Positions 1 to 64,000 of a stretch of DNA of 64,000 nucleotides are shown piece after piece. The position numbers and the translations under genes were made by a program. The DNA is from Synergistales bacterium. GTDB lineage: Bacteria > Synergistota > Synergistia > Synergistales > JAFGMB01. The stretch lies in contig OY762654.1 in the NCBI GenBank assembly GCA_963666205.1, positions 2,144,001 to 2,208,000 of the forward strand, given 5' to 3'. Every line of letters begins with the position of its first letter. Position 1 is the first letter of the stretch. Below the pieces are notes generated by a model. It saw only the letters and a program-made list of their open reading frames with translations. It had not been told where the DNA came from and searched no databases.

Positions 1-401
1 TACTCGCCAGCGCTCAGTCGCTTGTTTACGGCTGCGATAGCGGTGCTGATAAGGTCTTTGCGGAGGGAGTCTTCCGTTGTAATGTCAGCCATCTTGCTGT
101 CTGCCTGTTTCAGTTTCATCTGGTAGTTATACACATCCTGGGGAACTCCCTGCAGGTATCCGTTGCCATTTGTATTTGTGTCAGCCCAGTCTAATATCAC
201 AACGTAATCGTAAAGCATCAGAAGAAGATTACCAAGTGCAGAATCTTCTGGTGCCGAGGTTTGTGAACTTTCAGCTACCTTTTGTGGCAGGGGCTGCATG
301 GTTGCCCATAAGGGACTGTAAAAATTACAAAGTACAGTGTAACTGTCAAGAGAGCAGTGATAGAAGATTTCAGAGTTCTTGTCATTATTCTTACCATCCA
401 T
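1..401 (-). CDS. Partial hypothetical protein running off the left edge; probably secreted, possibly frameshifted near its 5' end
   Basis: Manual translation gives a frame open from ATG 401 through position 1 (...WATMQPLPQKVAESSQTSAPEDSALGNLLLMLYDYVVILDWAD...). A signal-peptide-like MTRTLKSSITALLTVTLYFVIF starts at ATG 385 in an adjacent frame. Confidence 0.45.
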   Translation of the reverse strand, partial: MDGKNNDKNSEIFYHCSLDSYTVLCNFYSPLWATMQPLPQKVAESSQTSAPEDSALGNLLLMLYDYVVILDWADTNTNGNGYLQGVPQDVYNYQMKLKQADSKMADITTEDSLRKDLISTAIAAVNKRLSAGE

Positions 402-469
402 TCACAAACAATTAATTTTCCAAGTTTATTATAAGGCTTCCTGGTTTCAATTTTTAGGTGCAATTTAAA

Positions 470-893
470 TAGATCAGTCGAACCGAACATTAATTTCGCC
501 CCTTCATTCACTGCATTTCTTACATAGATATCTTCATGGAAATTGGGTGAAGTCCCACCACAATTCCGAAGCGTAAAAACCCCTTATTAAAGCTTTTTGT
601 GCGTTGTGAAGTACCACTATCGCTTTCACAGGAGGTAGTGTGGTTATTTCCCAATAAGACTCGTGAATGTCTTTCCGAAGAGGAGAGGCCAGATGAATAT
701 GACAATCGATCAATCCGGGCATTCCATAACAATTATTACCTGGGATCACATCGTAATTCCCAGTATCAATTTTCATGCTTTTCTCATCAATAAACGAGAT
801 AGAGTTATTTGAAATACCTGGATTACCCTTATATGGTTCTTTGTTTATTCTGTCTATGATATTCAGATCAGTAATTACTATTAGTTTGTTCAT
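470..893 (-). pseudogene. Amidohydrolase (Xaa-Pro dipeptidase-like) pseudogene
   Basis: Contains the MPGLIDCHIHL metal-binding motif and AQKALIRGF. A frameshift near 575 continues as TLRNCGG...RNAVNEG, then jumps to AKLMFGSTD and degrades. ATG 893 overlaps the end of the permease gene. Confidence 0.75.
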
Positions 894-2862
894 ATCCTTT
901 CTGCTCTCTTTGCAACTTATCGGAAAAGACATAGATCACTACCAGACCTATGATGGCAGTGCCGGATAAAAGCTTGTTAGGTACCATAAGCATAAGGGAA
1001 AGAAGAAAAAGCAATAATTGCACAAACCTGGAGAGGTTGACCCTGAAATATCCTTGTGTCGCTATTCCCAGGGTAATAACCCCGATCAAGGCTGTCAGAA
1101 AATCAATCGAAATATTCAATGCTTTCCCATAACCTAGCAAAGAGGGATTATAGACAAAGAAATAGGGGAGGAAAAATGCTACAAGGCCAAGTTTGACAGC
1201 ATTAGATCCAACCCTGAAAGGATTAGCCCCTGCTACTCCTGCGGCAGCATAGGTGGCAAGTGCCACAGGTGGAGTTATTGGGGCCAGGGCAGAACAGAAG
1301 AATATAAACATGTGGGCAGCCATTGGAGTAACTCCCATTTTCACCAATCCAGGAGCAACCAGCACCGCAAGAAGGGCATAGGTAGCAGGTGTTACAAGGC
1401 CCATTCCCAAGATAACCGCAGCAAGCTGGGTCAATAGTAACCCCAAGATCAGTTTCCCATTTGATACTGTCACTATTATGGAACTTAACTTGAATCCCAG
1501 ACCGGTAAGGTTTAATACAGCAATTACCACTCCTGCGCTTGCACAGGCTGAAGAAACTACGACAAGTGATTTTGATGCTGATCTTGCACCTTTCACTATC
1601 CTTTCAAAATTCGGCCTGGTTGACTGTTTAAGGGAAGCAAAAACAAATAACGCTATAGTGGAATAAAATGCTGCGTTTATGGCTACATTTCTTCTGATAA
1701 GGAGTAATACCAGCAAAAAGATGGGGATTAGCAAATGGATGTTGCTGATAAATGATTCTCTCAAGGGCGGTAGTTTATCCTTTGGGAAACCAATAAAACC
1801 CTGTTTACAGGATTGAGAGTGGACTGCAGAAAAAAAGCCTGCATAGTATAAAAATGCGGGAATGGCGGCTGCTTTCATTACCTCCAGGTATGGAACTCCC
1901 ATGAATTCAGCCAGAATGAACGCAGTGGCACCCATTATAGGAGGTGTAAAGGTCCCACCTGTAGATGCAACGGCTTCCACTCCTCCAGCCCATTCTTTGG
2001 GATAGCCCATGTTTTTCATCAAGGGGATTGTTATTGAACCTGTGGAAACAACATTTGCTACAGTGCTACCTGAAATCATCCCAAAAAACGCACTTGCGAT
2101 AACTGCCATTTTTGCAGGTCCACCAGTCAGACTTCCTGCTATCGACATTGATAATTTCATGAAACCCCTCAATCCCCCAAGGACTTCGAGGTAACTTGCA
2201 AAGAAAATAAAGCCTGCTACGTATGTTGCAGATATGCCCAGAGTGGATCCGAACAAGCCTTCAGTTCCTACAGCTATTTGACTTAAGATCCTTCCAAAGG
2301 AATATCCTCTATGGGCAATGATATCAGGCAGCCATGGCCCTGTTAATGAATAAAGGACACCCATTACTACGATCAGAACGAGAGCCCAACCCATGGTTCT
2401 TCTTGTAATCTCCAGGGTTATCAATATGATCACCAAACCTGCAACCTGATCTACCAAAGTCATTTCTGAAATATACAGCTGTTTCCAGTGCGTTGCCAAA
2501 TGGGCAAGGGCTGCAAGGGCCAATATGATTATCAGGCTATTGACCAGACTTTCAATAACAGGCAAGTTCTTTTTGTCCTTTTTTGTGCGTGGATAAATTA
2601 TCATTGCCAAGGGTATTATGAAAGCCATGTGTATTGCTCTTTGTACATATGCCGGCATGGGAAACAGTGCTGCAGAATAATAAGTAAATAAAAGAAGCCC
2701 TACTGAAATAACAGAAAATGCAACTTGAACAAATCGATTGTCCGGATCAAACCCTTTTGGCTGGATCTCCTGTATGTTCATAACATCGATCTTTTGTAAT
2801 AATGTGACCAAAGAATGTTCCTGAACTAACTTTTCCACGGGTTCCAATCTCTGTTTTCCCAT
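868..2862 (-). CDS. TRAP transporter fused 4TM/12TM permease (TAXI-associated DctQM)
   Basis: 664 aa polytopic protein with GGPAKMAVIASAFFGMISGS, VEAVASTGGTFTPPIMGA and ITPPVALA motifs. Confidence 0.93.
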   Translation of the reverse strand: MGKQRLEPVEKLVQEHSLVTLLQKIDVMNIQEIQPKGFDPDNRFVQVAFSVISVGLLLFTYYSAALFPMPAYVQRAIHMAFIIPLAMIIYPRTKKDKKNLPVIESLVNSLIIILALAALAHLATHWKQLYISEMTLVDQVAGLVIILITLEITRRTMGWALVLIVVMGVLYSLTGPWLPDIIAHRGYSFGRILSQIAVGTEGLFGSTLGISATYVAGFIFFASYLEVLGGLRGFMKLSMSIAGSLTGGPAKMAVIASAFFGMISGSTVANVVSTGSITIPLMKNMGYPKEWAGGVEAVASTGGTFTPPIMGATAFILAEFMGVPYLEVMKAAAIPAFLYYAGFFSAVHSQSCKQGFIGFPKDKLPPLRESFISNIHLLIPIFLLVLLLIRRNVAINAAFYSTIALFVFASLKQSTRPNFERIVKGARSASKSLVVVSSACASAGVVIAVLNLTGLGFKLSSIIVTVSNGKLILGLLLTQLAAVILGMGLVTPATYALLAVLVAPGLVKMGVTPMAAHMFIFFCSALAPITPPVALATYAAAGVAGANPFRVGSNAVKLGLVAFFLPYFFVYNPSLLGYGKALNISIDFLTALIGVITLGIATQGYFRVNLSRFVQLLLFLLSLMLMVPNKLLSGTAIIGLVVIYVFSDKLQREQKGYEQTNSNY

Positions 2863-2934
2863 ACAGCCCCTCCTGAAATATCCTTATCAAAAAAGAAGAA
2901 ACTCATGATAGCCTTTAAGGTTCAAATCAGAGAA

Positions 2935-2981
2935 GGAACTCTCTCTCGTAAATTCGTAAGGGGAAAAGGAAGAGAGTTCCT
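2935..2981. terminator. Inverted repeat between TAXI receptor and permease (attenuating/stabilising stem)
   Basis: ggaactctct ... agagagttcc arms in the intergenic region. Confidence 0.5.
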
Positions 2982-3002
2982 GGGAGGGTATTGATATTAT
3001 GG

Positions 3003-3980
3003 TTATTCGATCAATCCAGCTTCCCTGTAGAATTTTTCTGCTCCAGGATGGAATTTTACAGGCATCCCTTTAACTGCACTTTCAGGGGTGATTACCGCAA
3101 AGGTACTACTTATGTCCTGTAGAGATTTGATATTTTCCATTAGAGTTCTGGTGAATTTGTACATGGTTTCTTCAGAAAGGTTTTTACTGCAGATAACGAT
3201 GTGATTCACTGCAAGAATTTTTGATTTTTCCGGCATATCAAGTTTTTCAAAATCTGAATGAGGCATAGTTTTCACAACGAGATAAGGCAAGGTATCTTCC
3301 ACTTTGCTGTAGCCTTCGTCAGAAATCTCAACAAGTTTGAGTGACTTGGTGGCCAATAATTCCGTCAGACTTGGTAACTTGGGTTTTGCCACATAGGCAA
3401 ATGCGTCAATCTGATTCTGTCTGATCAGATCCATTGCCCCAGACAAACCTGAATATTCAGCTTTGAAATCATCCCACTTTAGCCCGAGAAGGGAAAAGAC
3501 TTCCTTATTAAGAGCTTCATCGCCATCTCCGGGATTTCCAATGGCAATTCTTTTCCCTTTAAGATCTTCAAAAGTATTGATGCCGCTGTCAGCTCTCGCG
3601 AGGAGATACCAATAACCAAAATGTGCAGAGAACCAGCCGTTTACTCCCTGTAGCTTTTCTTTAAAGGGAGGGAGTCCTCTGGTTCCCAAATAAGTAATAT
3701 TGGCCATTGTAAGACCCAATTCTCTTTCCTGATTTGCTATAGTCTCGATATTTTCCATGCTTCCCCGAGGGCTTGGTACTGGGGTGATATTATAGTCTGC
3801 TAATTTCCCATTAAGGATCTGAGACACTCCAGAAGCAAGCATCATCCAACCTCCAGTGGGCGAGGCTGTACCAAAAGTGATCTGTTCTTTAGCTAAACTA
3901 ACTGAAGGAACCAATACTACAGTGAATATCAGAGCTGACGTAAGAAAACCTAAAACAGAGTGCGACTTCACCATTGACAT
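3003..3980 (-). CDS. TAXI family TRAP solute-binding protein
   Basis: Signal peptide, GTASPTGG, GSMENI, DLKGKRIAIG and FHPGAEKFYREAG motifs. Confidence 0.93.
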   Translation of the reverse strand: MSMVKSHSVLGFLTSALIFTVVLVPSVSLAKEQITFGTASPTGGWMMLASGVSQILNGKLADYNITPVPSPRGSMENIETIANQERELGLTMANITYLGTRGLPPFKEKLQGVNGWFSAHFGYWYLLARADSGINTFEDLKGKRIAIGNPGDGDEALNKEVFSLLGLKWDDFKAEYSGLSGAMDLIRQNQIDAFAYVAKPKLPSLTELLATKSLKLVEISDEGYSKVEDTLPYLVVKTMPHSDFEKLDMPEKSKILAVNHIVICSKNLSEETMYKFTRTLMENIKSLQDISSTFAVITPESAVKGMPVKFHPGAEKFYREAGLIE

Positions 3981-4110
3981 CTTTCTCTCTCCTTAAATTA
4001 GCTTCCATAATTTTCAGTTCTCGTTTCTCAAATGCCTTCTGAACCAGCAGCAAAAAAGAGTAAATCAGGGGCAAATCTTAAACGGTCAAAACTAGGGTCA
4101 ACTATTGAAA

Positions 4111-4335
4111 CTTGGATTCAACTTATAAGTGCAACGGGTTTAGGAGTGGATAAAAAGGCTAGCTATTGTAATGTCAAGGTTATCCGACCCTAAGCGCCTG
4201 AAAGCAGCACTTATGAGACATTACAGGCAGCTAACCCTTGAACAAAGATACCATCTTTATGCACTTTGTAAAATATATATAAGCCAGAAAAAAAGGCGCA
4301 GGAGATAGGAGTTCATCCATCTAGCATAAGAGAAA
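4111..4335 (+). mobile_element. IS30-family remnant (left inverted repeat plus frameshifted transposase N-terminus)
   Basis: ttggattcaacttataagtgcaac at 4112-4135 resembles IS30-type terminal IRs. ATG 4213 gives MRHYRQLTLEQRYHLYAL...SQKK(frameshift)AQEIGVHPSSI, the IS30 N-terminal HTH pattern, then truncates. Confidence 0.8.
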
Positions 4336-4368
4336 ATGGGGTCAAGCCTTGCCCGAACGGTTTTGTAG

Positions 4369-4748
4369 TGCAAATACATTGAAATCAGACCTGGTGGGAT
4401 CAGGTTACAGGATCTTGTTAAAGATCTCCGTTCAGTTATGTGGGAACACGCTTCAATAACGAGAAGTGAAGGATCACTGAGGTGTGTCAAAAATGAACTG
4501 GAACGAATAGCAAGGCACAAGGATCTGGCGAGAGTTGAGAATGTCAGAGATATCCTTTGCTTTCATCAACTGGAATCAATGATCTCGGAGGCTCGCATGT
4601 TGATCGAGGTGAGCGAAAAATGCAAGGGAAGAAGGGGTGTTTTTTCAGGACCGATTACCCAGTAAAGAACGAAAGGTTCAGGGGGAACTTTTTTGAAAAA
4701 AAGAATGCCATTGGAGATATGGAGTGTTCCTTCAGAAAGGCTGAATAA
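4369..4748 (+). pseudogene. C-terminal fragment of a fumarate reductase/succinate dehydrogenase/L-aspartate oxidase-type flavoprotein
   Basis: LRSVMWEHASITRSEGSL...QLESMI..A..RRG(frameshift)CFFRTDYP matches the RxESRGxHxRxDYP C-terminal domain pattern. The N-terminal FAD domain is absent. Confidence 0.75.
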
Positions 4749-4940
4749 GGAACTCTGGACCTGTGCTTTCCAATCATTATGGCGGCCAGGGTCTGGAGGG
4801 GCAGAGACACCAGGTAGCGGATGGCAGTGAGGGGGGGGCGACAGAGGTCCGAGGTGGTTACTCTGAATTGACGATGATTGATCAATTCTGCTAACATGAA
4901 TTTTATAACGTTGCCATAACATCGAAGGGAGACGATCATT

Positions 4941-5888
4941 TTGACAGAACAGAAAAAGGCTGTGTACTTCTTCTGTACCGCCCCTATGGACCATGTGGGG
5001 GGCAATGTCCTGTCTGCCGTTTCAGAAAATCATGCCATGGAAGAGACAGATATCGTTGTGGACGGAGACAAAGTTTTAAAATATATAGATGATAAGGGGA
5101 ACAGCTTCTTTTTTGTTTCCACCCGAAAGCCTGTCAGCCACGACTACGTCCACTACCTTCCCATCATGAACCGTCACTTTTCAGACTTCGATGTGGCCGG
5201 TATCGTTACATGGCATGAGGGTCAGAATGCCCCTGAAGCCATCCTTACCGTACATACCACCGGAGATGTGGACTCGGGCAACTTCGGTCCGGCATCACCT
5301 GAGTATATGAGAAATATACTTCTTTCAATGGAAAGGAACAGGATAGAAGCTGGGCTGGATGATTATAGTGTCACCACGGAAGCAACTCACTGGTCCGGGA
5401 TGGTCTATGAGGGTGGCAGTCCGGAGATGATACCCCAGTATCCTGTAACCATGCTCGACATTGAGATAGGGAGTTCCCCCCCTTACTGGTCCAATAAAAG
5501 GGCTGCAGGGGTACTTGCTCGATCCCTGACCTCTGTTTTCGAGAGTGACGGGCTAAGGGTAAGGAATCTGCTGTGTGCTGGAGGTGTTCATTTTGAAACA
5601 GGTTTTGCAAGTGCAGTCTTCACCAAATGGGAGAATTCAGCTTTCGGCATTTCTCACATCCTCGCCAATCAGTGGCTTGTCTCCGGCGGTTATGACAGGG
5701 AGGATGGGATATCGAGATTGAGGGCCTGTGTAAGCAGCATCCATGGAGGTATCGAAGGGATTGCATTTCACGACAACCTTAAGGGAGTCTATAAGGATCA
5801 GCTCCGTGCTTTGGCTGAAGAACTGGGAATCCCCGTTTTCAAACACAAGAAACTGCGGAAACCGGAAACGATCCAGTGGAGTGACTAA
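4941..5888 (+). CDS. D-aminoacyl-tRNA deacylase, DTD2/GEK1 (archaeal/plant-type) family
   Basis: WHEG, ILTVHTTG, EATHW, DIEIGSS..W, GGVHF and ISHIL motifs characteristic of the DtdA/GEK1 fold. TTG start with GGGAG RBS. Confidence 0.8.
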   Translation: MTEQKKAVYFFCTAPMDHVGGNVLSAVSENHAMEETDIVVDGDKVLKYIDDKGNSFFFVSTRKPVSHDYVHYLPIMNRHFSDFDVAGIVTWHEGQNAPEAILTVHTTGDVDSGNFGPASPEYMRNILLSMERNRIEAGLDDYSVTTEATHWSGMVYEGGSPEMIPQYPVTMLDIEIGSSPPYWSNKRAAGVLARSLTSVFESDGLRVRNLLCAGGVHFETGFASAVFTKWENSAFGISHILANQWLVSGGYDREDGISRLRACVSSIHGGIEGIAFHDNLKGVYKDQLRALAEELGIPVFKHKKLRKPETIQWSD

Positions 5889-5920
5889 GGATGCTGATCA
5901 ATAACATTAGTTGAAAAACC

Positions 5921-5951
5921 AAGGCTCTCCCTAGTATACGGGGAGAGCCTT
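5921..5951. terminator. Bidirectional intrinsic terminator
   Basis: aaggctctccc-tagtatacg-gggagagcctt between convergent genes. Confidence 0.75.
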
Positions 5952-5981
5952 GGTATATTCTACGGGTTGGTGTTCGGAAGG

Positions 5982-6812
5982 TTATCTAATCTCGAACTCA
6001 ATAGTGCCGAGCTTGCCGAAATCGGCCTTATACTGTCCGGGTTTACCGGGGATCATGTTTCCCAGGGCACCGGTCATGAGGACGTCACCTGGTTTTATTG
6101 TCCAACCCTTTTCAACCATTGTATTGACGAGCCAAAGAGCGGCTTTCCATTGGGATCCCATGGCATCTGAACCTTTCCCTTCGTTGACGGTTTCTCCGTT
6201 TCGGGTGAGGACAACGCTAACTGAGTCGAGATCCATGGATCTGTTCTTTTTGTCTCCCACTATGAATTGAGTGGCTGAAACGTTGCCTGCTATGAGATCA
6301 ATTCCCTTGAGGGCTTTAAGATCCGCGAAGTTGAGATCGGGGAGCTCGATGGAGGGTAGCACTGCACCGATATGTCTTTTCAGTTCGGCCACTGAAGACA
6401 TTCTACGGTTGATGGTCTTTGTTATGAAGAAGGCTATCTCTGTCTCTATCATGGGCATGGCAAATGCTTCTGAAAGGATAAGAGGTGAGCCTGATTTTTT
6501 GCCGGAAAGGTAAAGTACTCCTGCTACGGATTCATTTACCCCGAACTTCTTCTGGGCTCCGGGAGTGGTGAGTCCGGCTTTGTAGCCTGCAATGGAATCG
6601 CCCTCCAGTCGCCTGTTCACATACTGTTTCTGTATTTCGTAGGCCTGAGAGGCGGTCATTGTAGAATCTGTTTTCGAAAGAACAGGGATAAGTTCGTTGT
6701 TCATGTGAGCATCTACGAGCATTTGAGCCATATCTTCGGTGGAAGACCATGCAGTGACCGAGAGCAGTAACATGAGTATAAAGGCAATTATAGAAATATA
6801 TCTTTTTTTCAT
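5982..6812 (-). CDS. 2-keto-4-pentenoate hydratase-like (FAA hydrolase superfamily) protein with N-terminal signal peptide
   Basis: AYEIQ, GYKAGLT, IETEIAF, IELPD, and WL...G..IKPGDVLMTGALG motifs. MKKR plus a hydrophobic stretch and AWS cleavage-like site. Confidence 0.85.
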   Translation of the reverse strand: MKKRYISIIAFILMLLLSVTAWSSTEDMAQMLVDAHMNNELIPVLSKTDSTMTASQAYEIQKQYVNRRLEGDSIAGYKAGLTTPGAQKKFGVNESVAGVLYLSGKKSGSPLILSEAFAMPMIETEIAFFITKTINRRMSSVAELKRHIGAVLPSIELPDLNFADLKALKGIDLIAGNVSATQFIVGDKKNRSMDLDSVSVVLTRNGETVNEGKGSDAMGSQWKAALWLVNTMVEKGWTIKPGDVLMTGALGNMIPGKPGQYKADFGKLGTIEFEIR

Positions 6813-7036
6813 ATTTTCGACCTCCTTAAAATTATCTTTAAGTATTGATTTATTTTAATATAGTATCACTACAAAGAATCGGGAACCAGTCTACCTTGAT
6901 CTTGTATTACCTGGAACAGGTCTTTCAGGAATGGTTTCGTGCTAAAAAAATACCTGCAAAATCAGGTATCTCATTATGCAAAAGCTTGAAACACCCAATA
7001 CAAGTCATTATTGACCCTGATGGATATTTGCATCTG

Positions 7037-7516
7037 TCAAAGGATCGGATGTACATTCTGTGCAGGATCGACCAATTTTATCAATTCAGGATAGCTCGCT
7101 ATTATCCGTTTACCCACCTCTTCACCCGGATCCATCAGTTTAAAATCCGGGTACTCAAAACCTGGAGCTACTGAACACCCCACAAGCACCCTCCCGCCTA
7201 TAGGCACTGCTGCCTGCCATAATCCTGCCTTGATCACATGGCAATATTCTTTTTTTGAGGGAGACAGTTCAACCCTATCCATCTCTTCTTTAACGTCATC
7301 CCAAAGGTAGAGGATCAGACCCTTACCTTCATAAAAATTCCACACTTCATCGCTCTCCACCTTGTGGAATCTGCTTACTTCTTCTTTCCCAAGAGAAAAA
7401 TAAATATGTGTCAGTGCTTGCCGTTCTCTTGTGCCTTCAATCACTTTTGTCTCGGAGCGATAAACCTGTTTGAATCTGCCCCCTTCGGGGTGTTCCTGCA
7501 ATTCATTATCCTTCAT
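7037..7516 (-). CDS. Cupin_5 (DUF985) family protein
   Basis: HPEGG, T.IYF.L, FHKVESDEVWNFYEG, WQAA and LVGCSVAPGFEY motifs. Confidence 0.88.
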   Translation of the reverse strand: MKDNELQEHPEGGRFKQVYRSETKVIEGTRERQALTHIYFSLGKEEVSRFHKVESDEVWNFYEGKGLILYLWDDVKEEMDRVELSPSKKEYCHVIKAGLWQAAVPIGGRVLVGCSVAPGFEYPDFKLMDPGEEVGKRIIASYPELIKLVDPAQNVHPIL

Positions 7517-7784
7517 CTGTTGTCATCCCGATCCATAATTTATATTGTGTATATGACTCGAATACATCAGATGAGAATAATCAAACCAGGGCTGGAAAGT
7601 CAAGTCATTACAACAGTTGAGATCTGCCTCCATTTTATCTTCGGATGAAATTGCTTTTCCTGATAGCCCCGGGAGCTTTAAAAGGTATAAGATGGAGTTT
7701 GGATTAGTAGCTTATATTCTCTGGTTTGAGTGTATACCACTCTATGTTACTCCTGAAAAAATCTGATATGGAGAAGAAATCTGA

Positions 7785-8552
7785 ATGAAAAAATATGGAG
7801 AAAATGAAAAAATCGGATTGGCTCTCGGGGGCGGTGCTGTTCTTGGTGCCGCTCATATAGGGGTGTTAAAAGCACTCGAAGAGTCTGATATCCCTGTAAG
7901 TTATGTCGCAGGGACGAGTATTGGAGCTTTGATCTCAGCCTTTCTGGCCTTTGGCAAGGGGTGGGAAGAAATTACAGAGGTATTGAAAGACCTGAACTGG
8001 CTGGATATTTCGGGGATCTCCCTTTCGCAATTTGGATTGCTCTCGAACAAGAAACTGGGCAGAATCATAATAGAAAATATGGGAGATGTAAGCTTTGATG
8101 AAGCCCTTATTCCCCTTGCTATGGTGGCGACGGATATCTCGACTGGAGAAAAAGTTGTCTTGAAAAAGGGAAGTGTTGCTACTGCTGTGATGGCGAGTAC
8201 ATGCATTCCAGGTATCTTCGTGCCTGTTGAGGTAAACGGAAAAATCCTTGTTGACGGTGGTATTGTGGAAAATGTTCCGGTAACTACACTGAAGGATATG
8301 GGTGCCGATCTGATCATCGGTGTTGATCTGAATTCTAAACATACCTTTAAAAAACCCCGCAATATAGTTGAAGTATTATTAAGATCCTTTGATTTCACAT
8401 TGAAGACAGCGACGAAGCTCCAGACAGAACAGGCAGATATTCTCGTAGAACCTGATCTTTCATCTTTTAATATGGTTGACGTCGATCAGATGGATGATCT
8501 GATCGAAAAGGGCTACCAGGAGGCAAATCTCGTATTCCATCAGATAAGATGA
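7785..8552 (+). CDS. Patatin-like phospholipase (RssA-like)
   Basis: GGGAVLG glycine loop, GTSIG nucleophile elbow, DGG motif. Confidence 0.92.
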   Translation: MKKYGENEKIGLALGGGAVLGAAHIGVLKALEESDIPVSYVAGTSIGALISAFLAFGKGWEEITEVLKDLNWLDISGISLSQFGLLSNKKLGRIIIENMGDVSFDEALIPLAMVATDISTGEKVVLKKGSVATAVMASTCIPGIFVPVEVNGKILVDGGIVENVPVTTLKDMGADLIIGVDLNSKHTFKKPRNIVEVLLRSFDFTLKTATKLQTEQADILVEPDLSSFNMVDVDQMDDLIEKGYQEANLVFHQIR

Positions 8553-8714
8553 AGCAAAAAATGATCACGTTTTGCGTGAGCCTTTCTGTAGTTCCAGATT
8601 GAGTTTTCTGCTTCTGATTTTGTATAAAAACCCCTGGATACATCGTATATAATTAACAGGTCTGCAGATTCATTAAATTAAGATGATAATTTCCGGAGGA
8701 GGGATCAGGTTTTG

Positions 8715-9701
8715 ATGAAAATTATGCAGAAGGAACTGAGAGCCTCTATCATTCAGTATCCCCCGGTGTATATGAACCTTGAGGCAAGTATCGATAAGGC
8801 TTCAGGCCTTATTGCTGAAGCAGCTGGGGATGGTGCGCAGGTGGTAGTGTTTCCCGAAACCTGGCTGCCGGGGTATCCCGTATGGCTGGACAGTTCTCCG
8901 GGAGTCGCACTGTGGGGAAATGAACCCACTAAAAAACTCTACAGAGCCCTGGTAAATAATTCACTGACCATACCTGGGCCCCATTTCGAAAGGTTAATTA
9001 AGATAGCGGGAGATAACAAGGTCTACGTTGTTATGGGATGTCACGAATTGGTTGGCAATACGCTCTTTAACACCATGCTTTATTTAAAGCCGGATGGCGA
9101 GACCTACTCCCTGCACAGGAAACTGATGCCCACCTTCACAGAAAAACTCATATGGGGAATGGCTGACGGAAGCACTCTTTCTGCCGTTGAAACCGAGTTT
9201 GGAAATATGGGGGGATTGATCTGCTGGGAGCACTGGATGCCTTCTGCCAGGCTCGCCATGCATGAGCAGGGAGAGGTTCTGCACATTTCCCAGTGGCCAT
9301 CTGTAAAGGACCTTCACCAGGTGGCAAGCCGTCATTATGCTTTTGAAGGACAGTGCTTTGTGGCTGCTGCTGGTACAGTTCTAACCAAAAAGGATGTTCT
9401 CAGCGGTTTTGATTCCCTTAAAGATCCTGATCCATGTGCAAGGGAGGTCCTTGCAGCAATTGAAGGAGAAGAGGATGAAATGCTCCAGAATGGTGGAAGT
9501 ACATTCATCAGGCCGGATTCCAATTATGTAACCGAGCCTGTTTTTGAGAAATGTGAAATCATTACAGCATCGCTGGATCTTCAGGAGATATTGGAAGGGC
9601 ATCTTCTAATGGATACAGCCGGCCATTATTCGAGACCGGATATTTTTGAGCTCAAGGTAAACACAAAAGCACAGAAGAACATATTTTCAACCAATAATTA
9701 G
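8715..9701 (+). CDS. Nitrilase (carbon-nitrogen hydrolase)
   Basis: Catalytic E-K-C triad in FPETWLPGYP, HRKLMPT and ICWEHWMP; GHYSRPDIF tail. Confidence 0.93.
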   Translation: MKIMQKELRASIIQYPPVYMNLEASIDKASGLIAEAAGDGAQVVVFPETWLPGYPVWLDSSPGVALWGNEPTKKLYRALVNNSLTIPGPHFERLIKIAGDNKVYVVMGCHELVGNTLFNTMLYLKPDGETYSLHRKLMPTFTEKLIWGMADGSTLSAVETEFGNMGGLICWEHWMPSARLAMHEQGEVLHISQWPSVKDLHQVASRHYAFEGQCFVAAAGTVLTKKDVLSGFDSLKDPDPCAREVLAAIEGEEDEMLQNGGSTFIRPDSNYVTEPVFEKCEIITASLDLQEILEGHLLMDTAGHYSRPDIFELKVNTKAQKNIFSTNN

Positions 9702-9778
9702 AACACCTTTTCCCAGAGTAAAACTGATGAAACTTGAGAGATGTTAAAAGCTTGTACGGACATGCAATGTTAATGTTC

Positions 9779-9822
9779 AGAAGATGGGCAGGAGTCATTG
9801 GAAAGACTACTGCCCATCTTCT
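9779..9822. terminator. Bidirectional terminator
   Basis: agaagatgggcag ... ctgcccatcttct between convergent genes. Confidence 0.7.
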
Positions 9823-9841
9823 TATGTTTTACCCTGAAGGA

Positions 9842-10639
9842 CTATTCCTGCAGATCCGCCAGGTTTGTTATGATGGTTCCGGGAGGAAATTTACCTATTG
9901 CATCCACTGCCAGGAAAATTCCAGGGAGATATACTTCGCTTGAAAAATCCTGAACGTTGATCCTGATGATCTCGTCAGTCCGTCCAAGGGTTATCTCGTG
10001 TTCCGAGTAAGGGCCGGGGTAGGGCATCCTCTGGGAAAGAATCTGTACTCTACCTGCACTTCCTCCAAGGACATGGGGTAGAACTTCCATGCTTCTTACA
10101 TTACCGGATTCCCCATGGGCAGCGGATTCTGCAATGGACATGGCAGTCCCGCTGGGAGCATTGGCCATTTTTGAGTGATGACGGTCGATGATGCTTACAT
10201 GGGGGTAATATACGCTCACTTTCTTGAGGAAGTCCATAACGAAGTTCATTCCCAGCCCGAAGTTGGAGATGATCGCCCACCTTGTACCTGCCTCTTCTGC
10301 AAGTGTATGGACTTCATCCATCATTTCATCGTCAAAACCGGTAGTCCCTATTACTGCATTGATCCTGTTCCTGGCGTATATCCTCATGTTATCCATTATG
10401 ATCCTGGCGGAAGTGAAATCGATTACCATATCGGGTTTTAACTGGTCCATAGCATATTCCAGGTCTGAATTACAATACATGCCGATGGGTTCCAGACCGG
10501 CAGCAGCAGCGATATCCAGACCGGTATCGGAACAGTAACCGCCTGCAATCTGATATTTATCGCTCTCTATTATGGTCTTTGTAATGCATCTTCCAACATT
10601 TCCAGTGGTTCCTGAGACGAAGATCTTCATTCTGTCCAC
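9842..10639 (-). CDS. DapB-like (dihydrodipicolinate reductase family) oxidoreductase, divergent active site
   Basis: VIDFT, VIGTTG, SNFGLG and HHSKMANAPSGTA motifs. GTG start with GGAGG RBS. Confidence 0.8.
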   Translation of the reverse strand: MDRMKIFVSGTTGNVGRCITKTIIESDKYQIAGGYCSDTGLDIAAAAGLEPIGMYCNSDLEYAMDQLKPDMVIDFTSARIIMDNMRIYARNRINAVIGTTGFDDEMMDEVHTLAEEAGTRWAIISNFGLGMNFVMDFLKKVSVYYPHVSIIDRHHSKMANAPSGTAMSIAESAAHGESGNVRSMEVLPHVLGGSAGRVQILSQRMPYPGPYSEHEITLGRTDEIIRINVQDFSSEVYLPGIFLAVDAIGKFPPGTIITNLADLQE

Positions 10640-11106
10640 GATACAACCTCCCGAGTGTTAGAGATTTCATGTTTCTCTTGAACTATTCTAGCAGTTACTG
10701 AAATATTTCATCGATATACATGACTGGTGTTATGGAGTGAAATAAAACAATAGAGCCAGGCTTTGAGTACACACGTTCAGGTTTAAATGACAACTGGCCT
10801 GTTCCTGTTGCTTCTTTAGTGGATCTACAGGAAAGAAAAATATAAAAATGTATCCCAGAACTGTCTGGCAAGATCACCAGCTATTCTATGAATGATAATC
10901 TTTATCAACTTGACAGAATAACCCGGGGAGTGTGAAAATGAATTTTATAAGACAACAGGTTCTTAGTTCAGACCGCTGCCACTTCAGAATAATGATATTA
11001 CAGGCCAATTCCGCTCTGCGGAAGGGGTGTTTTTCAGAATAAACCGAATATGGAGCTGCAGGTGAACCGGTGATCCATGCTTTAGACACACCCGGGAGGT
11101 GTTAAT

Positions 11107-11934
11107 ATGCTCAGGATTACTACGCTGGTTGAAAATACAGCGGGGGAGCACCACGCACTTATCAACGAACACGGTATCTCCTTCTATATCGAAAAAGACG
11201 GCCATAAGCTACTGTTCGATACAGGTCAGTCTGATGCCTTCCTCAGAAATGCCACCCAGATGAGAATAGATCTTTCGGATCTTGAATATGTTGTTATAAG
11301 CCACGGACACTACGACCATTCAGGGGGATTCCGCCATATTGCTGATCGAACCAGTTCTTTCAGGTTGAGAGTGGGGCGGGGTTTTTTTGACGAAAAATAT
11401 GCTCTCCGTAACGGTGCCTATGATTTTCTCGGCAACAATTTCGATGAAACCTTTCTTAGAGAACAACGTATTTCCTGGGCTTACTCAACCAGGAAGGTTG
11501 AGGAAATTCTTCCAGGTGTTTTTATCCTTTCATGTTTTTCCCGTTTTCAGGATGATGAAAAGGTCAATTCCAGGTTTCTGATCCGTAAGGATGACATGTT
11601 CGTACAGGATAACTTTGATGATGAGATACTCCTTGCCATTGAAACATCCAGGGGATTGGCAGTTCTGCTCGGATGTTCCCATCCTGGAATGCGGAACATG
11701 CTGGACACCGTAAAAAAACGTCTTGGAAAGCCAATTTATGCGGTGCTTGGTGGGACCCACCTGGTGGAGTCAAAGGGAGGAAGTCTTGACAGGTCTCTGG
11801 AGTATCTTGATGATCCTGAAACCTGTATTGTCGCGGTATCCCACTGTACCGGAGAGGAGGCGATGTCCTTTCTGAAGGAGACGAATAAACGGTTTCTCCA
11901 TAATATAACCGGCACTTCACTGTTCCTCGAGTAG
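11107..11934 (+). CDS. MBL-fold metallo-hydrolase
   Basis: EHG.S, LFDTGQ, SHGHYDHSGG, GCSHPG, GGTHL and HCTG motifs. Confidence 0.9.
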   Translation: MLRITTLVENTAGEHHALINEHGISFYIEKDGHKLLFDTGQSDAFLRNATQMRIDLSDLEYVVISHGHYDHSGGFRHIADRTSSFRLRVGRGFFDEKYALRNGAYDFLGNNFDETFLREQRISWAYSTRKVEEILPGVFILSCFSRFQDDEKVNSRFLIRKDDMFVQDNFDDEILLAIETSRGLAVLLGCSHPGMRNMLDTVKKRLGKPIYAVLGGTHLVESKGGSLDRSLEYLDDPETCIVAVSHCTGEEAMSFLKETNKRFLHNITGTSLFLE

Positions 11935-12012
11935 TTTTCCGGTTTCGCAGAAGCATGCAGATATCTGTTTCTGTGTGTTTCCTGAGAGACACAATAAAAA
12001 GGGGGTTAAACG

Positions 12013-13068
12013 ATGAAGGTGTTCAGAAATGTGTTTCTTGTATTGCTTGTTTCTGCTTTTGTCCTGGGGGCAATGATGCCAGGCCAGTTCGCGGAGGCTG
12101 CAGATGCTCCAAAGAAGATAGTATGGAAATCTTCAGGCCATGGTCCTGCTTCTGATCCTTCCCAGATCTTCCATGACGAGTGCTGCAAGGCCATTACCAA
12201 GGCTTCTGGCGGCCGCATGGAGATAAAGCCCTTTGTGGGTGGCTCAATAGTCCCTGCCTACAAGGAGCTTGATGCTGTTAACGAAGGAGCTCTGCAGATG
12301 TGTTACACCTGCCCCATGTACAACCTTGACAAGTGGTCAGCGGCGGGGCTTATAAGCTCAAGACCCGGAGCTCTTGCAGGAGAGGCCCTTCGTACATGGT
12401 TCAACTATGGCGGCGGTGCAGATCTCATGAACAAGATGATGGGCGGGTACGATGCTCTTACCTTCCCTGGAGCTCTTTCTCCCCTTCCCGAAGAGGTTTT
12501 CTTCCACTCAAAGAAGAAACTTGAAACCCTGGATGATCTCAAATCCCTCAAAGCACGCTGTATGGGCGATGGCGGCGAGATCCTGAAGAGAATGGGAGCT
12601 GCCACCGTAATTATCCCGGGTGGAGAACTCTATGAGGCCATGAAGAGAGGAACCATCGACGCTTTCGAATATTCAACCCTTGCATCCAACTGGAACATGC
12701 ATTTCAATGAAGTTGCCAAGTACGTTTATATTTCTCCCACCCGTGCTCCAAGCGATCCCCAGGTATTCTTCGTGAGCAAATCCGCCTGGGAGGCTCTTCC
12801 TGAAGACCTCAAGCTTCTTGTCCAGACCACAGTAGACAGGTTTACCCAGGCCCAGCATGAATATCTGGTATACGAATCCATCAAGGCTGTTGACAAGTTC
12901 AGGGAAGCCGGTTGCGAGGTCCTGAAGGTTCCCAAGGAGATCGAAGATGCTCTCCTGATCGAGGCGGACAAGTTCTACGAGGAAAAATCTGCAAAAGAGG
13001 GTCCGATTTTCGGTGAGATCTACTATTCGATGAAAGAATACGGAGAAGCCTACAGATCCGTTAAATAA
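12013..13068 (+). CDS. dctP: TRAP transporter solute-binding protein DctP (TakP/FcbT-like)
   Basis: Signal peptide, ASGGRMEI, DLKSLKAR, ELYEAMKRGTIDA, W..LPEDL. Confidence 0.92.
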   Translation: MKVFRNVFLVLLVSAFVLGAMMPGQFAEAADAPKKIVWKSSGHGPASDPSQIFHDECCKAITKASGGRMEIKPFVGGSIVPAYKELDAVNEGALQMCYTCPMYNLDKWSAAGLISSRPGALAGEALRTWFNYGGGADLMNKMMGGYDALTFPGALSPLPEEVFFHSKKKLETLDDLKSLKARCMGDGGEILKRMGAATVIIPGGELYEAMKRGTIDAFEYSTLASNWNMHFNEVAKYVYISPTRAPSDPQVFFVSKSAWEALPEDLKLLVQTTVDRFTQAQHEYLVYESIKAVDKFREAGCEVLKVPKEIEDALLIEADKFYEEKSAKEGPIFGEIYYSMKEYGEAYRSVK

Positions 13069-13100
13069 CTGCGGAAGCAGTCTGGCTCAAGGAGAAAAAC

Positions 13101-13619
13101 ATGTCTGGCTTAAAACGCATACTTGGAATAATTGATTCGATCAGCGAATTATCCGGTTCTGTGGGGAAATGGTTCGCCCTTCTCCTTGTGCTTGCAGGAA
13201 CTTACGAAACTGTTGCCCGGCACTTTTTCAATGCTCCAACCATCTGGGCATATGATGTTCTGTGCATGTCAGGAGGCACCCTTTATTTACTGGGTGCCTC
13301 CTATGACTATCTCCACGATGCCCATACGCGGGTGGACCTTTTCTTCAACATGCTTTCTCCCCGTAAAAAAGCGTTCATGAATGTTATATGCTCACTTCTT
13401 TTTTTCTTCCCCCTTATGATAATCATGTTCAAGCTTGCCTTCACATGGGCAGTACGGGCATGGAAGATCAAGGAAGTGTTCTTTAACAGTTTCTGGTATC
13501 CGCCGGCAGGTCCCTACCGCACAATTTTCGCGATCGGTCTTTTCTTGCTCATCCTTCAGGGGGCAGCCAATTTTATCAGGGATCTCTATTTTGTGATAAG
13601 GGGTGAGACTCTTGATTGA
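13101..13619 (+). CDS. dctQ: TRAP small permease
   Basis: Four TM segments; YETVARHFFNAPTIWA and HTRVD motifs. Confidence 0.9.
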   Translation: MSGLKRILGIIDSISELSGSVGKWFALLLVLAGTYETVARHFFNAPTIWAYDVLCMSGGTLYLLGASYDYLHDAHTRVDLFFNMLSPRKKAFMNVICSLLFFFPLMIIMFKLAFTWAVRAWKIKEVFFNSFWYPPAGPYRTIFAIGLFLLILQGAANFIRDLYFVIRGETLD

Positions 13620-14955
13620 ACTTAGCCCTGAGCTTGTTACTATCTTAATGCTGGGTGGAGTCCTGTTCCTTGTCATGACGGGGTTTCCCATCGCTTTTGT
13701 GATCGGGAGCGTAGCTTTCTTTGTGGGTCTTCTCGTTTTTGGCCCCACTACTACGTTCCACATCCTTTACAGCAGGTTTTACGGTCTTTCACTGAATTAC
13801 CCATATCTGGCGGTGCCTTTATTCACCTTCATGGGGGTTATATTGCAACATTCAGGGGTCACAAAAGATCTTTACGAGTGTCTTTATGAAGCTCTTGGAA
13901 GGCTTCGTGGAGGATTGGCAGTGGTAACTATAATCTTTGGAACCATCCTTGCAGCCTGCCTTGGCGTAATAGCTGCATCGGTAACCATTCTTACCCTTAT
14001 TGCCCTTAACCCTATGATCTCCCGTGGTTATGATAAAGCCCTTGCTTCCGGTTCCATAGTTGCCGCAGGCACTCTTGGTATCCTCATCCCGCCCAGTATA
14101 ATGCTTGTGGTCTATGCCCCTCAGGCGGGGCTTTCCATCGGTCAGATGTTCATGGGCGCCGTTTTCCCCGGGCTCCTTCTTTCTGCGTTCTATATTACCT
14201 ACGTCGTTATTCGGTGTGCCCTGAATCCGGCCATAGGACCGGCGATTCCGGAAGAGCAGATCACTCCCTTTTCCTCCAAAAAGCTTATCCGACTTCTGGT
14301 ATCCCTTGTTCCTCCTCTGCTACTGATAGTGGCTGTTCTGGGGACCATATTTGCTGGTATAGCTCCACCCACGGAGGCGGCGGCTATAGGATGTTCCGCG
14401 GCGATACTCCTGGCAATAGGCTACAGGAAATTCACCTGGAATCTTATCCGGGAGGCATCTCTCCAAACCATGCGGGTAAGTGCCTTTGTTGTTATGATCG
14501 CAGCATTGTGTTATGCATATGTAGGGATCTTCATGAGTGCGGGGGCAGGGGATGTGGTCGCTGATTTTATCCTCTCCGTTCCAGGAGGGAGATGGATGTC
14601 CTTTTTCGTGATCATGGCAATAGTGTTCATGCTCGGCATGTTCATCGAATGGATAGGGATAGTTTTCATAGTTGTTCCCATCTTCTCTCCCATTATAGTA
14701 GCTCTGGGTTTTGATCCCCTCTGGGCGGGGATGATGGTATGTATAAACCTGCAGATGGCCTTCCAGACACCCCCTATGGCCATGTCGATCTTTGTCCTTA
14801 AAGGCACGGCCCCTCCGGAACTTGGTGTTACCATAGGGGACATAATAAGAGGTGTAATTCCTTTCATCCTGATCATTATGGTTGTACTGACACTGTGTGC
14901 CGTATTCCCCGGTATCATAACCTGGCTGCCGGCAAAAATGATCGGGACCTTTTAA
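13603..14955 (+). CDS. dctM: TRAP large permease
   Basis: AVPLFTFMG, GTLGILIPPSI, PTEAAAIG and QTPP motifs. Confidence 0.93.
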   Translation: MRLLIELSPELVTILMLGGVLFLVMTGFPIAFVIGSVAFFVGLLVFGPTTTFHILYSRFYGLSLNYPYLAVPLFTFMGVILQHSGVTKDLYECLYEALGRLRGGLAVVTIIFGTILAACLGVIAASVTILTLIALNPMISRGYDKALASGSIVAAGTLGILIPPSIMLVVYAPQAGLSIGQMFMGAVFPGLLLSAFYITYVVIRCALNPAIGPAIPEEQITPFSSKKLIRLLVSLVPPLLLIVAVLGTIFAGIAPPTEAAAIGCSAAILLAIGYRKFTWNLIREASLQTMRVSAFVVMIAALCYAYVGIFMSAGAGDVVADFILSVPGGRWMSFFVIMAIVFMLGMFIEWIGIVFIVVPIFSPIIVALGFDPLWAGMMVCINLQMAFQTPPMAMSIFVLKGTAPPELGVTIGDIIRGVIPFILIIMVVLTLCAVFPGIITWLPAKMIGTF

Positions 14956-14991
14956 AGAAAAGGATTTTTTCTGAATTGGAGAATAGCACTT

Positions 14992-15035
14992 AAAGATCAG
15001 GGCGCCCAGGTATTACAGGGGCGCCCTGATCTTTT
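14992..15035. terminator. Intrinsic terminator
   Basis: aaagatcagggcgccc ... gggcgccctgatcttt followed by T-rich sequence. Confidence 0.8.
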
Positions 15036-15075
15036 CCTTTTCAGATGAACATCTTCCCTGAAAGAAAAATGACAC

Positions 15076-15510
15076 CTATGAAAAAAGCTTCTTAAGGGCC
15101 AGCAATCCCCCGAGGAAAACACCCTTTCCGACGGTTTCAACAAGTGCTTCTTCATTTTCTGGTGCCGTATCGAATTCTGCAGACCATATTGCCAGGGTAG
15201 TGTCTTCTTCTGTTACAGGTATGAGAGATAAAACGGCGTGATAATTGGTAAGAGCCATGCCGGACTTGAGAATGGTGTAATCACATCGATAATTTACATC
15301 ATCCAGTGCCAGCAGCTTTTCTCTTATGTTATCCCCGTTCACAAGAAAAAAATTGCGTATACAGCCAACAGAATCGGCTGGTCTGTTATCTTCGATCTCG
15401 CTTTTTGCTATTGCAGGATGCCAGGCAGGCAGGCCGTTGAAATCCCTTACCACATCCCAGACCCTGTCAACCGGGGCACAGATAATTGCACTTTCAAAAA
15501 CCTTTGCCAT
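15076..15510 (-). CDS. SRPBCC/polyketide cyclase family protein (MxaD-like)
   Basis: APVDRVWDVVRDFNGLPAWHP, VGCIR and IREKLLALDD motifs. Confidence 0.88.
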   Translation of the reverse strand: MAKVFESAIICAPVDRVWDVVRDFNGLPAWHPAIAKSEIEDNRPADSVGCIRNFFLVNGDNIREKLLALDDVNYRCDYTILKSGMALTNYHAVLSLIPVTEEDTTLAIWSAEFDTAPENEEALVETVGKGVFLGGLLALKKLFS

Positions 15511-15715
15511 AGAGATCCCTCCTGAAGTTTAAAATGCTACTTGATTTATCATATCATCAACTTAAAGAAGAGTCATAATTCTGATGTGGTGGTATAACAT
15601 GTAATATAAAAACGTCAGCTGTAATAAAATCAATTTTCTACCTGGTTCAAGGGTGTGTACATTAAACAGAAGGGATCCTCTGATCCGGGGATAGGAAAAG
15701 AGAGAGGATAGGGTC

Positions 15716-16294
15716 ATGAAAGGACATGTCAGAAAGTTTCATCTGATCGCTCCTATCTATCAGTCTTTCTTTAAATTCCAGGTTCTTTATTATTCAAAGA
15801 TAATAAAAAAACATTTACCGCAATTAACTTCAGAAAGAGAGGGATGTCTCCTTGACCTGGGGTGCGGTACCGGAGCATTCGCATTCAGCTGGCAGAAAGC
15901 AGGGTTTAAAGTCCTTGCTGCAGATGCTGCTCCGGGTATGATCAGACAATGTTTACAAAACGGTCTTGACTGCATTGAACTGGATATTCTTGAGAAGTTA
16001 CCCTTTGCAGATAACAGCTTTAAGATCATTACTGCTGCATACCTTGCCCATGGCCTTACAAAGGAAGAAAGGATTATCCTGTACAGAGAATCATCCAGAG
16101 TTGCGGAAAAACTGGTTGTCTTTCATGATTTCAGTACCAGATTCAACCTGATCATTTCATTTATTGAAGCTCTTGAGGGGAGTCATTATAACGAATTTAT
16201 CAATGCTGTTCCGGATGAGATGGGGATCTGTTTCAGGAATGTCAGAGTGATCCCTGTTAACCCCTGGCATAACTGGTATGTCTGTGAACCGTGA
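15716..16294 (+). CDS. Class I SAM-dependent methyltransferase
   Basis: LLDLGCGTG motif I; LPFADNSF. Confidence 0.88.
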   Translation: MKGHVRKFHLIAPIYQSFFKFQVLYYSKIIKKHLPQLTSEREGCLLDLGCGTGAFAFSWQKAGFKVLAADAAPGMIRQCLQNGLDCIELDILEKLPFADNSFKIITAAYLAHGLTKEERIILYRESSRVAEKLVVFHDFSTRFNLIISFIEALEGSHYNEFINAVPDEMGICFRNVRVIPVNPWHNWYVCEP

Positions 16295-16412
16295 ATTTTA
16301 CACATAATACTCAGGTTCGTGGTCTGTCTTTTCTTTACTTATGCAGTTTGCGGCATCCATGTTTGCTTTATATAATGACACACAATTTCAGAGAGAAGGA
16401 GAATGAGGATTG

Positions 16413-17087
16413 ATGAGTACACAGGAGAGAGGATTTTGCCCATTATCAGGGTACCAGGAGTATTCTCCGGATGAAATGAAGGAACGATCACGTCTTTTCT
16501 ATGAAAATATGAAACGCCGAAGGTCTGTTCGTCACTTTTCCGATCGTGATGTACCAAGGGAAGTTATTGAAAACTGCCTGCTGACAGCATCTACTGCTCC
16601 AAGCGGGGCAAATATGCAGCCCTGGCATTTTGTGGCAGTTTCTGACAAGGCCATGAAAAAACAGATCCGGCATGCTTGCGAGAAAGTCGAGCGGGAGTTT
16701 TATCGCAAACAGGCCGAGCAGGCGTGGGGTAAGGCTTTGGAACATCTGGGAACTAATGCACAGAAACCATTTCTGGAAACAGCTCCTTATTTGATCGCTA
16801 TTTTTGCCCAACCCTACGGGATTTCTCCCGAGGGTGAAAAAATACCACATTATTATGTAACACAATCAGTAGGCCTTGCCACCGGTATGCTCATTTCAGC
16901 CATACATGAGGCAGGGCTGGTCTCTTTGACTTATACCCCGGGTGATACAAGATTCCTGAATGATATGCTCTCCCGCCCTTCCCATGAACAGCCCTTTATG
17001 ATCCTTGTTACAGGTTATCCGGCGGAAGACACGGAAGTGCCTGTTATTAAGAAGAAGAAGCTGGAAGAAATGACCACCTTTATTTAA
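16413..17087 (+). CDS. Iodotyrosine deiodinase-like nitroreductase
   Basis: RRSVRHFS, TAPSGANMQPW, E..E.EFY, LGTN..KPFLETAP, YYV..SVG.A.G and LTYTP motifs. Confidence 0.85.
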   Translation: MSTQERGFCPLSGYQEYSPDEMKERSRLFYENMKRRRSVRHFSDRDVPREVIENCLLTASTAPSGANMQPWHFVAVSDKAMKKQIRHACEKVEREFYRKQAEQAWGKALEHLGTNAQKPFLETAPYLIAIFAQPYGISPEGEKIPHYYVTQSVGLATGMLISAIHEAGLVSLTYTPGDTRFLNDMLSRPSHEQPFMILVTGYPAEDTEVPVIKKKKLEEMTTFI

Positions 17088-17264
17088 TTTTACCATTTGG
17101 GCTTTTATTACCCCGGTTCTGTCGATAGTACTTTGAGGATGATCTGAGAATAAATAATAATAGCCGTTCAGGCAACTCAACCGGTTCTTTCAGTTTTAAG
17201 GGAGTTAACAGTTTTTTTCGTGACTGTAATATAATGCAGACAAACCTTTTTAAGGAGTATCTTA

Positions 17265-17594
17265 ATGAATCCTGATATTTTCCGTAAAAAAGCTAATGAC
17301 ATTGTTGAAGATCTGCCCGTGGATCTTTTTAAACAGCTTAATGGAGGGATCCTTGTCCTTGATGAGAAAAAAGAAGAGGATGACTGCCTTGTAATGGGGG
17401 AGTATATCGAGGATCCCGCCATGGGTAAAAGGATCCTTCTTTACTACGGTTCTTTTGCAGATGACCTGGAGGGTGCGTCTGTTGAGGAGTGGGTTGAGGA
17501 AATAGAGGATACCATACTTCATGAACTCCGTCATCACATCGAATCCCTGGCCGGAGTGGATTATCTTTCCGATGAAGAGATGCAGGAGTCATGA
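17265..17594 (+). CDS. Zincin-like metallopeptidase family protein
   Basis: Short acidic protein with LYYGSF and HELRHH (HExxH). Confidence 0.8.
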   Translation: MNPDIFRKKANDIVEDLPVDLFKQLNGGILVLDEKKEEDDCLVMGEYIEDPAMGKRILLYYGSFADDLEGASVEEWVEEIEDTILHELRHHIESLAGVDYLSDEEMQES

Positions 17595-17650
17595 TATGGC
17601 AGACATGGAAGATCATGTACTCCAGATAAACACAATTAAAAATATCCGGG

Positions 17651-18163
17651 GTGAATGAATTGGAGATCAGGACAAAGATTGAAGGATTTACCATAAGGCG
17701 ATGTACCGTGAAGGATGTTCCCCAGATTCTTGCTTTTATCCAGGAGCTTGCAGATTATGAGGGACTGGGTGATGAGGTGGTAGCTTCGGAGGAGATACTT
17801 GAAGAGTTTCTCTTCGGAACAAAGAGCTATGCCGAGGTCGTCTTTGGATGCATGGATGGTGTTCCTGTAGGTTTTGCCCTTTATTTCCATAATTTTTCAA
17901 CTTTCTTCGGCAGGCCGGGCCTATATCTGGAAGATCTATATGTAAGGCCTGAAATGAGAGGAAGGGGAATGGGGAAAACATTACTGCAGTACCTGGCGAG
18001 GGTTGCCCTTGAAAGAGACTGCAGACGCTTTGAATGGTGTGTTCTGACCTACAATACACCGGCTATTGAATTTTATCGATCCATTGGGGCAAAAGGAATG
18101 GATGAACTGCTGATCAACCGTGTTACCGGCGATGCCCTGAAAGAACTGGCGGGAGATTTATGA
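17651..18163 (+). CDS. GNAT N-acetyltransferase (spermidine/diamine acetyltransferase-like)
   Basis: ELADYE, FSTFFGRPGLYLEDLYV..E.RGRGMG and N.PAIEFY motifs. Confidence 0.92.
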   Translation: MNELEIRTKIEGFTIRRCTVKDVPQILAFIQELADYEGLGDEVVASEEILEEFLFGTKSYAEVVFGCMDGVPVGFALYFHNFSTFFGRPGLYLEDLYVRPEMRGRGMGKTLLQYLARVALERDCRRFEWCVLTYNTPAIEFYRSIGAKGMDELLINRVTGDALKELAGDL

Positions 18164-18241
18164 CAGCGGACCCTTGAAATTACCTGATATCCGGTTATAC
18201 AAAAACGGATATCTTGATAAAAATATCATTTTAAACAACAA

Positions 18242-18274
18242 GAAGGCAGGCCTTTCATTCAAAGGCCTGCCTTC
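18242..18274. terminator. Bidirectional terminator
   Basis: gaaggcaggccttt-cattc-aaaggcctgccttc. Confidence 0.8.
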
Positions 18275-18295
18275 GTTTATTATCAGGATGATCTT

Positions 18296-19120
18296 TTATA
18301 TCCAGGTTATATCAGCCTTATTCCGTTTGGGAATCGTCCTGGCGGGATATTTCGCATAACCGAAGGCCATGGAGTATCCAAGTTCATAACCTTCAGGTAT
18401 TTTCAGATCCTCGAGTATGGAAGGATCGTTAGTAACAGCCATTTTTACCAGTCCCAGCCAGCAGGTACCGATACCGTAAGATTGGGAAAGTATTTCGAAC
18501 CAGGAAAGGGCTATGGTCGAATCGGTCTGGGCAAGTATGTTACCCGAAGGAACTATGGAGAGGATCATCTGGGGAGCTTTACGGGTTATAAGATCCTTGC
18601 CTTCCTTAAAGGCTCTTGCAGCAGTCCTGAAGAAAGGAGTATAGGGGTTTTCCCTGTCCCTTTCAGCTGCGTGTCCCATCCAGGATGCCACTCTGGCTCC
18701 GATATTCTGTACCTTTTCAGGACCATTCAGAATTATCCACTTCACCGGCTGTCGATTGCTTCCGGAAGGAGAATAACGGACAGTATCCATTATCTCCTCC
18801 AGTTTCTCCGGTTCGACAAGTTTTTCCTGGAAAAGCCTTATAGTTCTTCTTGCATAAAGATGATCCTTAAGCTGCTGCGGTCTGACTCTGGAGATACTTT
18901 TGCCCCACAGAGCAGAGTATTCCCCCTCATAGCTTGACGAGACAGCTCCTGTCGGGCAGAATGCCTCGCAATGACCGCATTTCCTGCAGGTATTCAAGGA
19001 TTCTTCTTTAACAAAAGGAACATTGTCTCCTTCCTGAATGATTATCCCTGCAGGGCATACCAGTTTACATAGACCGCAACTGGTACATTTTTCATTGCTG
19101 AAATTTATCATCTGATCCAT
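18296..19120 (-). CDS. Nitroreductase with N-terminal 2x[4Fe-4S] ferredoxin domain
   Basis: CTSCGLCKLVCP and CRKCGHCEAFCP; RRTIR, SPSGSNRQP, GTCWLG. Confidence 0.92.
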   Translation of the reverse strand: MDQMINFSNEKCTSCGLCKLVCPAGIIIQEGDNVPFVKEESLNTCRKCGHCEAFCPTGAVSSSYEGEYSALWGKSISRVRPQQLKDHLYARRTIRLFQEKLVEPEKLEEIMDTVRYSPSGSNRQPVKWIILNGPEKVQNIGARVASWMGHAAERDRENPYTPFFRTAARAFKEGKDLITRKAPQMILSIVPSGNILAQTDSTIALSWFEILSQSYGIGTCWLGLVKMAVTNDPSILEDLKIPEGYELGYSMAFGYAKYPARTIPKRNKADITWI

Positions 19121-19176
19121 TCTCCTCTATCTCTATCTTATCGGGTTTGAATATCCTGAAACATGGACGGAAGATG

Positions 19177-19956
19177 CTATCTTTCCTTCCACTCGGGTTT
19201 CCTTTTTTCAAGAAAGGCTGCTACCCCTTCTTTTGCGTCTTCGGTGGTACATAACCGGGCAAATATTTCGTTCATATAGGCGAACTGTTTTTCATAATCC
19301 ATATCTTCAGAGGCATAGAATGCCTCTTTGGCCATACGCACTGCTATGGGGCTTTTCTGAGCCAGGGCTGCGGCCCAGGTAACTGTTTCTTCGTCCAGTT
19401 GATCCAGAGGGACAACCCTGTTTATCAGTCCAAGGGCAAGGGCTTCCGATGCGGATATCAGGTCACCGTAGAGGAGCATTTCCAGGGCTTTCTTTCGTCC
19501 TACAGATCTGGCAACTGCAACCACCGGCCCTACACAGTTAAGACCCACTTTTATGGCGGTCAGACCCATTCGGGCATCTTCAGAAACAATGGCGAGATCT
19601 GCTGCAGCTAGAAGGCCCATTCCGTTTGCTGCAGCCACACCATGAACCTGGGCTATTACGGGTGTTCTCATTTTTGATATGGTTATAAAGGGTTTCTCCA
19701 TTTTTTCAACCCATTCCCGGTACTCCATGGCGTTCTTGCCGGAAAGCTCCTTAACGTCGATACCGGCGCAGAAGACTTTTCCTGATCCTCTGACTATAAT
19801 TACACGAACATCTCTGTCCAGATCAAATTCCTGAAGGGCATTGTCCAGTTCCCGGGCCATCCGGCCGTCGAAGGTGTTGAGGCTTTCTGGCCTGTTGAGA
19901 GTTATACGGGCGACATGATCTTGCAGGGTTTCCATGATCACTTTTTCATAATTCAT
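19177..19956 (-). CDS. Enoyl-CoA hydratase/isomerase family protein
   Basis: ITLNRPESLN, FCAGID, PVIAQVHG.A and DAKEGVAAFLEKRKP motifs. Confidence 0.92.
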   Translation of the reverse strand: MNYEKVIMETLQDHVARITLNRPESLNTFDGRMARELDNALQEFDLDRDVRVIIVRGSGKVFCAGIDVKELSGKNAMEYREWVEKMEKPFITISKMRTPVIAQVHGVAAANGMGLLAAADLAIVSEDARMGLTAIKVGLNCVGPVVAVARSVGRKKALEMLLYGDLISASEALALGLINRVVPLDQLDEETVTWAAALAQKSPIAVRMAKEAFYASEDMDYEKQFAYMNEIFARLCTTEDAKEGVAAFLEKRKPEWKER

Positions 19957-20171
19957 TCCGGAACCTCCCCGTCTTTACAATAATTATACTGAATACTCAC
20001 CTGGTCTGAAAATCTTTCCTGAAATATCCTTCACCGAAGTTTTTCCACTGAGTCTCTATTGTAAATGCATCCGCACTGCCTTGCCAGGATGGTATATTAA
20101 TCCCAGGGGACAAAATGGTAAAAAAACCGTAAGAAGCTCAAAGGTTATTTACATTTTTGGAGGTAGTGAAG

Positions 20172-21242
20172 ATGTGCCTTGACAAACTTGGATTTAATGA
20201 TTTTTCCAGATGCAGCTCAGAATACAGAAATGAGCAACCCTTTGTTCCTGCCCGGATAATTGCAGTAAACAAGGAACAATTTGTGATCAGTAATGGAAAA
20301 AAGGAAATGAAAGGAGAGCTTTCCGGCAGATTCAGGTTCAATGTCGAAAACTCCCTGGATTTTCCAACGGTGGGAGACTGGGTAAATATCCAGATCTGTA
20401 GTGAGGATCTTGCAATAATACAGGAGCTTTTTCCAAGAAAAAGTCTGCTTAAAAGGAAAGTTGCCGGAAAACGAACAGACTACCAGCTTATCGGAGCAAA
20501 TATCGACACGGCTTTTGTAGTCCAGTCTCTTGATGAGAACTACAATCCCCGCCGTCTGGAACGTTACATTGTTGCTGTTAATGAAGGGAATATCACTCCA
20601 GTGGTGCTTTTCAGCAAGAGTGATCTCCTGACCGATCTTCAGATCGAAGAACGAATGGAAGAGATAAGAATCCTGATGCCGGATCTTAAGACCTTGATAT
20701 TCAGTAACCTGAGCGGAGATGGATTGAAAGAGATCAGGGAACTTATGGTTTCAGGCAGGACATATTGTCTGCTGGGTTCCTCCGGAGTTGGAAAGACCTC
20801 TTTGATCAACTGTCTTGTTGGAGAGGACAGATTTGAGACCCGCGAAGTTCGGGATAAGGATCATAAAGGGAAACATACTACGACAAGAAGACAGCTGATA
20901 ATCCTTGCCAGTGGAGCAATGCTTATAGATACCCCGGGGATGAGGGAGTTAGCTTCGATCGGCGGGCAGTATGGAATATGCGGGACGTTTGGGGAGATAT
21001 CTGAATTAGCCCTTGAATGCAGATTCAAGGACTGTACTCATATCACGGAAAAGGGATGTGCTGTTCTGGCTGCGCTGAAAGAAGGCACTCTTTCACGGGA
21101 GCGATACGAAAATTATCTCAAGATCAGAAAGGAATCTGCCCGGAATGAGATGTCATACTATGAAAAGCGCCGAAAGGATAAAGAATTCGGCAAAATGTGC
21201 AAATCGGTTATGAAAGCAAAGGACAAGGGCTCAAACAGATAA
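20172..21242 (+). CDS. rsgA: Ribosome small subunit-dependent GTPase A
   Basis: ANID, SKSD, GSSGVGKTS, GKHTTT, IDTPGMRE and CRFKDCTH..E.GC zinc finger. Confidence 0.93.
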   Translation: MCLDKLGFNDFSRCSSEYRNEQPFVPARIIAVNKEQFVISNGKKEMKGELSGRFRFNVENSLDFPTVGDWVNIQICSEDLAIIQELFPRKSLLKRKVAGKRTDYQLIGANIDTAFVVQSLDENYNPRRLERYIVAVNEGNITPVVLFSKSDLLTDLQIEERMEEIRILMPDLKTLIFSNLSGDGLKEIRELMVSGRTYCLLGSSGVGKTSLINCLVGEDRFETREVRDKDHKGKHTTTRRQLIILASGAMLIDTPGMRELASIGGQYGICGTFGEISELALECRFKDCTHITEKGCAVLAALKEGTLSRERYENYLKIRKESARNEMSYYEKRRKDKEFGKMCKSVMKAKDKGSNR

Positions 21243-21260
21243 TAACAAATAGTATTGTCG

Positions 21261-21866
21261 CTATCCCTTCATCAGGAGAAGGCTTATGGCAGTATAGACA
21301 AGAAGCAGACTTAGAAAGATATTTATATATTTCTTGAGCCTTGGGTTGGTAATGTACCGTTTCAGTGCTGTTCCAAACAGTGCCCAGAGGGAAAGGGTGA
21401 AAAAGGCTGATATTGTGACACCAACTGTCCAGATGAGTACCAGTGAGATATTGCCGGCAATTGAGGCCAGGAACGCGCTGAAGAGGGTTATCCCGTAGAA
21501 CATCAGTTTCGGATTGAGGAACTGGAGCAGTATTCCCCTTCCGAAGCCAAGCCTGGTTACTTCCTTTCCCTCTTCGAAGGAATAGCTGGCCCTGCAGGTC
21601 AGCCAGGCGAGCCAGAGAATGTAAAGACACCCTGCCCACCTTACCCATGATGAAAGGGAGGGTAAAATATTCAGGACTGCAGTAGACATGCTTCCGCAGA
21701 AGAGCATTATTCCGAAAAAACCTGTGAGAATACCTGAGATGAATGGCAGCGTCTTTCCATAACCGAAGACAAGTCCCATGGAAGCACAGGCTATGTTATT
21801 CGGGCCGGGTGTAATGGATGCTACTCCTATAAAGATAATTGCAGATAATATCTCTGGATTCGACAT
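21261..21866 (-). CDS. LysE/RhtB family amino-acid exporter
   Basis: SITPGPNN and QFLNPK motifs; 5-6 TM segments. Confidence 0.9.
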   Translation of the reverse strand: MSNPEILSAIIFIGVASITPGPNNIACASMGLVFGYGKTLPFISGILTGFFGIMLFCGSMSTAVLNILPSLSSWVRWAGCLYILWLAWLTCRASYSFEEGKEVTRLGFGRGILLQFLNPKLMFYGITLFSAFLASIAGNISLVLIWTVGVTISAFFTLSLWALFGTALKRYITNPRLKKYINIFLSLLLVYTAISLLLMKG

Positions 21867-22080
21867 AATAGAATTCTACATCATTTTAACAGCCTAATTC
21901 AATGGACAGGATTCCTTTTTTTCCTGTCGCTAAGGGGTTTCCCCGTACCTTAAATCTCTTTTTGAAATAAAAGTTGACTCTCTTGATACCCCGTACTAAA
22001 CTTGTTCCCGTGTTTATTCTTATACGGGTAATGGTATATAAGGAAACGGTGCAGTTATTTTGAAAGGAGTTGATGCAGTA

Positions 22081-22653
22081 ATGCCTCAGGCCATTGAGAT
22101 TCGGTGGCACGGAAGAGGAGGTCAGGGAGCCAAGTCAGGTTCGGCCATTCTCTCCGAGGTGTTGTTCGAGGCCGGAAAATTCGTCCAGTCATTTCCGGAA
22201 TATGGAGCAGAGCGCCAGGGAGCTCCCATGAAGGCCTACAACAGGGTATCCGATCAGCCTATCCGCAAGCGTTGCGGAGTACAGAACCCTAACGTGGTGG
22301 CCGTAATTGACCCGACCCTTCTCGATGCAGCCCGTCCAACCGAGGGATGCGATGAGGATACGGTCTACCTTATCAATACACCCATGTCGCCAGCGGATAT
22401 CAAGAAAAAACTTTGCCTGTCTGATGCAGTCAAGGTCATAACCATTGATGCGACAAAGATCACCCTGGAGGAGTTTGGTCAGAACCGTCCCAATGCTCCC
22501 ATGCTTGGGACCTTTGCCCAGATATTTACAGAGGTTCCCATCCAGGCATTTGTGGATCACTTCTCACACAAGATGTCTAAATTGCCAGAGAAGATCCTGT
22601 CTGCCAATCTTCGGGCTATCCAGAGGGGTTACGAGGAGGTGCAGATCGGATGA
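22081..22653 (+). CDS. porC: Pyruvate/2-ketoisovalerate:ferredoxin oxidoreductase gamma subunit
   Basis: EIRWHGRGGQGA and FPEYGAERQGAP motifs. Confidence 0.93.
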   Translation: MPQAIEIRWHGRGGQGAKSGSAILSEVLFEAGKFVQSFPEYGAERQGAPMKAYNRVSDQPIRKRCGVQNPNVVAVIDPTLLDAARPTEGCDEDTVYLINTPMSPADIKKKLCLSDAVKVITIDATKITLEEFGQNRPNAPMLGTFAQIFTEVPIQAFVDHFSHKMSKLPEKILSANLRAIQRGYEEVQIG

Positions 22654-22976
22654 GCGACTGCAGGAACTGGAAAGAAATGAAAGATGTGGGCAAGCCGAAA
22701 AAATGGCAGGATGTTCCCATGGGGGGCATCGCCTACGGAGCTTCAGCCGAGAATGTGGAGACAGGCCAGTGGAGAAGCATTCGTCCCGTATGGAATGAAG
22801 AGGAGTGCATTTCATGCATGCTCTGCTGGGTACAGTGCCCGGACCGTTCCATCACTACCGATGAGAACGGTAAGGTTACGGGTATCGACTACTTCTACTG
22901 CAAGGGCTGCGGTATATGTGCACACGTATGCCCCAAAAAGGCGATAGAGATGCGGCCAGAGGCCGACTTCGCGTAG
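22650..22976 (+). CDS. porD: Oxidoreductase delta subunit (2x[4Fe-4S])
   Basis: TGQWRSIRP, CISCMLCWVQCPD, CKGCGICAHVCP. Confidence 0.93.
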   Translation: MSDCRNWKEMKDVGKPKKWQDVPMGGIAYGASAENVETGQWRSIRPVWNEEECISCMLCWVQCPDRSITTDENGKVTGIDYFYCKGCGICAHVCPKKAIEMRPEADFA

Positions 22977-22992
22977 AAGGGAGCAAAAGAAG

Positions 22993-24159
22993 ATGCCACG
23001 TAAAGAAATTACATCAGGAAACTGGGCTTTTGCCGAGGCAATGCGCCAGATCAATCCGGACGTTGTTGCAGCATATCCCATAACTCCTTCGACAGATATA
23101 ATAATGAAGTTTGCCGAATTTGTGGCCAACGGTAAAGTTGAGACCAACTTTGTAACCGTAGAGAGTGAACACTCTGCCATCACTGCCTGTGTAACAGCTT
23201 CAGCCGCCGGTGCCCGAGTAATGACCGCATCCAGTGCGAATGGAGTAGCCCTTATGCACGAGATATTCCCCATCGCAGGCTGTTTCAGGACCCCCATCGT
23301 TTTCGGTCTTGTCAACAGGAGTGTGGGTGCTCCGATAAACATTCACTGTGACCACAGCGACAGCATGGGCCAGCGCGATCTGGGATGGATCCACCTTTAC
23401 TGCGAAGATGCCCAGGAAGCCTATGATTCCGCCATTATGGCAGTCAGACTGAGCGAGAACAATGATGTCCTTACACCTGTATTTGTCTGCCAGGATGGTT
23501 TCATCACCAGCCATGGTTTTGAACCCGTTGAATACCTTGATGATGATACAGTCAGAAATTTTGTAGGCGAAAGGGAGCCCCTCAATTCGCTCCTTGACGT
23601 TGATAATCCTGTATCTTATGGATCCTTCGCCATGTCTGAGTATTATTTTGAGATCAAACGCCAGCAGATCGAAGCCAATAAAAAGGCTCTCGAACTCTAC
23701 GATGGAATAGCAAGGGAATATGAGGCAATATCGGGCCGTTATTATCCCATGATCGACTGCTACAAGACGGAGGATGCAGACCATGTGATCGTCATAATGT
23801 CTTCAGCATCCGGAGCCGTCAAGGATGTAGTGGATGAAATGCGCGATAAAGGTCACAAGGTAGGCTGCCTGAGGATCCGCATGTTCCGTCCCTTCCCCAA
23901 AGAGGCAGTAGCAGCTGCACTTAAGGGTAAAAAATCCGTAGCAGTTCTTGACAGATGTCTCAGCTTAGGCGGTACCGCCCCTCTTGTTGCGGAGGTAAGG
24001 AGTGCCCTTTACGCTACAGGCGAAATGATCCCGACCAACAGCTGTATCTACGGCCTTGGCGGAAGAGATTTCTTCCCCCAGTATGCCGAGGACATCTTTA
24101 TGGACCTCATAAATGGCAAGATCTCGCCCGAAGAGCGCTACATCGGCCTTCTCGAATAG
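22993..24159 (+). CDS. porA: Oxidoreductase alpha subunit
   Basis: AAYPITPST, VESEHSA, NIHCDHSD, FRPFP and YGLGGRD motifs. Confidence 0.93.
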   Translation: MPRKEITSGNWAFAEAMRQINPDVVAAYPITPSTDIIMKFAEFVANGKVETNFVTVESEHSAITACVTASAAGARVMTASSANGVALMHEIFPIAGCFRTPIVFGLVNRSVGAPINIHCDHSDSMGQRDLGWIHLYCEDAQEAYDSAIMAVRLSENNDVLTPVFVCQDGFITSHGFEPVEYLDDDTVRNFVGEREPLNSLLDVDNPVSYGSFAMSEYYFEIKRQQIEANKKALELYDGIAREYEAISGRYYPMIDCYKTEDADHVIVIMSSASGAVKDVVDEMRDKGHKVGCLRIRMFRPFPKEAVAAALKGKKSVAVLDRCLSLGGTAPLVAEVRSALYATGEMIPTNSCIYGLGGRDFFPQYAEDIFMDLINGKISPEERYIGLLE

Positions 24160-24172
24160 GGAGGTAATGAAG

Positions 24173-25117
24173 ATGAGTATAAAGATAAAAGATGTTCTGA
24201 ACAAAAAAAGCCCTATGACACAGGGTCATCGCATGTGTCCCGGATGTGGAGCCCCGACGGCAGTCCACCAGGGACTGATGGGAGTGGATTCCCCCCTTGT
24301 GGTGGTAAACGCTACCGGATGCCTTGAGGTTTCTACAACTGTATATCCTTTCAGCGCCTGGCGTGTGCCATGGATCCACACCGCTTTTGAAAATGCCGGT
24401 GCCGGGGTTTCAGGAGTAGAGGCCGCTTACCAGGTATTGAAGAAAAAGGGTAAGATCGATAAGGATATCAAGTTCGTCGCCTTCGGCGGCGACGGGGGGA
24501 CCTATGATATCGGTCTTCAGTCCCTTTCCGGAGCCCTTGAGAGAGGTCATGATTTTACCTACATCTGCTACAACAACCAGGGATATATGAATACCGGAGC
24601 TCAGAGGAGCAGTGCAACCCCAAGGGGAGCAAATGCTACAACTACTCCGGCAGGCAGCGTCATCCCCGGAAAACTTCAGAAACCCAAGGATCTTACGAGC
24701 ATAGCAGCAGCCCATCATATACCCTATGTTGCCCAGACCACCCTCTACAACCACATGGATGTAGCCAACAAGATAAAAAGGGCCATAGAAACACCGGGAC
24801 CAGCCTTTGTTAACATTCTGGTTCCCTGCGTTCTCTTCTGGAGGATCGACCCGGCTCTTCAGGGAGAAATATGCAAAAAAGCAGCAGATACAAGATTCTG
24901 GCCTGTCTATGAAGTTATCGACGGGGAATGGAAGCTTTCCTATAAGCCCAAAAAGCGTGTACCGGTTGAAGAATTCCTGAAACCCCAGGGACGTTATTCC
25001 CATCTTTTCAAGGGAGAGAAATCAAAGGCTCTTCTTGAGCAGGCCCAGGCGGATATCGAGACTGGCTGGCAGTATATTCTTGACCGCTGTGGAGAAACCT
25101 GGGAACCCCAGGATTAG
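24173..25117 (+). CDS. porB: Oxidoreductase beta subunit (TPP-binding)
   Basis: CPGCG, TGCLEV, GGDGGTYDIG...N..YMNTG.QRS motifs. Confidence 0.93.
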   Translation: MSIKIKDVLNKKSPMTQGHRMCPGCGAPTAVHQGLMGVDSPLVVVNATGCLEVSTTVYPFSAWRVPWIHTAFENAGAGVSGVEAAYQVLKKKGKIDKDIKFVAFGGDGGTYDIGLQSLSGALERGHDFTYICYNNQGYMNTGAQRSSATPRGANATTTPAGSVIPGKLQKPKDLTSIAAAHHIPYVAQTTLYNHMDVANKIKRAIETPGPAFVNILVPCVLFWRIDPALQGEICKKAADTRFWPVYEVIDGEWKLSYKPKKRVPVEEFLKPQGRYSHLFKGEKSKALLEQAQADIETGWQYILDRCGETWEPQD

Positions 25118-25147
25118 CTTCCTGTTTTAAAGAATATAAGTACAAAG

Positions 25148-25186
25148 AAGGCCGGACCTCTTATTGGGGACCCGGCCTTTTTTATT
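25148..25186. terminator. Terminator after por operon
   Basis: aaggccgg ... ccggcctt followed by a T tract. Confidence 0.75.
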
Positions 25187-25220
25187 GAAGACATGAAAGG
25201 TCCTGTTTATCTGTCATGAT

Positions 25221-27986
25221 TTATTTTTTTGCAGAAATACTGTAACCCATTCTTTTCATAAGTTTCAGGGCTTCGAAGGTTCCCAGGAATATAGCTCCAG
25301 CGCCAAGAACGTACATGAAGTCCTTTATGGAAGGAGGCGAAAAATAAAGGAATGACCTTACAAAGGGAACATTGGTCCCGAGATATACCATGAAGATGGA
25401 AAAAATAACGGAGCCTACAAGGACCCTGTTGCTGAAGAAATTGCGGCTGAAGATGGTGTTGAGTTCGTAGCGTCTCGAAAATATGTTGACGAACTGACAG
25501 TATGCCACAGTAAGGTATGTAAGAGTGGTCGCCTTTGCGAAATTTATTGTTCCCATGGCATCCGGGGAAAGGGTTATTCCTGTCCTGGACATGAAAAATC
25601 CGAAATTTCCAAAGGCAAGGATGCCGATAAGGGTTCCAAGGAATAACACCTCAAGGGAGCTGGAAAGGTTCATTATATGTGCATTGAGATCACGAGGGGG
25701 CTCATGCATTATTCCTTCAGTCGGTGGATCAAATGTCAGAAATGTAAGGGGCATAACTTCGGCCAGGAGGTCTATGGCAAGTATCTGTATTGCCAGGATA
25801 GGTATTGGCCAATTCCAGAGAGCGACTCCCAGAAGTCCCAGGAGAACGATCACGAGCTCCGCCACGTTGGTCGTCATGGAAGCAATGACTGTCTTTTTCA
25901 GGTTATTGTAGATAGTCCGGCCTTCCCTGACCGCTTCAACCAGAGTGGGGAAACTGTCATCCAGAAGGATGAGCTCTGCTGCTTCTTTGGCAACGTCCGT
26001 TCCTGTCATTCCCATAGCTACTCCTATTGCCGCCCTTTTGAGGGCCGGAGCGTCATTGACCCCGTCTCCGGTGACGGCAACAACTTCTCCCTGGGCCTGA
26101 AGCAGCTTGACTATACGCAGCTTGTCTTCAGGTGCTACCCTGGAGAAAATGACAGAATCTGTTGCTAAAAGTATCTCTGTCAGTTTCGCATCATCCATTT
26201 TCTCCATTTCCGCACCAGTATATACTGGAGGTTCCCCTTCACTGGAGAGGCCTATCTGTTTTCCCACGGCCTGGGCTGTTATGGCATGATCTCCTGTCAT
26301 TATAATTATCCGTATGTGAGCCTCATGACAGCTTGCAACAGCTTCTTTGACACCTTCTTTGGGAGGGTCGATCATACAGACAAGGCCCAGGAAGACTACA
26401 TCCTTCTCTGCTTCTTCCATGGTGTAATCTCTTCCATTTGCTTCAAGGGGACGGAAGGCTATGGCAAGAACCCTAAGCGCTTTTTTCGAATAACTTTCAT
26501 TCAGGTTTCGGATATACTTTTTGTCTTCTTCGGTTATTGGAAGGATCTTTCCATCCCTGTAGATGGATCTGCTGATGGCAAGGACGCTGTCAGTCGCTCC
26601 TTTAAGGGCCAGTTCCCGGCGGTTTTTGAACTGCCGTACGGAACTCATGAGTTTACGTTCTGAATCGAAGGGAAATTCCTTCAGTTCCGGATTTTCTTCG
26701 TCTTCCCGAGGACTCCTGGTCCCCAGCTTTGTGGAAAGGGTTATCAGGGCTGCTTCGGTAGGATCCCCAATGGGGTACCATCCCGGGTGTTCATCGTCTG
26801 CAGGATGGATCTCTGCATTAGATGCCATTGTGGCTGCATCCATCATTATTTCAATCTCATCTATCTGTTCCTGTGTAAGGGATTTTTCATTTTCATCGAG
26901 GATATCACCTTCAGGGGCATAACCTATTCCGGTAATCTTATATTCTTTTCCATCGAACCAGAGGTTTGTGACTGTCATTTCATTTTTGGTAAGGGTTCCC
27001 GTTTTATCCGTGCATATGACGGTGGTTGACCCCAGTGTTTCCACAGAGGGAAGGTTCTTGACCACAGCTTTGCGGTCGGCAAGCCTTTTGCTTGTTGCTG
27101 AAAGGGCTACCGTGACCTGCGCTGGCAGAGCCTGGGGTACTGCCGCTACAGCGACACCAAGGGCATAGACCATGCTCATGAAGAAACTGAATCCCTGCCA
27201 TAGTGCTATTCCAAAAAGAGCTATACTGATCACTATTACAATGCTTGTGAGCCATTTTGCGAGAATTCCAAGTTCCTGCTGAAGAGGTGATCTTACTGCC
27301 GTTGTTTCCGAGGTCATACTTGCTATTTTGCCCATTTCAGTGTGCATGCCGGTTTCCACAACAAGACCGAGGGCTGTTCCTGTTGCTACGGTAGTTCCCA
27401 TATATGCAATGTTTTCCCGATCGGCAAGAACGCATTCTTCAGTAATGATCATGCTTGTTTTTTCCTGGGATGTGGATTCCCCGGTGAGGGAAAACTCGTT
27501 TGTCCTGAAATTGAAAGCTTCCAGTATCCTGGTGTCTGCCGGTATTTTATCCCCGGCTTCCAGCATTATTATGTCTCCGGGAACAAGAAGATCCTGTGAT
27601 ATCTGCTGAAGTTCTCCGTTCACCCTTATCTTGGCAGGAGATTGTATAAGTTTCTGAAGGCTTTCAAGGATCTTTCCGGCTTTATACTCCTGGGTAAATC
27701 CTATAATGGCATTAACGAGAACAATGATAAGCATTACCGTCGCATCACGATAGCTTCCTATGATGAATGAGATAATGCCTGCTGCAATAAGGACCATAAC
27801 CAGAAGGTCCTTGAACTGCATAAGGAAGATCAGCCACTTGGGAAGGGTTATGTCCGTCGTGATCTGGTTTGGCCCGTATGTTTTCCGACGCTTTTCTGCC
27901 TCTTCCCGGGGAAAACCCTTTTCAGTCGAGCCCAGAGATTCCAGTGCATCCTTCGCATGCATCCGATAATATTCTTTATTATCCAT
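25221..27986 (-). CDS. P-type IIA cation (Ca2+)-transporting ATPase
   Basis: LTGES, ICTDKTGTLT, GDPTEAAL, MTGDH and TGDGVNDAPAL motifs. Confidence 0.95.
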   Translation of the reverse strand: MDNKEYYRMHAKDALESLGSTEKGFPREEAEKRRKTYGPNQITTDITLPKWLIFLMQFKDLLVMVLIAAGIISFIIGSYRDATVMLIIVLVNAIIGFTQEYKAGKILESLQKLIQSPAKIRVNGELQQISQDLLVPGDIIMLEAGDKIPADTRILEAFNFRTNEFSLTGESTSQEKTSMIITEECVLADRENIAYMGTTVATGTALGLVVETGMHTEMGKIASMTSETTAVRSPLQQELGILAKWLTSIVIVISIALFGIALWQGFSFFMSMVYALGVAVAAVPQALPAQVTVALSATSKRLADRKAVVKNLPSVETLGSTTVICTDKTGTLTKNEMTVTNLWFDGKEYKITGIGYAPEGDILDENEKSLTQEQIDEIEIMMDAATMASNAEIHPADDEHPGWYPIGDPTEAALITLSTKLGTRSPREDEENPELKEFPFDSERKLMSSVRQFKNRRELALKGATDSVLAISRSIYRDGKILPITEEDKKYIRNLNESYSKKALRVLAIAFRPLEANGRDYTMEEAEKDVVFLGLVCMIDPPKEGVKEAVASCHEAHIRIIIMTGDHAITAQAVGKQIGLSSEGEPPVYTGAEMEKMDDAKLTEILLATDSVIFSRVAPEDKLRIVKLLQAQGEVVAVTGDGVNDAPALKRAAIGVAMGMTGTDVAKEAAELILLDDSFPTLVEAVREGRTIYNNLKKTVIASMTTNVAELVIVLLGLLGVALWNWPIPILAIQILAIDLLAEVMPLTFLTFDPPTEGIMHEPPRDLNAHIMNLSSSLEVLFLGTLIGILAFGNFGFFMSRTGITLSPDAMGTINFAKATTLTYLTVAYCQFVNIFSRRYELNTIFSRNFFSNRVLVGSVIFSIFMVYLGTNVPFVRSFLYFSPPSIKDFMYVLGAGAIFLGTFEALKLMKRMGYSISAKK

Positions 27987-28158
27987 ATCTATCCTCCCGA
28001 GGTTTCTCTAAACCTGCCCGATGGTTAGTCTGGTAAAGCTTTAAAAGTGTTCTTATTCTAACCATAGGTTTTGGACTTATCAAGAAAAGTTTCCTGTATG
28101 TCAGTCAGATGTGCAGGATCGGGAACTGGAGATCGGTGGGGAGTAGAGATAAAAAAAT

Positions 28159-28186
28159 AAGGGACCATCCCCTGGGACAGTCCCTT
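28159..28186 (-). terminator. Intrinsic terminator after rhodanese gene
   Basis: Minus strand aagggactgtccc-ag-gggatggtccctt followed by attttttt. Confidence 0.8.
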
Positions 28187-28192
28187 CAGCAG

Positions 28193-28211
28193 CTTTTCCG
28201 TCCAGGAAAAG
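28193..28211 (-). promoter_or_regulatory. Putative bacterial SECIS hairpin (rhodanese)
   Basis: Minus strand CTTTTCC-TGGAC-GGAAAAG begins 12 nt after the TGA at 28226-28224 and is separate from the terminator. Confidence 0.65.
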
Positions 28212-28217
28212 AAATTA

Positions 28218-28613
28218 TCAGGCTCAGGAAGAGCAGCCAGCCTGGATGGGAAGGTGAGCTTTATTACAGGACATGCCACCCTTAAGAGAGCAGGCATTAA
28301 AGCCAAGTATCCTCATTATTCCAACAAGCTGACCTGCTGTCTGCCCGGAATAGCAGATGGGTATGACTTTGCAGTTTCTGGGTATATCGTCAAGAAATTC
28401 TCCGACCTCTGCCCACGGTATATTTACAGCACCTTCTATATGGCCTTCCTGAAAATCTTCGGGTTTTCTGATGTCGAGGAGAAAAAGATCTTCTCCCTTT
28501 TTTATTTCTTCTTCCAGTTGTTCACATGTTATCAGGTTATTGCAGCCCCTTTTGAGATCTTCAAAGTAACTTTCAACAGCTTTGCCTAACGATGGTTCCA
28601 TTACTGTCTGCAT
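28218..28613 (-). CDS. Rhodanese-like sulfurtransferase, probable selenoprotein with C-terminal C-S-S-U-A
   Basis: LDIR...F..GHIEGAVNIP, active-site ICYSGQTA and SLKGGM. The 3' end reads TGC TCT TCC TGA GCC TGA TAA and is followed by a SECIS-like hairpin. Confidence 0.8.
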
Positions 28614-28681
28614 ATTACTTAACCCCCTCGGTTAACTGGTTTGTCGAAATATAGATAATATTTTCACTTTAGGTATCAAGT

Positions 28682-28700
28682 GATATTGATAATCAATATT
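28682..28700. promoter_or_regulatory. Fur-box-like operator upstream of rhodanese
   Basis: GATATTGATAATCAATATT is a 16/19 match to GATAATGATAATCATTATC; inner ATATTGAT-A-ATCAATAT is a perfect inverted repeat. Confidence 0.7.
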
Positions 28701-28845
28701 TACAATAAAGAGAAGGAAGTGTCAAGGTAAATTTAACAGTATATACACCTGCCCGTATATCTTTCTCTTCAAAGGTCTAGACATAGTCTTTACGGGTATG
28801 GGTATATTGTTTTGGGAAGGATCCAATTCTGAGGGGAAAAAGAAT

Positions 28846-28876
28846 GAGAAGGCCGGGAACGTGAACCGGCCCTCTC
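28846..28876 (-). terminator. Terminator after AlaDH-like gene
   Basis: gagaaggccgg ... ccggccctctc with an A-run on the + side (U-tract on the minus strand). Confidence 0.6.
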
Positions 28877-28963
28877 ATGATCATAAGGCAGATGTAACCC
28901 CAATCGTTTCGGATATCGGAAAAGTAAAGCTGATATCTTTCTTCTGTTTCAAGGGTTCTGATT

Positions 28964-30079
28964 TCAGGAATGGGCTCTGAAATACTCCAGGGTGCTCCTT
29001 GCCAGTGCTCTTTCAAAGGGAAAATCACTTGTCTCTGTAATATTGGAGGGATCCCTTTCAAGGAGTATTCTGAGAAAGGGCATGAGCTGGCTCTCATAGC
29101 GTTTCATGCATCTTTCCGGGTCAAAACCAGGCCATGCATTGCAGCTTATGCATAATCTCCTGTTTGTAGTGTCAACAAAGGGAGGGATCTCGTCATAAAG
29201 GGGGTCATTTTCCTCTATTACATATCTTTCCATTGTTCCGTAAGGAACTCCCTCCAGGGCCTTGACGGAAGGAGGATCAGCTTTTGTATCATAGGGATCC
29301 GCGGTAATGTCCAGTATTATAGAATGTCTGGGGAGGTATCCTAGCATGGTGTTCTGCAGGATTATTTCCGAGCCATCCCTTCTTCCTGTCGCATCCACAA
29401 GGATATCCGTCATTGTGAGTAGCGTAGCCATCCTCTTTTTATCCCTTACAACAGCTCTTGGTAGTGCCGTTATGAGCATTCCCGGTAAACCCTTTTCCAG
29501 GAATTCCGCGTCACTGAATTTCTGAAATGCCCTTATGGCTGTCTGTCCTACCGGTCCGCAGCCGATAAGGGATACCCTGAGAAGTTCCCTTGATGGCGAG
29601 TAAAAATGAGGATGCCTTTTTTTCAGTTCATCCATGGCCACTTTTACCGCGGAAAAGGATGTTCCTTTAAAGAACACAAAGAGTCTGTTACCTTCGTCAT
29701 CCCTGAGTCCATCCATGGAGTATGTCTTTATTCCTGTTTCTTCTATAACCCTGTTACGGACAGGTCTGGTCTCGTAGTGAAGCATGGAAAAGAGAGTGGA
29801 TCCTTTTCTCATTCTTCTTATAACATCTTCCTCTGGAGTCCGTATTACGATGACAGTGTCCTTCTGGTAAAGTTCTTCCAATGAATCAAGGAAGACAAGT
29901 TCGGGATTACGGGCCAGGTAATCATCTTCAGTGTAACCCATACCGCTGCCGTATCCTCTTTCCACAAAGACCTTCACATCGGACATACGTCCGATCTTTC
30001 CAAAAAGGGTAGGCAGGAAATCCCTTTTTTCGGCTTCTTCTTTATGCATTCTGGGAAAAGCGAGGGAACGAATTCTCAC
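28964..30079 (-). CDS. Alanine dehydrogenase/PNT-superfamily NAD(P)-dependent oxidoreductase
   Basis: KE..EKR, VERGYGSGMG..DDY, SMLHY, IGCGPVG dinucleotide fold, IILDIT.D. Confidence 0.75.
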   Translation of the reverse strand: MRIRSLAFPRMHKEEAEKRDFLPTLFGKIGRMSDVKVFVERGYGSGMGYTEDDYLARNPELVFLDSLEELYQKDTVIVIRTPEEDVIRRMRKGSTLFSMLHYETRPVRNRVIEETGIKTYSMDGLRDDEGNRLFVFFKGTSFSAVKVAMDELKKRHPHFYSPSRELLRVSLIGCGPVGQTAIRAFQKFSDAEFLEKGLPGMLITALPRAVVRDKKRMATLLTMTDILVDATGRRDGSEIILQNTMLGYLPRHSIILDITADPYDTKADPPSVKALEGVPYGTMERYVIEENDPLYDEIPPFVDTTNRRLCISCNAWPGFDPERCMKRYESQLMPFLRILLERDPSNITETSDFPFERALARSTLEYFRAHS

Positions 30080-30441
30080 TGCACATCTCTCCTTTTCTGA
30101 ATATTGCTATCTGAAATAAACCAGGTTTATTGACTTATGGTCTTTTTTTGAGAGTGAATAAATTCTTACATTCTGTAAATGATGCAGAAAATATTTTCCT
30201 GAAAATTACCTTATGGTATGTAAAAAGGTGGGAGAGAGTAAAACTCTGCAATAAATAATTTTAACATATCTGGTCTTGTCTGTTTTTCTGTAAAGTTTAT
30301 GGGGTGGCGATATAATGATCCTGGTTTTGCAGGTCCCTCAGGAGGAAGTTCTCGAGAACGGGCGGCCGCAGGTTGAAAATGTATGTAAATTCTAATGAAA
30401 CTATCAGAGTATTTTCTATACAGGATATGGAGAACCCGGAC

Positions 30442-31200
30442 ATGACGGATATGTTGACAAAAGAATTCCCGGTAAGGATATATGAGGTGGGGAAGGATGG
30501 AACTTTATCTTTTCCAGGACTTATGAATTTTTTTCAGGATGCGGCAACGGATCATGCCTGCATTCTTGGTGTGGGACTTCCACAGATCATCCCAAGGGGA
30601 ATGAGCTGGTTCATAACTCGATGCCATCTGAAAATTATCCGCTACCCGGAATATGGAGATATTCTGAAGATAAGGACCTGGCCGAAAGGACGCAAAAAGA
30701 TCTTCGCCTATCGGGATATTGAACTGAGCCTGGGTAATGAAATTATCGGGATCGGAAGCAGCGTATGGTGCCTCATAGACCTGAAAACCAAGAAGGTCCT
30801 GTCTCCTTCCAGGGTCCTGCCTGCCTTCGCAGAGAGAGACGAGGATGCCCTGAAAACGGATTTTCCTTCCATTCCATTGATAGAAACCTGTGACAGAGAG
30901 CTTGAATTCTATCCACGCAGATCTGAAATAGACCTAAATCAGCACGTGAATAATGTAGCCTACATGAATTGGGCTCTTGAAACAATTCCAGAAGGGTTAA
31001 CTGATGGATATATTCCTTCGGAAGTACAGATCTTTTTCAAAAAAGAAGCCAGAAGAGGGGACAGGATCCTGTCGAAGGTAAATATAATCGATGAAAAAGA
31101 TGTACTTGAAACCATTCACCTACTGGTTAATGAAAGCATGGATACAGAAGTTTTCAGACAGAAGATCAGGTGGACCAGGGATAGTCACAGGAAGATATGA
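30442..31200 (+). CDS. Acyl-ACP thioesterase
   Basis: FQDAA..H, I.TWP and DLNQHVNNVAY..W.LE motifs. Start codon uncertain. Confidence 0.9.
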   Translation: MTDMLTKEFPVRIYEVGKDGTLSFPGLMNFFQDAATDHACILGVGLPQIIPRGMSWFITRCHLKIIRYPEYGDILKIRTWPKGRKKIFAYRDIELSLGNEIIGIGSSVWCLIDLKTKKVLSPSRVLPAFAERDEDALKTDFPSIPLIETCDRELEFYPRRSEIDLNQHVNNVAYMNWALETIPEGLTDGYIPSEVQIFFKKEARRGDRILSKVNIIDEKDVLETIHLLVNESMDTEVFRQKIRWTRDSHRKI

Positions 31201-31212
31201 GGTAATGTATTT

Positions 31213-32058
31213 TCAGTTACCAGCGAGATTAACCCGAAGCCTGGCAAGGGGATAGAAAAGAGGTTCTTTTTTTCTGAATCCACAGATGTATCTGAAACCA
31301 AGTTTCTCCAGAAGTTCTGTTGTCTGGTCGAAATCTTTTCCAATATCTTCCGCCCTGTGGGCATCCGATCCGAGGGTGATTATTTCTCCACCAACTTCCC
31401 TGTAGCGGGATAGTATGATGCTGTCAGGATGGGCATGTCCCAGGCCATACCTGTAGCCTGAGCTATTAACCTCAAGTCCTGTGCCTTTTTCGACAGCCAG
31501 TTTGAGTATCTCATCGATAAGGTCCATGTGAAGATCGTAATCAAGTTCGCTATGATCTTTCCCGTAATGGTTCTTTCCGTACCGTTTTATGAAGTCCATA
31601 TGCCCAATTACTGAAAAACCGTCAAAAATCTTAAGGTTCTCATAGACAGACTGAAAATATATTCTGTGGGCCTCATCCTTCTGTTTCCCATCAAAATAAG
31701 TTTCGTCGAAGAAGTCCCCCCTGTCAGCGCAATGAATCGAGGCTATTATAAAATCCAGATGGGGGTCGGACAGCACATGGTCAAGGTCTCGGGCAAGATG
31801 CTGCTGTAACCCCAGTTCAAGACCTGTCCGGATGGACAGTTTCCCTTCCCATTTTTCCCTGTAAGTTTCAAGTATCTGAAAATAGCTGGGCAGGTCTATA
31901 TCAAATATTACCCGTTCACTTGGGAAATCAGGGTCAAGATGGTCTGTGAGGGCTATTTCCTGAAGTCCAAGATCGAAGGCATGCTGGAATATTTCATCGA
32001 GGGATTGACCTGAATCCCCCGAAAAAGAGCTGTGTACGTGGTAATCAGCTTTGAACAT
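31213..32058 (-). CDS. Histidinol-phosphatase HisJ-family PHP hydrolase
   Basis: DYHVHSSFSGDS, TDH, GLELG, GHMD, LEVNSS and GSDAH motifs. Confidence 0.9.
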   Translation of the reverse strand: MFKADYHVHSSFSGDSGQSLDEIFQHAFDLGLQEIALTDHLDPDFPSERVIFDIDLPSYFQILETYREKWEGKLSIRTGLELGLQQHLARDLDHVLSDPHLDFIIASIHCADRGDFFDETYFDGKQKDEAHRIYFQSVYENLKIFDGFSVIGHMDFIKRYGKNHYGKDHSELDYDLHMDLIDEILKLAVEKGTGLEVNSSGYRYGLGHAHPDSIILSRYREVGGEIITLGSDAHRAEDIGKDFDQTTELLEKLGFRYICGFRKKEPLFYPLARLRVNLAGN

Positions 32059-32364
32059 GTTCGTCCTCCCTGGTGACAGACTGATTGTAACAGGAGTATT
32101 TCCCAGGAATGTTACCAGAGGGTAATAAAAAAGTAAAAGATATGCATGTCCTGAAATGAAATAATTTGCCGACAGCGGAAATTGACCTTTTTACCGAATA
32201 ACAATACCTGAAGAAGAGGAGTTCACGAAAAAGACTTTGCTTTCTATCATTACTGTAGCGGCAGTTCGATCAGTAATTCTGCCCATTATGGTGGATGAAG
32301 CCCAGAGCTCTTGCAGGAATGGATATTAACCGGTTCCTCGATGCATGGGATCTGATCTGAAAAC

Positions 32365-32402
32365 AAAGAGAGGCACCGCTGAGACCAGCGCTGCCTCTCT
32401 TT
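32365..32402 (-). terminator. Terminator after ridA
   Basis: aaagagaggca-c-cgctg ... cagcg-c-tgcctctcttt. Confidence 0.75.
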
Positions 32403-32421
32403 GTCAGTACATAAAGTATTG

Positions 32422-32802
32422 TTAACCTTTGTAGGCGATTACTTCGACTTCAACAAGGGCTCCAAGGGGAAGGGCTGCAACCTGGACGAAGGATCTCGCG
32501 GGGGGCTCGGAAGTGAAATAAGAGGCATAAACTTCGTTGACGGCCTTGAAATCATTCATGTCTGTCGCAAAAACCGTTGCCTTGATGACGTTGGTCATAT
32601 CAAGCCCCTGGGAGGCAAGGACTGCCTTTACATTTTTCAGTACCTGCTCTGCCTGGGCTGCAGCATCTTCTCCAACAAGTTTACCCACTGCCGGGTCAAT
32701 GGCCACCTGTCCGGAACAGAAGAGGAAATCTCCTGCCTCAATGGCCTGGCTGTAAGGTCCTACTGCTGCAGGTGCCTTGTCCGTGGCTATAACTTTTTTC
32801 AT
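32422..32802 (-). CDS. ridA: RidA family reactive imine deaminase
   Basis: APAAVGPYSQA, SGQ, N..YA.YF..PPARS and LP.GALVEVE motifs. Confidence 0.95.
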   Translation of the reverse strand: MKKVIATDKAPAAVGPYSQAIEAGDFLFCSGQVAIDPAVGKLVGEDAAAQAEQVLKNVKAVLASQGLDMTNVIKATVFATDMNDFKAVNEVYASYFTSEPPARSFVQVAALPLGALVEVEVIAYKG

Positions 32803-32872
32803 AAATATCCCTCCATTTACATATTAGGTTTGTTTATATTACTGGATGATCCTCATATCTGCAAAGCAGAAC

Positions 32873-33754
32873 TCAGAAAAGTTGACCCTGAGCTGTGAAT
32901 ACGACCTTTCCTCCAACGTTGACCTCCACTTCTTTACCGGTGTCCATGGCTGTAAGAAGGAGCAGGGATGGACGGTTTACCTGGTAACCCTGTTCGACGC
33001 GGATATTCTCGATCCGGGAACTGCCAAGAACCCGGTGTTTTGCAAGATACCCGGCAAGACATCCGTTTCCACTTCCCGTAGCGGGATCCTCTTCAATTCC
33101 GTAACATGGAACAAGCACCCGGTCATGGATCTGGTTCTCAGGATAAAGGGTCTCTCTGCTGAATACCAGTATAAGAGCCTTGCCTGTTCTTTCTATGAAT
33201 GGATCATAAAGATCCTTGTTTATACGCACTTTGCGAACATCTTCAAGACTTTTCAGGGGAAATATAACTGTGGGCAAACCTGTGGAAACCCACTGGACGG
33301 GGAATGCAGGATCTATCTCGGATGCTTTCATCCCGATAATGGGTGCCACTTTTTCAGCACTAAAGACTTCGCCGAATTCGGGCGCAACCTGTTTCATCCA
33401 GTATACGTCATCTTTAACCGTAACGGGAATTGCTCCTACTTTGAGATTCAGGATTATCCGGTCAGGGTTTCCTGGTGCAATTTCTTTACGTATAAGAGCA
33501 GCGGTCCCCAGAGTAGGATGCCCTGCAAATGGAACCTCTCCCCCGGGGGTGAAGATGCGGACGTCATATCCTTCATTTTCGGGAGTGTCCGAGAGAATGA
33601 AAGTGGTTTCCGAATAATTCATTTCTCTTGCGATGTCGAGCATTTCCTCAGAAGATAAATCCCGGGCATGTCTTATTATTCCCAGCTGATTACCTGCATA
33701 TTTCTTTTCGGCGAATACGTCTGCGATGTAAAAGGGATGATCTTTCATATCCAT
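32873..33754 (-). CDS. PhzF family isomerase
   Basis: DVFA...GNQL, ETTF, RIFTP..EVPFAGHPTLG and EDPATGS motifs. Confidence 0.93.
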   Translation of the reverse strand: MDMKDHPFYIADVFAEKKYAGNQLGIIRHARDLSSEEMLDIAREMNYSETTFILSDTPENEGYDVRIFTPGGEVPFAGHPTLGTAALIRKEIAPGNPDRIILNLKVGAIPVTVKDDVYWMKQVAPEFGEVFSAEKVAPIIGMKASEIDPAFPVQWVSTGLPTVIFPLKSLEDVRKVRINKDLYDPFIERTGKALILVFSRETLYPENQIHDRVLVPCYGIEEDPATGSGNGCLAGYLAKHRVLGSSRIENIRVEQGYQVNRPSLLLLTAMDTGKEVEVNVGGKVVFTAQGQLF

Positions 33755-33769
33755 TCCTCCTTTATTTTC

Positions 33770-33844
33770 AACTGTTACAGTTGACAGGATAATATATAAA
33801 CCCGAAAATAACAGATACAGTTTTTGTAAAACTAACCATTACAG
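33770..33844. promoter_or_regulatory. Probable MocR operator in the phzF/mocR divergent region
   Basis: aactgt-t-acagtt inverted repeat plus repeated (a)tacag(tt) boxes. Confidence 0.5.
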
Positions 33845-33855
33845 ATTATGGAGAG

Positions 33856-35286
33856 TTGAAAGATATGGAAACTTCAGGTTATCTTTACCTGGAACTTGCA
33901 CAGAGGATAGAGCAGGGTATAACAAGCGGAGATTTTCAGGCTGGAGAAAAACTGCCATCATTAAGGAAGCTCCATCAGCGGACGGGTAGAAGTCTGACAA
34001 CTGTTTACCAGGCTTACATGGAGCTCGAAAGAAGGGGGCTGGTCACGTCTCATCCGCGATCAGGTTTTATTGTGAATCCTGATACTACATTATTCAATCT
34101 CCCCGAAGCAAGAGTTAAGGAAACCTATCCGGCTCTGGTTTCACAAACCACCCTTCTTTCAAGTATAGTGAGCAGCCTTTCCGATCCGGCTATTCTTCCC
34201 CTGGGATGCGCCTATACCTCAATGGATATGATGCCCCAGAAGCATCTTGCCAGGATATTAAGAAAGGTATTGAGCCGTGATCCTGGAGGTCTTGTAAGTT
34301 ATGAAAACACAATGGGTAACACAGAATTAAGAAAACATCTTGCCCTGTGGCTCTCAGAAAGGGTAGGAAGGATTTCTTCCGAGGATATACTCATTACCAG
34401 TGGAGGTACCGAAGCCATTTCCATATGCTTAAGGGCTATCGCAGAAAAGGGAGATACTATTTTAATCGAATCTCCGGCCTATCCGGGAGTTCTTCAAATA
34501 ATGGAGGATATGGGACTGTTCGCGTTGGAAATTCCTACGGATCCCGTTTATGGGATAGATCTGTCTATGGTAAAAAAGATCGTTAAAAAAGAAAGGATCA
34601 AAGGATGCTTTCTTACTCCTACCGTTCATAATCCCATGGGATTTGTCATGCCAGAGAGAAACATGGAAGAACTTGTCTCTTTATTTTCATCCATAGATAT
34701 ACCTGTAATTGAGGACGATACCTATGGTGAACTGACCTTTGGCGGTAAAAGGCCCGGTACATTGAAATACTGTGATAAAAAGGGTCTTGTCATCTATATT
34801 TCTTCTTTTTCCAAGATCGTGGGGGGCGGGTTACGAACCGGATATGTAGTTCCTGGAAGGTATATGGAACAGGTAAAAAAGATCAAGCTCGGTTCATCTC
34901 TTACATCCACGACGATAACCCAGAAAATTCTTGCCGAGTTTATCATGCAGGGCGGACTGGACAGGCATCTTTGTAAATTGACCAATTTCTGCCGCCGGAA
35001 TCTAGATCTTTCCATGAAAGCTGTAAGGAGATATTTCCCTGAAGAAGTCAGGGTATCTTCTCCAGCGGGAGGGTTTCTGCTCTGGCTGGAAATGCCGGGT
35101 CATGTCGATTCAATGGATGTCTTTCAAGCAGCCTGGAAGGAGGGAATATCCATATTTCCAGGAAGGGCTTTTTCTGTAACAGGACTTTATGATAACTGTT
35201 TCCGTCTGAACTGTGGGAACAGTTGGAATGAAAGGATCGAAGAAGGGTTTATGATCCTGGGGGAAATAGTCAGGAGGTCTTGTTAG
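33856..35286 (+). CDS. MocR-type GntR regulator with PLP aminotransferase domain
   Basis: GEKLPSLR wHTH; HNPMG, IEDD.Y and SFSK...GLR.G motifs. Confidence 0.93.
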   Translation: MKDMETSGYLYLELAQRIEQGITSGDFQAGEKLPSLRKLHQRTGRSLTTVYQAYMELERRGLVTSHPRSGFIVNPDTTLFNLPEARVKETYPALVSQTTLLSSIVSSLSDPAILPLGCAYTSMDMMPQKHLARILRKVLSRDPGGLVSYENTMGNTELRKHLALWLSERVGRISSEDILITSGGTEAISICLRAIAEKGDTILIESPAYPGVLQIMEDMGLFALEIPTDPVYGIDLSMVKKIVKKERIKGCFLTPTVHNPMGFVMPERNMEELVSLFSSIDIPVIEDDTYGELTFGGKRPGTLKYCDKKGLVIYISSFSKIVGGGLRTGYVVPGRYMEQVKKIKLGSSLTSTTITQKILAEFIMQGGLDRHLCKLTNFCRRNLDLSMKAVRRYFPEEVRVSSPAGGFLLWLEMPGHVDSMDVFQAAWKEGISIFPGRAFSVTGLYDNCFRLNCGNSWNERIEEGFMILGEIVRRSC

Positions 35287-35289
35287 ATC

Positions 35290-35329
35290 AGCTGATAGAA
35301 GGGAGGATATATCCTCCCTTCTATCAGCT
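35290..35329. terminator. Perfect 40-bp palindrome, bidirectional terminator
   Basis: agctgatagaagggaggata|tatcctcccttctatcagct fills the gap between convergent stop codons. Confidence 0.8.
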
Positions 35330-35330
35330 T

Positions 35331-36179
35331 TTATACTGCGAACATATTTTTTTCTTTCAGCCAGTTGAGAACTGTTTCTGCAAGTTCTATCCTTTTGCTA
35401 TGAAAGGAATGGCATCCATTCAGAATGGCATCTGCCGCTGTTGTTACATTGGCTTCTCTCAATGCTTTCATAAAAGGATAATGGTGTATTTCCGGATGTG
35501 ATATGTCGTCTCTGGCACCAGCTATTACCAGTAGATCCTTATCCTTGAAACCTGAAGCATGATTGGAAAAATCCCATTCTTCAGAGTTCCTGTCTATCTC
35601 TTCCAGAAGAGTTTCATGATCCGTTCCCTTGAGGGGCTGGCTGCAGTCGACGAACATTTCATGGGTAAGCTCGGCATATTCTTTGCTCATCCGGCGATTC
35701 CTGGCGACAGCTCCAAGGTTATAAGGAGCGATGGCGACAATTCGGTTAATTTCTGAAAGCCGGTAACCGTTCATTAGGGCAGAAAATCCTCCCACACTAT
35801 GTCCCATAAGAATGAACCTGGATGGGTCTACACAGTATTTCTCTATATTTGCTGGTTCCAGAAGATGTTTAATCACAGTCCTGGTATCATCAAGGACGTT
35901 CTGAAAAGAATAATCGCCCTCACTGCCCCAGGATCCCCGGTAATGAAATACCATTACGTTGAAACCGGCACGTCGGAATATCTGGGCCAGGTCAAAGTTG
36001 CGTTCGTTTCCGGGGAAGCCATGGAGAAGTAAAATTGTAGGATGTGGGCCTTTTCCCTGCGGGGTGTACATTATGCTGAAAAGCCTGGACCCTTCGCTTG
36101 GGATAGCCAGCTCCAGACAGCCTGCCGGATGTTCCAGATCGAGAAATTCCGGATCCTTTGAAATACATGTGAATGACAT
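35331..36179 (-). CDS. Alpha/beta hydrolase
   Basis: LHGFPGNE, YRGSWGSEG, GHSVGG nucleophile elbow, D and H triad candidates. Confidence 0.9.
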   Translation of the reverse strand: MSFTCISKDPEFLDLEHPAGCLELAIPSEGSRLFSIMYTPQGKGPHPTILLLHGFPGNERNFDLAQIFRRAGFNVMVFHYRGSWGSEGDYSFQNVLDDTRTVIKHLLEPANIEKYCVDPSRFILMGHSVGGFSALMNGYRLSEINRIVAIAPYNLGAVARNRRMSKEYAELTHEMFVDCSQPLKGTDHETLLEEIDRNSEEWDFSNHASGFKDKDLLVIAGARDDISHPEIHHYPFMKALREANVTTAADAILNGCHSFHSKRIELAETVLNWLKEKNMFAV

Positions 36180-36460
36180 CTTATCCCTCCTATTATTAAT
36201 ATTCAGGCATCTATGGATATATTAAGAACCTTATATCTGTCAGGTGTTCTATCTTCCAAAGTCATAAAAGGACCATCAGGAGATCGCTCGTCGAAAGAGA
36301 TGTTAAATTAAAGTTCGCTACGAATTTCCCTTAATTCTTGATATAAAAACCAGGAGGAATTATACGCCTCCATTAATCATTTAGTCCATTTGATTAATAT
36401 GAAACACATTGTCTTGATGACCGGAAAGCAATTCCATAAGAAAGAAAATCCCGGCGTATT

Positions 36461-37120
36461 CTATTTTTCGTTCATTATGAGAATATGTTTTTTCAGACAG
36501 TCCCTGCTTTTTTCAAGGTTCCCTTCCTCAAGGGCATCGATGAGTTCATAGTGCATTTTTGCGGATCTTTCCATGTTGTTTTCAAGGACAAGATCCTGGA
36601 ACATGGCCAGTCTGAGTTGGTAGAAAATATTCTTGAGCATGGTCAGGAACCATTTCTTGCCCGATCTCTCCCAGAGAAAGGAATGAAACCTTATATCCCT
36701 TTCATTGAATTCCGTAAGTTTTTCCTGGAGGTTTTTTGACGAAGTGGTCAACTCCACCATCTCGTCTATCATCTTTCTCAGCATCTCAAGATCCTGGACA
36801 GAAAGGCGTTTTTCCTCAATAAGTACCTGGTAAATATTCGTCTCAAGCAGGTAGCGTATTTCATATATCTCTACAAAGTCATTGTGGTCAAAATCGGAGA
36901 CGAAGGTTCCTTTACGGGGAACAGAATGGACAAGACCCTGTTTTTCCAGTTCCTTAAGTGCTTCCCGGAGTGTTGATCTGCTTATGTTCAGCTTTTCAGC
37001 CAGTTCGACTTCCCGAAGATGTTCACCTTTTTTGAAACTTTCTCCAAGGAGGATCTGTCTTCTTATAAAATCTGCTACCCGGTCACTCAGATTTTCATTC
37101 TTGAAAAAGTCCTTATCCAT
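36461..37120 (-). CDS. GntR/FCD transcriptional regulator
   Basis: ISRSTLREAL wHTH; R..LE, D..FH and H FCD motifs. Confidence 0.92.
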   Translation of the reverse strand: MDKDFFKNENLSDRVADFIRRQILLGESFKKGEHLREVELAEKLNISRSTLREALKELEKQGLVHSVPRKGTFVSDFDHNDFVEIYEIRYLLETNIYQVLIEEKRLSVQDLEMLRKMIDEMVELTTSSKNLQEKLTEFNERDIRFHSFLWERSGKKWFLTMLKNIFYQLRLAMFQDLVLENNMERSAKMHYELIDALEEGNLEKSRDCLKKHILIMNEK

Positions 37121-37168
37121 AATGGAAATCTCCTTGTGTGATTTTCTTGAACAATATCAGCTATTTCA

Positions 37169-37205
37169 ACACTGAAGGGTTGAGAAATACCCAGCCCTTC
37201 AGTGT
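37169..37205. terminator. Stem-loop between dehydrogenase and GntR genes
   Basis: acactgaagggttg ... cagcccttcagtgt. Confidence 0.65.
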
Positions 37206-37223
37206 AAACAGTTTCAGGGTCTA

Positions 37224-38465
37224 TCAGCTCCAGCCCCGTATTTCCATGGCTTCAACGATCTTTTCAAGGGCGTTGACCCAGACAGCTGTTCTCATGGAGA
37301 TGCTCTTTTCGTCCATAACGGTCTTTGCTTCTCCATAGGCGGTCATCATCCGCTTATCAAGGCGCCTGTGGACCTCTTCCTCATCCCAGTAATCTCCGCT
37401 AAGGCCCTGCATACGCTCGAAGTCGCATACTATACAACCTCCTGCATTTGCCAGAACGTCAGGTATAACAGCTATTCCCTTCTCTTCCAGAATGTTGTCA
37501 GCTTCCGGTGTGGTCGGAGCGTTCGCTGCCTCTACAAGCAGTCTTGTCCTGATCCGTGGGGCGTTTTCCGCTGTGATAACATCCTGTACAGCGGCAGGTA
37601 TAAGGATGTCGCATTCCTTTTCCAGGAGTATGGCCGTATCCATAGGCTTTGCGCCCTTGAAATCTTTTATGGTACCTGTTTTATCTACGTGATCCATAAG
37701 CTGATCTATATTGATCCCCTGATCATTAAAAACAGCTCCATTGATATCTGATACTGCAGTTATTCTGAACCCCCGGTCATACAGGGTTTTTGCCGTAATG
37801 GATCCAACCTGTCCGAATCCCTGGATCACGACTCTGCTTTTCTCCGGTTCCATACCCAGTTCCCTGGATGCTTCAATTGTGCACATTGCCACTCCCCAGC
37901 CGGTTGCTTCAAAGCCTCCTCTGGATCCTCCAATACCCAGTATGGCAGGTTTGTCATTGATAGCAGCTGGGCAGTGCATTCCGGTGATCTGTTCATATTC
38001 ATCCAGCATCCATGCCATTGCCTGTTTTCCCGTTCCAATATCAGCTCCGGGAACGTCCACCCATGCTCCTCTGGGTTTCAGTTTCCGGATGAATCCTCTT
38101 ATGAGCCTTTCATATTCTCCTTCGCTCATTTTCGAGGGATCGGCCTTTATGCCTCCCTTACCTCCTCCTGCAGGAATATTTCCTACACCATGTTTGATAC
38201 TCATGAAGAGGGAAAGGGCCTTGATCTCCTCTGTTGTCAGATCGGGTTTGACCCGGGTTCCGTCCTTCGTGGGTCCTGTTGCATCCTGGTGATTTGACCT
38301 GTAGGCTATGAAGATCTTCCTGCTCCCGTCGTCCATGCGGACGGGGATAGTAAATTCAGTGAATCTCATGGGAGTGCTGAGCCTTTCAAGAAGGTCTTCC
38401 TTCATTCCCATTACCTCTGCTGCTTTCCTCAGGTTATATTTCGCTTCTTCCCAGACGTTATTCAT
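37224..38465 (-). CDS. Glu/Leu/Phe/Val dehydrogenase family protein (divergent)
   Basis: GGGKGG, ATG.GV, IQGFGQVG, EAANAP and PDVLANAGG motifs. Confidence 0.9.
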   Translation of the reverse strand: MNNVWEEAKYNLRKAAEVMGMKEDLLERLSTPMRFTEFTIPVRMDDGSRKIFIAYRSNHQDATGPTKDGTRVKPDLTTEEIKALSLFMSIKHGVGNIPAGGGKGGIKADPSKMSEGEYERLIRGFIRKLKPRGAWVDVPGADIGTGKQAMAWMLDEYEQITGMHCPAAINDKPAILGIGGSRGGFEATGWGVAMCTIEASRELGMEPEKSRVVIQGFGQVGSITAKTLYDRGFRITAVSDINGAVFNDQGINIDQLMDHVDKTGTIKDFKGAKPMDTAILLEKECDILIPAAVQDVITAENAPRIRTRLLVEAANAPTTPEADNILEEKGIAVIPDVLANAGGCIVCDFERMQGLSGDYWDEEEVHRRLDKRMMTAYGEAKTVMDEKSISMRTAVWVNALEKIVEAMEIRGWS

Positions 38466-38480
38466 GGAATCAGTTCTCCT

Positions 38481-39437
38481 TTAGTCCACAACAGGTAGGC
38501 TAAGGTCTTTCGGGCCTATCTCCGACATCTTGAGTTCCGGAGCTCTTCTTTCCATGATCTCCTGAAGGATGGATGCGATCTTTACCTTCTGACGGATGAA
38601 TTCGTCATGCCAGCTCTCGGTTACCCAGGGCTTGTAAATATCGGCTTCGGAGGTACCAGGCTCGATCTTGAAGTACACAGGTGCTGCCACCCTCACGATC
38701 TCCGGTACGTCGTAGGCACGGAATATGCCTCCGAAGGAATCGACAATGATCATATATACATCCAGGGGAATGTCGACAGTGCTTCGGATGCTTGAAAGGA
38801 TGGGTAGACTAACATCGGAGAGGGGATTCATTGAGTTCGCTCCAAGTTCCTCAAGAAGCCGGGCTCCCGCAGGACTGCACTGTCCTCCGAAGACAGACCA
38901 CTTGAACACGGTCTCGGGGGGAATGAATCCTTCTTCTCTCATCCTGTTCACTACACGGAGGGCTCCTTCATCATAGACAAGGAATCCCCTGATACCAGCC
39001 TCGAGATTGCGCATCATATCTTCGATCCAGTAGGCCATGTTATCAGATCCCCTGTGTCGTGGTCCCTGTACAATACCTTCGGGGTAACCCGATTCCTTGG
39101 AACCCACGTCCCAGGCCTTACGGTGGCCTATGGTCATGATGATCTCGATCTGTTCATCATGGGCAAGTTTCGCCATATCCTTCAGTTCCTGGAAATCGCA
39201 ATAGGTGGAACCTCCAACTGTGCAGATGGCTCTATGGACCTTGAGACTCCTTTTCTTTGCCTCATCCACCATGGCGACCATGGTGCTGTATCTTTCTACT
39301 CCTGCGATCTCTATCCTGTAATGACAGCCGTCAGGAAAAGATTTCCTCGAATCGGGCAATGACCAGCCGTCCCTGCCGGGTATCCCCATCGTTTCCATGA
39401 ATTTACCTATCTCTTTAAAATGTTTTGCCTTGAACAT
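38481..39437 (-). CDS. Uncharacterised TIM-barrel protein, 'peptidase U32'-like
   Basis: G.RGFLV.DEG, K.SV, A..LLE.LGA.S.N and D..L..L..IR....PLD.Y patterns. GGAGG RBS before ATG 39437. Confidence 0.65.
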   Translation of the reverse strand: MFKAKHFKEIGKFMETMGIPGRDGWSLPDSRKSFPDGCHYRIEIAGVERYSTMVAMVDEAKKRSLKVHRAICTVGGSTYCDFQELKDMAKLAHDEQIEIIMTIGHRKAWDVGSKESGYPEGIVQGPRHRGSDNMAYWIEDMMRNLEAGIRGFLVYDEGALRVVNRMREEGFIPPETVFKWSVFGGQCSPAGARLLEELGANSMNPLSDVSLPILSSIRSTVDIPLDVYMIIVDSFGGIFRAYDVPEIVRVAAPVYFKIEPGTSEADIYKPWVTESWHDEFIRQKVKIASILQEIMERRAPELKMSEIGPKDLSLPVVD

Positions 39438-39489
39438 GTACTGTTCCTCCTCTGTAAAATGTTTTCCTTTTCTGCTGTGTCTTCGCACC

Positions 39490-40662
39490 CTAAAAGTCTC
39501 GTAGATAAGAAAGAGCGGTAGCTATGTGGAACTCGACTCCCAGTGGGAGGGAATCCTCATCGATATTGAATTTCGGATGATGGTGGGAATAGGTAGTTCC
39601 CTTCCTGGCATTTCCGGTTCCCAGGAAATAAAAAGCACTCTTTACCTTCCTTGCAAATTCAGCAAAGTCTTCCCCGACCATCATCCTCATGTTTGTACAG
39701 ATCTTTTCCGGTCCAAGGATCCTCAGAGCTTCATCCATGACAAGATCAGTCATTTCCGGATCATTGGAAAGGAGCCTGTTGCCGATGACTATTTTCAGTT
39801 CATATTCTGTTCCAGTCATATGGCATACATGGGATATGATCTCTTCGAACCGCTTTTCCACCATATCTCCACGATCGTGAAGGAATCTTATCGATCCCTG
39901 GAGCTCTACCTGTTCCGGAACAATTATGGGTGATGTTCCACCATGAATATTGCAGAACATTATCACCGTTGGTTCTTCCAGACAGTTCATTTCTCTGGTC
40001 TGAAGGTGCTGTACGTTCTCTATGATCTTCGAAGCGGCAATTATCGGATCCACTGCATTGTGGGGCATGCCTGCATGGCCGCCCTTTCCCTTTATGGTCA
40101 GGTAAAAATAATGGCTGGCTGCCATCAGAGGACCTGCATTTATTCCTATGGATCCGGTGGGCAGGGGAGACCATAAGTGGAGCCCCATGGCTGCATCAAC
40201 TTCAGGATCCAGCATCGCTCCATCAAGGATCATTTTTTCGGCACCGGCATCCTCTTCATTCGGCTGGAAGGCAAACTTGATATTCCCCTTTATCTCATCC
40301 TTATGTTCACTGAGTATTTTTGCCGCCATCAACAGCATTGCCATATGTCCGTCATGTCCGCAGGCGTGCATGACCCCATCATTTTCCGATGAAAAGGGAA
40401 GACCCGTATTTTCGGTGACGGGAAGAGCATCCATGTCGGAACGAAGAAGAAGGGTCCTTCCACCAGTTTTACCCCTCAGGAGCCCAGTTACACCCGTACC
40501 GGCAAAACCGGTCTTAACCTCCAGCCCTATCTCCTGAAGAAATCTGGAGATCCGTTCCGAGGTCCTGAATTCTCTGAAGCCAAGTTCCGGATGTGAATGG
40601 AAATCCCTCCTGAGCTCAACCAGTTCATGGATGTTACTCTGAATTTCCTCTTTGATATTCAT
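39490..40662 (-). CDS. M20 amidohydrolase (Acy1/HipO-like)
   Basis: RRDFHSHPELGF.E, LRSDMDALP, MHACGHDGH, FQPNEE, GEDF and HHPKF motifs. Confidence 0.93.
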   Translation of the reverse strand: MNIKEEIQSNIHELVELRRDFHSHPELGFREFRTSERISRFLQEIGLEVKTGFAGTGVTGLLRGKTGGRTLLLRSDMDALPVTENTGLPFSSENDGVMHACGHDGHMAMLLMAAKILSEHKDEIKGNIKFAFQPNEEDAGAEKMILDGAMLDPEVDAAMGLHLWSPLPTGSIGINAGPLMAASHYFYLTIKGKGGHAGMPHNAVDPIIAASKIIENVQHLQTREMNCLEEPTVIMFCNIHGGTSPIIVPEQVELQGSIRFLHDRGDMVEKRFEEIISHVCHMTGTEYELKIVIGNRLLSNDPEMTDLVMDEALRILGPEKICTNMRMMVGEDFAEFARKVKSAFYFLGTGNARKGTTYSHHHPKFNIDEDSLPLGVEFHIATALSYLRDF

Positions 40663-40702
40663 GTATTCCCCCCCTTGAGAGCCGTATAGAATTATGCTTT
40701 AA

Positions 40703-40725
40703 TGTCTAATGTCGACAATCAGACA
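40703..40725. promoter_or_regulatory. Probable GntR operator for the M20 operon
   Basis: tgtctaatgtcgacaatcagaca: near-palindrome centred on TGTCGACA, ~40 nt upstream of the start codon. Confidence 0.6.
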
Positions 40726-40935
40726 ATACTATAATATTTTCCAGAATTTTAATCAAGTGAGGATGTTTGATTTATTCATGGAGATATTCTGAAAAGAATG
40801 GAGGTACGTAACTTTTGCGATTATGAAGCAGAAAAAAGGGGATGGATCTTTTCCATCCCCGGCGGGGAACAAAGGGGTCTTACACCTGGAATTTCAGTAA
40901 GAAAGAATGCTGTTCAGGGGTGAAAGATGATCCTT

Positions 40936-41730
40936 TCAGTTTTTACGGTTTCCGAGAAAATGTTCTATAAGCTTTCCGGCGATACTTCGGGTTGTGGGGA
41001 TTTCCGGAAATTCTTCCGGTGAAAACCACCCGGCATCCTCTATTTCTTTTTCGTCGATCCGGATCTCTCCGCTTTTCCATTTCGCAGTAAAGGCCAGCAT
41101 AAGAGAGTGAGGGAAAGGCCAGGGTTGACTGCCAAAATATTGAATGTCATCAACTTCGATAGATACTTCCTCCCGGATCTCACGTTTTACTGTATCTTCA
41201 AGGCTTTCCCCTGGCTCAACAAATCCGGCCAGGACACTGTAACGGTCTTTTGGAAACCTGGGGCTTCTGCCAAGGAGGAGTCTGCCCTCCTTTTCAACAG
41301 CGACGATAACTGCCGGCGATATGGTGGGATATTCTACATGACCGCAAACAGGACATATTCTGGATCTTTCAACCTCGGAATCTTTCATTGGTGATCCGCA
41401 TCTTCCGCAGAAAAGGTTTTTTCGAGTCCAGTCCATTAAATGATATGCCTTGCCCGATGAAGCAAAGTTTTCTTCGCCAAGAACCTCAAGGACCTTTCTT
41501 CGGGGTGCGAACTTCATTCCTCCGGGAGGTTCTGTTTCTGCTGTAACTTCAGCCCACTTGATAACCTCTCCTTCCGGATATGCTGTTTCTCTATACCTTA
41601 TGGGTTCGAGGCCAAGTATTTTCGGATTTTCCTCTTCGGGAAGATGGATCTGATCATCATCGTAGATCAGGATGTCATCTTCCCTGAATATATGCCAGAT
41701 CCGGGATGTGTTCCGGGTTTTCATTTCCAT
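40936..41730 (-). CDS. nudC: NAD(+) diphosphatase
   Basis: FCGRCG..C..CG zinc ribbon, Nudix box GFVEPGESLE..V.REI.EE, SQPWPFPHS. Confidence 0.93.
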   Translation of the reverse strand: MEMKTRNTSRIWHIFREDDILIYDDDQIHLPEEENPKILGLEPIRYRETAYPEGEVIKWAEVTAETEPPGGMKFAPRRKVLEVLGEENFASSGKAYHLMDWTRKNLFCGRCGSPMKDSEVERSRICPVCGHVEYPTISPAVIVAVEKEGRLLLGRSPRFPKDRYSVLAGFVEPGESLEDTVKREIREEVSIEVDDIQYFGSQPWPFPHSLMLAFTAKWKSGEIRIDEKEIEDAGWFSPEEFPEIPTTRSIAGKLIEHFLGNRKN

Positions 41731-41806
41731 GGGATAGCCCTTCTTTCAGTGTCATTTTCACTAACGCATTTTAGATTTTCTTTTGCGCTTTGCCCTGTTC
41801 TTCAAA

Positions 41807-43252
41807 TCAGTTCTGCAATTTGCTCATACCTTCCCGGGCCAAGGACATCAGATTCATGTAAGGGTCCATAATGTCGTTATGATAGGGCGAATGGACGAAG
41901 TAATGGCCAAAAAGGTCATTAACAGTTTCTTTCCTGGATATAATGTCTATAAACCTTTCAACCAGAAAAAGGGGAGACTCGTGATCCAGTACTACCTGGA
42001 ACCCGATTATCTGCCCTGGTCTGAGAGAATCCGAAACCCCGGTTGCAATTACTATCTTCCAGGTTCCATGGTGTCCTTCCGGCATGGCTTCTTCCCTGGT
42101 CCTGTAGGGTATTGTGATACCCATAGTTTCTATTCCAGCTCTCCGGGCAATTTCCTCAGACCATCCAACTCCTCCGAGATGAAGATCAAACACTGCTGTA
42201 AGCCCCCACACAGTGGCAGGAGGGAGTGTCGCCGACATGCCGGCTATATTCATGACTGCGACCATGGCCTGTCTCATGGCAAGGGTCCCTATCAGTGGGA
42301 GAACAGGAAACCCGGTTGCTCCATCCAGGATTTGGACCGCATCTCCTACGGCGTAAATATCAGGGTGGGATGTTCTCATTGTTTCATCAACAATGATACC
42401 TTTTTCTGTTCCAAGGCCCGATTTTTCTGCTATGGATATATTGGGTTTAACTCCTGTCGCGAAGATTATGCCGTCAGCATGGATCTTTTCTCCGTTATTC
42501 AGGTAAATCCCTTCTCTGAACACTTTCCTGACCTGAGTATCAGTAATCACTTTAATGTTCCTTGATTCTAGTCTTTCCAGCACAGTAGCTGTCATTTCGT
42601 TATCCAGGAAGGGTACTGCATGAGGAAGGGCCTCTATAAGGATAACCTCAAGACCTCTATCATAAAGGGCTTCGGCCACTTCAAGGCCTATGGCTCCTGT
42701 ACCTACTACTATTGCTTTTCTGTTATCTGAAGCGAATATGTCAAGGGAAAAAGAGTCTTCTGCTCCCCGCATGATATATACATTTTCAGCAAGAGATGAG
42801 CGAGGGATGATATCTTTACCCACCATTACCCATGTAAGGCTTTTATCCAGAGGAGCTTCTTTTCTTGTAACTCCATTGACTGGAGGGATCCAGCTCATTG
42901 CTCCGGTGGCCAGAATGGCCTTCTCAAATGTTATTTCCACATCTTCGGAAGATTGACGAATGGTTGCTGTCTTCTTCTCTGGGTCCAGGCCGATAACAAT
43001 TCCCCGAACTACATCTTTTAAGGTATCGGCCGGAAGCCTTTCAGGATCCTGCAGGTTCACCATCTCAGCCTCAGGGCCTGCAGGAACAAGTCTGCGCCCG
43101 ACACTGTAGGGTAGGCTGCATATTACTGTGGGGTCTTCGTTAATTACCAATGTGATATCGTCTATACCCATTTTTCTGGCCATCATGTATGAAACCCTAC
43201 CGCCAGGACCTCCTCCAATGATAAGAAGAGCGCAGCTGCTATGGACCATCAA
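41807..43252 (-). CDS. FAD-dependent NADH oxidase/CoA-disulfide reductase-like protein
   Basis: IIGGGPGG, redox ICSLPY, ILATG, VGTGAIGLE.AE and IYAVGD motifs. Confidence 0.85.
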   Translation of the reverse strand: MMVHSSCALLIIGGGPGGRVSYMMARKMGIDDITLVINEDPTVICSLPYSVGRRLVPAGPEAEMVNLQDPERLPADTLKDVVRGIVIGLDPEKKTATIRQSSEDVEITFEKAILATGAMSWIPPVNGVTRKEAPLDKSLTWVMVGKDIIPRSSLAENVYIMRGAEDSFSLDIFASDNRKAIVVGTGAIGLEVAEALYDRGLEVILIEALPHAVPFLDNEMTATVLERLESRNIKVITDTQVRKVFREGIYLNNGEKIHADGIIFATGVKPNISIAEKSGLGTEKGIIVDETMRTSHPDIYAVGDAVQILDGATGFPVLPLIGTLAMRQAMVAVMNIAGMSATLPPATVWGLTAVFDLHLGGVGWSEEIARRAGIETMGITIPYRTREEAMPEGHHGTWKIVIATGVSDSLRPGQIIGFQVVLDHESPLFLVERFIDIISRKETVNDLFGHYFVHSPYHNDIMDPYMNLMSLAREGMSKLQN

Positions 43253-43370
43253 TAAGATACCCCCTTGAATGAAAGATAAATGTCCATTAAGAATATTCCC
43301 TGTAAAGTATACATCATTGAAAATGTCGGGCGGAGCATGTCTTTCTTTACTATGGCCTTCTGTGTTATTG

Positions 43371-44330
43371 TCAGCACTCTGTTCCAGGATCTATCAGGTT
43401 AACCATTTCTCCCTCACCATCCAGATAGACCTTCAGATTATGCCTTATTATCTCCAGAGCCTTTTCCAGGTACCTTACAGATTCTCCACAGATATGAGGG
43501 GTAATGAAGACATTCTCCATTTCCCATAGCGGGCTATCTTGAGGAAGGGGTTCCGTGTAGAATACATCTGAAAAAAATGCCCGGAGTCTGCCAGTTTCAA
43601 GAGCTTCAACAAGATCTTCCTCATTGACTGTTTTTCCCCTTCCCATATTAATGAAACAGGATGTTTTCTTCATAAGATCAAAGTACCTGCGATCAACGAT
43701 CTTCTCTGTTTCCGGAGTGTGGGGTAGAAGATTTATCACATATTCACTCTGACGGAAAATCTCTTCCATCTCCAGAGAAGTATAGACCCTGTCCACATAT
43801 TGTATTTTCTCTGCTGTCTGTTTTGTTCCTATTACCTTCATGCCCATAAGGTTGGCCTTTTCAGCAATTTCCCTGCCAATTGCTCCAAGTCCGAGGATTC
43901 CCACAGTAGCACCTTCTATCTGGTCCTGTGCAGGAGAACGATCCCATTTCTTCTGCTGTCTGTTTCTTATTATTGCAGGGAAGTTTCTTGCCATCATTAT
44001 CATTGCCGCAATCGCATATTCAGCCATATGTACCCGATGAATTCCCTTTCCGCTTGTAAGTATGATTCCCATATCCTTCATCTTTTTTAGGGGAAGGTCG
44101 TCAATTCCGGCTCTTATGGACTGAACCCATTTTAGTAGAGGTGCCATGTCGATCATTTTTTCTGTAAGTTTTATGGTAATGAAAATTTCCGCATCCTTTA
44201 TTTTTTCCTCTATATTCTCCAGATCATTGCAAAACTCAAAATGTATGTCAGGAAACTCCTCGACAAGAGGCATGGCATCACTTTCAGGGTAATAGGCGGT
44301 ATAAAATAAAACTTTTCTCAAATTGCTCAC
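43371..44330 (-). CDS. D-2-hydroxyacid dehydrogenase
   Basis: GILGLGAIG, LP.TPET, INMGRG, DVF..EPLP and TPH motifs. Start is GTG 44330 or TTG 44321. Confidence 0.92.
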   Translation of the reverse strand: MSNLRKVLFYTAYYPESDAMPLVEEFPDIHFEFCNDLENIEEKIKDAEIFITIKLTEKMIDMAPLLKWVQSIRAGIDDLPLKKMKDMGIILTSGKGIHRVHMAEYAIAAMIMMARNFPAIIRNRQQKKWDRSPAQDQIEGATVGILGLGAIGREIAEKANLMGMKVIGTKQTAEKIQYVDRVYTSLEMEEIFRQSEYVINLLPHTPETEKIVDRRYFDLMKKTSCFINMGRGKTVNEEDLVEALETGRLRAFFSDVFYTEPLPQDSPLWEMENVFITPHICGESVRYLEKALEIIRHNLKVYLDGEGEMVNLIDPGTEC

Positions 44331-44451
44331 TCCTTCATTGTGATATTTTGTAAGTTGGTTCTTAATACATACTAAGGGTATAATTAATAATATCATTATC
44401 AGCTTCAAGGCGAAACGTATAATTATGGATTTGGAGAAAGGGGATAACTGA

Positions 44452-44784
44452 ATGAGTGGACATAAAATAAAAGTTTATATGGAGAAGGCGAGATCGGCTT
44501 CCTGCTGAGCTTCCATGCCCTATAGTAAAGAGGATAGAAGTACCTCTCCTGTTGAAGCGAACCGTGTGTTCGCCGCCGATCTGATGGGTAAGATAAGGGA
44601 AAAATACGGGGATCGAATGAGGATAGACATATATGATCCCCGATGTCCTTTATGGATATTTGACCTGATAAGGTTCAATGTAAGGGCCACTCAAGTTGTC
44701 TGGGTGATGGATGGGAAGCTTCTGGCCAGGGGAATACCTTACTGGGAAGAACTGGACAGCAGGATAGAAGAATTTATGCAATAG
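44452..44784 (+). CDS. Putative selenoprotein, 110 aa, thioredoxin-fold/ArsD-like with vicinal Cys18-Sec19
   Basis: RBS (ggagaaagggga) plus ATG 44452 gives MSGHKIKVYMEKARSASC-TGA(44506-44508)-AS, in frame with the 44515..44784 ORF. A hairpin follows downstream. Confidence 0.75.
44529..44547 (+). promoter_or_regulatory. Putative SECIS hairpin
   Basis: AGAGG-A-TA-GAAG-TA-CCTCT; the G-initiated loop lies 28 nt after the UGA. Confidence 0.5.
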
Positions 44785-45001
44785 AACATAAGGTATAAAG
44801 ACGTTTCAAGCTTTTTGTCTGCTGTCCATACTGTATATGGTAGGAAGGCTGATCACCTGAGATATGCCAATAGTGCAAAAATATAAGAATTTTATTGTAA
44901 AGGTTGAAATTTTACAAATAAGTAGTACTATGTGATACCTCGGTTTGTATAAGCCGATTATTGTATATTGTATATTAAGTTTGCAAGGAGATGGCTCCAC
45001 C

Positions 45002-46273
45002 ATGAATAGTTCACAATGGATAGGGCTCCTGATATTTCTGGGAACATATATTCTGATAGTAAGTGAGAGGGTTCACAGACTTAAAGCAGCTCTTCTCGGA
45101 ATATCTGCAGTACTTCTGATCCAGCTTGTTGAACAGACAGATGCCTTCTCTTACATTGACTTCAATACCATCGGATTACTCATAGGCATGATGATCCTGG
45201 TCGGGATCATCCGGAAAACGGGAATGATACAGTACATAGCAATAAAGGCAGTAAAGGTGAGTGCGGGTAATCCCTGGCTGCTTATGATTATGCTGTCAGG
45301 ACTTACTGCAATTATTTCTGCCCTGATCGATAATGTAACAACAGTTCTTCTTATAGGCCCCATAGCTCTTGCAGTTGCTGAAGTTCTGAAAGTGGATCCC
45401 GTGCCATTTATCTTTGCCGAGATATTCTCTTCCAACATTGGGGGGACTGCGACTCTCATCGGAGATCCGCCGAATCTTCTCATAGGCTCTGCCGCCGGCC
45501 TTTCCTTCAATGACTTTGTGCTTAACCTTGGACCTGCTGTCCTTTTATCCCTTGCAGTAATGTACGGAATCCTCTATTTCTGGTATGGCAAAGAACTTCG
45601 TCCTTCTGAACTCACGATCCACATTGCAGAAAATTTCAAGGAGCCCAAGGGACCGGAAGATATAGGACTGATTAAAAGGGTTTTACTTGTAATGCTGCTT
45701 GTCCTTACAGGTTTTATTTTCCATGGAAGACTTGGTATCGAAGCTGCTACCATTGCCCTTGCCGGAGCGACTCTGGGATTGCTGGTATGCCCTGTTGATG
45801 TAGAGGAAATTTTAAAGGATGTGGACTGGGTGACAATTCTGTTCTTTTCATCCCTCTTTATGCTTGTAGGGACCATAGAGCATCTTGGCCTTATCAGACT
45901 CCTGGCTGATCTTATGGTTACTGTAGTGGGCAGCCATTTTAAGGTTCTGTCCATTCTCCTGATATGGGGTTCCGGTATCATCTCTGCAATAGTGGATAAT
46001 GTTCCTTATACAGCTGCGATGATACCCCTCGTAAGGGATATAACTTCTCTGTCTGGTGTCCAGTCAGATTTTCTCTGGTGGTCCCTGGCCCTGGGTGCCT
46101 GTCTCGGAGGAAACGGGACACTTGTTGGTGCTTCGGCAAATCTGGTGATGGCAGGCATAGCAGAAAAGGACGGGATAAAAATCGATTTCAGGGCTTTTCT
46201 TGGCAGGGGCTCTGTAATGCTCTTCTTAACCCTTCTGGTTTCAACTCTTTACGTCTTTTTCCGTTACCTCTGA
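45002..46273 (+). CDS. ArsB/NhaD (IT superfamily) anion permease
   Basis: IDFNTIGLLIGMM, SALIDNVTT, SNIGG.AT.IGDPPN, SAIVDNVP and LGACLGGNGT..GASAN motifs. Confidence 0.92.
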   Translation: MNSSQWIGLLIFLGTYILIVSERVHRLKAALLGISAVLLIQLVEQTDAFSYIDFNTIGLLIGMMILVGIIRKTGMIQYIAIKAVKVSAGNPWLLMIMLSGLTAIISALIDNVTTVLLIGPIALAVAEVLKVDPVPFIFAEIFSSNIGGTATLIGDPPNLLIGSAAGLSFNDFVLNLGPAVLLSLAVMYGILYFWYGKELRPSELTIHIAENFKEPKGPEDIGLIKRVLLVMLLVLTGFIFHGRLGIEAATIALAGATLGLLVCPVDVEEILKDVDWVTILFFSSLFMLVGTIEHLGLIRLLADLMVTVVGSHFKVLSILLIWGSGIISAIVDNVPYTAAMIPLVRDITSLSGVQSDFLWWSLALGACLGGNGTLVGASANLVMAGIAEKDGIKIDFRAFLGRGSVMLFLTLLVSTLYVFFRYL

Positions 46274-46422
46274 TCCCACCCTTTAGCAATACTGAAAACT
46301 TACTCTCTTTCTTGCCTGGATCGCTGATCATTTTTGGGAAAGGGACATACTGATTCTTTTCGAAAAAACGATAGTGATGTACAATTCTAGTGGGTTAAAG
46401 TATTTTGAAAGGAGGAATGTTG

Positions 46423-47085
46423 ATGAGTCTGCAGGATAAACTTGATGTGATAGCGGCAGAATCAAAAAAGAGGTTTCCAGAGGATGCTCTGATGATCCTC
46501 GGTGAATTTAGAAAAGAGCTTGGTAATAGTGGGCTTAAGGAGAAAATTCCTGGAGAAAACAGCCTTCTTCCCCCCTTTGAGCTGGAAGATGAAGAGGGCA
46601 GATCCGTTTCCTCTGAAGACTTTCTTGCCAAGGGTCCCATGGTTCTGACATTTTACAGGGGGAGATGGTGACCCTACTGCCGTCTGCAGTTGCAGGCTTA
46701 TGAAGAGGTATATCTATCCATAAAGGAACTTGGTGCAAATCTGGTAGCAGTATCTCCAATGCTTTCGGCTTTTATCAGTGAATTCAGGGAGGAACTCGGT
46801 ATTACATTTCCCATACTATGTGACAGATCGAACAGGTATGCCTCCAGGCTGGACCTGACCTATATAATTTCCAATAATGTCCGGGAGGTTTATAAACAAT
46901 CAGGTATAGACCTTCCATTCTATAATGGTAATGAAAGCTGGGATCTACCAGTTACTGCGACTTTTATCGTTGATATTGAGGGTATTATCAGGTTTGCATG
47001 GAAGGAAACGGATCATACAAAAAGGCCGGAACCTGAATATCTTGTCGACTTTCTCAAGCAAATGAAAACCAGCGGGTTCTTTTAA
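46423..47085 (+). CDS. AhpC/TSA peroxiredoxin-like selenoprotein (UxxC), 220 aa
   Basis: The two ORF-track pieces are in frame across TGA 46669-46671: FYRGRW-U-PYC-RLQL, matching the family motif FYRGxWCPYC. Also LVAVSP, LP..ATF..D..G.I and R.EP. Confidence 0.9.
46682..46697 (+). promoter_or_regulatory. Putative SECIS hairpin
   Basis: GTCTGC-AGTT-GCAGGC begins 10 nt after the UGA, with G in the loop. Confidence 0.65.
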
Positions 47086-47164
47086 GGCCAGGTCCAGTCG
47101 CAGAAACCCTGATGATATAAACCCTACTGATCAAATATAATGTTGAGTGCGATCAAGCGTTAAA

Positions 47165-47455
47165 TTAGCTGTAAGTTCCGCATTCGGACAGGGTCTCTAT
47201 CTTCCGGTTACGGAAAAAGAGGAATATGTCAATGGATATCATCAGGATGTTTACGAGATATAATGCAGTAAGATAGCTGAAGCCAGGATAATCCAGGATA
47301 ACATGGGTTATCCCTGCAGAATATCCTGTGAGAACTATTAACAGGAAAAGGAGACTTTTCCCTTTTGTGCTTTGAGATACATATGATTTATAGACCGATA
47401 CCGGCCAGGCCAGGCCGAAGCATGCTATCATAACAGCTTCAAGTATTTGCCCCAT
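47165..47455 (-). CDS. Small PQ-loop/SemiSWEET-like membrane protein
   Basis: Three TM segments; M..CFG..WP.S..KS...ST.GKS..FL motif. Confidence 0.7.
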   Translation of the reverse strand: MGQILEAVMIACFGLAWPVSVYKSYVSQSTKGKSLLFLLIVLTGYSAGITHVILDYPGFSYLTALYLVNILMISIDIFLFFRNRKIETLSECGTYS

Positions 47456-47768
47456 ATTGAACACCTTCCTGCATTGAAAAGATCACCCTGTTTTGATGTA
47501 ATCCTCGTTTTTATGGCGGTATTATACGCTTTTTTCAATAAAAACAGAATGTTATTTTTATGATAATAAAAATGCCTAAAATATAAATAAATTTGTAAAG
47601 AATAATATATTTTATAGTAAGTAATCCTGAATTAATGGTTTAAATCCTTGTTTAAAGATGTATTTTTATTCCCTTGACTTTAATGATATAATAAAATGTC
47701 TGTTTAATAATCTGAATAAAAGCCGTAAAATAAGTGAAGAAGATCGCTTCCTGGGGGGAAGTGGTTAT

Positions 47769-49097
47769 ATGCTGTTGTTCAGAAAAAATGAAATCAATAC
47801 GGGTAAACTGGCAGGGGTACTTTTAGTAGTGGTTTTGGGTATTCCAGTCGTTTCATGGCAGAACTTCCTTTTAGCACATGTACTGGCAGAGGGATGGTCT
47901 ATAATAATTGCCATCCTGATATATGTTCTTTCCACACAAACCTATCGTTTCTCCCGAAGAGATTATCTGCTGTTCATAGGGAAAGCTTTTCTTGCAGTTG
48001 CGATAATTGATTTTTTCCACACCCTTGCCTATAAGGGGATGGGTGTTCTTCCTGACCTTGGTACCGACCCGCCCACTCAACTGTGGGTAGCAGCCCGCTA
48101 TGTTCAGGCTATTTCCTTTCTGCTTGCACCCTTTGTTGCAAAACTTAAACTGTCCTCCAGTTTGTTACTTTACATTTATCTTACTATCACCGGCGCTATC
48201 CTTTTATCTGTTTTTGGTCTGGATATTTTCCCTACCTGCTTTGTCGAGGGAGAGGGGTTAACCCCGTTCAAGATAATCAGTGAGTATGTTATATGTCTGA
48301 TCCTGCTTATGGCAATTATCTACCTGTTTATTCATAAAGATGCTGTGAGCGACCTTATGAGAAAGATCCTTATCCTTTCTATGTCTCTCACCATATTTTC
48401 GGAATTTCTTTTTACGCTTTACTATGATGTTTATGGGGTAACGAACATGGCTGGGCATGTCCTGAAAGTTGCAGCCTTTTACCTCATATATGAAGGGGTT
48501 GTTGCAAGGGGGCTTAACAAACCTTACGAAGAAATATTTCAGGAGCTGAAAAAATCTTCCATACTTGATAACCTGACAGGTCTATACAATAGAACCGGAT
48601 ATATGGAATTATCCCGCAAACTCTGGGAATATGCATCCAGGGACGGTGGATCTTTAAGCCTCATGATGATAGACCTGGATAATTTCAAGCAGGTTAATGA
48701 CAGTATGGGACATAGAGAAGGGGATAGGGTCCTCAGAAAAGCAGGTGAAATAATTGCCCGCAATACAAGGGCCACTGATATTGTTTCAAGAATAGGAGGG
48801 GATGAATTTCTGGTTGTAGCCAAGGGAGCCCCTTCCAATCTCAGACTTGTTCAGGGAAGGATACAGGCTGATTTTTCCCATTATATTGAAGTGGAGGAAC
48901 TTCCATCCTTCATAGGTATAAGTTTCGGTATAAGCACGCTGAAGCCTTCGGGAGGTTTTATCAGGGATATCGAAGTCCTCTTCCACGATGCGGACCAGGC
49001 CATGTACCTCAACAAGATCCTCAAGAGAAGCAGGCCCTTTGCTTCTATTACGGAGAGAGAGCAGGATATAAGCAGGTTCAGCGAAGAGGAGGAATGA
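47769..49097 (+). CDS. Diguanylate cyclase with MASE3-type membrane sensor
   Basis: N-terminal TM region with D..HTLAYKGM, QLWVAARY and GLTPFKI.SE; D.LTGL.NR, DLDNFK.VND..GH..GD, RATD I-site, GGDEF. Confidence 0.92.
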   Translation: MLLFRKNEINTGKLAGVLLVVVLGIPVVSWQNFLLAHVLAEGWSIIIAILIYVLSTQTYRFSRRDYLLFIGKAFLAVAIIDFFHTLAYKGMGVLPDLGTDPPTQLWVAARYVQAISFLLAPFVAKLKLSSSLLLYIYLTITGAILLSVFGLDIFPTCFVEGEGLTPFKIISEYVICLILLMAIIYLFIHKDAVSDLMRKILILSMSLTIFSEFLFTLYYDVYGVTNMAGHVLKVAAFYLIYEGVVARGLNKPYEEIFQELKKSSILDNLTGLYNRTGYMELSRKLWEYASRDGGSLSLMMIDLDNFKQVNDSMGHREGDRVLRKAGEIIARNTRATDIVSRIGGDEFLVVAKGAPSNLRLVQGRIQADFSHYIEVEELPSFIGISFGISTLKPSGGFIRDIEVLFHDADQAMYLNKILKRSRPFASITEREQDISRFSEEEE

Positions 49098-49120
49098 TCA
49101 TGGTATCATTCCTCCTCTTC
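49083..49120. terminator. Bidirectional terminator overlapping the GGDEF stop codon
   Basis: gaagaggaggaatgat ... atcattcctcctcttc. Confidence 0.7.
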
Positions 49121-49124
49121 CTTT

Positions 49125-50078
49125 CTATTTGTATAGGTCAGTACTCAGGTATTTCAGACCCGAATCACATGCCATGAAGACTACGGTTTTCCCTTTTTCC
49201 GGACCTTTCAGCAGATTCTTAGCGGCGGCAAGGTGGGCTCCACTGGAAAACCCTCCGAAAATGCCTTCAATTCGGGCCAGGTCCCTGGCACCTTCGATCG
49301 CCTCTTCGTCCGAGACCTGAAGAAATCCATCTATCAGGTCCTGTTTCAGGAGGGGCAGATCTCTGGAATATCCGCATCCCTGGATCCGGTGTTTTCCCGT
49401 TCCTGGTAAGCCTGCAAGCCAGGCGGCACTGGCGGGTTCCACCAGGTAGCACCTGACAAGGGGTTTATGCCTTTTCAGGGCAGTGGAGATACCGGTAAAA
49501 GATCCTCCCGAGCCAGCTATATCAAGGTAGACATCTACCAGCCCTTCGGTATCTTTCCATATCTCTTCTCCAGCTAATTCTTCTCCGTGTGCATTTCCCT
49601 GCATTCTGAACTGATCAGCCCTGAATGCCTTTCTGTCCCTGACTATTTTCTGCGCAGCCTTTTCGACAAGTTCCAGGTCTTTGCCCGATACCTGTCCCGG
49701 CACCGATTCGGGATCCTGATCGACCAGGACGACTTCAGCGCCAAGAGCCTGCATCATTCTGGCCCTTTCCATGGAATTGCCCTTTGACATAACTGCCACG
49801 AAATTGTAACCCCTGATACTGCAGGCCAGAGAAAGGCCTGTTCCGGTATTTCCACTGGTCAGTTCTACTACAGTGTCACCCCTTTGAATAAGTCCTGCTT
49901 CTTCAGCTTCGAGAATCATATGCAGCCCAACCCTGTCCTTTTTGCTGAAGCCGGGGTTAAAGTATTCAAGTTTTGCAAGTATTCTTCCGTTGAGTCCGTA
50001 ATGCTCCACAAGTCTTGAACAATCCACTATGGGTGTGTTGCCTATTGTTTCGAGAACGCTGCTGGATATATTGTTCAT
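49125..50078 (-). CDS. Cysteine synthase family PLP enzyme
   Basis: IGNTP, AKLE..NPGFSKKDR, TSGNTG, GSGGS, HRIQG.G and DSGLKYLST motifs. Confidence 0.9.
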   Translation of the reverse strand: MNNISSSVLETIGNTPIVDCSRLVEHYGLNGRILAKLEYFNPGFSKKDRVGLHMILEAEEAGLIQRGDTVVELTSGNTGTGLSLACSIRGYNFVAVMSKGNSMERARMMQALGAEVVLVDQDPESVPGQVSGKDLELVEKAAQKIVRDRKAFRADQFRMQGNAHGEELAGEEIWKDTEGLVDVYLDIAGSGGSFTGISTALKRHKPLVRCYLVEPASAAWLAGLPGTGKHRIQGCGYSRDLPLLKQDLIDGFLQVSDEEAIEGARDLARIEGIFGGFSSGAHLAAAKNLLKGPEKGKTVVFMACDSGLKYLSTDLYK

Positions 50079-50099
50079 GGCATTTCTCAGCGGGGAGAG

Positions 50100-50672
50100 C
50101 TATTCTCCCAGTCCCAGTTCTTTTTCCACCGGTTTCATGGCTTCGATGGTGCCGCCGATGAGATCTTCAACGGTTACCCCAAGCATTTCGGCTCCCTTTA
50201 TTATTATCTCCCTGTCAACACCTGCTGCGAATCGTTTATCCTTCCATTTCTTCTTCACCGATTTTACCTGCAGATCCTGGAGGGATTTTCCTGGCCGTAC
50301 TAGTGCAGTTGTGATAATAAGACCAGTAAGCTCATCGATGGCGAAAAGAGTTTTTTCCATTTCGGTAAGGGGTTCAATATCTGAACATATGCTCCAGCCA
50401 TGAGCCTGGACAGCTCTGATGATCTCATCAGAATATCCTGCATCTTTAAGCCATTGGGGGGCCAGACTGCAGTGTTTTTCCGGTGTTTCCTGAGTTTCCT
50501 CCCAATCGATGTCATGAAGGAGACCCACCAGTCCCCATAGTTCAGGATCTTCCCCCTTCTTTTCTCCGAAATAGCGCATTGTTGCTTCCACGGCAAAGGC
50601 GTGTTGAATATGGCTTTCTTCCCTGTTATGTTCTTTCACAAGTGCCAGTGCCTTTTCTCTTGCTTCGGACAT
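50100..50672 (-). CDS. HDIG/HD domain hydrolase
   Basis: H...VE..M, GLLHDID, LFA.DELTG and KKKWKDK.FAAGV.R motifs. Confidence 0.88.
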   Translation of the reverse strand: MSEAREKALALVKEHNREESHIQHAFAVEATMRYFGEKKGEDPELWGLVGLLHDIDWEETQETPEKHCSLAPQWLKDAGYSDEIIRAVQAHGWSICSDIEPLTEMEKTLFAIDELTGLIITTALVRPGKSLQDLQVKSVKKKWKDKRFAAGVDREIIIKGAEMLGVTVEDLIGGTIEAMKPVEKELGLGE

Positions 50673-50730
50673 GTGATCTACCTCCCTGTAAATTCTGATA
50701 TTCCAATTATTGACCTGAATAGAAGAAATG

Positions 50731-50766
50731 GTACAATATAACGTACTAAAGGTCAATATAAAGGAC
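50731..50766. promoter_or_regulatory. Tandem putative XRE-cupin operators
   Basis: GTAC-AA-TATA-AC-GTAC and GGTC-AA-TATA-AA-GGAC, 20 bp apart, overlapping a TTGACC-N16-TACAAT promoter. Confidence 0.55.
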
Positions 50767-50781
50767 AATTGGAGAGAGCCT

Positions 50782-51339
50782 ATGAAATCAGTAACTTCTA
50801 TCATAAGCCAGAATCTGAAAAAAATAAGAAAGGAAAGAGAGATTTCCCTTCAACAGCTTTCGGAGTTGTCCGGAGTAAGCAAAAGTATGCTGGGAGAAAT
50901 TGATAGAGGGATGGCCAATCCCACCATAACGGTTATGTGGAAGATCGCCCGGGGACTTCAGATCCCTTTTACTGCCCTTCTCCATGAAGATAAAGAACCT
51001 GTTGAAGTTGTTTTGCGAAGGAATATGGAAGGAATAGTTAAGGGTGAAGGGTACGATGTTTATTCCTTATTCAGTTTTGAAGAGGACAGGAAATTCGAGA
51101 TATTCATGGAAGAGATCGGCCCTGGTTCCAGTTATGAAACCCAGGGCCATAATCCAGGGGTGGAAGAATACATAATGTTGGGGAGTGGAAAGCTGGAGAT
51201 ATTATTCCAGAATTCCTCTTATCTGCTGGAAGAAGGAGAAAGCATGCGTTTTAAGTCGGATCAGCCCCATGGTTATAAAAATCCGGGAAATGATCCTGCC
51301 AGGGTCTTTTTCATTCTTTTTTATTCCGGAAAACAGTGA
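50782..51339 (+). CDS. XRE family regulator with cupin sensor (SutR/PuuR-like)
   Basis: SGVSKSMLGEI.RG.ANPT HTH; H..GVEE and PH.Y.N cupin motifs. Confidence 0.92.
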   Translation: MKSVTSIISQNLKKIRKEREISLQQLSELSGVSKSMLGEIDRGMANPTITVMWKIARGLQIPFTALLHEDKEPVEVVLRRNMEGIVKGEGYDVYSLFSFEEDRKFEIFMEEIGPGSSYETQGHNPGVEEYIMLGSGKLEILFQNSSYLLEEGESMRFKSDQPHGYKNPGNDPARVFFILFYSGKQ

Positions 51340-51577
51340 TAATCTCTGCATGCTGATTTAAAAGATCTTTAAAATCCGGTAATTTTGAAGGCAGGAATCC
51401 CAGGACAGGATTTTCCTGCCTTCAGTTGTAATTGATAATATCCTGATTCAGGTATAAAAGATCTTTTATCAGATCTATCCTGTTTCCAGGCAGTCAGGAA
51501 TTATTCATATCACCGTAGAAACTTTTTTAATTAAGATACCCTTCACTCTGCTCCTGTTTGATAAATTGTTATCATAA

Positions 51578-51606
51578 TTGACCCTGGATGAAATATCTTT
51601 TATAAT
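51578..51606 (+). promoter_or_regulatory. Sigma70-type promoter of the yfcC-deacylase-M20 operon
   Basis: TTGACC-N17-TATAAT; an inverted repeat tgataa-attg-ttatca lies immediately upstream of the -35. Confidence 0.7.
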
Positions 51607-51746
51607 TTTCAGTAATTTTGAACATGTTTTTCTTAATATAAAGCACTGAAGAGAGAAGATTAGGCAGGAGGTGACGGTTTTCAGATCGGTCAGGTAATGC
51701 AGGCGGTTTTTATTGTTTTTAATAATCTTTAACAGGAGGTTAAAAA

Positions 51747-53138
51747 ATGTCTTCATTGAGAAAGTCCAAGGTTCCCCACACTTATGTTCTTCTGTTTTCA
51801 CTCATTATCCTTGCAGTAATTGGCAGCTATGTCCTTCCCGCAGGTCAGTTTGACCGTGTTCAGGATGAAAAAACTCACAAGACTATAGTTGTACCCGGAA
51901 GTTTTAAACAAGTAGAGCAGACACCTGTATCTTTCTTCGATACCTTTATTGCCATTCAGAAGGGTATGATAGATGCCGGTTCTGTTGTATTCTTTGTTTT
52001 CCTTGTCTATGCCTCTTTCTTTGTTGTTATGCAGACTCATGCCCTGCATGCCTTCATAGGGTGGCTGTTACGGGTCATGGAAGGCAAGGAGATACTCATA
52101 ATACCAGTTTTCATGTATCTCTTTGCCCTCGGCGGTTCCATTTTCGGTATGTTCGAGGAGACCTTCGGGTTCATTCCTCTCTTTGTCGGTCTTGCAATTG
52201 CAATGGGTTATGATGCCATTGTCGGCATGAGCATGGTATCCTTGGGAGTAGCCATGGGTTTTGCCGCAGCATTCATGAATCCATTCACAGTCGGTCTTGC
52301 CCAGAAGTTCGCCGAACTTCCCCTTTTCTCTGCCATGGGATTCCGTATGGTAAGCTGGTTCGTTCTCGTTACCATGTCAGTTCTCTGGACCATGCGCTAT
52401 GCTAAGAAGATAAAAGCCGATCCTACAAAGAGTATTATGTACGGTGTGGATATGGGAAGCCTTGCCCTTGACCATGACGAACTTCTTGAATCCAAGTTCA
52501 CAGGCAGGGATAAGCTGGTTCTGACCTATGTCGTCGCGATTATAGGACTCCTTGTCTGGGGTGTCATAAAGAAAGGATGGTACTTCAACGAGATCGCCGG
52601 ACTGTTCCTCATCATGGGTATATTTGCCGGTTTCATCTCCGGTATGAAACCCAGCCAGCTGGCCAGCTGTTATGTGGAAGGACTCAAGGATATTACCTTC
52701 GGAGCCCTTGTCATAGGCCTCTCGAGAGGTATCCTTATTGTCATGCGTGAAGGTAACATCATCGATACAGTTATCTACGGTCTCGCTCAGCCCCTTTCCC
52801 TTTTCCCCAAGTGGGTTGCTGCTGAAGGGATGCTTTTCATCCAGACCCTTATCAACTTCTTTATTCCTTCCGGTTCTGGCCAGGCTGCGACGACCATGCC
52901 CATCATGGCGCCCCTTTCAGATCTGCTGGGGATCACCCGCCAGACGGCAGTGCTTGCCTACCAGTATGGAGACGGTTTCTCCAACATACTCTGGCCAACT
53001 ACTCTTCTTCCTGTCATCTGCGGTATAGCTAGAGTACCCATTGAAAAGTGGTGGAAGTACTTTGTTCCCTTCTTCCTCCTTCTGCTCCCTGTTCAGATGA
53101 TATTCATGGCTGTCGCGGTTGCCATTAACCTTCAGTAA
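51747..53138 (+). CDS. YfcC/ArcD-type (IT superfamily) amino-acid or acyl-amino-acid transporter
   Basis: PHTYVLLF, PAG.F.R, GM.EE, NPFTVG.AQ, FFIPSGSGQA..TMPIM and YQYGDGF.N motifs. Confidence 0.9.
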   Translation: MSSLRKSKVPHTYVLLFSLIILAVIGSYVLPAGQFDRVQDEKTHKTIVVPGSFKQVEQTPVSFFDTFIAIQKGMIDAGSVVFFVFLVYASFFVVMQTHALHAFIGWLLRVMEGKEILIIPVFMYLFALGGSIFGMFEETFGFIPLFVGLAIAMGYDAIVGMSMVSLGVAMGFAAAFMNPFTVGLAQKFAELPLFSAMGFRMVSWFVLVTMSVLWTMRYAKKIKADPTKSIMYGVDMGSLALDHDELLESKFTGRDKLVLTYVVAIIGLLVWGVIKKGWYFNEIAGLFLIMGIFAGFISGMKPSQLASCYVEGLKDITFGALVIGLSRGILIVMREGNIIDTVIYGLAQPLSLFPKWVAAEGMLFIQTLINFFIPSGSGQAATTMPIMAPLSDLLGITRQTAVLAYQYGDGFSNILWPTTLLPVICGIARVPIEKWWKYFVPFFLLLLPVQMIFMAVAVAINLQ

Positions 53139-53181
53139 TTGACAGAAATTCCTTGTAGAAGTTTCTGTTCGGAGTGATAAT

Positions 53182-53217
53182 TCATGGATGGCAGGGTATT
53201 AACCCTGCCATCCATGA
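53182..53217. terminator. Intra-operon stem-loop
   Basis: tcatggatggcagggt-atta-accctgccatccatga. Confidence 0.7.
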
Positions 53218-53246
53218 TGTTTTAACTTTTAAGGAGGTTAAAGAGT

Positions 53247-54590
53247 ATGGCAGATTACGATCTTCTCATCGTTGATTCAGTGGTTATAGATCCTTCAGAA
53301 AACCAGGAAAAAAAGGTCAATATTGCCATCAGGGATGGTCTTATTGCCTGGATGGGAGAGGAGACACCCCATGCGGAAAGAGTTCTGGATGGGGAAGGCT
53401 GTATGGTTTGTCCGGGTTTTATCGATACCCATATGCATGATGAGGAAATAGATGATCCGGATACGACACAGATGGCTCTCCTCAGCCAGGGCGTAACCAC
53501 CTGTATCGCCGGAAACTGCGGTTCAGGACCTTTACAGGAGCGGATAAGACCTTCAAGATCCAATCCCTGGCTGAACATCGGGTTCATGACTGGGCATACT
53601 GCATTGAGGGGCGAAGTGGGTATTACTGACAAGGATCGATACAGGCCTGCCACTGAAGATGAAACCCTGAAGATGGAAGATCTTCTTTTCAGGGAACTGG
53701 AAAAGGGATCCTTCGGTCTCTCCCTTGGACTGGAATATAATCCTGAAACAAGTTGGGAAGAGATCATCGCATTGAGCGAAGTTATCCCGCGATTTGAAAA
53801 AAGATGGATATCTTCACATATCAGACACGATGGTCCCCGTTGTCTTGAAGCAGTGGAAGAAATGGTAACCCTTGCTGCCTCAGTAAGAGCCAGAGTCCAG
53901 TTATCCCATCTTGGCAGTATGACATCCTTCGGTTTTGCCGCTGATGCTCTGAAGCTCCTTCACAAGGGAAAGGAAAAGGGGCTTGATCTCACCTGGGACA
54001 GCTATCCATACGCCGCGTTCTGTACTCATCTGGGTTCCGCGGTATTTGATCCGGGTTTTGAAGAAAGGTTCAATAAACCTATAAGTGCCCTCGAAGTCGG
54101 CAGCGGCCCCCACGCAGGGAAAAGACTTGATCGCGTCCTTTTTGAAGAACTTCGAAGAGAGTCCCCCCGGACCCTTATAATCGCCCATGTAATGAATGAG
54201 GATGAAATGAAACTGATATTGAAGGATCCTTGTTGTGCCATAGCTTCAGATGCGGTTCTTTTTGAGGGACGGGGACATCCCCGGGTAGCCGGAGCATTCC
54301 CCAGGGGGATAAACTGGCTCAGGGAAGAAGGACTATCCTGGGCCGGAGCAATAAGTCATGCTACTTCTGTACCAGCGGACATGGCGTGGCTTGATGCAGG
54401 ACGCATTACGGAAGGTTCTCCTGCTGATCTGGTAATCTTTGAACCTGAAAACTTCAGAGATAAGGCCACATTTGAGGAACCCCTTCTTCCACCGGAAGGT
54501 ATCAGATATGTGATAGTGAATGGTAATGTCGCAGTCGATGAGGGATTTCTGAACGCCAGCCCATGCGGGAGATTCCTTACAAGGGATTGA
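53247..54590 (+). CDS. N-acyl-D-amino-acid deacylase family amidohydrolase
   Basis: PGFIDTHMH, QGVTT..GNCG, S.GLEY.P, SHIR, D.YPY, ASD and HPR..G.FPR motifs. Confidence 0.9.
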   Translation: MADYDLLIVDSVVIDPSENQEKKVNIAIRDGLIAWMGEETPHAERVLDGEGCMVCPGFIDTHMHDEEIDDPDTTQMALLSQGVTTCIAGNCGSGPLQERIRPSRSNPWLNIGFMTGHTALRGEVGITDKDRYRPATEDETLKMEDLLFRELEKGSFGLSLGLEYNPETSWEEIIALSEVIPRFEKRWISSHIRHDGPRCLEAVEEMVTLAASVRARVQLSHLGSMTSFGFAADALKLLHKGKEKGLDLTWDSYPYAAFCTHLGSAVFDPGFEERFNKPISALEVGSGPHAGKRLDRVLFEELRRESPRTLIIAHVMNEDEMKLILKDPCCAIASDAVLFEGRGHPRVAGAFPRGINWLREEGLSWAGAISHATSVPADMAWLDAGRITEGSPADLVIFEPENFRDKATFEEPLLPPEGIRYVIVNGNVAVDEGFLNASPCGRFLTRD

Positions 54591-54638
54591 GCTTTTCGCA
54601 TACCCTGTTATTCAGCCTTGAGCGAATGGAGGATACTG

Positions 54639-55814
54639 ATGAAAAATTACGAAGATCTGATAAAAAAAACAGATGAGGCTATAGATAAGTTTAAAAACCG
54701 GGCGGCGGAGCTTAATGATTTTATGGCAGCCAATCCTGAGCTTGGCGATGGAGAATTTAAAGCAAGCAGAAAAATGGCGGATATTCTTACTGATCTTGGC
54801 TTCGAGGTGGAATATCCCTTTCTTGGGATCCCGACATCATTCCGGGGGGTCAAGGGTAATGGTAATGGGCCTGTAGTTGCCCTGATGGTGGAGTATGATG
54901 CCCTTCCCGATATCGGCCATGCCTGCGGTCATTGTCTGCATGGAAGCATGTCCATCCTTGCCGCAGCAGGTCTGGCAGAGGTTATGAAAGATATTGAAGG
55001 AACTCTTATGGTAATCGGAACACCTGCCGAGGAAACCAATGGAGCAAAGGTTCCCATGGCCGAGCAGGGAGTATTTGACGGAGTCGATCTGGCTCTTATG
55101 ATACATTGCAACGATGATAAAAGTTTTGTGAGGTATAGATCTCTTGCCATGGATGCCATCCAGTTCGAGTTTACAGGAAAACCGGCACATGCTGCAGGTG
55201 CTCCCTGGGATGGTATTAATGCCCTTAATGGCGTTCAGCTTCTTTTCCATGGAATAGACATGCTCAGACAGCATATCAGGCCTGAGGCCAGGATGCACGG
55301 CATTGTCAGCCAGGGCGGACTTGCTCCCAACATAGTGCCTGAAAAGGCTGTAGCCAGCTTCTATTTCAGGGCTCCCAGGCGTAAATATCTCAATGAAATA
55401 CTTGAAAAGGCATATAACTGTGCACGAGGAGCTGCCCTTGCTACCGGTACCGAAGTGAAGTGGAATAAGTTTGAGGTAAGTTTTGACAACATGGTTCCTA
55501 ATGATGCGGCTGAGTCCATGATGGAAGATGTTTACCGTGAACTGGGTATCCCTATCGGTGAATCTCCCGGGTGTATGGGTTCATCAGATGTGGGAAATGT
55601 CAGTCAGAGATGTCCCGCTATTCAGCCCATGCTTTCCATAACTGATCATCCGGTCGCAGCTCATACTCATGAATTTGCCAGTGCAGTCTCTACTCCACGG
55701 GCTTATGATGCTCTTGAAAAGGGGGCCCGGGCGCTGGCCCGAGCTTCGGTTAAAACATTTATCGATAATGACCTGAGGAATAGAATGCAGAAGGCCTTTA
55801 AGGAAAATATCTAG
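54639..55814 (+). CDS. M20 amidohydrolase (ACY1L2/AbgB-like), paralog 1
   Basis: NPELG..E, EYDALP..GHACGH, GTPAEE, AHAA..PW.G.NAL and GSSDVGNVS motifs. Confidence 0.92.
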   Translation: MKNYEDLIKKTDEAIDKFKNRAAELNDFMAANPELGDGEFKASRKMADILTDLGFEVEYPFLGIPTSFRGVKGNGNGPVVALMVEYDALPDIGHACGHCLHGSMSILAAAGLAEVMKDIEGTLMVIGTPAEETNGAKVPMAEQGVFDGVDLALMIHCNDDKSFVRYRSLAMDAIQFEFTGKPAHAAGAPWDGINALNGVQLLFHGIDMLRQHIRPEARMHGIVSQGGLAPNIVPEKAVASFYFRAPRRKYLNEILEKAYNCARGAALATGTEVKWNKFEVSFDNMVPNDAAESMMEDVYRELGIPIGESPGCMGSSDVGNVSQRCPAIQPMLSITDHPVAAHTHEFASAVSTPRAYDALEKGARALARASVKTFIDNDLRNRMQKAFKENI

Positions 55815-55868
55815 TAGAGAGTTTTTCTGTAGAACCTAAATTTATGTTTTGCACAGGGAGAAATATAC

Positions 55869-57050
55869 ATGGATAAATTTGAAATTTTCAAGGAAAAAGT
55901 ACTGGAAGGGATAGCAGCAGATACATCCAGGGCAATTGAACTGAGTGATATCATGGCGGATAACCCTGAGCTGGCCTATGAAGAGTATGAATCAAGCCGA
56001 AGGATGGTCGAAATTCTCAGGGATAAAGGATTCGATGTGGAATATCCTTTTATGGGTATGGCCACAGCTTTCCGCGGGGTCATGGGTACAGGGAAAGGTC
56101 CGCTGGTAGCCCTGCTGGTTGAATATGATGCCCTTCCCGGTCTGGGCCACGCATGTGGTCACAATCTTCATGGGAACATGTCGATCCTTGCCGCTGCAGG
56201 ACTCTCAGAAGTAATGAAAGAAATAGAAGGTACCTTATGGGTGATAGGTACTCCGGGGGAAGAGGCGAGCGGCGCAAAGACCTTAATGGCTGATGCCGGT
56301 CTTTTCGACGGTGTTGACCTTGCCCTGATGATCCACTGCGGGAGCGATAAAAGCTATGCCGATTACCGCTGTCTGGCTATGGATGGGTATGACTTTACCT
56401 TTACAGGAAGGACTGCCCATGCTGCCGCGGCTCCCTGGGAAGGTCTTAATGCCCTTAACGCGGTACAGTTCTTCGAGCACTCCATAGATATGCTGAGACA
56501 GCATGTACGTCCGGAAAGCCGCATCCACGGTATAGTAAGGGAAGGTGGGAAAGCCCCCAATATCGTTCCGGAGAAGGCAGTTACGCGGTTTGAATTTCGC
56601 CATACCCAGAGGCAGTATCTTAATGAAATAATGGAAAAGGTCTTTGACTGTGCGAGAGGAGCTGCTCTTGCTACGGGTACAGAAGTATCCTGGGAAAAGT
56701 TCGAGTCCAGCTTTGATGATCTTATGCCCAACAGACCTGCAGAGATCCTTGTAGAGGAAGTATTCGGGACCCTTGGGATTCCTGTCAGCCCCTCACCCGG
56801 TCCCGGCGGTTCCACGGATGTGGGTAACGTAAGCCACAGGTGTCCGGCCATTCAGCCTGTCCTTGCCATTTCCGACCGGGAAATACCCCTTCACACCAGA
56901 GAATTGGAACAGGCTACCCGCATGGAAATGGGACACCAGGCTCTGGTGAAGGGAGCGGAGGTTCTTGCCTTGTCTTCCTTGAGAACTTTCCTGGATAAAG
57001 AGCTGAGGAGTAGAATGGCTGAAGAATTTAAAAGGATACAAAAAGATTAA
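55869..57050 (+). CDS. M20 amidohydrolase (ACY1L2/AbgB-like), paralog 2
   Basis: Same motif set as the preceding gene (EYDALP.LGHACGH, GTPGEE, GSTDVGNVS). Confidence 0.92.
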   Translation: MDKFEIFKEKVLEGIAADTSRAIELSDIMADNPELAYEEYESSRRMVEILRDKGFDVEYPFMGMATAFRGVMGTGKGPLVALLVEYDALPGLGHACGHNLHGNMSILAAAGLSEVMKEIEGTLWVIGTPGEEASGAKTLMADAGLFDGVDLALMIHCGSDKSYADYRCLAMDGYDFTFTGRTAHAAAAPWEGLNALNAVQFFEHSIDMLRQHVRPESRIHGIVREGGKAPNIVPEKAVTRFEFRHTQRQYLNEIMEKVFDCARGAALATGTEVSWEKFESSFDDLMPNRPAEILVEEVFGTLGIPVSPSPGPGGSTDVGNVSHRCPAIQPVLAISDREIPLHTRELEQATRMEMGHQALVKGAEVLALSSLRTFLDKELRSRMAEEFKRIQKD

Positions 57051-57059
57051 AAACTTTAA

Positions 57060-57103
57060 TATTAGAGGAGAGGCCGGGTGTCACCCTGACCTCTCCTCTA
57101 ATA
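57060..57103. terminator. Bidirectional terminator
   Basis: tattagaggagagg ... cctctcctctaata. Confidence 0.75.
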
Positions 57104-57106
57104 GTT

Positions 57107-58438
57107 TTAAGATACCCGCTGTTTTTCTTGATTTTTATCAAAATAAATATTTCTGCAGCCTGTCTCGGGCAGGAGCATGGTGCATATTAAACCGATAAGG
57201 GAGCCTGCAAAACAAAGCATGAAAGCCCTCTGATATTGAAGAATACCTGGCAGTCTGTCCGACATATCGATAACGATACCCATAAAAGTCGTTACCATTG
57301 CTGTCCCAAGAAATCCTCCGGTATTAAGAACGGAAATAGCTATGCCGGTGAACCTCGGGGAATTAGTTTCTTTGACGATGGCCCAGGAGAGGACAAAGCC
57401 TGCAGAACTGAACCCGATCATAAAAAATAATGGCTTAAGAAGGGGAACGGGTGGTTTTCCTCCATTCAGAAATACTAGTAATCCCCATAGAAGTGTTACA
57501 ATGGCTGTCATTCCTACAAGGGGTAATTTCCTTTTTTCAAGCCTGTCCGAGAACCAGCCATTGAAAATACTTCCAGCCATTGCGCCATAAATAGAGAAGG
57601 AAATGAATCCGGAAGCTGTTCCTTTATCAAAATCGTATACTGTCTGAAGGAAAGACACTCCCCATGCACCTGCAAAGGCCAGATATGCTCCCGAAACAAG
57701 GCCGAAGAATATAAAGGCAGGCCAGATCTGCCATTTTTTCATTACTTCCTTAAGGGCAAGAGGCAGGTTCACCTTATCGTTTTGAGGAGTTTTGGCTTTT
57801 TCATGCAGAATCTGTGCTTCATTGATCGCGGGGAAACCCATATCCTGCGGTCGGTTCCTTATCAGCAGATAACAGGCTATTGCCAGGATAAGAGAAAATA
57901 TTCCAATGCCGGCAAAGGTCATACGCCATGTGAACATGGTCACCATAATTGCCAGGGGAGCCTGTGCAAGTACCCCGCCCATGTTGCCCAGAAAGGCCGT
58001 CATACCTGACATGGTGGCGAATTCTCTTTCACGAAACCACTGTGACTGTATTTTGAGGATCGAGACAAAAACAGTAGAAACACCTATTCCCACCAGGAAT
58101 CTCCCCAGAAAAATGACAAAAGCTGTCGGTGCCAGTCCGAAAATAATGGATCCTATTCCTGCTGTAAAAATGCCGGCAGAAACGGTTTTTCTTGCTCCAA
58201 GGGAGTCTGCCATAATACCCACTGGTATCTGCATGATCATATAGGCGTAAAAGTATGTGGAGGCAAGGGCTCCGAAGGAAGATGCACTAAGGTCAAAAGC
58301 CCTCACCAGATCTTCTCTTACCACCCCGGCTGCGAGACGATGGAAGAAGACCACCATGAAGGCCAAAACCATTATTCCCCAGACTATCCATCTATATGAA
58401 AGGGCTTTTCTTTCCATGTTTTTCTTATCATGCATCAT
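57107..58438 (-). CDS. MFS transporter, paralog 2
   Basis: FFHR, YFYAY..MQIPVG..AD.LG.R and GR.LVG.G motifs; 12 TM. Confidence 0.92.
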   Translation of the reverse strand: MMHDKKNMERKALSYRWIVWGIMVLAFMVVFFHRLAAGVVREDLVRAFDLSASSFGALASTYFYAYMIMQIPVGIMADSLGARKTVSAGIFTAGIGSIIFGLAPTAFVIFLGRFLVGIGVSTVFVSILKIQSQWFREREFATMSGMTAFLGNMGGVLAQAPLAIMVTMFTWRMTFAGIGIFSLILAIACYLLIRNRPQDMGFPAINEAQILHEKAKTPQNDKVNLPLALKEVMKKWQIWPAFIFFGLVSGAYLAFAGAWGVSFLQTVYDFDKGTASGFISFSIYGAMAGSIFNGWFSDRLEKRKLPLVGMTAIVTLLWGLLVFLNGGKPPVPLLKPLFFMIGFSSAGFVLSWAIVKETNSPRFTGIAISVLNTGGFLGTAMVTTFMGIVIDMSDRLPGILQYQRAFMLCFAGSLIGLICTMLLPETGCRNIYFDKNQEKQRVS

Positions 58439-58589
58439 TTTATTTTCCTCCAGGGAAGTTCTAGACAACGAATAGATATTATCGCAAGAGATCGATATAT
58501 CGACAAATTTTTCTTTTATAAGAAGCCGTGCAAAATATTCTGCCCCGTTTTAATCTTGCAGGCTGGCTAAGAATGTTTTCTGTTCTTTT

Positions 58590-59912
58590 TCATGGTATTT
58601 GTTTTTTCTTATGGAAATACATGTTCCTGCAATTTGTTTCCGGGAGAAAGAGGGTGCAGATCAAGCCAGCAAAGACGCTTGCGAAACAAAGCATAAAAGC
58701 CCGCTGATACTGAACAATCCCTGGCTCCAAGGCAGAAATATCAATTATGATACCCATGAATGTAGTGACAAGGGCTGTCCCGAGAAAACATCCGGTATTA
58801 ACAACAGAAATTGCGATCCCTGTAAATTTGGGGGAATTGGTTTCTTTTACTATTGCCAAAGCCAGGATAAATCCTGTAGAACAGAAACCGATGAGAAAGA
58901 ATAAGGGCTTGAGCAGGGGAACGGGCGGTTTCCCTCCATTGATAAATACCAGCAATCCCCAGAGAAGAGTTGATATAGCTGTCATTCCAACGAGTGGTAA
59001 TTTCCTTGTTCCCAGTCTGTCCGAGAACCAGCCGCTGAAAAAACTCCCAGCCATTGTTCCGTAGATAATGAAGGAAACATAAGCTGAAGCTGAACCCTGG
59101 TTAAAACCGTATACGGCCCTCAGGAATGATACTCCCCATGCTCCTGCAAAGGCCTGGTAGGTCCCAGCGACAAGCCCAAAAAATAAAAAGGCAGGCCAGA
59201 TCTGCCATTCTTTCATTACTTCCCTGAGAGCAAGGCCCAGGTTGAGTCTTTCACCAGGTGGAATCCTGATCCTTTCCCTGAGGATCTCTGCTTCGTTTAT
59301 GGCTGGTAGACCCATGTCCTGTGGCCGGTTGCGTATCAGGAAGTAGCAGGCACATGCCAGAATAAGGGAAAATATTCCAATACCAGCAAAGGTCATTCTC
59401 CATGTGAAAAGGGCCACCATAAAAGCAAGAGGATTCTGTGCAAGCACCCCACCAAGGTTACCCATAAGGGCTGTCATACCCGACATGGTAGCGAATTCCC
59501 TCTCACGAAACCACTGTGACTGGATCTTGAGGATGGAGATAAAAACGGTAGAAACACCTATTCCCACAAGAAATCTTCCCAGGAAAATTACGGAGGTTGT
59601 GGGGGCAAGCCCGAATAACACTGATCCCATCCCCGCCAGAAACATGCCGACCGTAACAGTTTTTCTGGCCCCGAGGGAGTCTGCCATAAGGCCAACCGGG
59701 ATCTGCATTACCATATAGGCGTAAAAATACATGGATGCCAGAGTCCCGAATGCGGAAGCGCTTAATCCGAAAGTCTGAACAATGTCTTCTCTTACAACTC
59801 CTGCAGCGAGCCTGTGGAAGAACACTATCATGAATGCCGCTATCATTATTCCCCACACTATCCATCTATATGAAAGGGCTTTTTTTTCCAGGTCTTTCTG
59901 AGCTTTCATCAC
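58590..59912 (-). CDS. MFS transporter, paralog 1
   Basis: Near-duplicate of the adjacent MFS gene with long identical peptide stretches. Confidence 0.92.
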   Translation of the reverse strand: MMKAQKDLEKKALSYRWIVWGIMIAAFMIVFFHRLAAGVVREDIVQTFGLSASAFGTLASMYFYAYMVMQIPVGLMADSLGARKTVTVGMFLAGMGSVLFGLAPTTSVIFLGRFLVGIGVSTVFISILKIQSQWFREREFATMSGMTALMGNLGGVLAQNPLAFMVALFTWRMTFAGIGIFSLILACACYFLIRNRPQDMGLPAINEAEILRERIRIPPGERLNLGLALREVMKEWQIWPAFLFFGLVAGTYQAFAGAWGVSFLRAVYGFNQGSASAYVSFIIYGTMAGSFFSGWFSDRLGTRKLPLVGMTAISTLLWGLLVFINGGKPPVPLLKPLFFLIGFCSTGFILALAIVKETNSPKFTGIAISVVNTGCFLGTALVTTFMGIIIDISALEPGIVQYQRAFMLCFASVFAGLICTLFLPETNCRNMYFHKKKQIP

Positions 59913-60057
59913 TTTATATTCCTCCCGGCACCCTTTCGACAATAAATTGATATTGAATGACAAAATATTGACACAGGCAGTAAAATTCTGCTATAAATAT
60001 AGCGCAAAAAGTTGATATGTCAACAATATTTTGTTGTATGTAAGGGGAGTAGGCTCA

Positions 60058-60747
60058 ATGGGACCACATCCGATACTTAAAGCTTTAAAGCCTGTTATAA
60101 AGGGACTTGCCCTTGCCCTGGGCACGGATTACGAGATAGTGCTCCACGATATCAACGATCCTGAAAATTCCATTATCGCCATTGAGAATTCACAGGTCAC
60201 CGGCAGGAAAATAGGAGATCCATTGACGGATTATGCCATGTACCTTCTGAAAAACAGCGACCAGAAGAAAGAGGATTACGTAGCCAATTTCCTTACCAGG
60301 ACAAGTAATGGCAAAAGGATCCGTTCCTCGACCCTATATCTCAGAGATGAGAAGGGAAAGCTAATAGGATACCTGTGTATCAATTATGACATGTCAAGGG
60401 CAGAAATAATAAAGAACATGGTTGATCAGCTGGTTTCTGTAACCGGGGGGGGCAGTACAGCCGAAATACCCAGAGAAGAGGAGATGCCCGCAACACTGGA
60501 GGGGCTCATGGAAAGAAATCTCAAACTTATCAGAAAGCTTGTAGGTAAACCCCTTCATATGTCGAATAAACAGGAAAAACTTCAGGCTATCAAGGTTCTC
60601 GACGATGAAGGATTCTTTCTTCTCAAGGGTGCAGTAGAGGCCCTTGCCGAAGAAACGGGCAATACGAAGTACACCATTTATTCATATCTTCGTGAAGTAA
60701 GGGGAGAAAGATCAGGTCCCTCTTCTGATTTCAAAGTAACTCAATAA
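60058..60747 (+). CDS. YheO/DauR-like PAS-HTH transcriptional regulator
   Basis: EIVLHD...PE.SI.AI.N..VTGR..G, RSST, LCIN.D, L...G.F..KGAV and TIY.YL motifs. Confidence 0.9.
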   Translation: MGPHPILKALKPVIKGLALALGTDYEIVLHDINDPENSIIAIENSQVTGRKIGDPLTDYAMYLLKNSDQKKEDYVANFLTRTSNGKRIRSSTLYLRDEKGKLIGYLCINYDMSRAEIIKNMVDQLVSVTGGGSTAEIPREEEMPATLEGLMERNLKLIRKLVGKPLHMSNKQEKLQAIKVLDDEGFFLLKGAVEALAEETGNTKYTIYSYLREVRGERSGPSSDFKVTQ

Positions 60748-60766
60748 AGGACAGGAGGAATCCAGA

Positions 60767-62641
60767 TTGAGTAAGAAAGCTATTTTAATGGGCAATGAAG
60801 CAATTGCCAGGGGTGTTGTAGAGGCCGGATGTGAAGTGGCAAGCGCATACCCGGGTACCCCCTCTTCAGAAATACTTCCAGCTATTGCAAAATATTCTGA
60901 TGAACTGGAAACGAATACACAGGTGGAATGGGGTGCCAATGAGAAAGTGGCCTACGAGACCGCCCTGGGAGCTACCTTTGCGGGAAAAAGGTCCTGTGCT
61001 GTAATGAAACAGGTAGGGCTGGACGTTGCAGCTGATCCGTTTATGACCTCAGCGAACTTTGAACTGAATGGCGGATTTATCGTGATTGTATCCGATGATC
61101 CCGGTTGTCACGCTTCCCAGACCGACCAGGACTGTCGTTATTTTGCCATGTATGCCAGGATACCCTGTTTTGATCCCAGCGATGCAAGAGAGGCCAGGGA
61201 AATGGTTTTCGATGCATTTGAAGTATCTGAGAAATACAAAGTGGTTACCATGCTCAGGCCAACCACGAGGGTGGATCACTGCAGGCAGGATGTGGAACTC
61301 GGAGAAGTGCGGAAACTTCATAACCCTGCGCACTTTGAGAGGAAACCCTACGCCGGGATGATCCATTTCCCTGCGAGGCTTGACCGGGAATCCATCCCCA
61401 TGAGGAATAAACGTTACTCCAGGATCCAGGAGGATTTTGAAACAGCCTTCCCGAAATATAACTATGAAATACCGGCAAAGGGTAAGGCTTCTCTCGGTGT
61501 TATTGCGGGAGGAATCTGTTTCTCCACGGTAATGGATAGTCTGAAGAGCCTTGACAGAGAAGATGTTTCTGTCCTTAAAATAGGGACTCCCGTACCATTG
61601 CCGCTGAAAATGGTTGAGGATTTCATTGCACGACATGATAAAGTTATCGTTTTTGAGGAGACCTATCCTGTAATAGAAATGCAGATATCTGACAGGAACA
61701 GCATTATGGGACGATGGAATGGTCATGTGCCTATGGACAGGGAATTGACCATAGATGTGATAAGAACCTATCTTCTGAAGGCTTTGGGAGAAGAGACAGC
61801 ATCTTCAGATTCAATTGAAAAACTTCAACAGGCCCAGAAAGAACTCGGACTTTTTGTCCGGCCTCCACGTCTGTGTCCCGGATGCGGTCACAGACCCAGT
61901 TATTCTTCGATCAGAAAAGCTTATCCGAACGCTATCGTCTGTAGTGACATCGGATGCTACAGTCTCTCCAAGCAGCAGAATGCCATTGACACCATAATAA
62001 GCATGGGAGCGTCAATAACAGTGGCCTCAGGTATGTACCTGGCCCACAAGGCAGATGGGAAGGGTACTGACCGCCCCATCTTTGCTACACTTGGTGATTC
62101 AACGTTCTATCATAATGGTATGACCGGTCTTACCACCGCTGTATATAACAGGCATGCTTTTGTCCTGGGGATCATGGATAACAGTATTACTGCTATGACA
62201 GGAGGCCAGGATCATCCTGGCAGCGGAAGCAAGATGAGAAAAAATGAACAAGGTGTTATTGTTCCCCTTGAGGATGCAGTTAAAGGCTGTGGTGTGAAAT
62301 ATGTAAAAGTGGTTGAAGCCTATGAGCTGAAGAATAATGTACAGGTGGTCAAGGAAGCCTGGGAATATGCAAGATCCAATGAGGAACCTGCAGTCATAAT
62401 CTTCCGTCATCCCTGTCTGACCAAATTGAAAGTAAAACAGGAGCAGCATCCGGTGAAAGTGGATCAGGATAAGTGTGTTGGATGCCGCTACTGTATCGAT
62501 TTCTTCAACTGCCCCGGCCTTGCATTCGATGAGGAAAAGAAAAAGGCCTACATCGATGAGAGGTTCTGTATCAGTTGTGGCGTCTGTGTCGAGATCTGTC
62601 CTGTGGGAGCAATTGTACCTGTAAAGGAGGATGATGAATAA
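60767..62641 (+). CDS. iorA: Indolepyruvate:ferredoxin oxidoreductase alpha subunit
   Basis: GNEAIARG, YPGTPSSEI, NEKVA.E, MKQVGL.VAAD, RPP.LCPGC.H, DIGCY, GDSTF.H.G and C-terminal 2x[4Fe-4S]. Confidence 0.95.
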   Translation: MSKKAILMGNEAIARGVVEAGCEVASAYPGTPSSEILPAIAKYSDELETNTQVEWGANEKVAYETALGATFAGKRSCAVMKQVGLDVAADPFMTSANFELNGGFIVIVSDDPGCHASQTDQDCRYFAMYARIPCFDPSDAREAREMVFDAFEVSEKYKVVTMLRPTTRVDHCRQDVELGEVRKLHNPAHFERKPYAGMIHFPARLDRESIPMRNKRYSRIQEDFETAFPKYNYEIPAKGKASLGVIAGGICFSTVMDSLKSLDREDVSVLKIGTPVPLPLKMVEDFIARHDKVIVFEETYPVIEMQISDRNSIMGRWNGHVPMDRELTIDVIRTYLLKALGEETASSDSIEKLQQAQKELGLFVRPPRLCPGCGHRPSYSSIRKAYPNAIVCSDIGCYSLSKQQNAIDTIISMGASITVASGMYLAHKADGKGTDRPIFATLGDSTFYHNGMTGLTTAVYNRHAFVLGIMDNSITAMTGGQDHPGSGSKMRKNEQGVIVPLEDAVKGCGVKYVKVVEAYELKNNVQVVKEAWEYARSNEEPAVIIFRHPCLTKLKVKQEQHPVKVDQDKCVGCRYCIDFFNCPGLAFDEEKKKAYIDERFCISCGVCVEICPVGAIVPVKEDDE

Positions 62642-63201
62642 TGCAGTTCATCATAGTTGGTATTGGTGGTCAGGGAATCCTTTTTACAAGCAAGGTTCTT
62701 GGTCATATTGCCCTTAAAAAAGGACAGAAGGTAGTGGGTAGTGAAGTTCATGGAATGTCACAGAGAGGCGGTTCAGTAATAAGCCATTACAAGATAGGAG
62801 AATATAGCGCTCCCCTTGTTCTTAAGGGACAGGCAGACATTCTTCTGGCTTTCGATCAGATGGAGGCATTAAGGAACTTTGATTTCCTCAGAGAAGGGGG
62901 TCAGGCAATTGTCAATATCCATGATGCCAGATCTTTTGAGAACGATAGTCTGAAAACCTATCTGAGCGAGAGGGAAATAATAATCCACAAGATCGAGGGA
63001 TATGAGATCCTTAAAGAACATATGAAGGGAAACTTCCTTTTCCTCAATGTTCTTATCCTTGGTGCCATGTGTGGAGCCGGGCTTGGAAATGTCACGATAG
63101 ATGAAGTTAAGGAGGCTATCGCAGAACTTGCTCCTGCCAGGTTCCTGGATGCCAACCTCAAGGTGCTCGAACTGGGATATGCAGCCCTGAAAACAAGCTA
63201 G
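62641..63201 (+). CDS. iorB: Indolepyruvate:ferredoxin oxidoreductase beta subunit
   Basis: GIGGQG, SEVHGMSQRGGSV and EALR motifs. Confidence 0.95.
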   Translation: MQFIIVGIGGQGILFTSKVLGHIALKKGQKVVGSEVHGMSQRGGSVISHYKIGEYSAPLVLKGQADILLAFDQMEALRNFDFLREGGQAIVNIHDARSFENDSLKTYLSEREIIIHKIEGYEILKEHMKGNFLFLNVLILGAMCGAGLGNVTIDEVKEAIAELAPARFLDANLKVLELGYAALKTS

Positions 63202-63217
63202 TTAACCGGATTTCTGA

Positions 63218-63245
63218 AGGGGGGGTATATCGCTCCCCCTTTTTG
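63218..63245 (+). terminator. Terminator after iorB
   Basis: aaggggggg ... ctcccccttttt. Confidence 0.6.
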
Positions 63246-63300
63246 CTATACTCTGGATCCAGGATCGACTTTGTTAAAATACTGGAATGGAGGTCTGAAA

Positions 63301-64000
63301 ATGCAGGAACCCTGGAAAGATCTTTTAAGTACTGGAGCAAAGAACGTACAAACTTCACCCATCAGAGAAATGGTAAAGCTTATCAGGCAACCGGGGATGA
63401 TATCATTTGCCGGCGGAATGCCTGATCCTGCTATCTTTCCCATTGATGAATTTTATGAATGTGCCGGGATATTGAGGGAAAAGGGCACAGATGTCCTTCA
63501 GTATGGAGCAACTGACGGTTACGCCCCCCTCAAGGATTTTCTGGCTGAGTGGACCGGCCCCAGGATGGGAAGAAAGATCCTGACTGAGGAAATACTTATT
63601 ACTGCCGGTTCCATTCAGGTGGTTGATCTTCTTAATCTTGTAATGATAGACAGGGGAGACTACATAGTAATAGAAGAACCGACCTTTATGGGTACTACTG
63701 CCAATATGCATAATCATGGAGCTAAATTCCTCTCTATATCCTGTGATGAGAGTGGAATGGAAGTGGATAAACTTCCCGGAATTATAGACAAGGCCAGATC
63801 CGAAGGAAAAAGGATCAAGTATATATACACCATTCCAAACTTCCAGAATCCACTTGGTTGTACCATGACCCTCGAAAGAAGGAAAAAACTTGTTGAGGTA
63901 GCCCACAGATATGATCTCATGATCCTTGAAGATGACCCTTACGGCTATGTCCGTTTTGACGGTGAGCATGAGCCGACACTTTTCTCCCTCGATGACAGGG
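63301..64000 (+). CDS. Class I PLP aminotransferase (2-aminoadipate/aromatic type), truncated by the window edge
   Basis: Missing from the ORF track. ATG 63301 with GGAGG RBS gives MQEPWK...SPIRE...ISFAGGMPDP..FP...LQYG.T.G...YTIPNFQNP.G...EDDPYG. Confidence 0.92.
   Translation, partial: MQEPWKDLLSTGAKNVQTSPIREMVKLIRQPGMISFAGGMPDPAIFPIDEFYECAGILREKGTDVLQYGATDGYAPLKDFLAEWTGPRMGRKILTEEILITAGSIQVVDLLNLVMIDRGDYIVIEEPTFMGTTANMHNHGAKFLSISCDESGMEVDKLPGIIDKARSEGKRIKYIYTIPNFQNPLGCTMTLERRKKLVEVAHRYDLMILEDDPYGYVRFDGEHEPTLFSLDDR

Follow-up and report, generated by a model that had tools for sequence, protein, structure and literature searches.

Probable selenocysteine at the end of a rhodanese gene

A gene for a small rhodanese on the minus strand of a Synergistales contig ends with the codons GGC TGC TCT TCC TGA GCC TGA TAA, followed by a hairpin and then by a terminator. 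The question raised by this locus is whether the first UGA terminates translation or is read as selenocysteine (Sec, U), giving a protein with a C-terminal CxxU tail. The sequence-only reading of the window (the whole stretch of 64,000 nucleotides that was analyzed) had proposed such a tail, decoded through an apparent stop with the help of a 3'-UTR SECIS, possibly with a second Sec before the TAA. The gene end that it described was confirmed on the minus strand, as were the hairpin and a separate terminator; Table 1 collects the features of the locus.

Table 1. Features of the rhodanese locus, in positions of the window
Feature	Position	Strand	Details and basis
Rhodanese CDS, probable selenoprotein	28221..28613	(-)	131 residues with TGA read as U; tail ...AGCSS-U-A; ORF and translation
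Catalytic loop C87-YSGQTA	28335..28355	(-)	Cys87 codon 28355-28353; sequence
Tail Cys127 (TGC), Cys of the CxxU motif	28233..28235	(-)	invariant in 26 and in 30 homologues
UGA probably read as selenocysteine, U130	28224..28226	(-)	TGA in 34/34 orthologous loci
GCC (Ala) codon after the first TGA	28223-28221	(-)	sequence
Most likely true stop TGA, with adjoining in-frame TAA	28215..28220	(-)	TGA 28220-28218, TAA 28217-28215; family stop pattern
SECIS-like hairpin CUUUUCC[UGGAC]GGAAAAG	28193..28211	(-)	wholly 3' UTR; DNA arms CTTTTCC 28211-28205 and GGAAAAG 28199-28193, loop TGGAC 28204-28200; sequence, folding, family comparison
Intrinsic terminator	28149..28186	(-)	separate from the SECIS-like hairpin; 12-pair stem 28186-28159, then ATTTTTTTAT (T run)
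Probable promoter	28683..28725	(-)	TTGACA 28725-28720, 17-nt spacer, TAAATA 28702-28697; read by eye
Perfect 8+1+8 palindrome ATATTGAT-T-ATCAATAT	28699-28683	(-)	overlaps the probable promoter

The window gene and its product

From the ORF start to the first TGA the gene encodes a single-domain rhodanese of 129 residues. The protein matched PF00581 (E 1.5e-13; 51.5 bits against the Pfam cut-off of 22.2), its AF2 model has a confident rhodanese core (pLDDT about 90), and Foldseek matched this model to rhodanese domains with a probability of 1.00. The best structural matches include the rhodanese domains of CoA-disulfide/persulfide reductase-rhodanese fusions, e.g. 3nta, 8a56 and 6pfz. A 6-residue active-site loop marks sulfurtransferases, and the loop ICYSGQTAGQ is intact in the window protein, as had been noted from the sequence for CYSGQTA; residues C87, Y88, G90, Q91, A93, G94 and Q95 show no variation across sets of 26 and of 30 homologues. 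Judged by Pfam score, predicted fold and Cys loop, the window protein is a rhodanese homology domain with the features of catalytic competence. The C-terminal tail is predicted to be disordered (residues 124-131, pLDDT <50), and because of this low confidence the distance between tail and Cys87 is unreadable from the AF2 model.

The probable promoter is an eye reading, since the listings of a consensus promoter scan did not include it; its region is kept in a 95%-identical relative. RNA contigs from four libraries of one study carry the CDS, both TGAs and the hairpin on one piece (28174-28605); such contigs could include DNA carry-over and are silent on translation. Over 27900-28900 these contigs leave 28138-28171 and 28682-28900 uncovered, which carries no weight, and neither does the contrast in RNA depth between the rhodanese gene and its neighbouring gene.

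Conservation of the UGA and of the tail

Orthologous loci were collected from Synergistota and Bacillota, 34 in total (16 of them from Bacillota), of which 30 are distinct. Beyond the tail Cys, the first stop in frame is TGA in 10/10 strong orthologue loci from 61 related genomes and in 24/24 tail-Cys loci among 80 genome-contig loci, and it always lies 0-2 codons past the invariant Cys (34/34). Relatives that have no tail end differently: among the 54 with the stop in view, one has TGA and 53 have TAA or TAG. As background, 35.5% of this genome's stops are TGA; for the Bacillota loci the share is 12.9%.

All 30 distinct loci have a real stop after 1-2 sense codons past the TGA (15 TAA, 8 TAG and 7 TGA), against a background of 4-20% for a second stop at codon 2-3. 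Where Gly-Ile follows U, the two residues are kept through synonymous changes (GGC ATC, GGC ATT, GGA ATA and GGA ATC). The spacing between Cys and Sec differs among family members (CU, CxU and CxxU), and long-tail variants bring extra Cys residues, as in CCDxxxxxCxxU. This conservation across two phyla lends strong support to the proposal of a CxxU tail.

The proposal would have been refuted by homologues that end with TAA or TAG at the same position, show no CxxC variants and have no hairpin; the orthologues keep both the TGA and the hairpin. The CxxC variants that it anticipated did not appear: no CxxC-ending homologue was present among 60 database proteins and 12 single-domain representatives read. 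The representative search was dominated by multi-rhodanese proteins, with 7 single-domain proteins among the 150 matches listed, which makes it a poor census of Cys forms. One protein (P0007) ends ...CSC at the protein sequence level. Lack of a Cys/Sec pair is atypical for selenoproteins. The tail had also been predicted to be invisible to annotation, and the public records are indeed cut at the UGA and named 'rhodanese-like domain-containing protein'; in public gene calls the C-terminus is C-x-x, C-x or C for 49 of the 60 database homologues.

A Sec-less tandem paralogue

In three loci (L067, L068 and L136) the Sec-tailed copy, with TGA and hairpin, has about 45 nt downstream of it a paralogue that ends ...CETAV-TAG and lacks a Sec-type hairpin. 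The clade of these paralogues is nested inside the Sec-tailed clade (100/99 support), and Ala or Thr occupies the Sec position in the Sec-less copies. The tandem paralogue is thus a natural control, TGA and hairpin having apparently been lost together.

The 3'-UTR hairpin

With a single codon (Ala) between the probable Sec UGA and the real stop, the whole hairpin falls within the 3' UTR. The sequence-only reading had described a perfect 7-bp stem with a UGGAC loop starting 12 nt after the first UGA, and this was found exactly so. According to the available text of a 2026 selenoproteome review, the bSECIS model has an apical loop of 3-9 nt, an upper stem of 4-16 bp, a UGA-to-loop distance of 16-37 nt, a G at loop position 1 or 2 (mostly as G[G/U]) and an MFE of -7.5 kcal/mol or lower (PMC13188914). 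The window hairpin, whose loop begins 19 nt after the UGA, agrees with these published rules on loop size, stem, loop G and spacing, and with -6.2 kcal/mol, or -6.7 in a 37-nt fold, it fails the energy rule. The energy of the bSECIS model may concern a longer structure than the hairpin scored here. Folding of the 106-nt 3' region by itself gives a z-score of just -1.81, so that the case is carried by comparative data and not by the fold of a single sequence.

The whole genome was scanned for genes that combine a TGA stop, a Cys in the last three codons, another stop at codon 2-3 and a rule-conforming SECIS hairpin. Among 6291 stop-to-stop frames with 100 codons or more, two showed all four features, one of them being the window gene. 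The other (G000:C1:495250), a glycosyltransferase-like ORF whose 5-bp stem is weak and contains G-U, was judged a chance match. Rfam at gathering thresholds gave nothing in the window; to our knowledge Rfam has no bacterial SECIS family.

Hairpins were searched across the loci as energy-ranked perfect stems. Their loops start 16-22 nt past the UGA, measure 3-5 nt and have G[G/U] at position 1 or 2 in 30/30 loci, so that both the hairpin and its spacing proved to be conserved. A hairpin of -3 kcal/mol or lower occurs in the position window in 24/30 family loci compared to 8/53 tail-less relatives; shuffles gave a mean of 1.23 out of 30 and a maximum of 4 (200 shuffles). As perfect stems, 5/30 family hairpins reach -7.5 kcal/mol. 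In one locus (L022) no perfect stem reaches 4 bp, and four others have 4-bp perfect cores beside a mismatch.

Stem positions 1-6 are paired in 169/180 cells, compared to 120.9 +/- 4.7 when the 3' arms were swapped among sequences, and 0/2000 swaps reached the observed pairing. The count of covariation by pairs was restricted to 12 sequences of identical geometry. In these, 89.3% of cells are paired against 74.6% after shuffling, the covariation score is 0.522 against 0.227 (reached by 0/500 shuffles), and compensatory changes occur in 4/7 pairs. The hairpins were anchored on their loops because MAFFT (alignments A4 and A5) failed to register the unequal loop lengths; RNAalifold predicted 0 pairs on the MAFFT 3'-region alignment A4. 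A covariance model of 19 positions (R1), run with default filters on 200,735 bases, found the 12 training hairpins and that of L136. It did not recover hairpins with loops of 4-5 nt and therefore gave no family-wide alignment.

Selenocysteine decoding machinery

This genome has selB (364 bits) and tRNA-Sec (77 bits), both above cut-off. It also carries selD and two copies of grdA, all three with TGA in frame. The SECIS elements of its SelD and GrdB genes have a gap of 10-11 nt, stems of 6-7 bp and GGC or GGU loops, and the window hairpin is alike, only weaker. Among the family holders tested, selB was found in 9/10 Synergistota and 5/5 Bacillota; the one holder in which it was not found (G003) has a genome 86% complete. 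Within Synergistota this gives no discrimination, as 55/61 genomes of the phylum have selB. A position past the true stop is compatible with SECIS function: the available text on rat TrxR1, which ends Sec498-Gly499, describes such an element as functional in E. coli (PMC3834832).

Reading of the UGA and alternative explanations

Comparative sequence data make it probable (about 0.85) that the UGA at 28226-28224 is read as Sec by way of the hairpin 12 nt on, that the product ends ...C127-S-S-U130-A, and that the protein belongs to a selenoprotein family, so far uncatalogued, of anaerobes from Synergistota and Bacillota. The family would be defined by the catalytic loop CY[ST]GQ[ST]AGQ combined with a C-terminal C-x(0-2)-U-x(1-2)-stop. 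SelB-GTP-Sec-tRNA(Sec) would bind the small hairpin 12 nt past the UGA, and we infer that Sec is actually inserted into the protein.

Sec could be inserted and the C-x-x-U tail nevertheless serve another role, as a ligand of soft metals or metalloids (Hg, As, Cu, Se) or as a carrier of Se or S for partner proteins. The available text of the 2026 review allows that Sec in C-terminal 'UXX-star' families may be a metal ligand (PMC13188914), and the variable Cys-Sec spacing, the further Cys of the long tails and the CsoR-family repressor near 2/12 loci would suit such a role. We regard it as improbable, though the best placed of the alternatives, in view of the rhodanese catalytic loop strictly kept alongside the tail and of neighbourhoods with no conserved metal-resistance or transport gene.

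Decoding of the UGA might instead be deliberately inefficient, so that a truncated form (...CSS) and a full form (...CSSUA) are made in a ratio set by selenium supply. The low strength of the window hairpin relative to the SelD and GrdB elements of the same genome is consistent with such a switch, as is the fact that termination at the UGA costs two residues only and leaves an enzyme that is still folded in the AF2 model. This argument is purely inferential and the strict conservation of the tail suggests selection for the Sec form; we therefore rate a switch as somewhat less likely again than a metal or carrier role.

If the first UGA were a plain stop, the protein would end ...AGCSS and the hairpin would be an element of 3'-UTR stability, regulation or terminator accessory function unrelated to Sec. 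Public gene calls terminate at this codon, the hairpin is weak by the -7.5 kcal/mol rule, no Cys/Sec pair was found and this genome often uses TGA as a stop. However, a plain stop leaves unexplained the TGA in every one of the 34 loci, including the 16 from Bacillota with their low TGA background, as well as the constant in-frame stop at codon 2-3, the synonymous preservation of Gly-Ile past the TGA, the SECIS-type loop and spacing in all 30 loci, and the joint loss of hairpin and TGA in the TAG-ending paralogue. Termination at the first UGA is consequently very unlikely.

Incorporation of Sec at both UGAs (...CSSUAU, then TAA), which the sequence-only reading had left open, is hardly credible: the two TGAs directly before the TAA speak for it and nothing else does, whereas the closest, 95%-identical relative reads GGC TTA TAA with TTA (Leu) in place of the second TGA, the position is across the family a sense codon or any type of stop, the second UGA is only 6 nt from the stem compared to 8-15 nt for the decoded first UGA of the family, and in locus L024 readthrough at the same second TGA would run into a long unconserved extension.

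Possible mechanism of the tail

With Sec at the first UGA as the preferred reading, the joint strict conservation of catalytic loop and tail suggests that the two work together. We propose, at somewhat less than even odds, that the tail is a built-in Cys/Sec acceptor arm. A donor such as thiosulfate, polysulfide or a persulfide carrier would load Cys87 with sulfane sulfur and convert it to a persulfide. The disordered tail would then swing in and the Sec130 selenolate attack the Cys87 persulfide, after which Cys127 would resolve the adduct to a Cys127-Sec130 selenenylsulfide, with sulfide released or the sulfur handed on. Finally, the tail would be re-reduced by a thiol reductant. The flexible redox arm resolving the persulfide, as first suggested from the sequence, is plausible on the predicted disorder of the tail and the invariance of its Cys and Sec.

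Gene context gives no support to this chemistry, as neighbourhoods are not conserved: Pfam scans that covered 84 ORFs around 12 loci and 3 more in the window revealed no conserved gene partner. Two of the 12 loci have a gene for a CsoR-family repressor at a distance of about 2 kb.

A wider picture is doubtful, and less likely than the acceptor arm itself. The family may be obligately Sec-dependent with no Cys form, its members being minimal, cofactor-free sulfane-sulfur reductases or relays of about 130 residues, each with a selenenylsulfide swinging arm whose Sec attacks the persulfide of its own active site. Through the weak 3'-UTR SECIS, selenium supply could set how much truncated and how much full-length enzyme is made, and the tandem pairs may be Se-dependent isoenzymes. 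Since the holders are thiosulfate- and sulfur-reducing, amino-acid-fermenting anaerobes, the family may bear on their handling of sulfane sulfur.

Comparison with known systems

Rhodanese-like selenoproteins have been catalogued in five forms: PF00581 UxxS, COG0607 UxxG, NF041203 rhodanese_LYCAU CxU, form 4 UxxG and TsoB NF045694 UxxxxU. They share with the window protein the rhodanese fold, a bacterial and anaerobic origin, UGA with SECIS and a sulfurtransferase-like character. In the three sequences given in the accessible part of deep-Sep supplement 3, Sec is in the active-site loop (...YCGGVTU..., ...IYUAIGGRS... and ...LYCAUPNE...), whereas the window protein keeps its catalytic Cys loop and would have Sec at the C-terminus. 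A rhodanese with C-terminal Sec appears neither in the NCBIfam models nor in the available text of the 2026 review (PMC13188914) and of the deep-Sep supplements; nor does a rhodanese appear among the selenoproteins that this supplement text gives for Aminobacterium sp. MB27-C1. Two catalogued models scored far below cut-off: NF041203 (23 bits against 115), where the window loop is CYSGQ and the representative has LYCAU, and the rhodanese/DsbD fusion TsoB NF045694 (24.4 bits against 805), the window protein being a single domain of 131 aa. If the Sec reading is right, the family would be a sixth rhodanese selenoprotein form, with the catalytic Cys retained and Sec on a disordered C-terminal tail. 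Such genes would escape detection because the protein looks complete without its tail, because no Cys homologue is at hand for Cys/Sec-pair searches, and because the SECIS lies past the true stop and falls short of the usual energy threshold.

The U-x(1-2)-stop tail is shared with the UXX-star and other C-terminal-Sec families, which differ in fold and family. In UXX-star-type genes too the SECIS lies past the CDS and the protein looks complete, since Sec is followed by 1-2 residues and the stop. This comparison rests on NCBIfam models and on what the available part of the 2026 review relates of Haft & Tolstoy 2025; the UXX-star families NF041114 and NF041211 were absent from the 14 NCBIfam matches of the window protein at E 0.01 or better.

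By their description in the available texts, RdlA-type proteins of Halanaerobium and Spirochaeta smaragdinae are small rhodaneses too, and their hosts are anaerobic fermenters that reduce thiosulfate or sulfur (PMC5497025, PMC3035371). Relatives of the window protein found in Halanaerobium and spirochaete genomes are tail-less, ending with TAA or TAG and having no Cys/Sec tail. AsrC is a sulfite reductase partner in some rhodanese-linked thiosulfate reducers; a search of this genome with TIGR02912 gave no match over cut-off.

The CoA-disulfide/persulfide reductase-rhodanese fusions join a rhodanese Cys and a second redox centre in one polypeptide for sulfane-sulfur reduction. In the fusions an FAD/Cys/CoA domain of some 450 residues provides the second centre, whereas in the window protein a Cys/Sec tail of four residues would do so. 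The proposed tail is also analogous to the Gly-Cys-Sec-Gly (GCUG) arm of mammalian thioredoxin reductase, a flexible Cys/Sec pair with penultimate Sec, which forms a selenenylsulfide and shuttles redox equivalents between a buried centre and the substrate. Thioredoxin reductase is a eukaryotic flavoenzyme with adjacent Cys and Sec and a eukaryotic SECIS; the window protein has no flavin, its tail is C-x(0-2)-U in the family, and the partner centre would be the rhodanese persulfide. If the Sec reading holds, the tail would be a natural bacterial counterpart of the thioredoxin reductase Cys/Sec arm, placed on a sulfur-transfer enzyme.

A rhodanese gene with a UGA-containing 3' end

The rhodanese gene of the window (PF00581, 51.5 bits against a Pfam cut-off of 22.2) encodes the loop ICYSGQTAGQ and ends GGC TGC TCT TCC TGA GCC TGA TAA, the first TGA being the proposed selenocysteine (Sec) codon. 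The sequence-only reading had described this gene end, the loop, a hairpin and a separate terminator, and all of these elements were found in place. The gene has a terminator on both sides. Folded as a single sequence, the 3' region was unremarkable alone (z = -1.81). Near-identical contigs were present in four metatranscriptome libraries of one study, one piece (28174-28605) running from the coding sequence through both TGAs to the hairpin; such contigs may reflect DNA carry-over and say nothing on translation.

Features of the rhodanese region
Feature	Position	Strand	Remarks
Rhodanese ORF up to first stop	28613 to 28224	minus	129 codons; ORF reading
Perfect 7-bp hairpin	28211-28193	minus	CTTTTCC, loop TGGAC, GGAAAAG; starts 12 nt past first TGA
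Separate intrinsic terminator	28186-28159	minus	12 pairs and T run; downstream of hairpin
Putative promoter		minus	upstream of rhodanese gene; read by eye
Perfect 8+1+8 palindrome	28683-28699	minus	ATATTGAT-T-ATCAATAT
P-type cation ATPase gene	25221-27986	minus	921 aa; apparently complete

The palindrome overlaps the -10 region of the promoter read by eye and is kept in a 95%-identical relative; it may be an operator for some regulator. The ATPase gene immediately follows the rhodanese terminator, and no in-frame TGA was seen in it, though the catalogue has a Sec-containing E1-E2 ATPase family.

Conservation of the TGA codon

The C-terminus was C-x-x, C-x or C in 49 of 60 database homologues; three ended C-x-x-[A/T]-V, seven had no tail Cys and one, a fragment, was dropped. 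All ten strong matches in 61 related genomes carried TGA two codons past the tail Cys, followed by 1-2 sense codons and a real stop. Eighty loci were taken from one-genome-per-species contigs; among the closest is one with 95% protein identity to the window rhodanese. In the 24 with a tail Cys (L047-L070) the first stop was always TGA (CxxU in 21, CxU in 2, CU in 1), and among the other 56 a stop was in view in 54, being TGA in 1 and TAA or TAG in 53. Comparison of homologue C-termini supports the CxxU tail of the sequence-only reading, with TGA rather than TAA or TAG at the first-stop position in 34/34 loci. As a background, TGA accounts for 35.5% of stops in this genome, compared with 53% in flanks from Synergistota and 12.9% in those from Bacillota.

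After removal of 4 duplicates, the 34 orthologous loci gave 30 distinct 3' regions. Each had another in-frame stop at codon 2-3, compared with 4-20% of ordinary genes; this second stop was TAA in 15, TAG in 8 and TGA in 7, with TGA as first stop throughout. In long-tail Synergistota forms the Gly-Ile past the UGA is encoded by GGC ATC, GGC ATT, GGA ATA or GGA ATC, and such varied codons are the signature expected of selection on a translated peptide. These long-tail forms (L048, L052, L023, L051, L053 and L059) read C-C-D-x(4-5)-C-x-x-U-G-I or C-D-[VI]-D-x(5-7)-C-x-x-U-[GS]-I, with one or two extra Cys between the conserved tail Cys and Sec.

The family member P0114 (155 aa) ends ...AECGT, presumably followed by UGA, and has an N-terminal hydrophobic segment resembling a signal peptide; given this N-terminus, some family members may be exported. 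The records of loci L052 and L070 are labelled Bacteroidota (Prevotella sp. MAG and Lutibacter sp. B2), yet by sequence they fall among the Synergistota and Bacillota forms, and the labels could result from mis-binning, contamination or gene transfer.

Genome-wide, the tail pattern (TGA, nearby Cys, another stop at codon 2-3, plus a rule-meeting hairpin) occurred in 2 of 6291 long frames, the rhodanese included. The other match, a 307-aa glycosyltransferase-like ORF on the minus strand outside the window (G000:C1:495250; L138), ends ...PFCS TGA TCG TGA and has a weak 5-bp hairpin behind it; it was judged a chance match.

A conserved hairpin downstream of the UGA

The hairpin, proposed as a 3'-UTR SECIS in the sequence-only reading, proved to be conserved in presence and spacing: a small hairpin was found in 30/30 distinct loci, its loop starting 16-22 nt past the UGA. 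In each of the 30 loops a GG or GU dinucleotide starts at loop position 1 or 2 (GGU 8, GUU 5, AGUU 3, UGUAU 3, CGUGA 2, GUC 2, GUG 2, and UGGAC, GGA, AGGU, AGUUA and GGC once each). Of the family members, 24/30 had a perfect-stem hairpin 7-17 nt past the stop with an energy of -3 kcal/mol or lower, compared with 8/53 tail-less 3' flanks, and shuffled 3' regions gave a mean of 1.23/30 (maximum 4 in 200 shuffles). L022 has a mismatched stem only, and in four other loci the perfect core is 4 bp long.

When the hairpins were anchored on the loop, stem positions 1-4 were paired in 119/120 cells, with 2-3 pair types each, and positions 1-6 in 169/180 cells compared with 120.9 +/- 4.7 after 3'-arm swaps (0/2000 swaps reached 169). 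For 12 sequences of identical geometry, 89.3% of cells were paired compared with 74.6% after shuffling, and the covariation score was 0.522 compared with 0.227 (0/500 shuffles reached the observed value), although these sequences are kin and the shuffle counts overstate their independence. In the same set, changes on both sides were seen in 4/7 pairs, and slid registers paired in 50-63%.

In PMC13188914, the bacterial SECIS consensus is a loop of 3-9 nt, a stem of 4-16 bp, a G, mostly as G[G/U], within the first two loop nucleotides, a UGA-to-loop distance of 16-37 nt and an MFE no higher than -7.5 kcal/mol. The family agrees with these rules in loop size, stem length, loop G and spacing; the energy was reached by 5/30 family hairpins, and the window hairpin, at -6.2 kcal/mol, fell short of it.

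A second Sec before the TAA had also been suggested. The closest relative ends TGA GGC TTA TAA, other relatives have U-x-stop with any stop codon, and 6 nt separate the second UGA from the stem, outside the 8-15 nt of decoded UGAs in the family, all of which speak against this option. We take the second UGA to be the true stop, reinforced by the TAA next to it, with a predicted product of 131 residues ending ...AGCSSUA.

Sec-less paralogues

The Sec-less paralogues serve as a natural control. In P0047, one of the three proteins ending ...C-x-x-[A/T]-V, the DNA ends TAG and runs directly into a terminator; reading of this DNA revealed no CUCC/GGAG hairpin 3' of the gene. In three loci (L067, 2517-3349; L068; L136) a Sec-less gene ending ...CETAV-TAG comes some 45 nt after a Sec-tailed copy, in which the TGA is followed by a single codon, a stop and then the hairpin. 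The tandem pair may represent selenium-independent and selenium-dependent isoenzymes. The three Sec-less rows group together in the protein tree (100/99 support), and their clade, like two tail-less rows, branches from among Sec-tailed rows; the tail is thus ancestral to the group and was lost a few times.

Sec machinery of the genome

The genome, a single contig of 2.95 Mb, carries selB (364 bits), tRNA-Sec (77 bits), and selD and two grdA genes with one in-frame TGA each; judged by its gene content, the organism is able to make selenoproteins. The SelD and GrdB SECIS hairpins start 10-11 nt past the UGA and have 6-7-bp stems with GGC or GGU loops, a geometry common to the rhodanese hairpin (12-nt gap, 7-bp stem, UGGAC loop), which is less stable. 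selB was found in 9/10 Synergistota genomes with the rhodanese gene and in 5/5 Bacillota holders tested; it was not found in holder genome G003 (86% complete, 270 contigs). Since 55/61 Synergistota relatives carry selB, its presence, although necessary, does not discriminate.

Predicted structure and function

In an AF2 model based on 30 read-through homologues (mean pLDDT 81.6), the rhodanese core is predicted with confidence and the tail is disordered; pLDDT falls below 50 at residues 118-120 and 124-131. Among solved structures, the closest are ordinary single rhodanese domains and those found within CoA-disulfide/persulfide reductases. C87, C108, C127 and U130 were invariant in 30 DNA-derived sequences, and C108 is replaced by Tyr in a few database homologues. 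There were no conserved neighbouring genes around the loci compared.

Because of known rhodanese and Cys/Sec-tail chemistry, we favour a mechanism in which the Sec130 selenolate on the mobile tail would attack the Cys87 persulfide and Cys127 would resolve the tail adduct. Cys/Sec tails of this kind are known, for example, from thioredoxin reductase. Small rhodaneses are tied to thiosulfate reduction in fermentative anaerobes in two papers (PMC5497025; PMC3035371); no AsrC was found in the present genome.

Comparison with known selenoproteins

No NCBIfam release 20 family exceeded its cut-off for the window protein (NF041203, 23 bits compared with 115). The tail and loop motifs were absent from the searchable text of the deep-Sep supplements, and for Aminobacterium sp. 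MB27-C1 deep-Sep gives 13 known selenoproteins and none that are new. Literature searches revealed no C-terminal-Sec rhodanese in print; Haft & Tolstoy 2025 and the Peng 2016 supplements, outside this comparison, may bear on priority. The feature is real and conserved, and we put at roughly 0.85 the probability that it is a genuine selenoprotein gene of a family outside the catalogues checked.

In a May 2026 review (PMC13188914), five rhodanese-like selenoprotein forms are listed, with the motifs UxxS, UxxG, CxU, UxxG and UxxxxU; in the three representative sequences compared, Sec sits in the active-site loop, in contrast to the tail described here. The same review catalogues 'UXX-star' families (Sec, two residues and a stop) for other folds, and E. 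coli decodes UGA with a SECIS after the true stop, as shown for rat TrxR1 in PMC3834832. The family described here brings together rhodanese selenoproteins and C-terminal Sec tails, both already known.

Follow-up and report, generated by a model that had tools for sequence, protein, structure and literature searches.

Gene callers report an 89-aa open reading frame at 44515-44784 of the window, by which we mean the whole stretch of 64,000 nucleotides. The question raised by this locus is whether that frame is a complete gene or the shortened reading of a longer one, which starts further upstream and passes through an in-frame TGA. We consider it probable, at roughly 0.87, that positions 44452-44784 encode a genuine 110-residue selenocysteine (Sec) protein with a thioredoxin-like fold, belonging to an undescribed family of Synergistota. 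The layout of the locus is as follows.

44433..44443, + strand: Shine-Dalgarno-like site GGAGAAAGGGG, 8 nt 5' of the ATG
44452..44784, + strand: proposed complete gene of the selenoprotein, 110 codons and a TAG stop, Sec at codon 19
44503..44505, + strand: Cys18 codon TGC, vicinal to Sec
44506..44508, + strand: TGA proposed to be read as selenocysteine (U19)
44515..44784, + strand: 89-aa ORF reported by gene callers (table 11), a shortened reading of the same proposed gene
44644..44646, + strand: Cys65 codon TGT, within the motif DP[RK]C where strand 2 meets helix 2

Reading frame and the Sec/Cys column

From the ATG at 44452-54 the frame runs through TGC-TGA (44503-44508) to the TAG at 44782-84 and yields 110 amino acids with Cys18-Sec19 when TGA is translated as U. 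The preliminary description of this DNA had placed an ATG with a ribosome-binding site at 44452, in frame through one TGA (44506) that directly follows a Cys codon, and had given the same readthrough protein; our reading of the sequence agrees with it on each of these points. It had also remarked that the 89-aa ORF lacks a good ribosome-binding site, and indeed the ATG of that ORF is preceded by gcttcctgctgagcttccATG, with no purine-rich site. Purine-rich sites like GGAGAAAGGGG are also found 5' of the chosen starts in homologues. The genome itself carries two copies of the selenoprotein gene.

The first comparison set consisted of 61 related genomes, and further loci were added from a search with a 7-sequence alignment. 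Matches were found in 28 of the 61 genomes, 33 in total, of which 19 contain an in-frame stop that is always TGA. The TGA lies in the U19 column in 18 of these 19; the exception (L027) is a Cys form whose TGA follows masked bases. With the added loci, the family comprises 28 distinct Sec genes and 44 full-length Cys homologues. The preliminary description had proposed that homologues should conserve the N-terminal 18 amino acids and align Cys with TGA at position 19, and that residues other than Cys at this position would speak against it. Such residues were looked for, and the column holds U or C in 72/72 full-length members (28 U, 44 C). Both Sec and Cys forms conserve the 18 residues 5' of the TGA, as [KR][IL]K[VI][FY].E.P, and in the 44 Cys forms the corresponding 18 codons run contiguously into the rest of the protein. 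Residues invariant in 26 sequences are E11 before the TGA and D62, P63, W84, P96 and W98 after it.

The Cys-Sec dyad that had been described is present in this gene, but its Cys is not invariant: of the 28 Sec forms, 22 have Cys before the Sec, another 5 have Gly there and the remaining one has Ser. Several family members read VCUGG or VCUSG at the dyad, and distant Cys homologues have loops with CC, CCC or CGCGC. A second cysteine distinguishes the two forms, the Cys65 position being Cys in 26/28 Sec forms as against 1/44 Cys forms.

A protein-cluster search with a Cys homologue (P0011) returned two unnamed Synergistota clusters; an archaeal cluster, Thioredoxin_3 and DUF1462 came up as weak leads. 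Long repeat-rich proteins among the representative matches (P0029, P0046, P0047) were set aside as spurious, P0046 and P0047 being visibly unrelated repeats. By these sequence comparisons the family is small, unnamed and, among named records, so far confined to Synergistota. The family stays under the cut-off of every Pfam and NCBIfam model, and one of this kind is absent from both selenoprotein catalogues, that of 2022 and that of 2026, in keeping with the preliminary description, which did not recognise it as a described selenoprotein family. Bacterial selenoprotein families continue to be reported in batches, with 87 in the 2022 catalogue and 119 in the 2026 catalogue. Synergistota is noted as a selenoprotein-rich phylum in PMC5029168, and the deep-Sep study reports that two Synergistota genomes yielded no new selenoprotein gene. 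All database records of Sec forms that we saw are 'hypothetical protein' entries of 61-96 aa, called short from the first Met 3' of the TGA. Because these records are shortened, the selenoproteomes of Synergistota are probably under-counted by at least this family. With a profile built from the family alignment, annotation pipelines could recognise the gene at its proper length.

Predicted fold and the question of ArsD

The AlphaFold2 model of the readthrough protein is thioredoxin-like (pLDDT 85.5, pTM 0.77), with a beta-alpha-beta-alpha-beta-beta-alpha topology that matches solved thioredoxins. The best Foldseek matches are thioredoxins (E 3e-4, TM ~0.55), and alignment with VIA-align gives thioredoxins at Z scores of 10.2 to 8.1 with rmsd values of 2.3-2.8 Å over 84-86 residues, the best having a Z of 10.2 and an rmsd of 2.3 Å over 84 residues. 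The thioredoxin fold proposed in the preliminary description is thus borne out by all three programs. By hhalign, the family aligns with Thioredoxin_3 at a probability of 59% (E 9.3e-5) over columns 70-106, which lie in its C-terminal half. A PDB profile search found nothing beyond RNA-free RNase P, whose short matches of ~39 columns at E 1e-4 were taken as chance.

The least improbable alternative accepts the selenocysteine and assigns the protein elsewhere. It would be a divergent ArsD metallochaperone, in which the CC pair has become CU and As(III)/Sb(III) is passed on to efflux, possibly to the ArsB/NhaD-superfamily permease encoded downstream. The vicinal C-U pair does lie on a loop after strand 1, like the thiol pair of ArsD, and the CC, CCC or CGCGC loops of the distant Cys homologues could be read in the same way. 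So could the CU-type motif rows of the 2026 catalogue (seven CU and one CUxxT), of which 7/8 are metal, Fe-S, organometal or Sao-system entries and the eighth is KCU-star. However, Cys18 is replaced by Gly or Ser in 6/28 Sec forms, no Cys is conserved at +5 of the dyad, and the second conserved Cys (Cys65) is 46 residues away. The C-terminal segment 'LDGK..RG.P.W.EL' resembles 'LLDG.IV..GRYP' of ArsD, as had been pointed out before. This resemblance is real, but it is common to small thioredoxins, and these score better: hhalign of the family against 7 Synergistota ArsDs gives a probability of 0.8% (E 0.07), again in the C-terminal half only, which is under that obtained with Thioredoxin_3.

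Profile searches tell against ArsD as well. The PF06953 model matches 0/26 members at E<=1 and is silent at the locus in the genome itself, yet it finds true ArsD in 8/151 genomes of the phylum. A match to the ArsD-related VcpD model (NF047871) favors a link, although its score is 11.8 bits (E 0.16) where the cut-off is 90, and it occurs in 1/26 members; VcpD is found in 0/151 phylum genomes, and the model is also silent in control genomes. Among the 50 matches listed by Foldseek and the 50 listed by VIA-align there is no ArsD chain, which counts as an absence only.

The selenoprotein gene has as its neighbors genes for a 2-hydroxyacid dehydrogenase and for a MamN/DASS-like permease. The latter, the next gene at 45002-46273, belongs to the ArsB/NhaD superfamily and scores 88 and 76 bits with ArsB models, which could suit an efflux partner. 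These scores are nevertheless far under the ArsB cut-offs, the best scores are to MamN and DASS models, the permease has a promoter-like site of its own, and its synteny with the selenoprotein gene is seen within the genus only. No ars genes (arsA, arsB, arsR) flank the locus, and neighborhood clustering over 26 family loci gave lineage-local synteny only, with no common partner and no functional clue. The link to ArsD made in the preliminary description is therefore not upheld, and we regard a divergent ArsD as improbable. The reading of the gene as a member of a separate, thioredoxin-like Sec family is preferred.

Proposed decoding of the UGA

A more basic objection is that the TGA is a plain stop, the gene being either broken by a recent nonsense mutation or the source of two products, a peptide of 18 residues and an independently started protein of 89 residues. 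The 89-aa ORF is after all what gene callers give alone, and the hairpin of this gene is by itself statistically unremarkable, as described below. Against this, the same TGA column occurs in 28 genes from several families of the order. In the tree the Sec forms make up one clade (28 Sec forms and 1 reverted Cys form, support 93/88), so that the TGA has been kept across several Synergistales families. The tree requires two changes of the Sec/Cys label and indicates that Sec arose once from Cys in the family and was then retained, with one reversal. The upstream 18 codons are conserved as protein and are contiguous in the Cys forms, as noted above. The internal ATG is without a ribosome-binding site, and the start Mets of the shortened calls in other species are non-homologous. 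Finally, contigs of RNA libraries from a 93-95% identical strain keep the TGA and have no difference listed within 44424-44525. An ordinary stop is thus very improbable. Equally slight is the chance of UGA readthrough without selenium, by near-cognate Trp/Cys insertion or local reassignment, since TGA is an ordinary stop in these genomes with many family genes ending in it, homologues always have Cys, the classic counterpart of Sec, at this position, and a full Sec system is present together with other TGA-containing selenoprotein genes.

The Sec machinery, whose presence the preliminary description had asked to be confirmed, is encoded in this genome with every component over its curated cut-off: selA (564.7 bits), selB (364 bits, adjoining selA), selD (333.7 bits; the gene has 1 TGA of its own) and tRNA-Sec (77.1 bits). 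Other TGA-containing selenoprotein genes are selD and a Prx-like gene in the window. Among the relatives, selA is present in 56/61, so its co-occurrence with the TGA forms discriminates little; no selA was seen in one genome with a TGA form (G043, 80% complete). We propose that the UGA at 44506-08 would be decoded as selenocysteine by the SelA, SelB, SelD and tRNA-Sec of the genome. An intra-coding stem-loop just 3' of the UGA may aid this decoding, and its elements are listed here.

44509..44558, + strand: SECIS-like stem-loop region, lower stem 44509-13/44554-58, middle stem 44522-25/44549-52
44529-44547, + strand: upper hairpin, AGAGG/CCUCU with two inner pairs and a GAAG loop at 44537-40

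The hairpin that had been described at 44529-44547 exists, and its GAAG loop begins 28 nt after the UGA. According to the bSECIS model of PMC13188914, the loop has 3-9 nt with a G within its first two nucleotides, lies 16-37 nt after the UGA and has an MFE <=-7.5. By itself this hairpin does not exceed chance level: the 71-nt fold has an energy of -10.7 kcal/mol (z = +0.40), with 126/200 shuffles at least as stable, and the local hairpin of the window reaches only -6.1 kcal/mol, with a synonymous-shuffle z of -0.39. It is the comparison across relatives, not the single sequence, that raises the finding over chance.

A hairpin is found in 28/28 Sec genes, and the distance from the UGA to the start of its loop is 19-33 nt. 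A gene of the same genus (L002) has the upper hairpin unchanged, and no difference is listed within 44529-47 in the 93-95% identical strain. RNAalifold gave no consensus fold for all 18 Sec genes, because the register of the hairpin differs between subgroups, and a subgroup of 14 genes was therefore analysed. In these 14 Sec genes of shared register, 91.3% of cells pair and there are 3 compensatory pairs, a result reached by 7/500 shuffles. With synonymous-codon shuffles, z is below 0 in 18/18 Sec genes (mean -1.30), as against 10 Cys genes that average -0.57. It should be mentioned that, as counted by eye, Cys forms that share the GEEEMKSFP peptide retain 5 to 7 of the hairpin's 8 pairs, and the conservation of the hairpin may therefore partly reflect the protein level. 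A scan of 44300-47200 at E<=1 found no match to any Rfam model.

Upstream of the gene there is a candidate promoter.

44396..44423, + strand: sigma-70-like promoter (TTATCA, 16 nt, TATAAT), 10/12 matches

The RNA-library contigs of the 93-95% identical strain cover the whole ORF, extending over 44424-44865 and 44409-46053; such libraries may contain DNA, and the contigs reveal neither transcript ends, the start included, nor translation. The RNA runs X3 and X4 have no cover over 44300-44957, an observation that carries no evidential weight.

Candidate chemistry and comparison with known systems

The product would be a cytoplasmic protein whose thioredoxin-like fold is without the usual CxxC and cis-proline. 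Its reactive residue would be Sec19, usually preceded by Cys18, on the loop that connects strand 1 to helix 1, which is long and poorly ordered. By fold topology, Cys65 after strand 2 should sit at the same edge of the sheet as Sec19. Given that the protein is real, its chemistry may be that of a redox center working through a selenenylsulfide, either Sec19-Cys18, comparable to the GCUG of thioredoxin reductase, or Sec19-Cys65; we would put this at somewhat under even odds. A soft metal(loid) or selenium site with S-Se-S ligands, resembling ArsD in action without being an ArsD, is a less probable option, and some other chemistry takes up the rest.

A more specific suggestion, which we make tentatively and think rather unlikely, is that this is a Synergistota-specific thioredoxin fold in which CxxC and cis-Pro have been replaced by a mobile Cys-Sec pair and by Cys65, gained together with Sec, to make an S-Se-S site. 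If so, the site could be either a stand-alone 'CU' redox arm or a selenium analogue of the three-thiol metalloid site of ArsD, and it would represent a new active-site architecture in the thioredoxin fold, beyond a swap of Sec for Cys. Because Sec has a single origin here, the association of Sec with Cys65 may reflect shared ancestry and not functional coupling. With one switch, one reversal and a co-occurring second Cys, the family offers a compact test case for Sec retention, and it would present a thioredoxin fold with the reactive residue on a loop, not at the start of a helix.

Among known proteins, the small thioredoxins of Thioredoxin_3 (PF13192; MTH895/MJ0307 type) have the same fold class and size as the family. 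Their C-terminal 'i..I..FGvMsT-P.LavDGKVl.aGk.Ps' aligns with 'fd.iRf.ikatEv.WVLdgk.lfRG.IPsWeeL' of the family, and Glu81 falls at the cis-Pro position of Thioredoxin_3 (T-P against T-E in hhalign). TIGR00411 has weak matches in 7/26 members (best E 0.0024). The PF13192 model matches 1/26 members (E 0.004), under its gathering score, and a scan of the genome with it finds two true Thioredoxin_3 genes elsewhere with no match at the selenoprotein locus. The catalogued 'Thioredoxin-like selenoprotein Sec.1 / Sec.2' (CxU / UxC) belong to the Thioredoxin_3 type. In contrast to these, the family has no CxxC, CxU or UxC directly after strand 1; its Sec lies ~9 residues after that strand, on a loop longer than in Thioredoxin_3.

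Selenoprotein W and the Rdx-like proteins share the small thioredoxin-like fold (2fa8, Z 9.1, rmsd 1.8 Å over 74 residues; mouse SelW, Z 8.3). Unlike the family, they use CxxU at the start of a helix, and there is no sequence match to PF10262. The sole named NCBIfam models that match even weakly, VcpD and NF047660 (a thioredoxin-like selenoprotein with a HUIPC motif), describe small proteins whose thiol/selenol motifs are vicinal or nearly so; the latter matches 3/26 members with a best E of 0.058, far under its cut-off. ArsD and the family have in common a thioredoxin-type fold, a vicinal pair on the loop following strand 1 and a C-terminal segment of the form 'DG....G.(Y/I)P'. The ArsD consensus has CCxxxxC, whereas the family has C-U or G-U without the third Cys, and it is without the C-terminal Cys pairs of ArsD.

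Mammalian thioredoxin reductase has a C-terminal Gly-Cys-Sec-Gly redox arm, in which adjacent Cys and Sec lie on a flexible segment, as they do in the family. The dyad of the family sits on a loop inside a thioredoxin fold that stands alone, whereas that of thioredoxin reductase is the tail of a flavoenzyme, and the likeness between the two is one without homology.

Reading frame and surroundings of the window gene

The candidate selenoprotein gene and its neighbours are arranged in the window as follows.

Upstream, divergent: genes for a 2-hydroxyacid dehydrogenase, a CoA-disulfide-reductase-like flavoprotein and a NUDIX NADH pyrophosphatase
Ends at 44423, + strand: sigma-70-like promoter, TTATCA-16-TATAAT, 10/12 matches
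44433-44443, + strand: GGAGAAAGGGG, 8 nt 5' of the ATG (sequence reading)
44452, + strand: ATG start of the window gene (sequence reading)
44503-44508, + strand: TGC-TGA, codons of Cys18-Sec19 (sequence reading)
44515-44784, + strand: table-11 ORF of 89 aa (ORF listing)
44529-44547, + strand: hairpin AGAGG/CCUCU with two inner pairs and a GAAG loop that begins 28 nt past the UGA
44782-44784, + strand: TAG stop, up to which the frame is open
44904-44931: promoter-like site in the spacer 44785-45001, between the selenoprotein and permease genes
44940-44957: terminator-like hairpin in the same spacer, overlapping the listed TTG start of the permease
Downstream, co-directional: ArsB/NhaD-superfamily permease, best matches MamN and DASS, under cut-offs
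46405-47085, + strand, downstream and co-directional: Prx-like selenoprotein gene (AhpC/TSA), TGA at 46669-46671

Translation from 44452 with TGA read as U gives 110 residues including Cys18-Sec19. The sequence agrees with the preliminary description, which had proposed an upstream ATG, an in-frame TGA directly after a Cys codon and readthrough to 110 aa; its remark that the 89-aa ORF lacks a good ribosome-binding site is also correct, as no purine-rich site precedes the ATG at 44515. RNA-library contigs from a strain 93-95% identical span 44424-44865 and 44409-46053 with the TGA retained; these libraries may include DNA, and the contigs carry no information on transcript ends.

For the permease, ATG 45002 looks likelier as the start than the TTG. 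The Prx-like gene is a split ORF pair joined by reading the TGA through (FYRGRW-U-PYC). A Pfam AhpC-TSA match (1.3e-22) covers residues 55-197 of its product, spanning the stop, and the gene is consistent with the UxxC selenoproteins catalogued as 'Prx-like thiol:disulfide oxidoreductase'. The gene order of the window is retained in a same-genus MAG and not elsewhere, and no neighbour is common to the family across 26 loci.

Selenocysteine and cysteine forms among relatives

Six-frame searching of the window's own genome together with 60 relatives (61 genomes) gave 33 matches, spread over 28 genomes. An in-frame stop, TGA every time, is present in 19 of the 33, and 14 are stop-free. Once frames had been oriented and extended, the TGA fell in one common alignment column in 18 of the 19; the remaining match (L027) is a Cys form broken by masked bases. 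A further 17 loci, without exception from Synergistales, came from a scan of genome contig records (among them an Acetomicrobium hydrogeniformans MAG, Aminivibrio, Aminobacteriaceae and Synergistaceae), 10 of which are new Sec genes. In a 26-sequence alignment, which omits L016 (start unclear), L027 and L028 (partial) and L030 (second TGA), the invariant columns are E11, U/C19, D62, P63, W84, P96 and W98.

The 18 residues N-terminal of the TGA are conserved in both Sec and Cys forms, and ribosome-binding sites precede the upstream starts of homologues. Database entries for Sec forms are 'hypothetical protein' records of 61-96 aa, beginning at whichever Met comes after the TGA. The extended N terminus and the Cys/TGA position of the preliminary description both hold in the homologues. 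Of 72 full-length members, 28 have U and 44 have C in column 19 (72/72 U or C), a set that includes L016 and L030 and omits every database protein <105 aa, P0015, P0029, P0035, P0046 and P0047, and three further six-frame matches without an assigned locus.

Maximum-likelihood analysis of the 72 proteins places the Sec forms in a single clade with 29 rows (28 Sec plus one nested Cys form, P0011; support 93/88). This clade covers several families of the order, and on the tree the Sec/Cys label requires two changes. Cys65, in the motif DP[RK]C, occurs in 26 of the 28 Sec forms (absent from L011 and L059) and in 1 of the 44 Cys forms (P0011); because of the single origin, this Sec-Cys65 link is indistinguishable from shared ancestry. 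Both forms are found within one genome in G002 and G003, so they are separate lineages and not simple mutual replacements. The stop-free, putatively Cys-type copies of these two genomes lie at G002:C9:13341-13658 and 13923-14240, in tandem, and at G003:C208:4107-4424.

The window's own genome (G000) carries a second family copy at G000:C1:1785949-1786266 (L029), 54% identical and also C-U, with the motifs VCUSN and DPRC, flanked by genes for a cupin and a PAS-domain sensor. Next to this copy in the tree, a long branch (0.94) holds the window gene and its same-genus orthologue, which look like a divergent genus-level duplicate. It is noted that L030, the same-genus orthologue of the second copy, has a second TGA at the codon expected for the invariant Trp84, which may mean that the gene is broken or that the assembly is in error.

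Decoding machinery and the SECIS-like hairpin

All four components of selenocysteine decoding are found in the window's genome over their cut-offs: selA (564.7 bits), selB immediately downstream of it (364 bits), tRNA-Sec (77.1 bits) and selD (C1:2905894-2906826, L033; 333.7 bits). The selD gene has one in-frame TGA and is the usual Sec-containing SelD. A selA match is present in 56 of the 61 genomes. Of the 16 genomes that hold a TGA form, 15 have such a match, and the one without it (G043) is 80% complete; since selA is near-universal in this order, the co-occurrence discriminates little.

The hairpin that the preliminary description placed at 44529-44547 exists, with its loop 28 nt after the UGA, but on its own it is no better than chance (z +0.40, with 126/200 shuffles folding equally well or better). 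According to PMC13188914, the bacterial SECIS model has a loop of 3-9 nt with G in its first two positions, a UGA-to-loop distance of 16-37 nt and an MFE <= -7.5 kcal/mol. A hairpin is present in 28/28 Sec genes, its loop starting 19-33 nt past the UGA; the energies lie between -20.9 and -6.1 kcal/mol, the weakest value being that of the window gene. The stem is encoded in most members by the codons of G-E-E-E-M-x-S-F-P; the window gene and its same-genus orthologue have KEDRSTSP instead, yet also form a hairpin at this position. Among 14 genes with a common register, 91.3% of cells pair, versus 50-68% with the partner slid; two-sided changes occur at three pairs, and the observed values are reached by 7/500 shuffles. 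Under synonymous-codon shuffling, 18/18 Sec genes have z <0 (mean -1.30), versus an average of -0.57 for 10 Cys genes; these values come from related genes and are not to be read as a probability. Cys forms with the same peptide retain 5-7 of 8 hairpin pairs, counted by eye, so part of the hairpin may be protein-borne or a relic. Overall, the SECIS evidence is supportive, short of decisive.

Fold, possible chemistry and known families

The thioredoxin fold suggested in the preliminary description is borne out by structure prediction and comparison. The AlphaFold2 model from the alignment (pLDDT 85.5, pTM 0.77) has predicted strands at residues 4-9, 56-61, 83-86 and 89-93, predicted helices at 26-55, 66-74 and 98-109, and a low-confidence hairpin at 14-23 (block means 65-67) that bears C18-U19. 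The top Foldseek hits in the PDB are thioredoxins (best E 3.3e-4, TM about 0.55); VIA-align, run on 48,161 chains, gives Z scores of 10.2-8.1 for thioredoxins and of 9.1 and 8.3 for SelW-related proteins.

The family is small, with 37 representatives at E <=1e-3 among 1.84 billion proteins. A clustered-database profile search gave 58 proteins; all names given are 'hypothetical protein' and all named organisms are Synergistota. A small family combining a thioredoxin fold with an internal C-U is absent both from Table 1 of a 2022 selenoprotein review (87 families) and from the available part of Table 1 of a 2026 review (119 families and subfamilies). In the latter, nearly all rows are tied to a Pfam or NCBIfam model, none of which matches the family. 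No literature joining 'selenoprotein' and 'ArsD' was found among the full-text matches listed. The deep-Sep work reported 0 new genes in two Synergistota genomes, which may or may not carry the family. Judged by these sources, the family is undescribed, in agreement with the preliminary description.

The analysis establishes the reading frame, the Sec/Cys column, the decoding system, the fold class and the family's range; the chemistry is inferred. Sec19 would be the reactive residue, carried on a mobile loop, and Cys65 follows strand 2. Strands 1 and 2 of a thioredoxin fold run parallel and adjacent, with their C-terminal loops at the same sheet edge, so this topology would bring the Sec19 and Cys65 loops to one edge. 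We assign a probability of roughly 45% to a selenenylsulfide redox cycle with Cys18 or Cys65 as the partner; the GCUG arm of thioredoxin reductase is a model for Cys18 in this role. Both the thioredoxin fold and the second Cys gained together with Sec argue for redox chemistry. Less probable, but a serious alternative, is an S-Se-S site that binds a soft metal(loid) or selenium; pointing to metal binding are distant homologues with Gly-rich CC, CCC or CGCGC loops, and 7 of 8 CU-motif rows in the available part of the 2026 catalogue, which are metal, Fe-S, organometal or Sao-system proteins. Some other chemistry takes the remaining probability.

A specific relationship to ArsD (the arsenic metallochaperone, PF06953), also put forward earlier, is not supported by the comparisons. 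The ArsD model, run on 151 genomes of the phylum, picks out true ArsD in 8 of them and never matches a family member, and the profile-profile comparison gives a probability of 0.8% (E 0.07). The model of VcpD, an ArsD-related vicinal cysteine protein (NF047871), finds 0 in the same 151 genomes and has no match in control genomes either. One true ArsD of another Synergistota genome (L035, G142:C34:100931-101305, minus strand, 152.8 bits) ends GGCCCKG-TGA-TGC-TGC-TAA, where the TGA may be a plain stop or a C-terminal Sec in a Cys-rich tail.

No Pfam model matches the window protein. Among 26 members, weak matches far under cut-off were obtained with TIGR00411 (7 members, best E 0.0024), NF047660, the HUIPC-motif thioredoxin-like selenoprotein (3, best E 0.058), Thioredoxin_3 (PF13192; 1, E 0.004) and VcpD (1, E 0.16). 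In profile-profile comparison, the match to Thioredoxin_3 has a probability of 59% (E 9.3e-5) and covers the C-terminal 36 columns, where the T-P (cis-Pro) of Thioredoxin_3 aligns with a T-E of the family.
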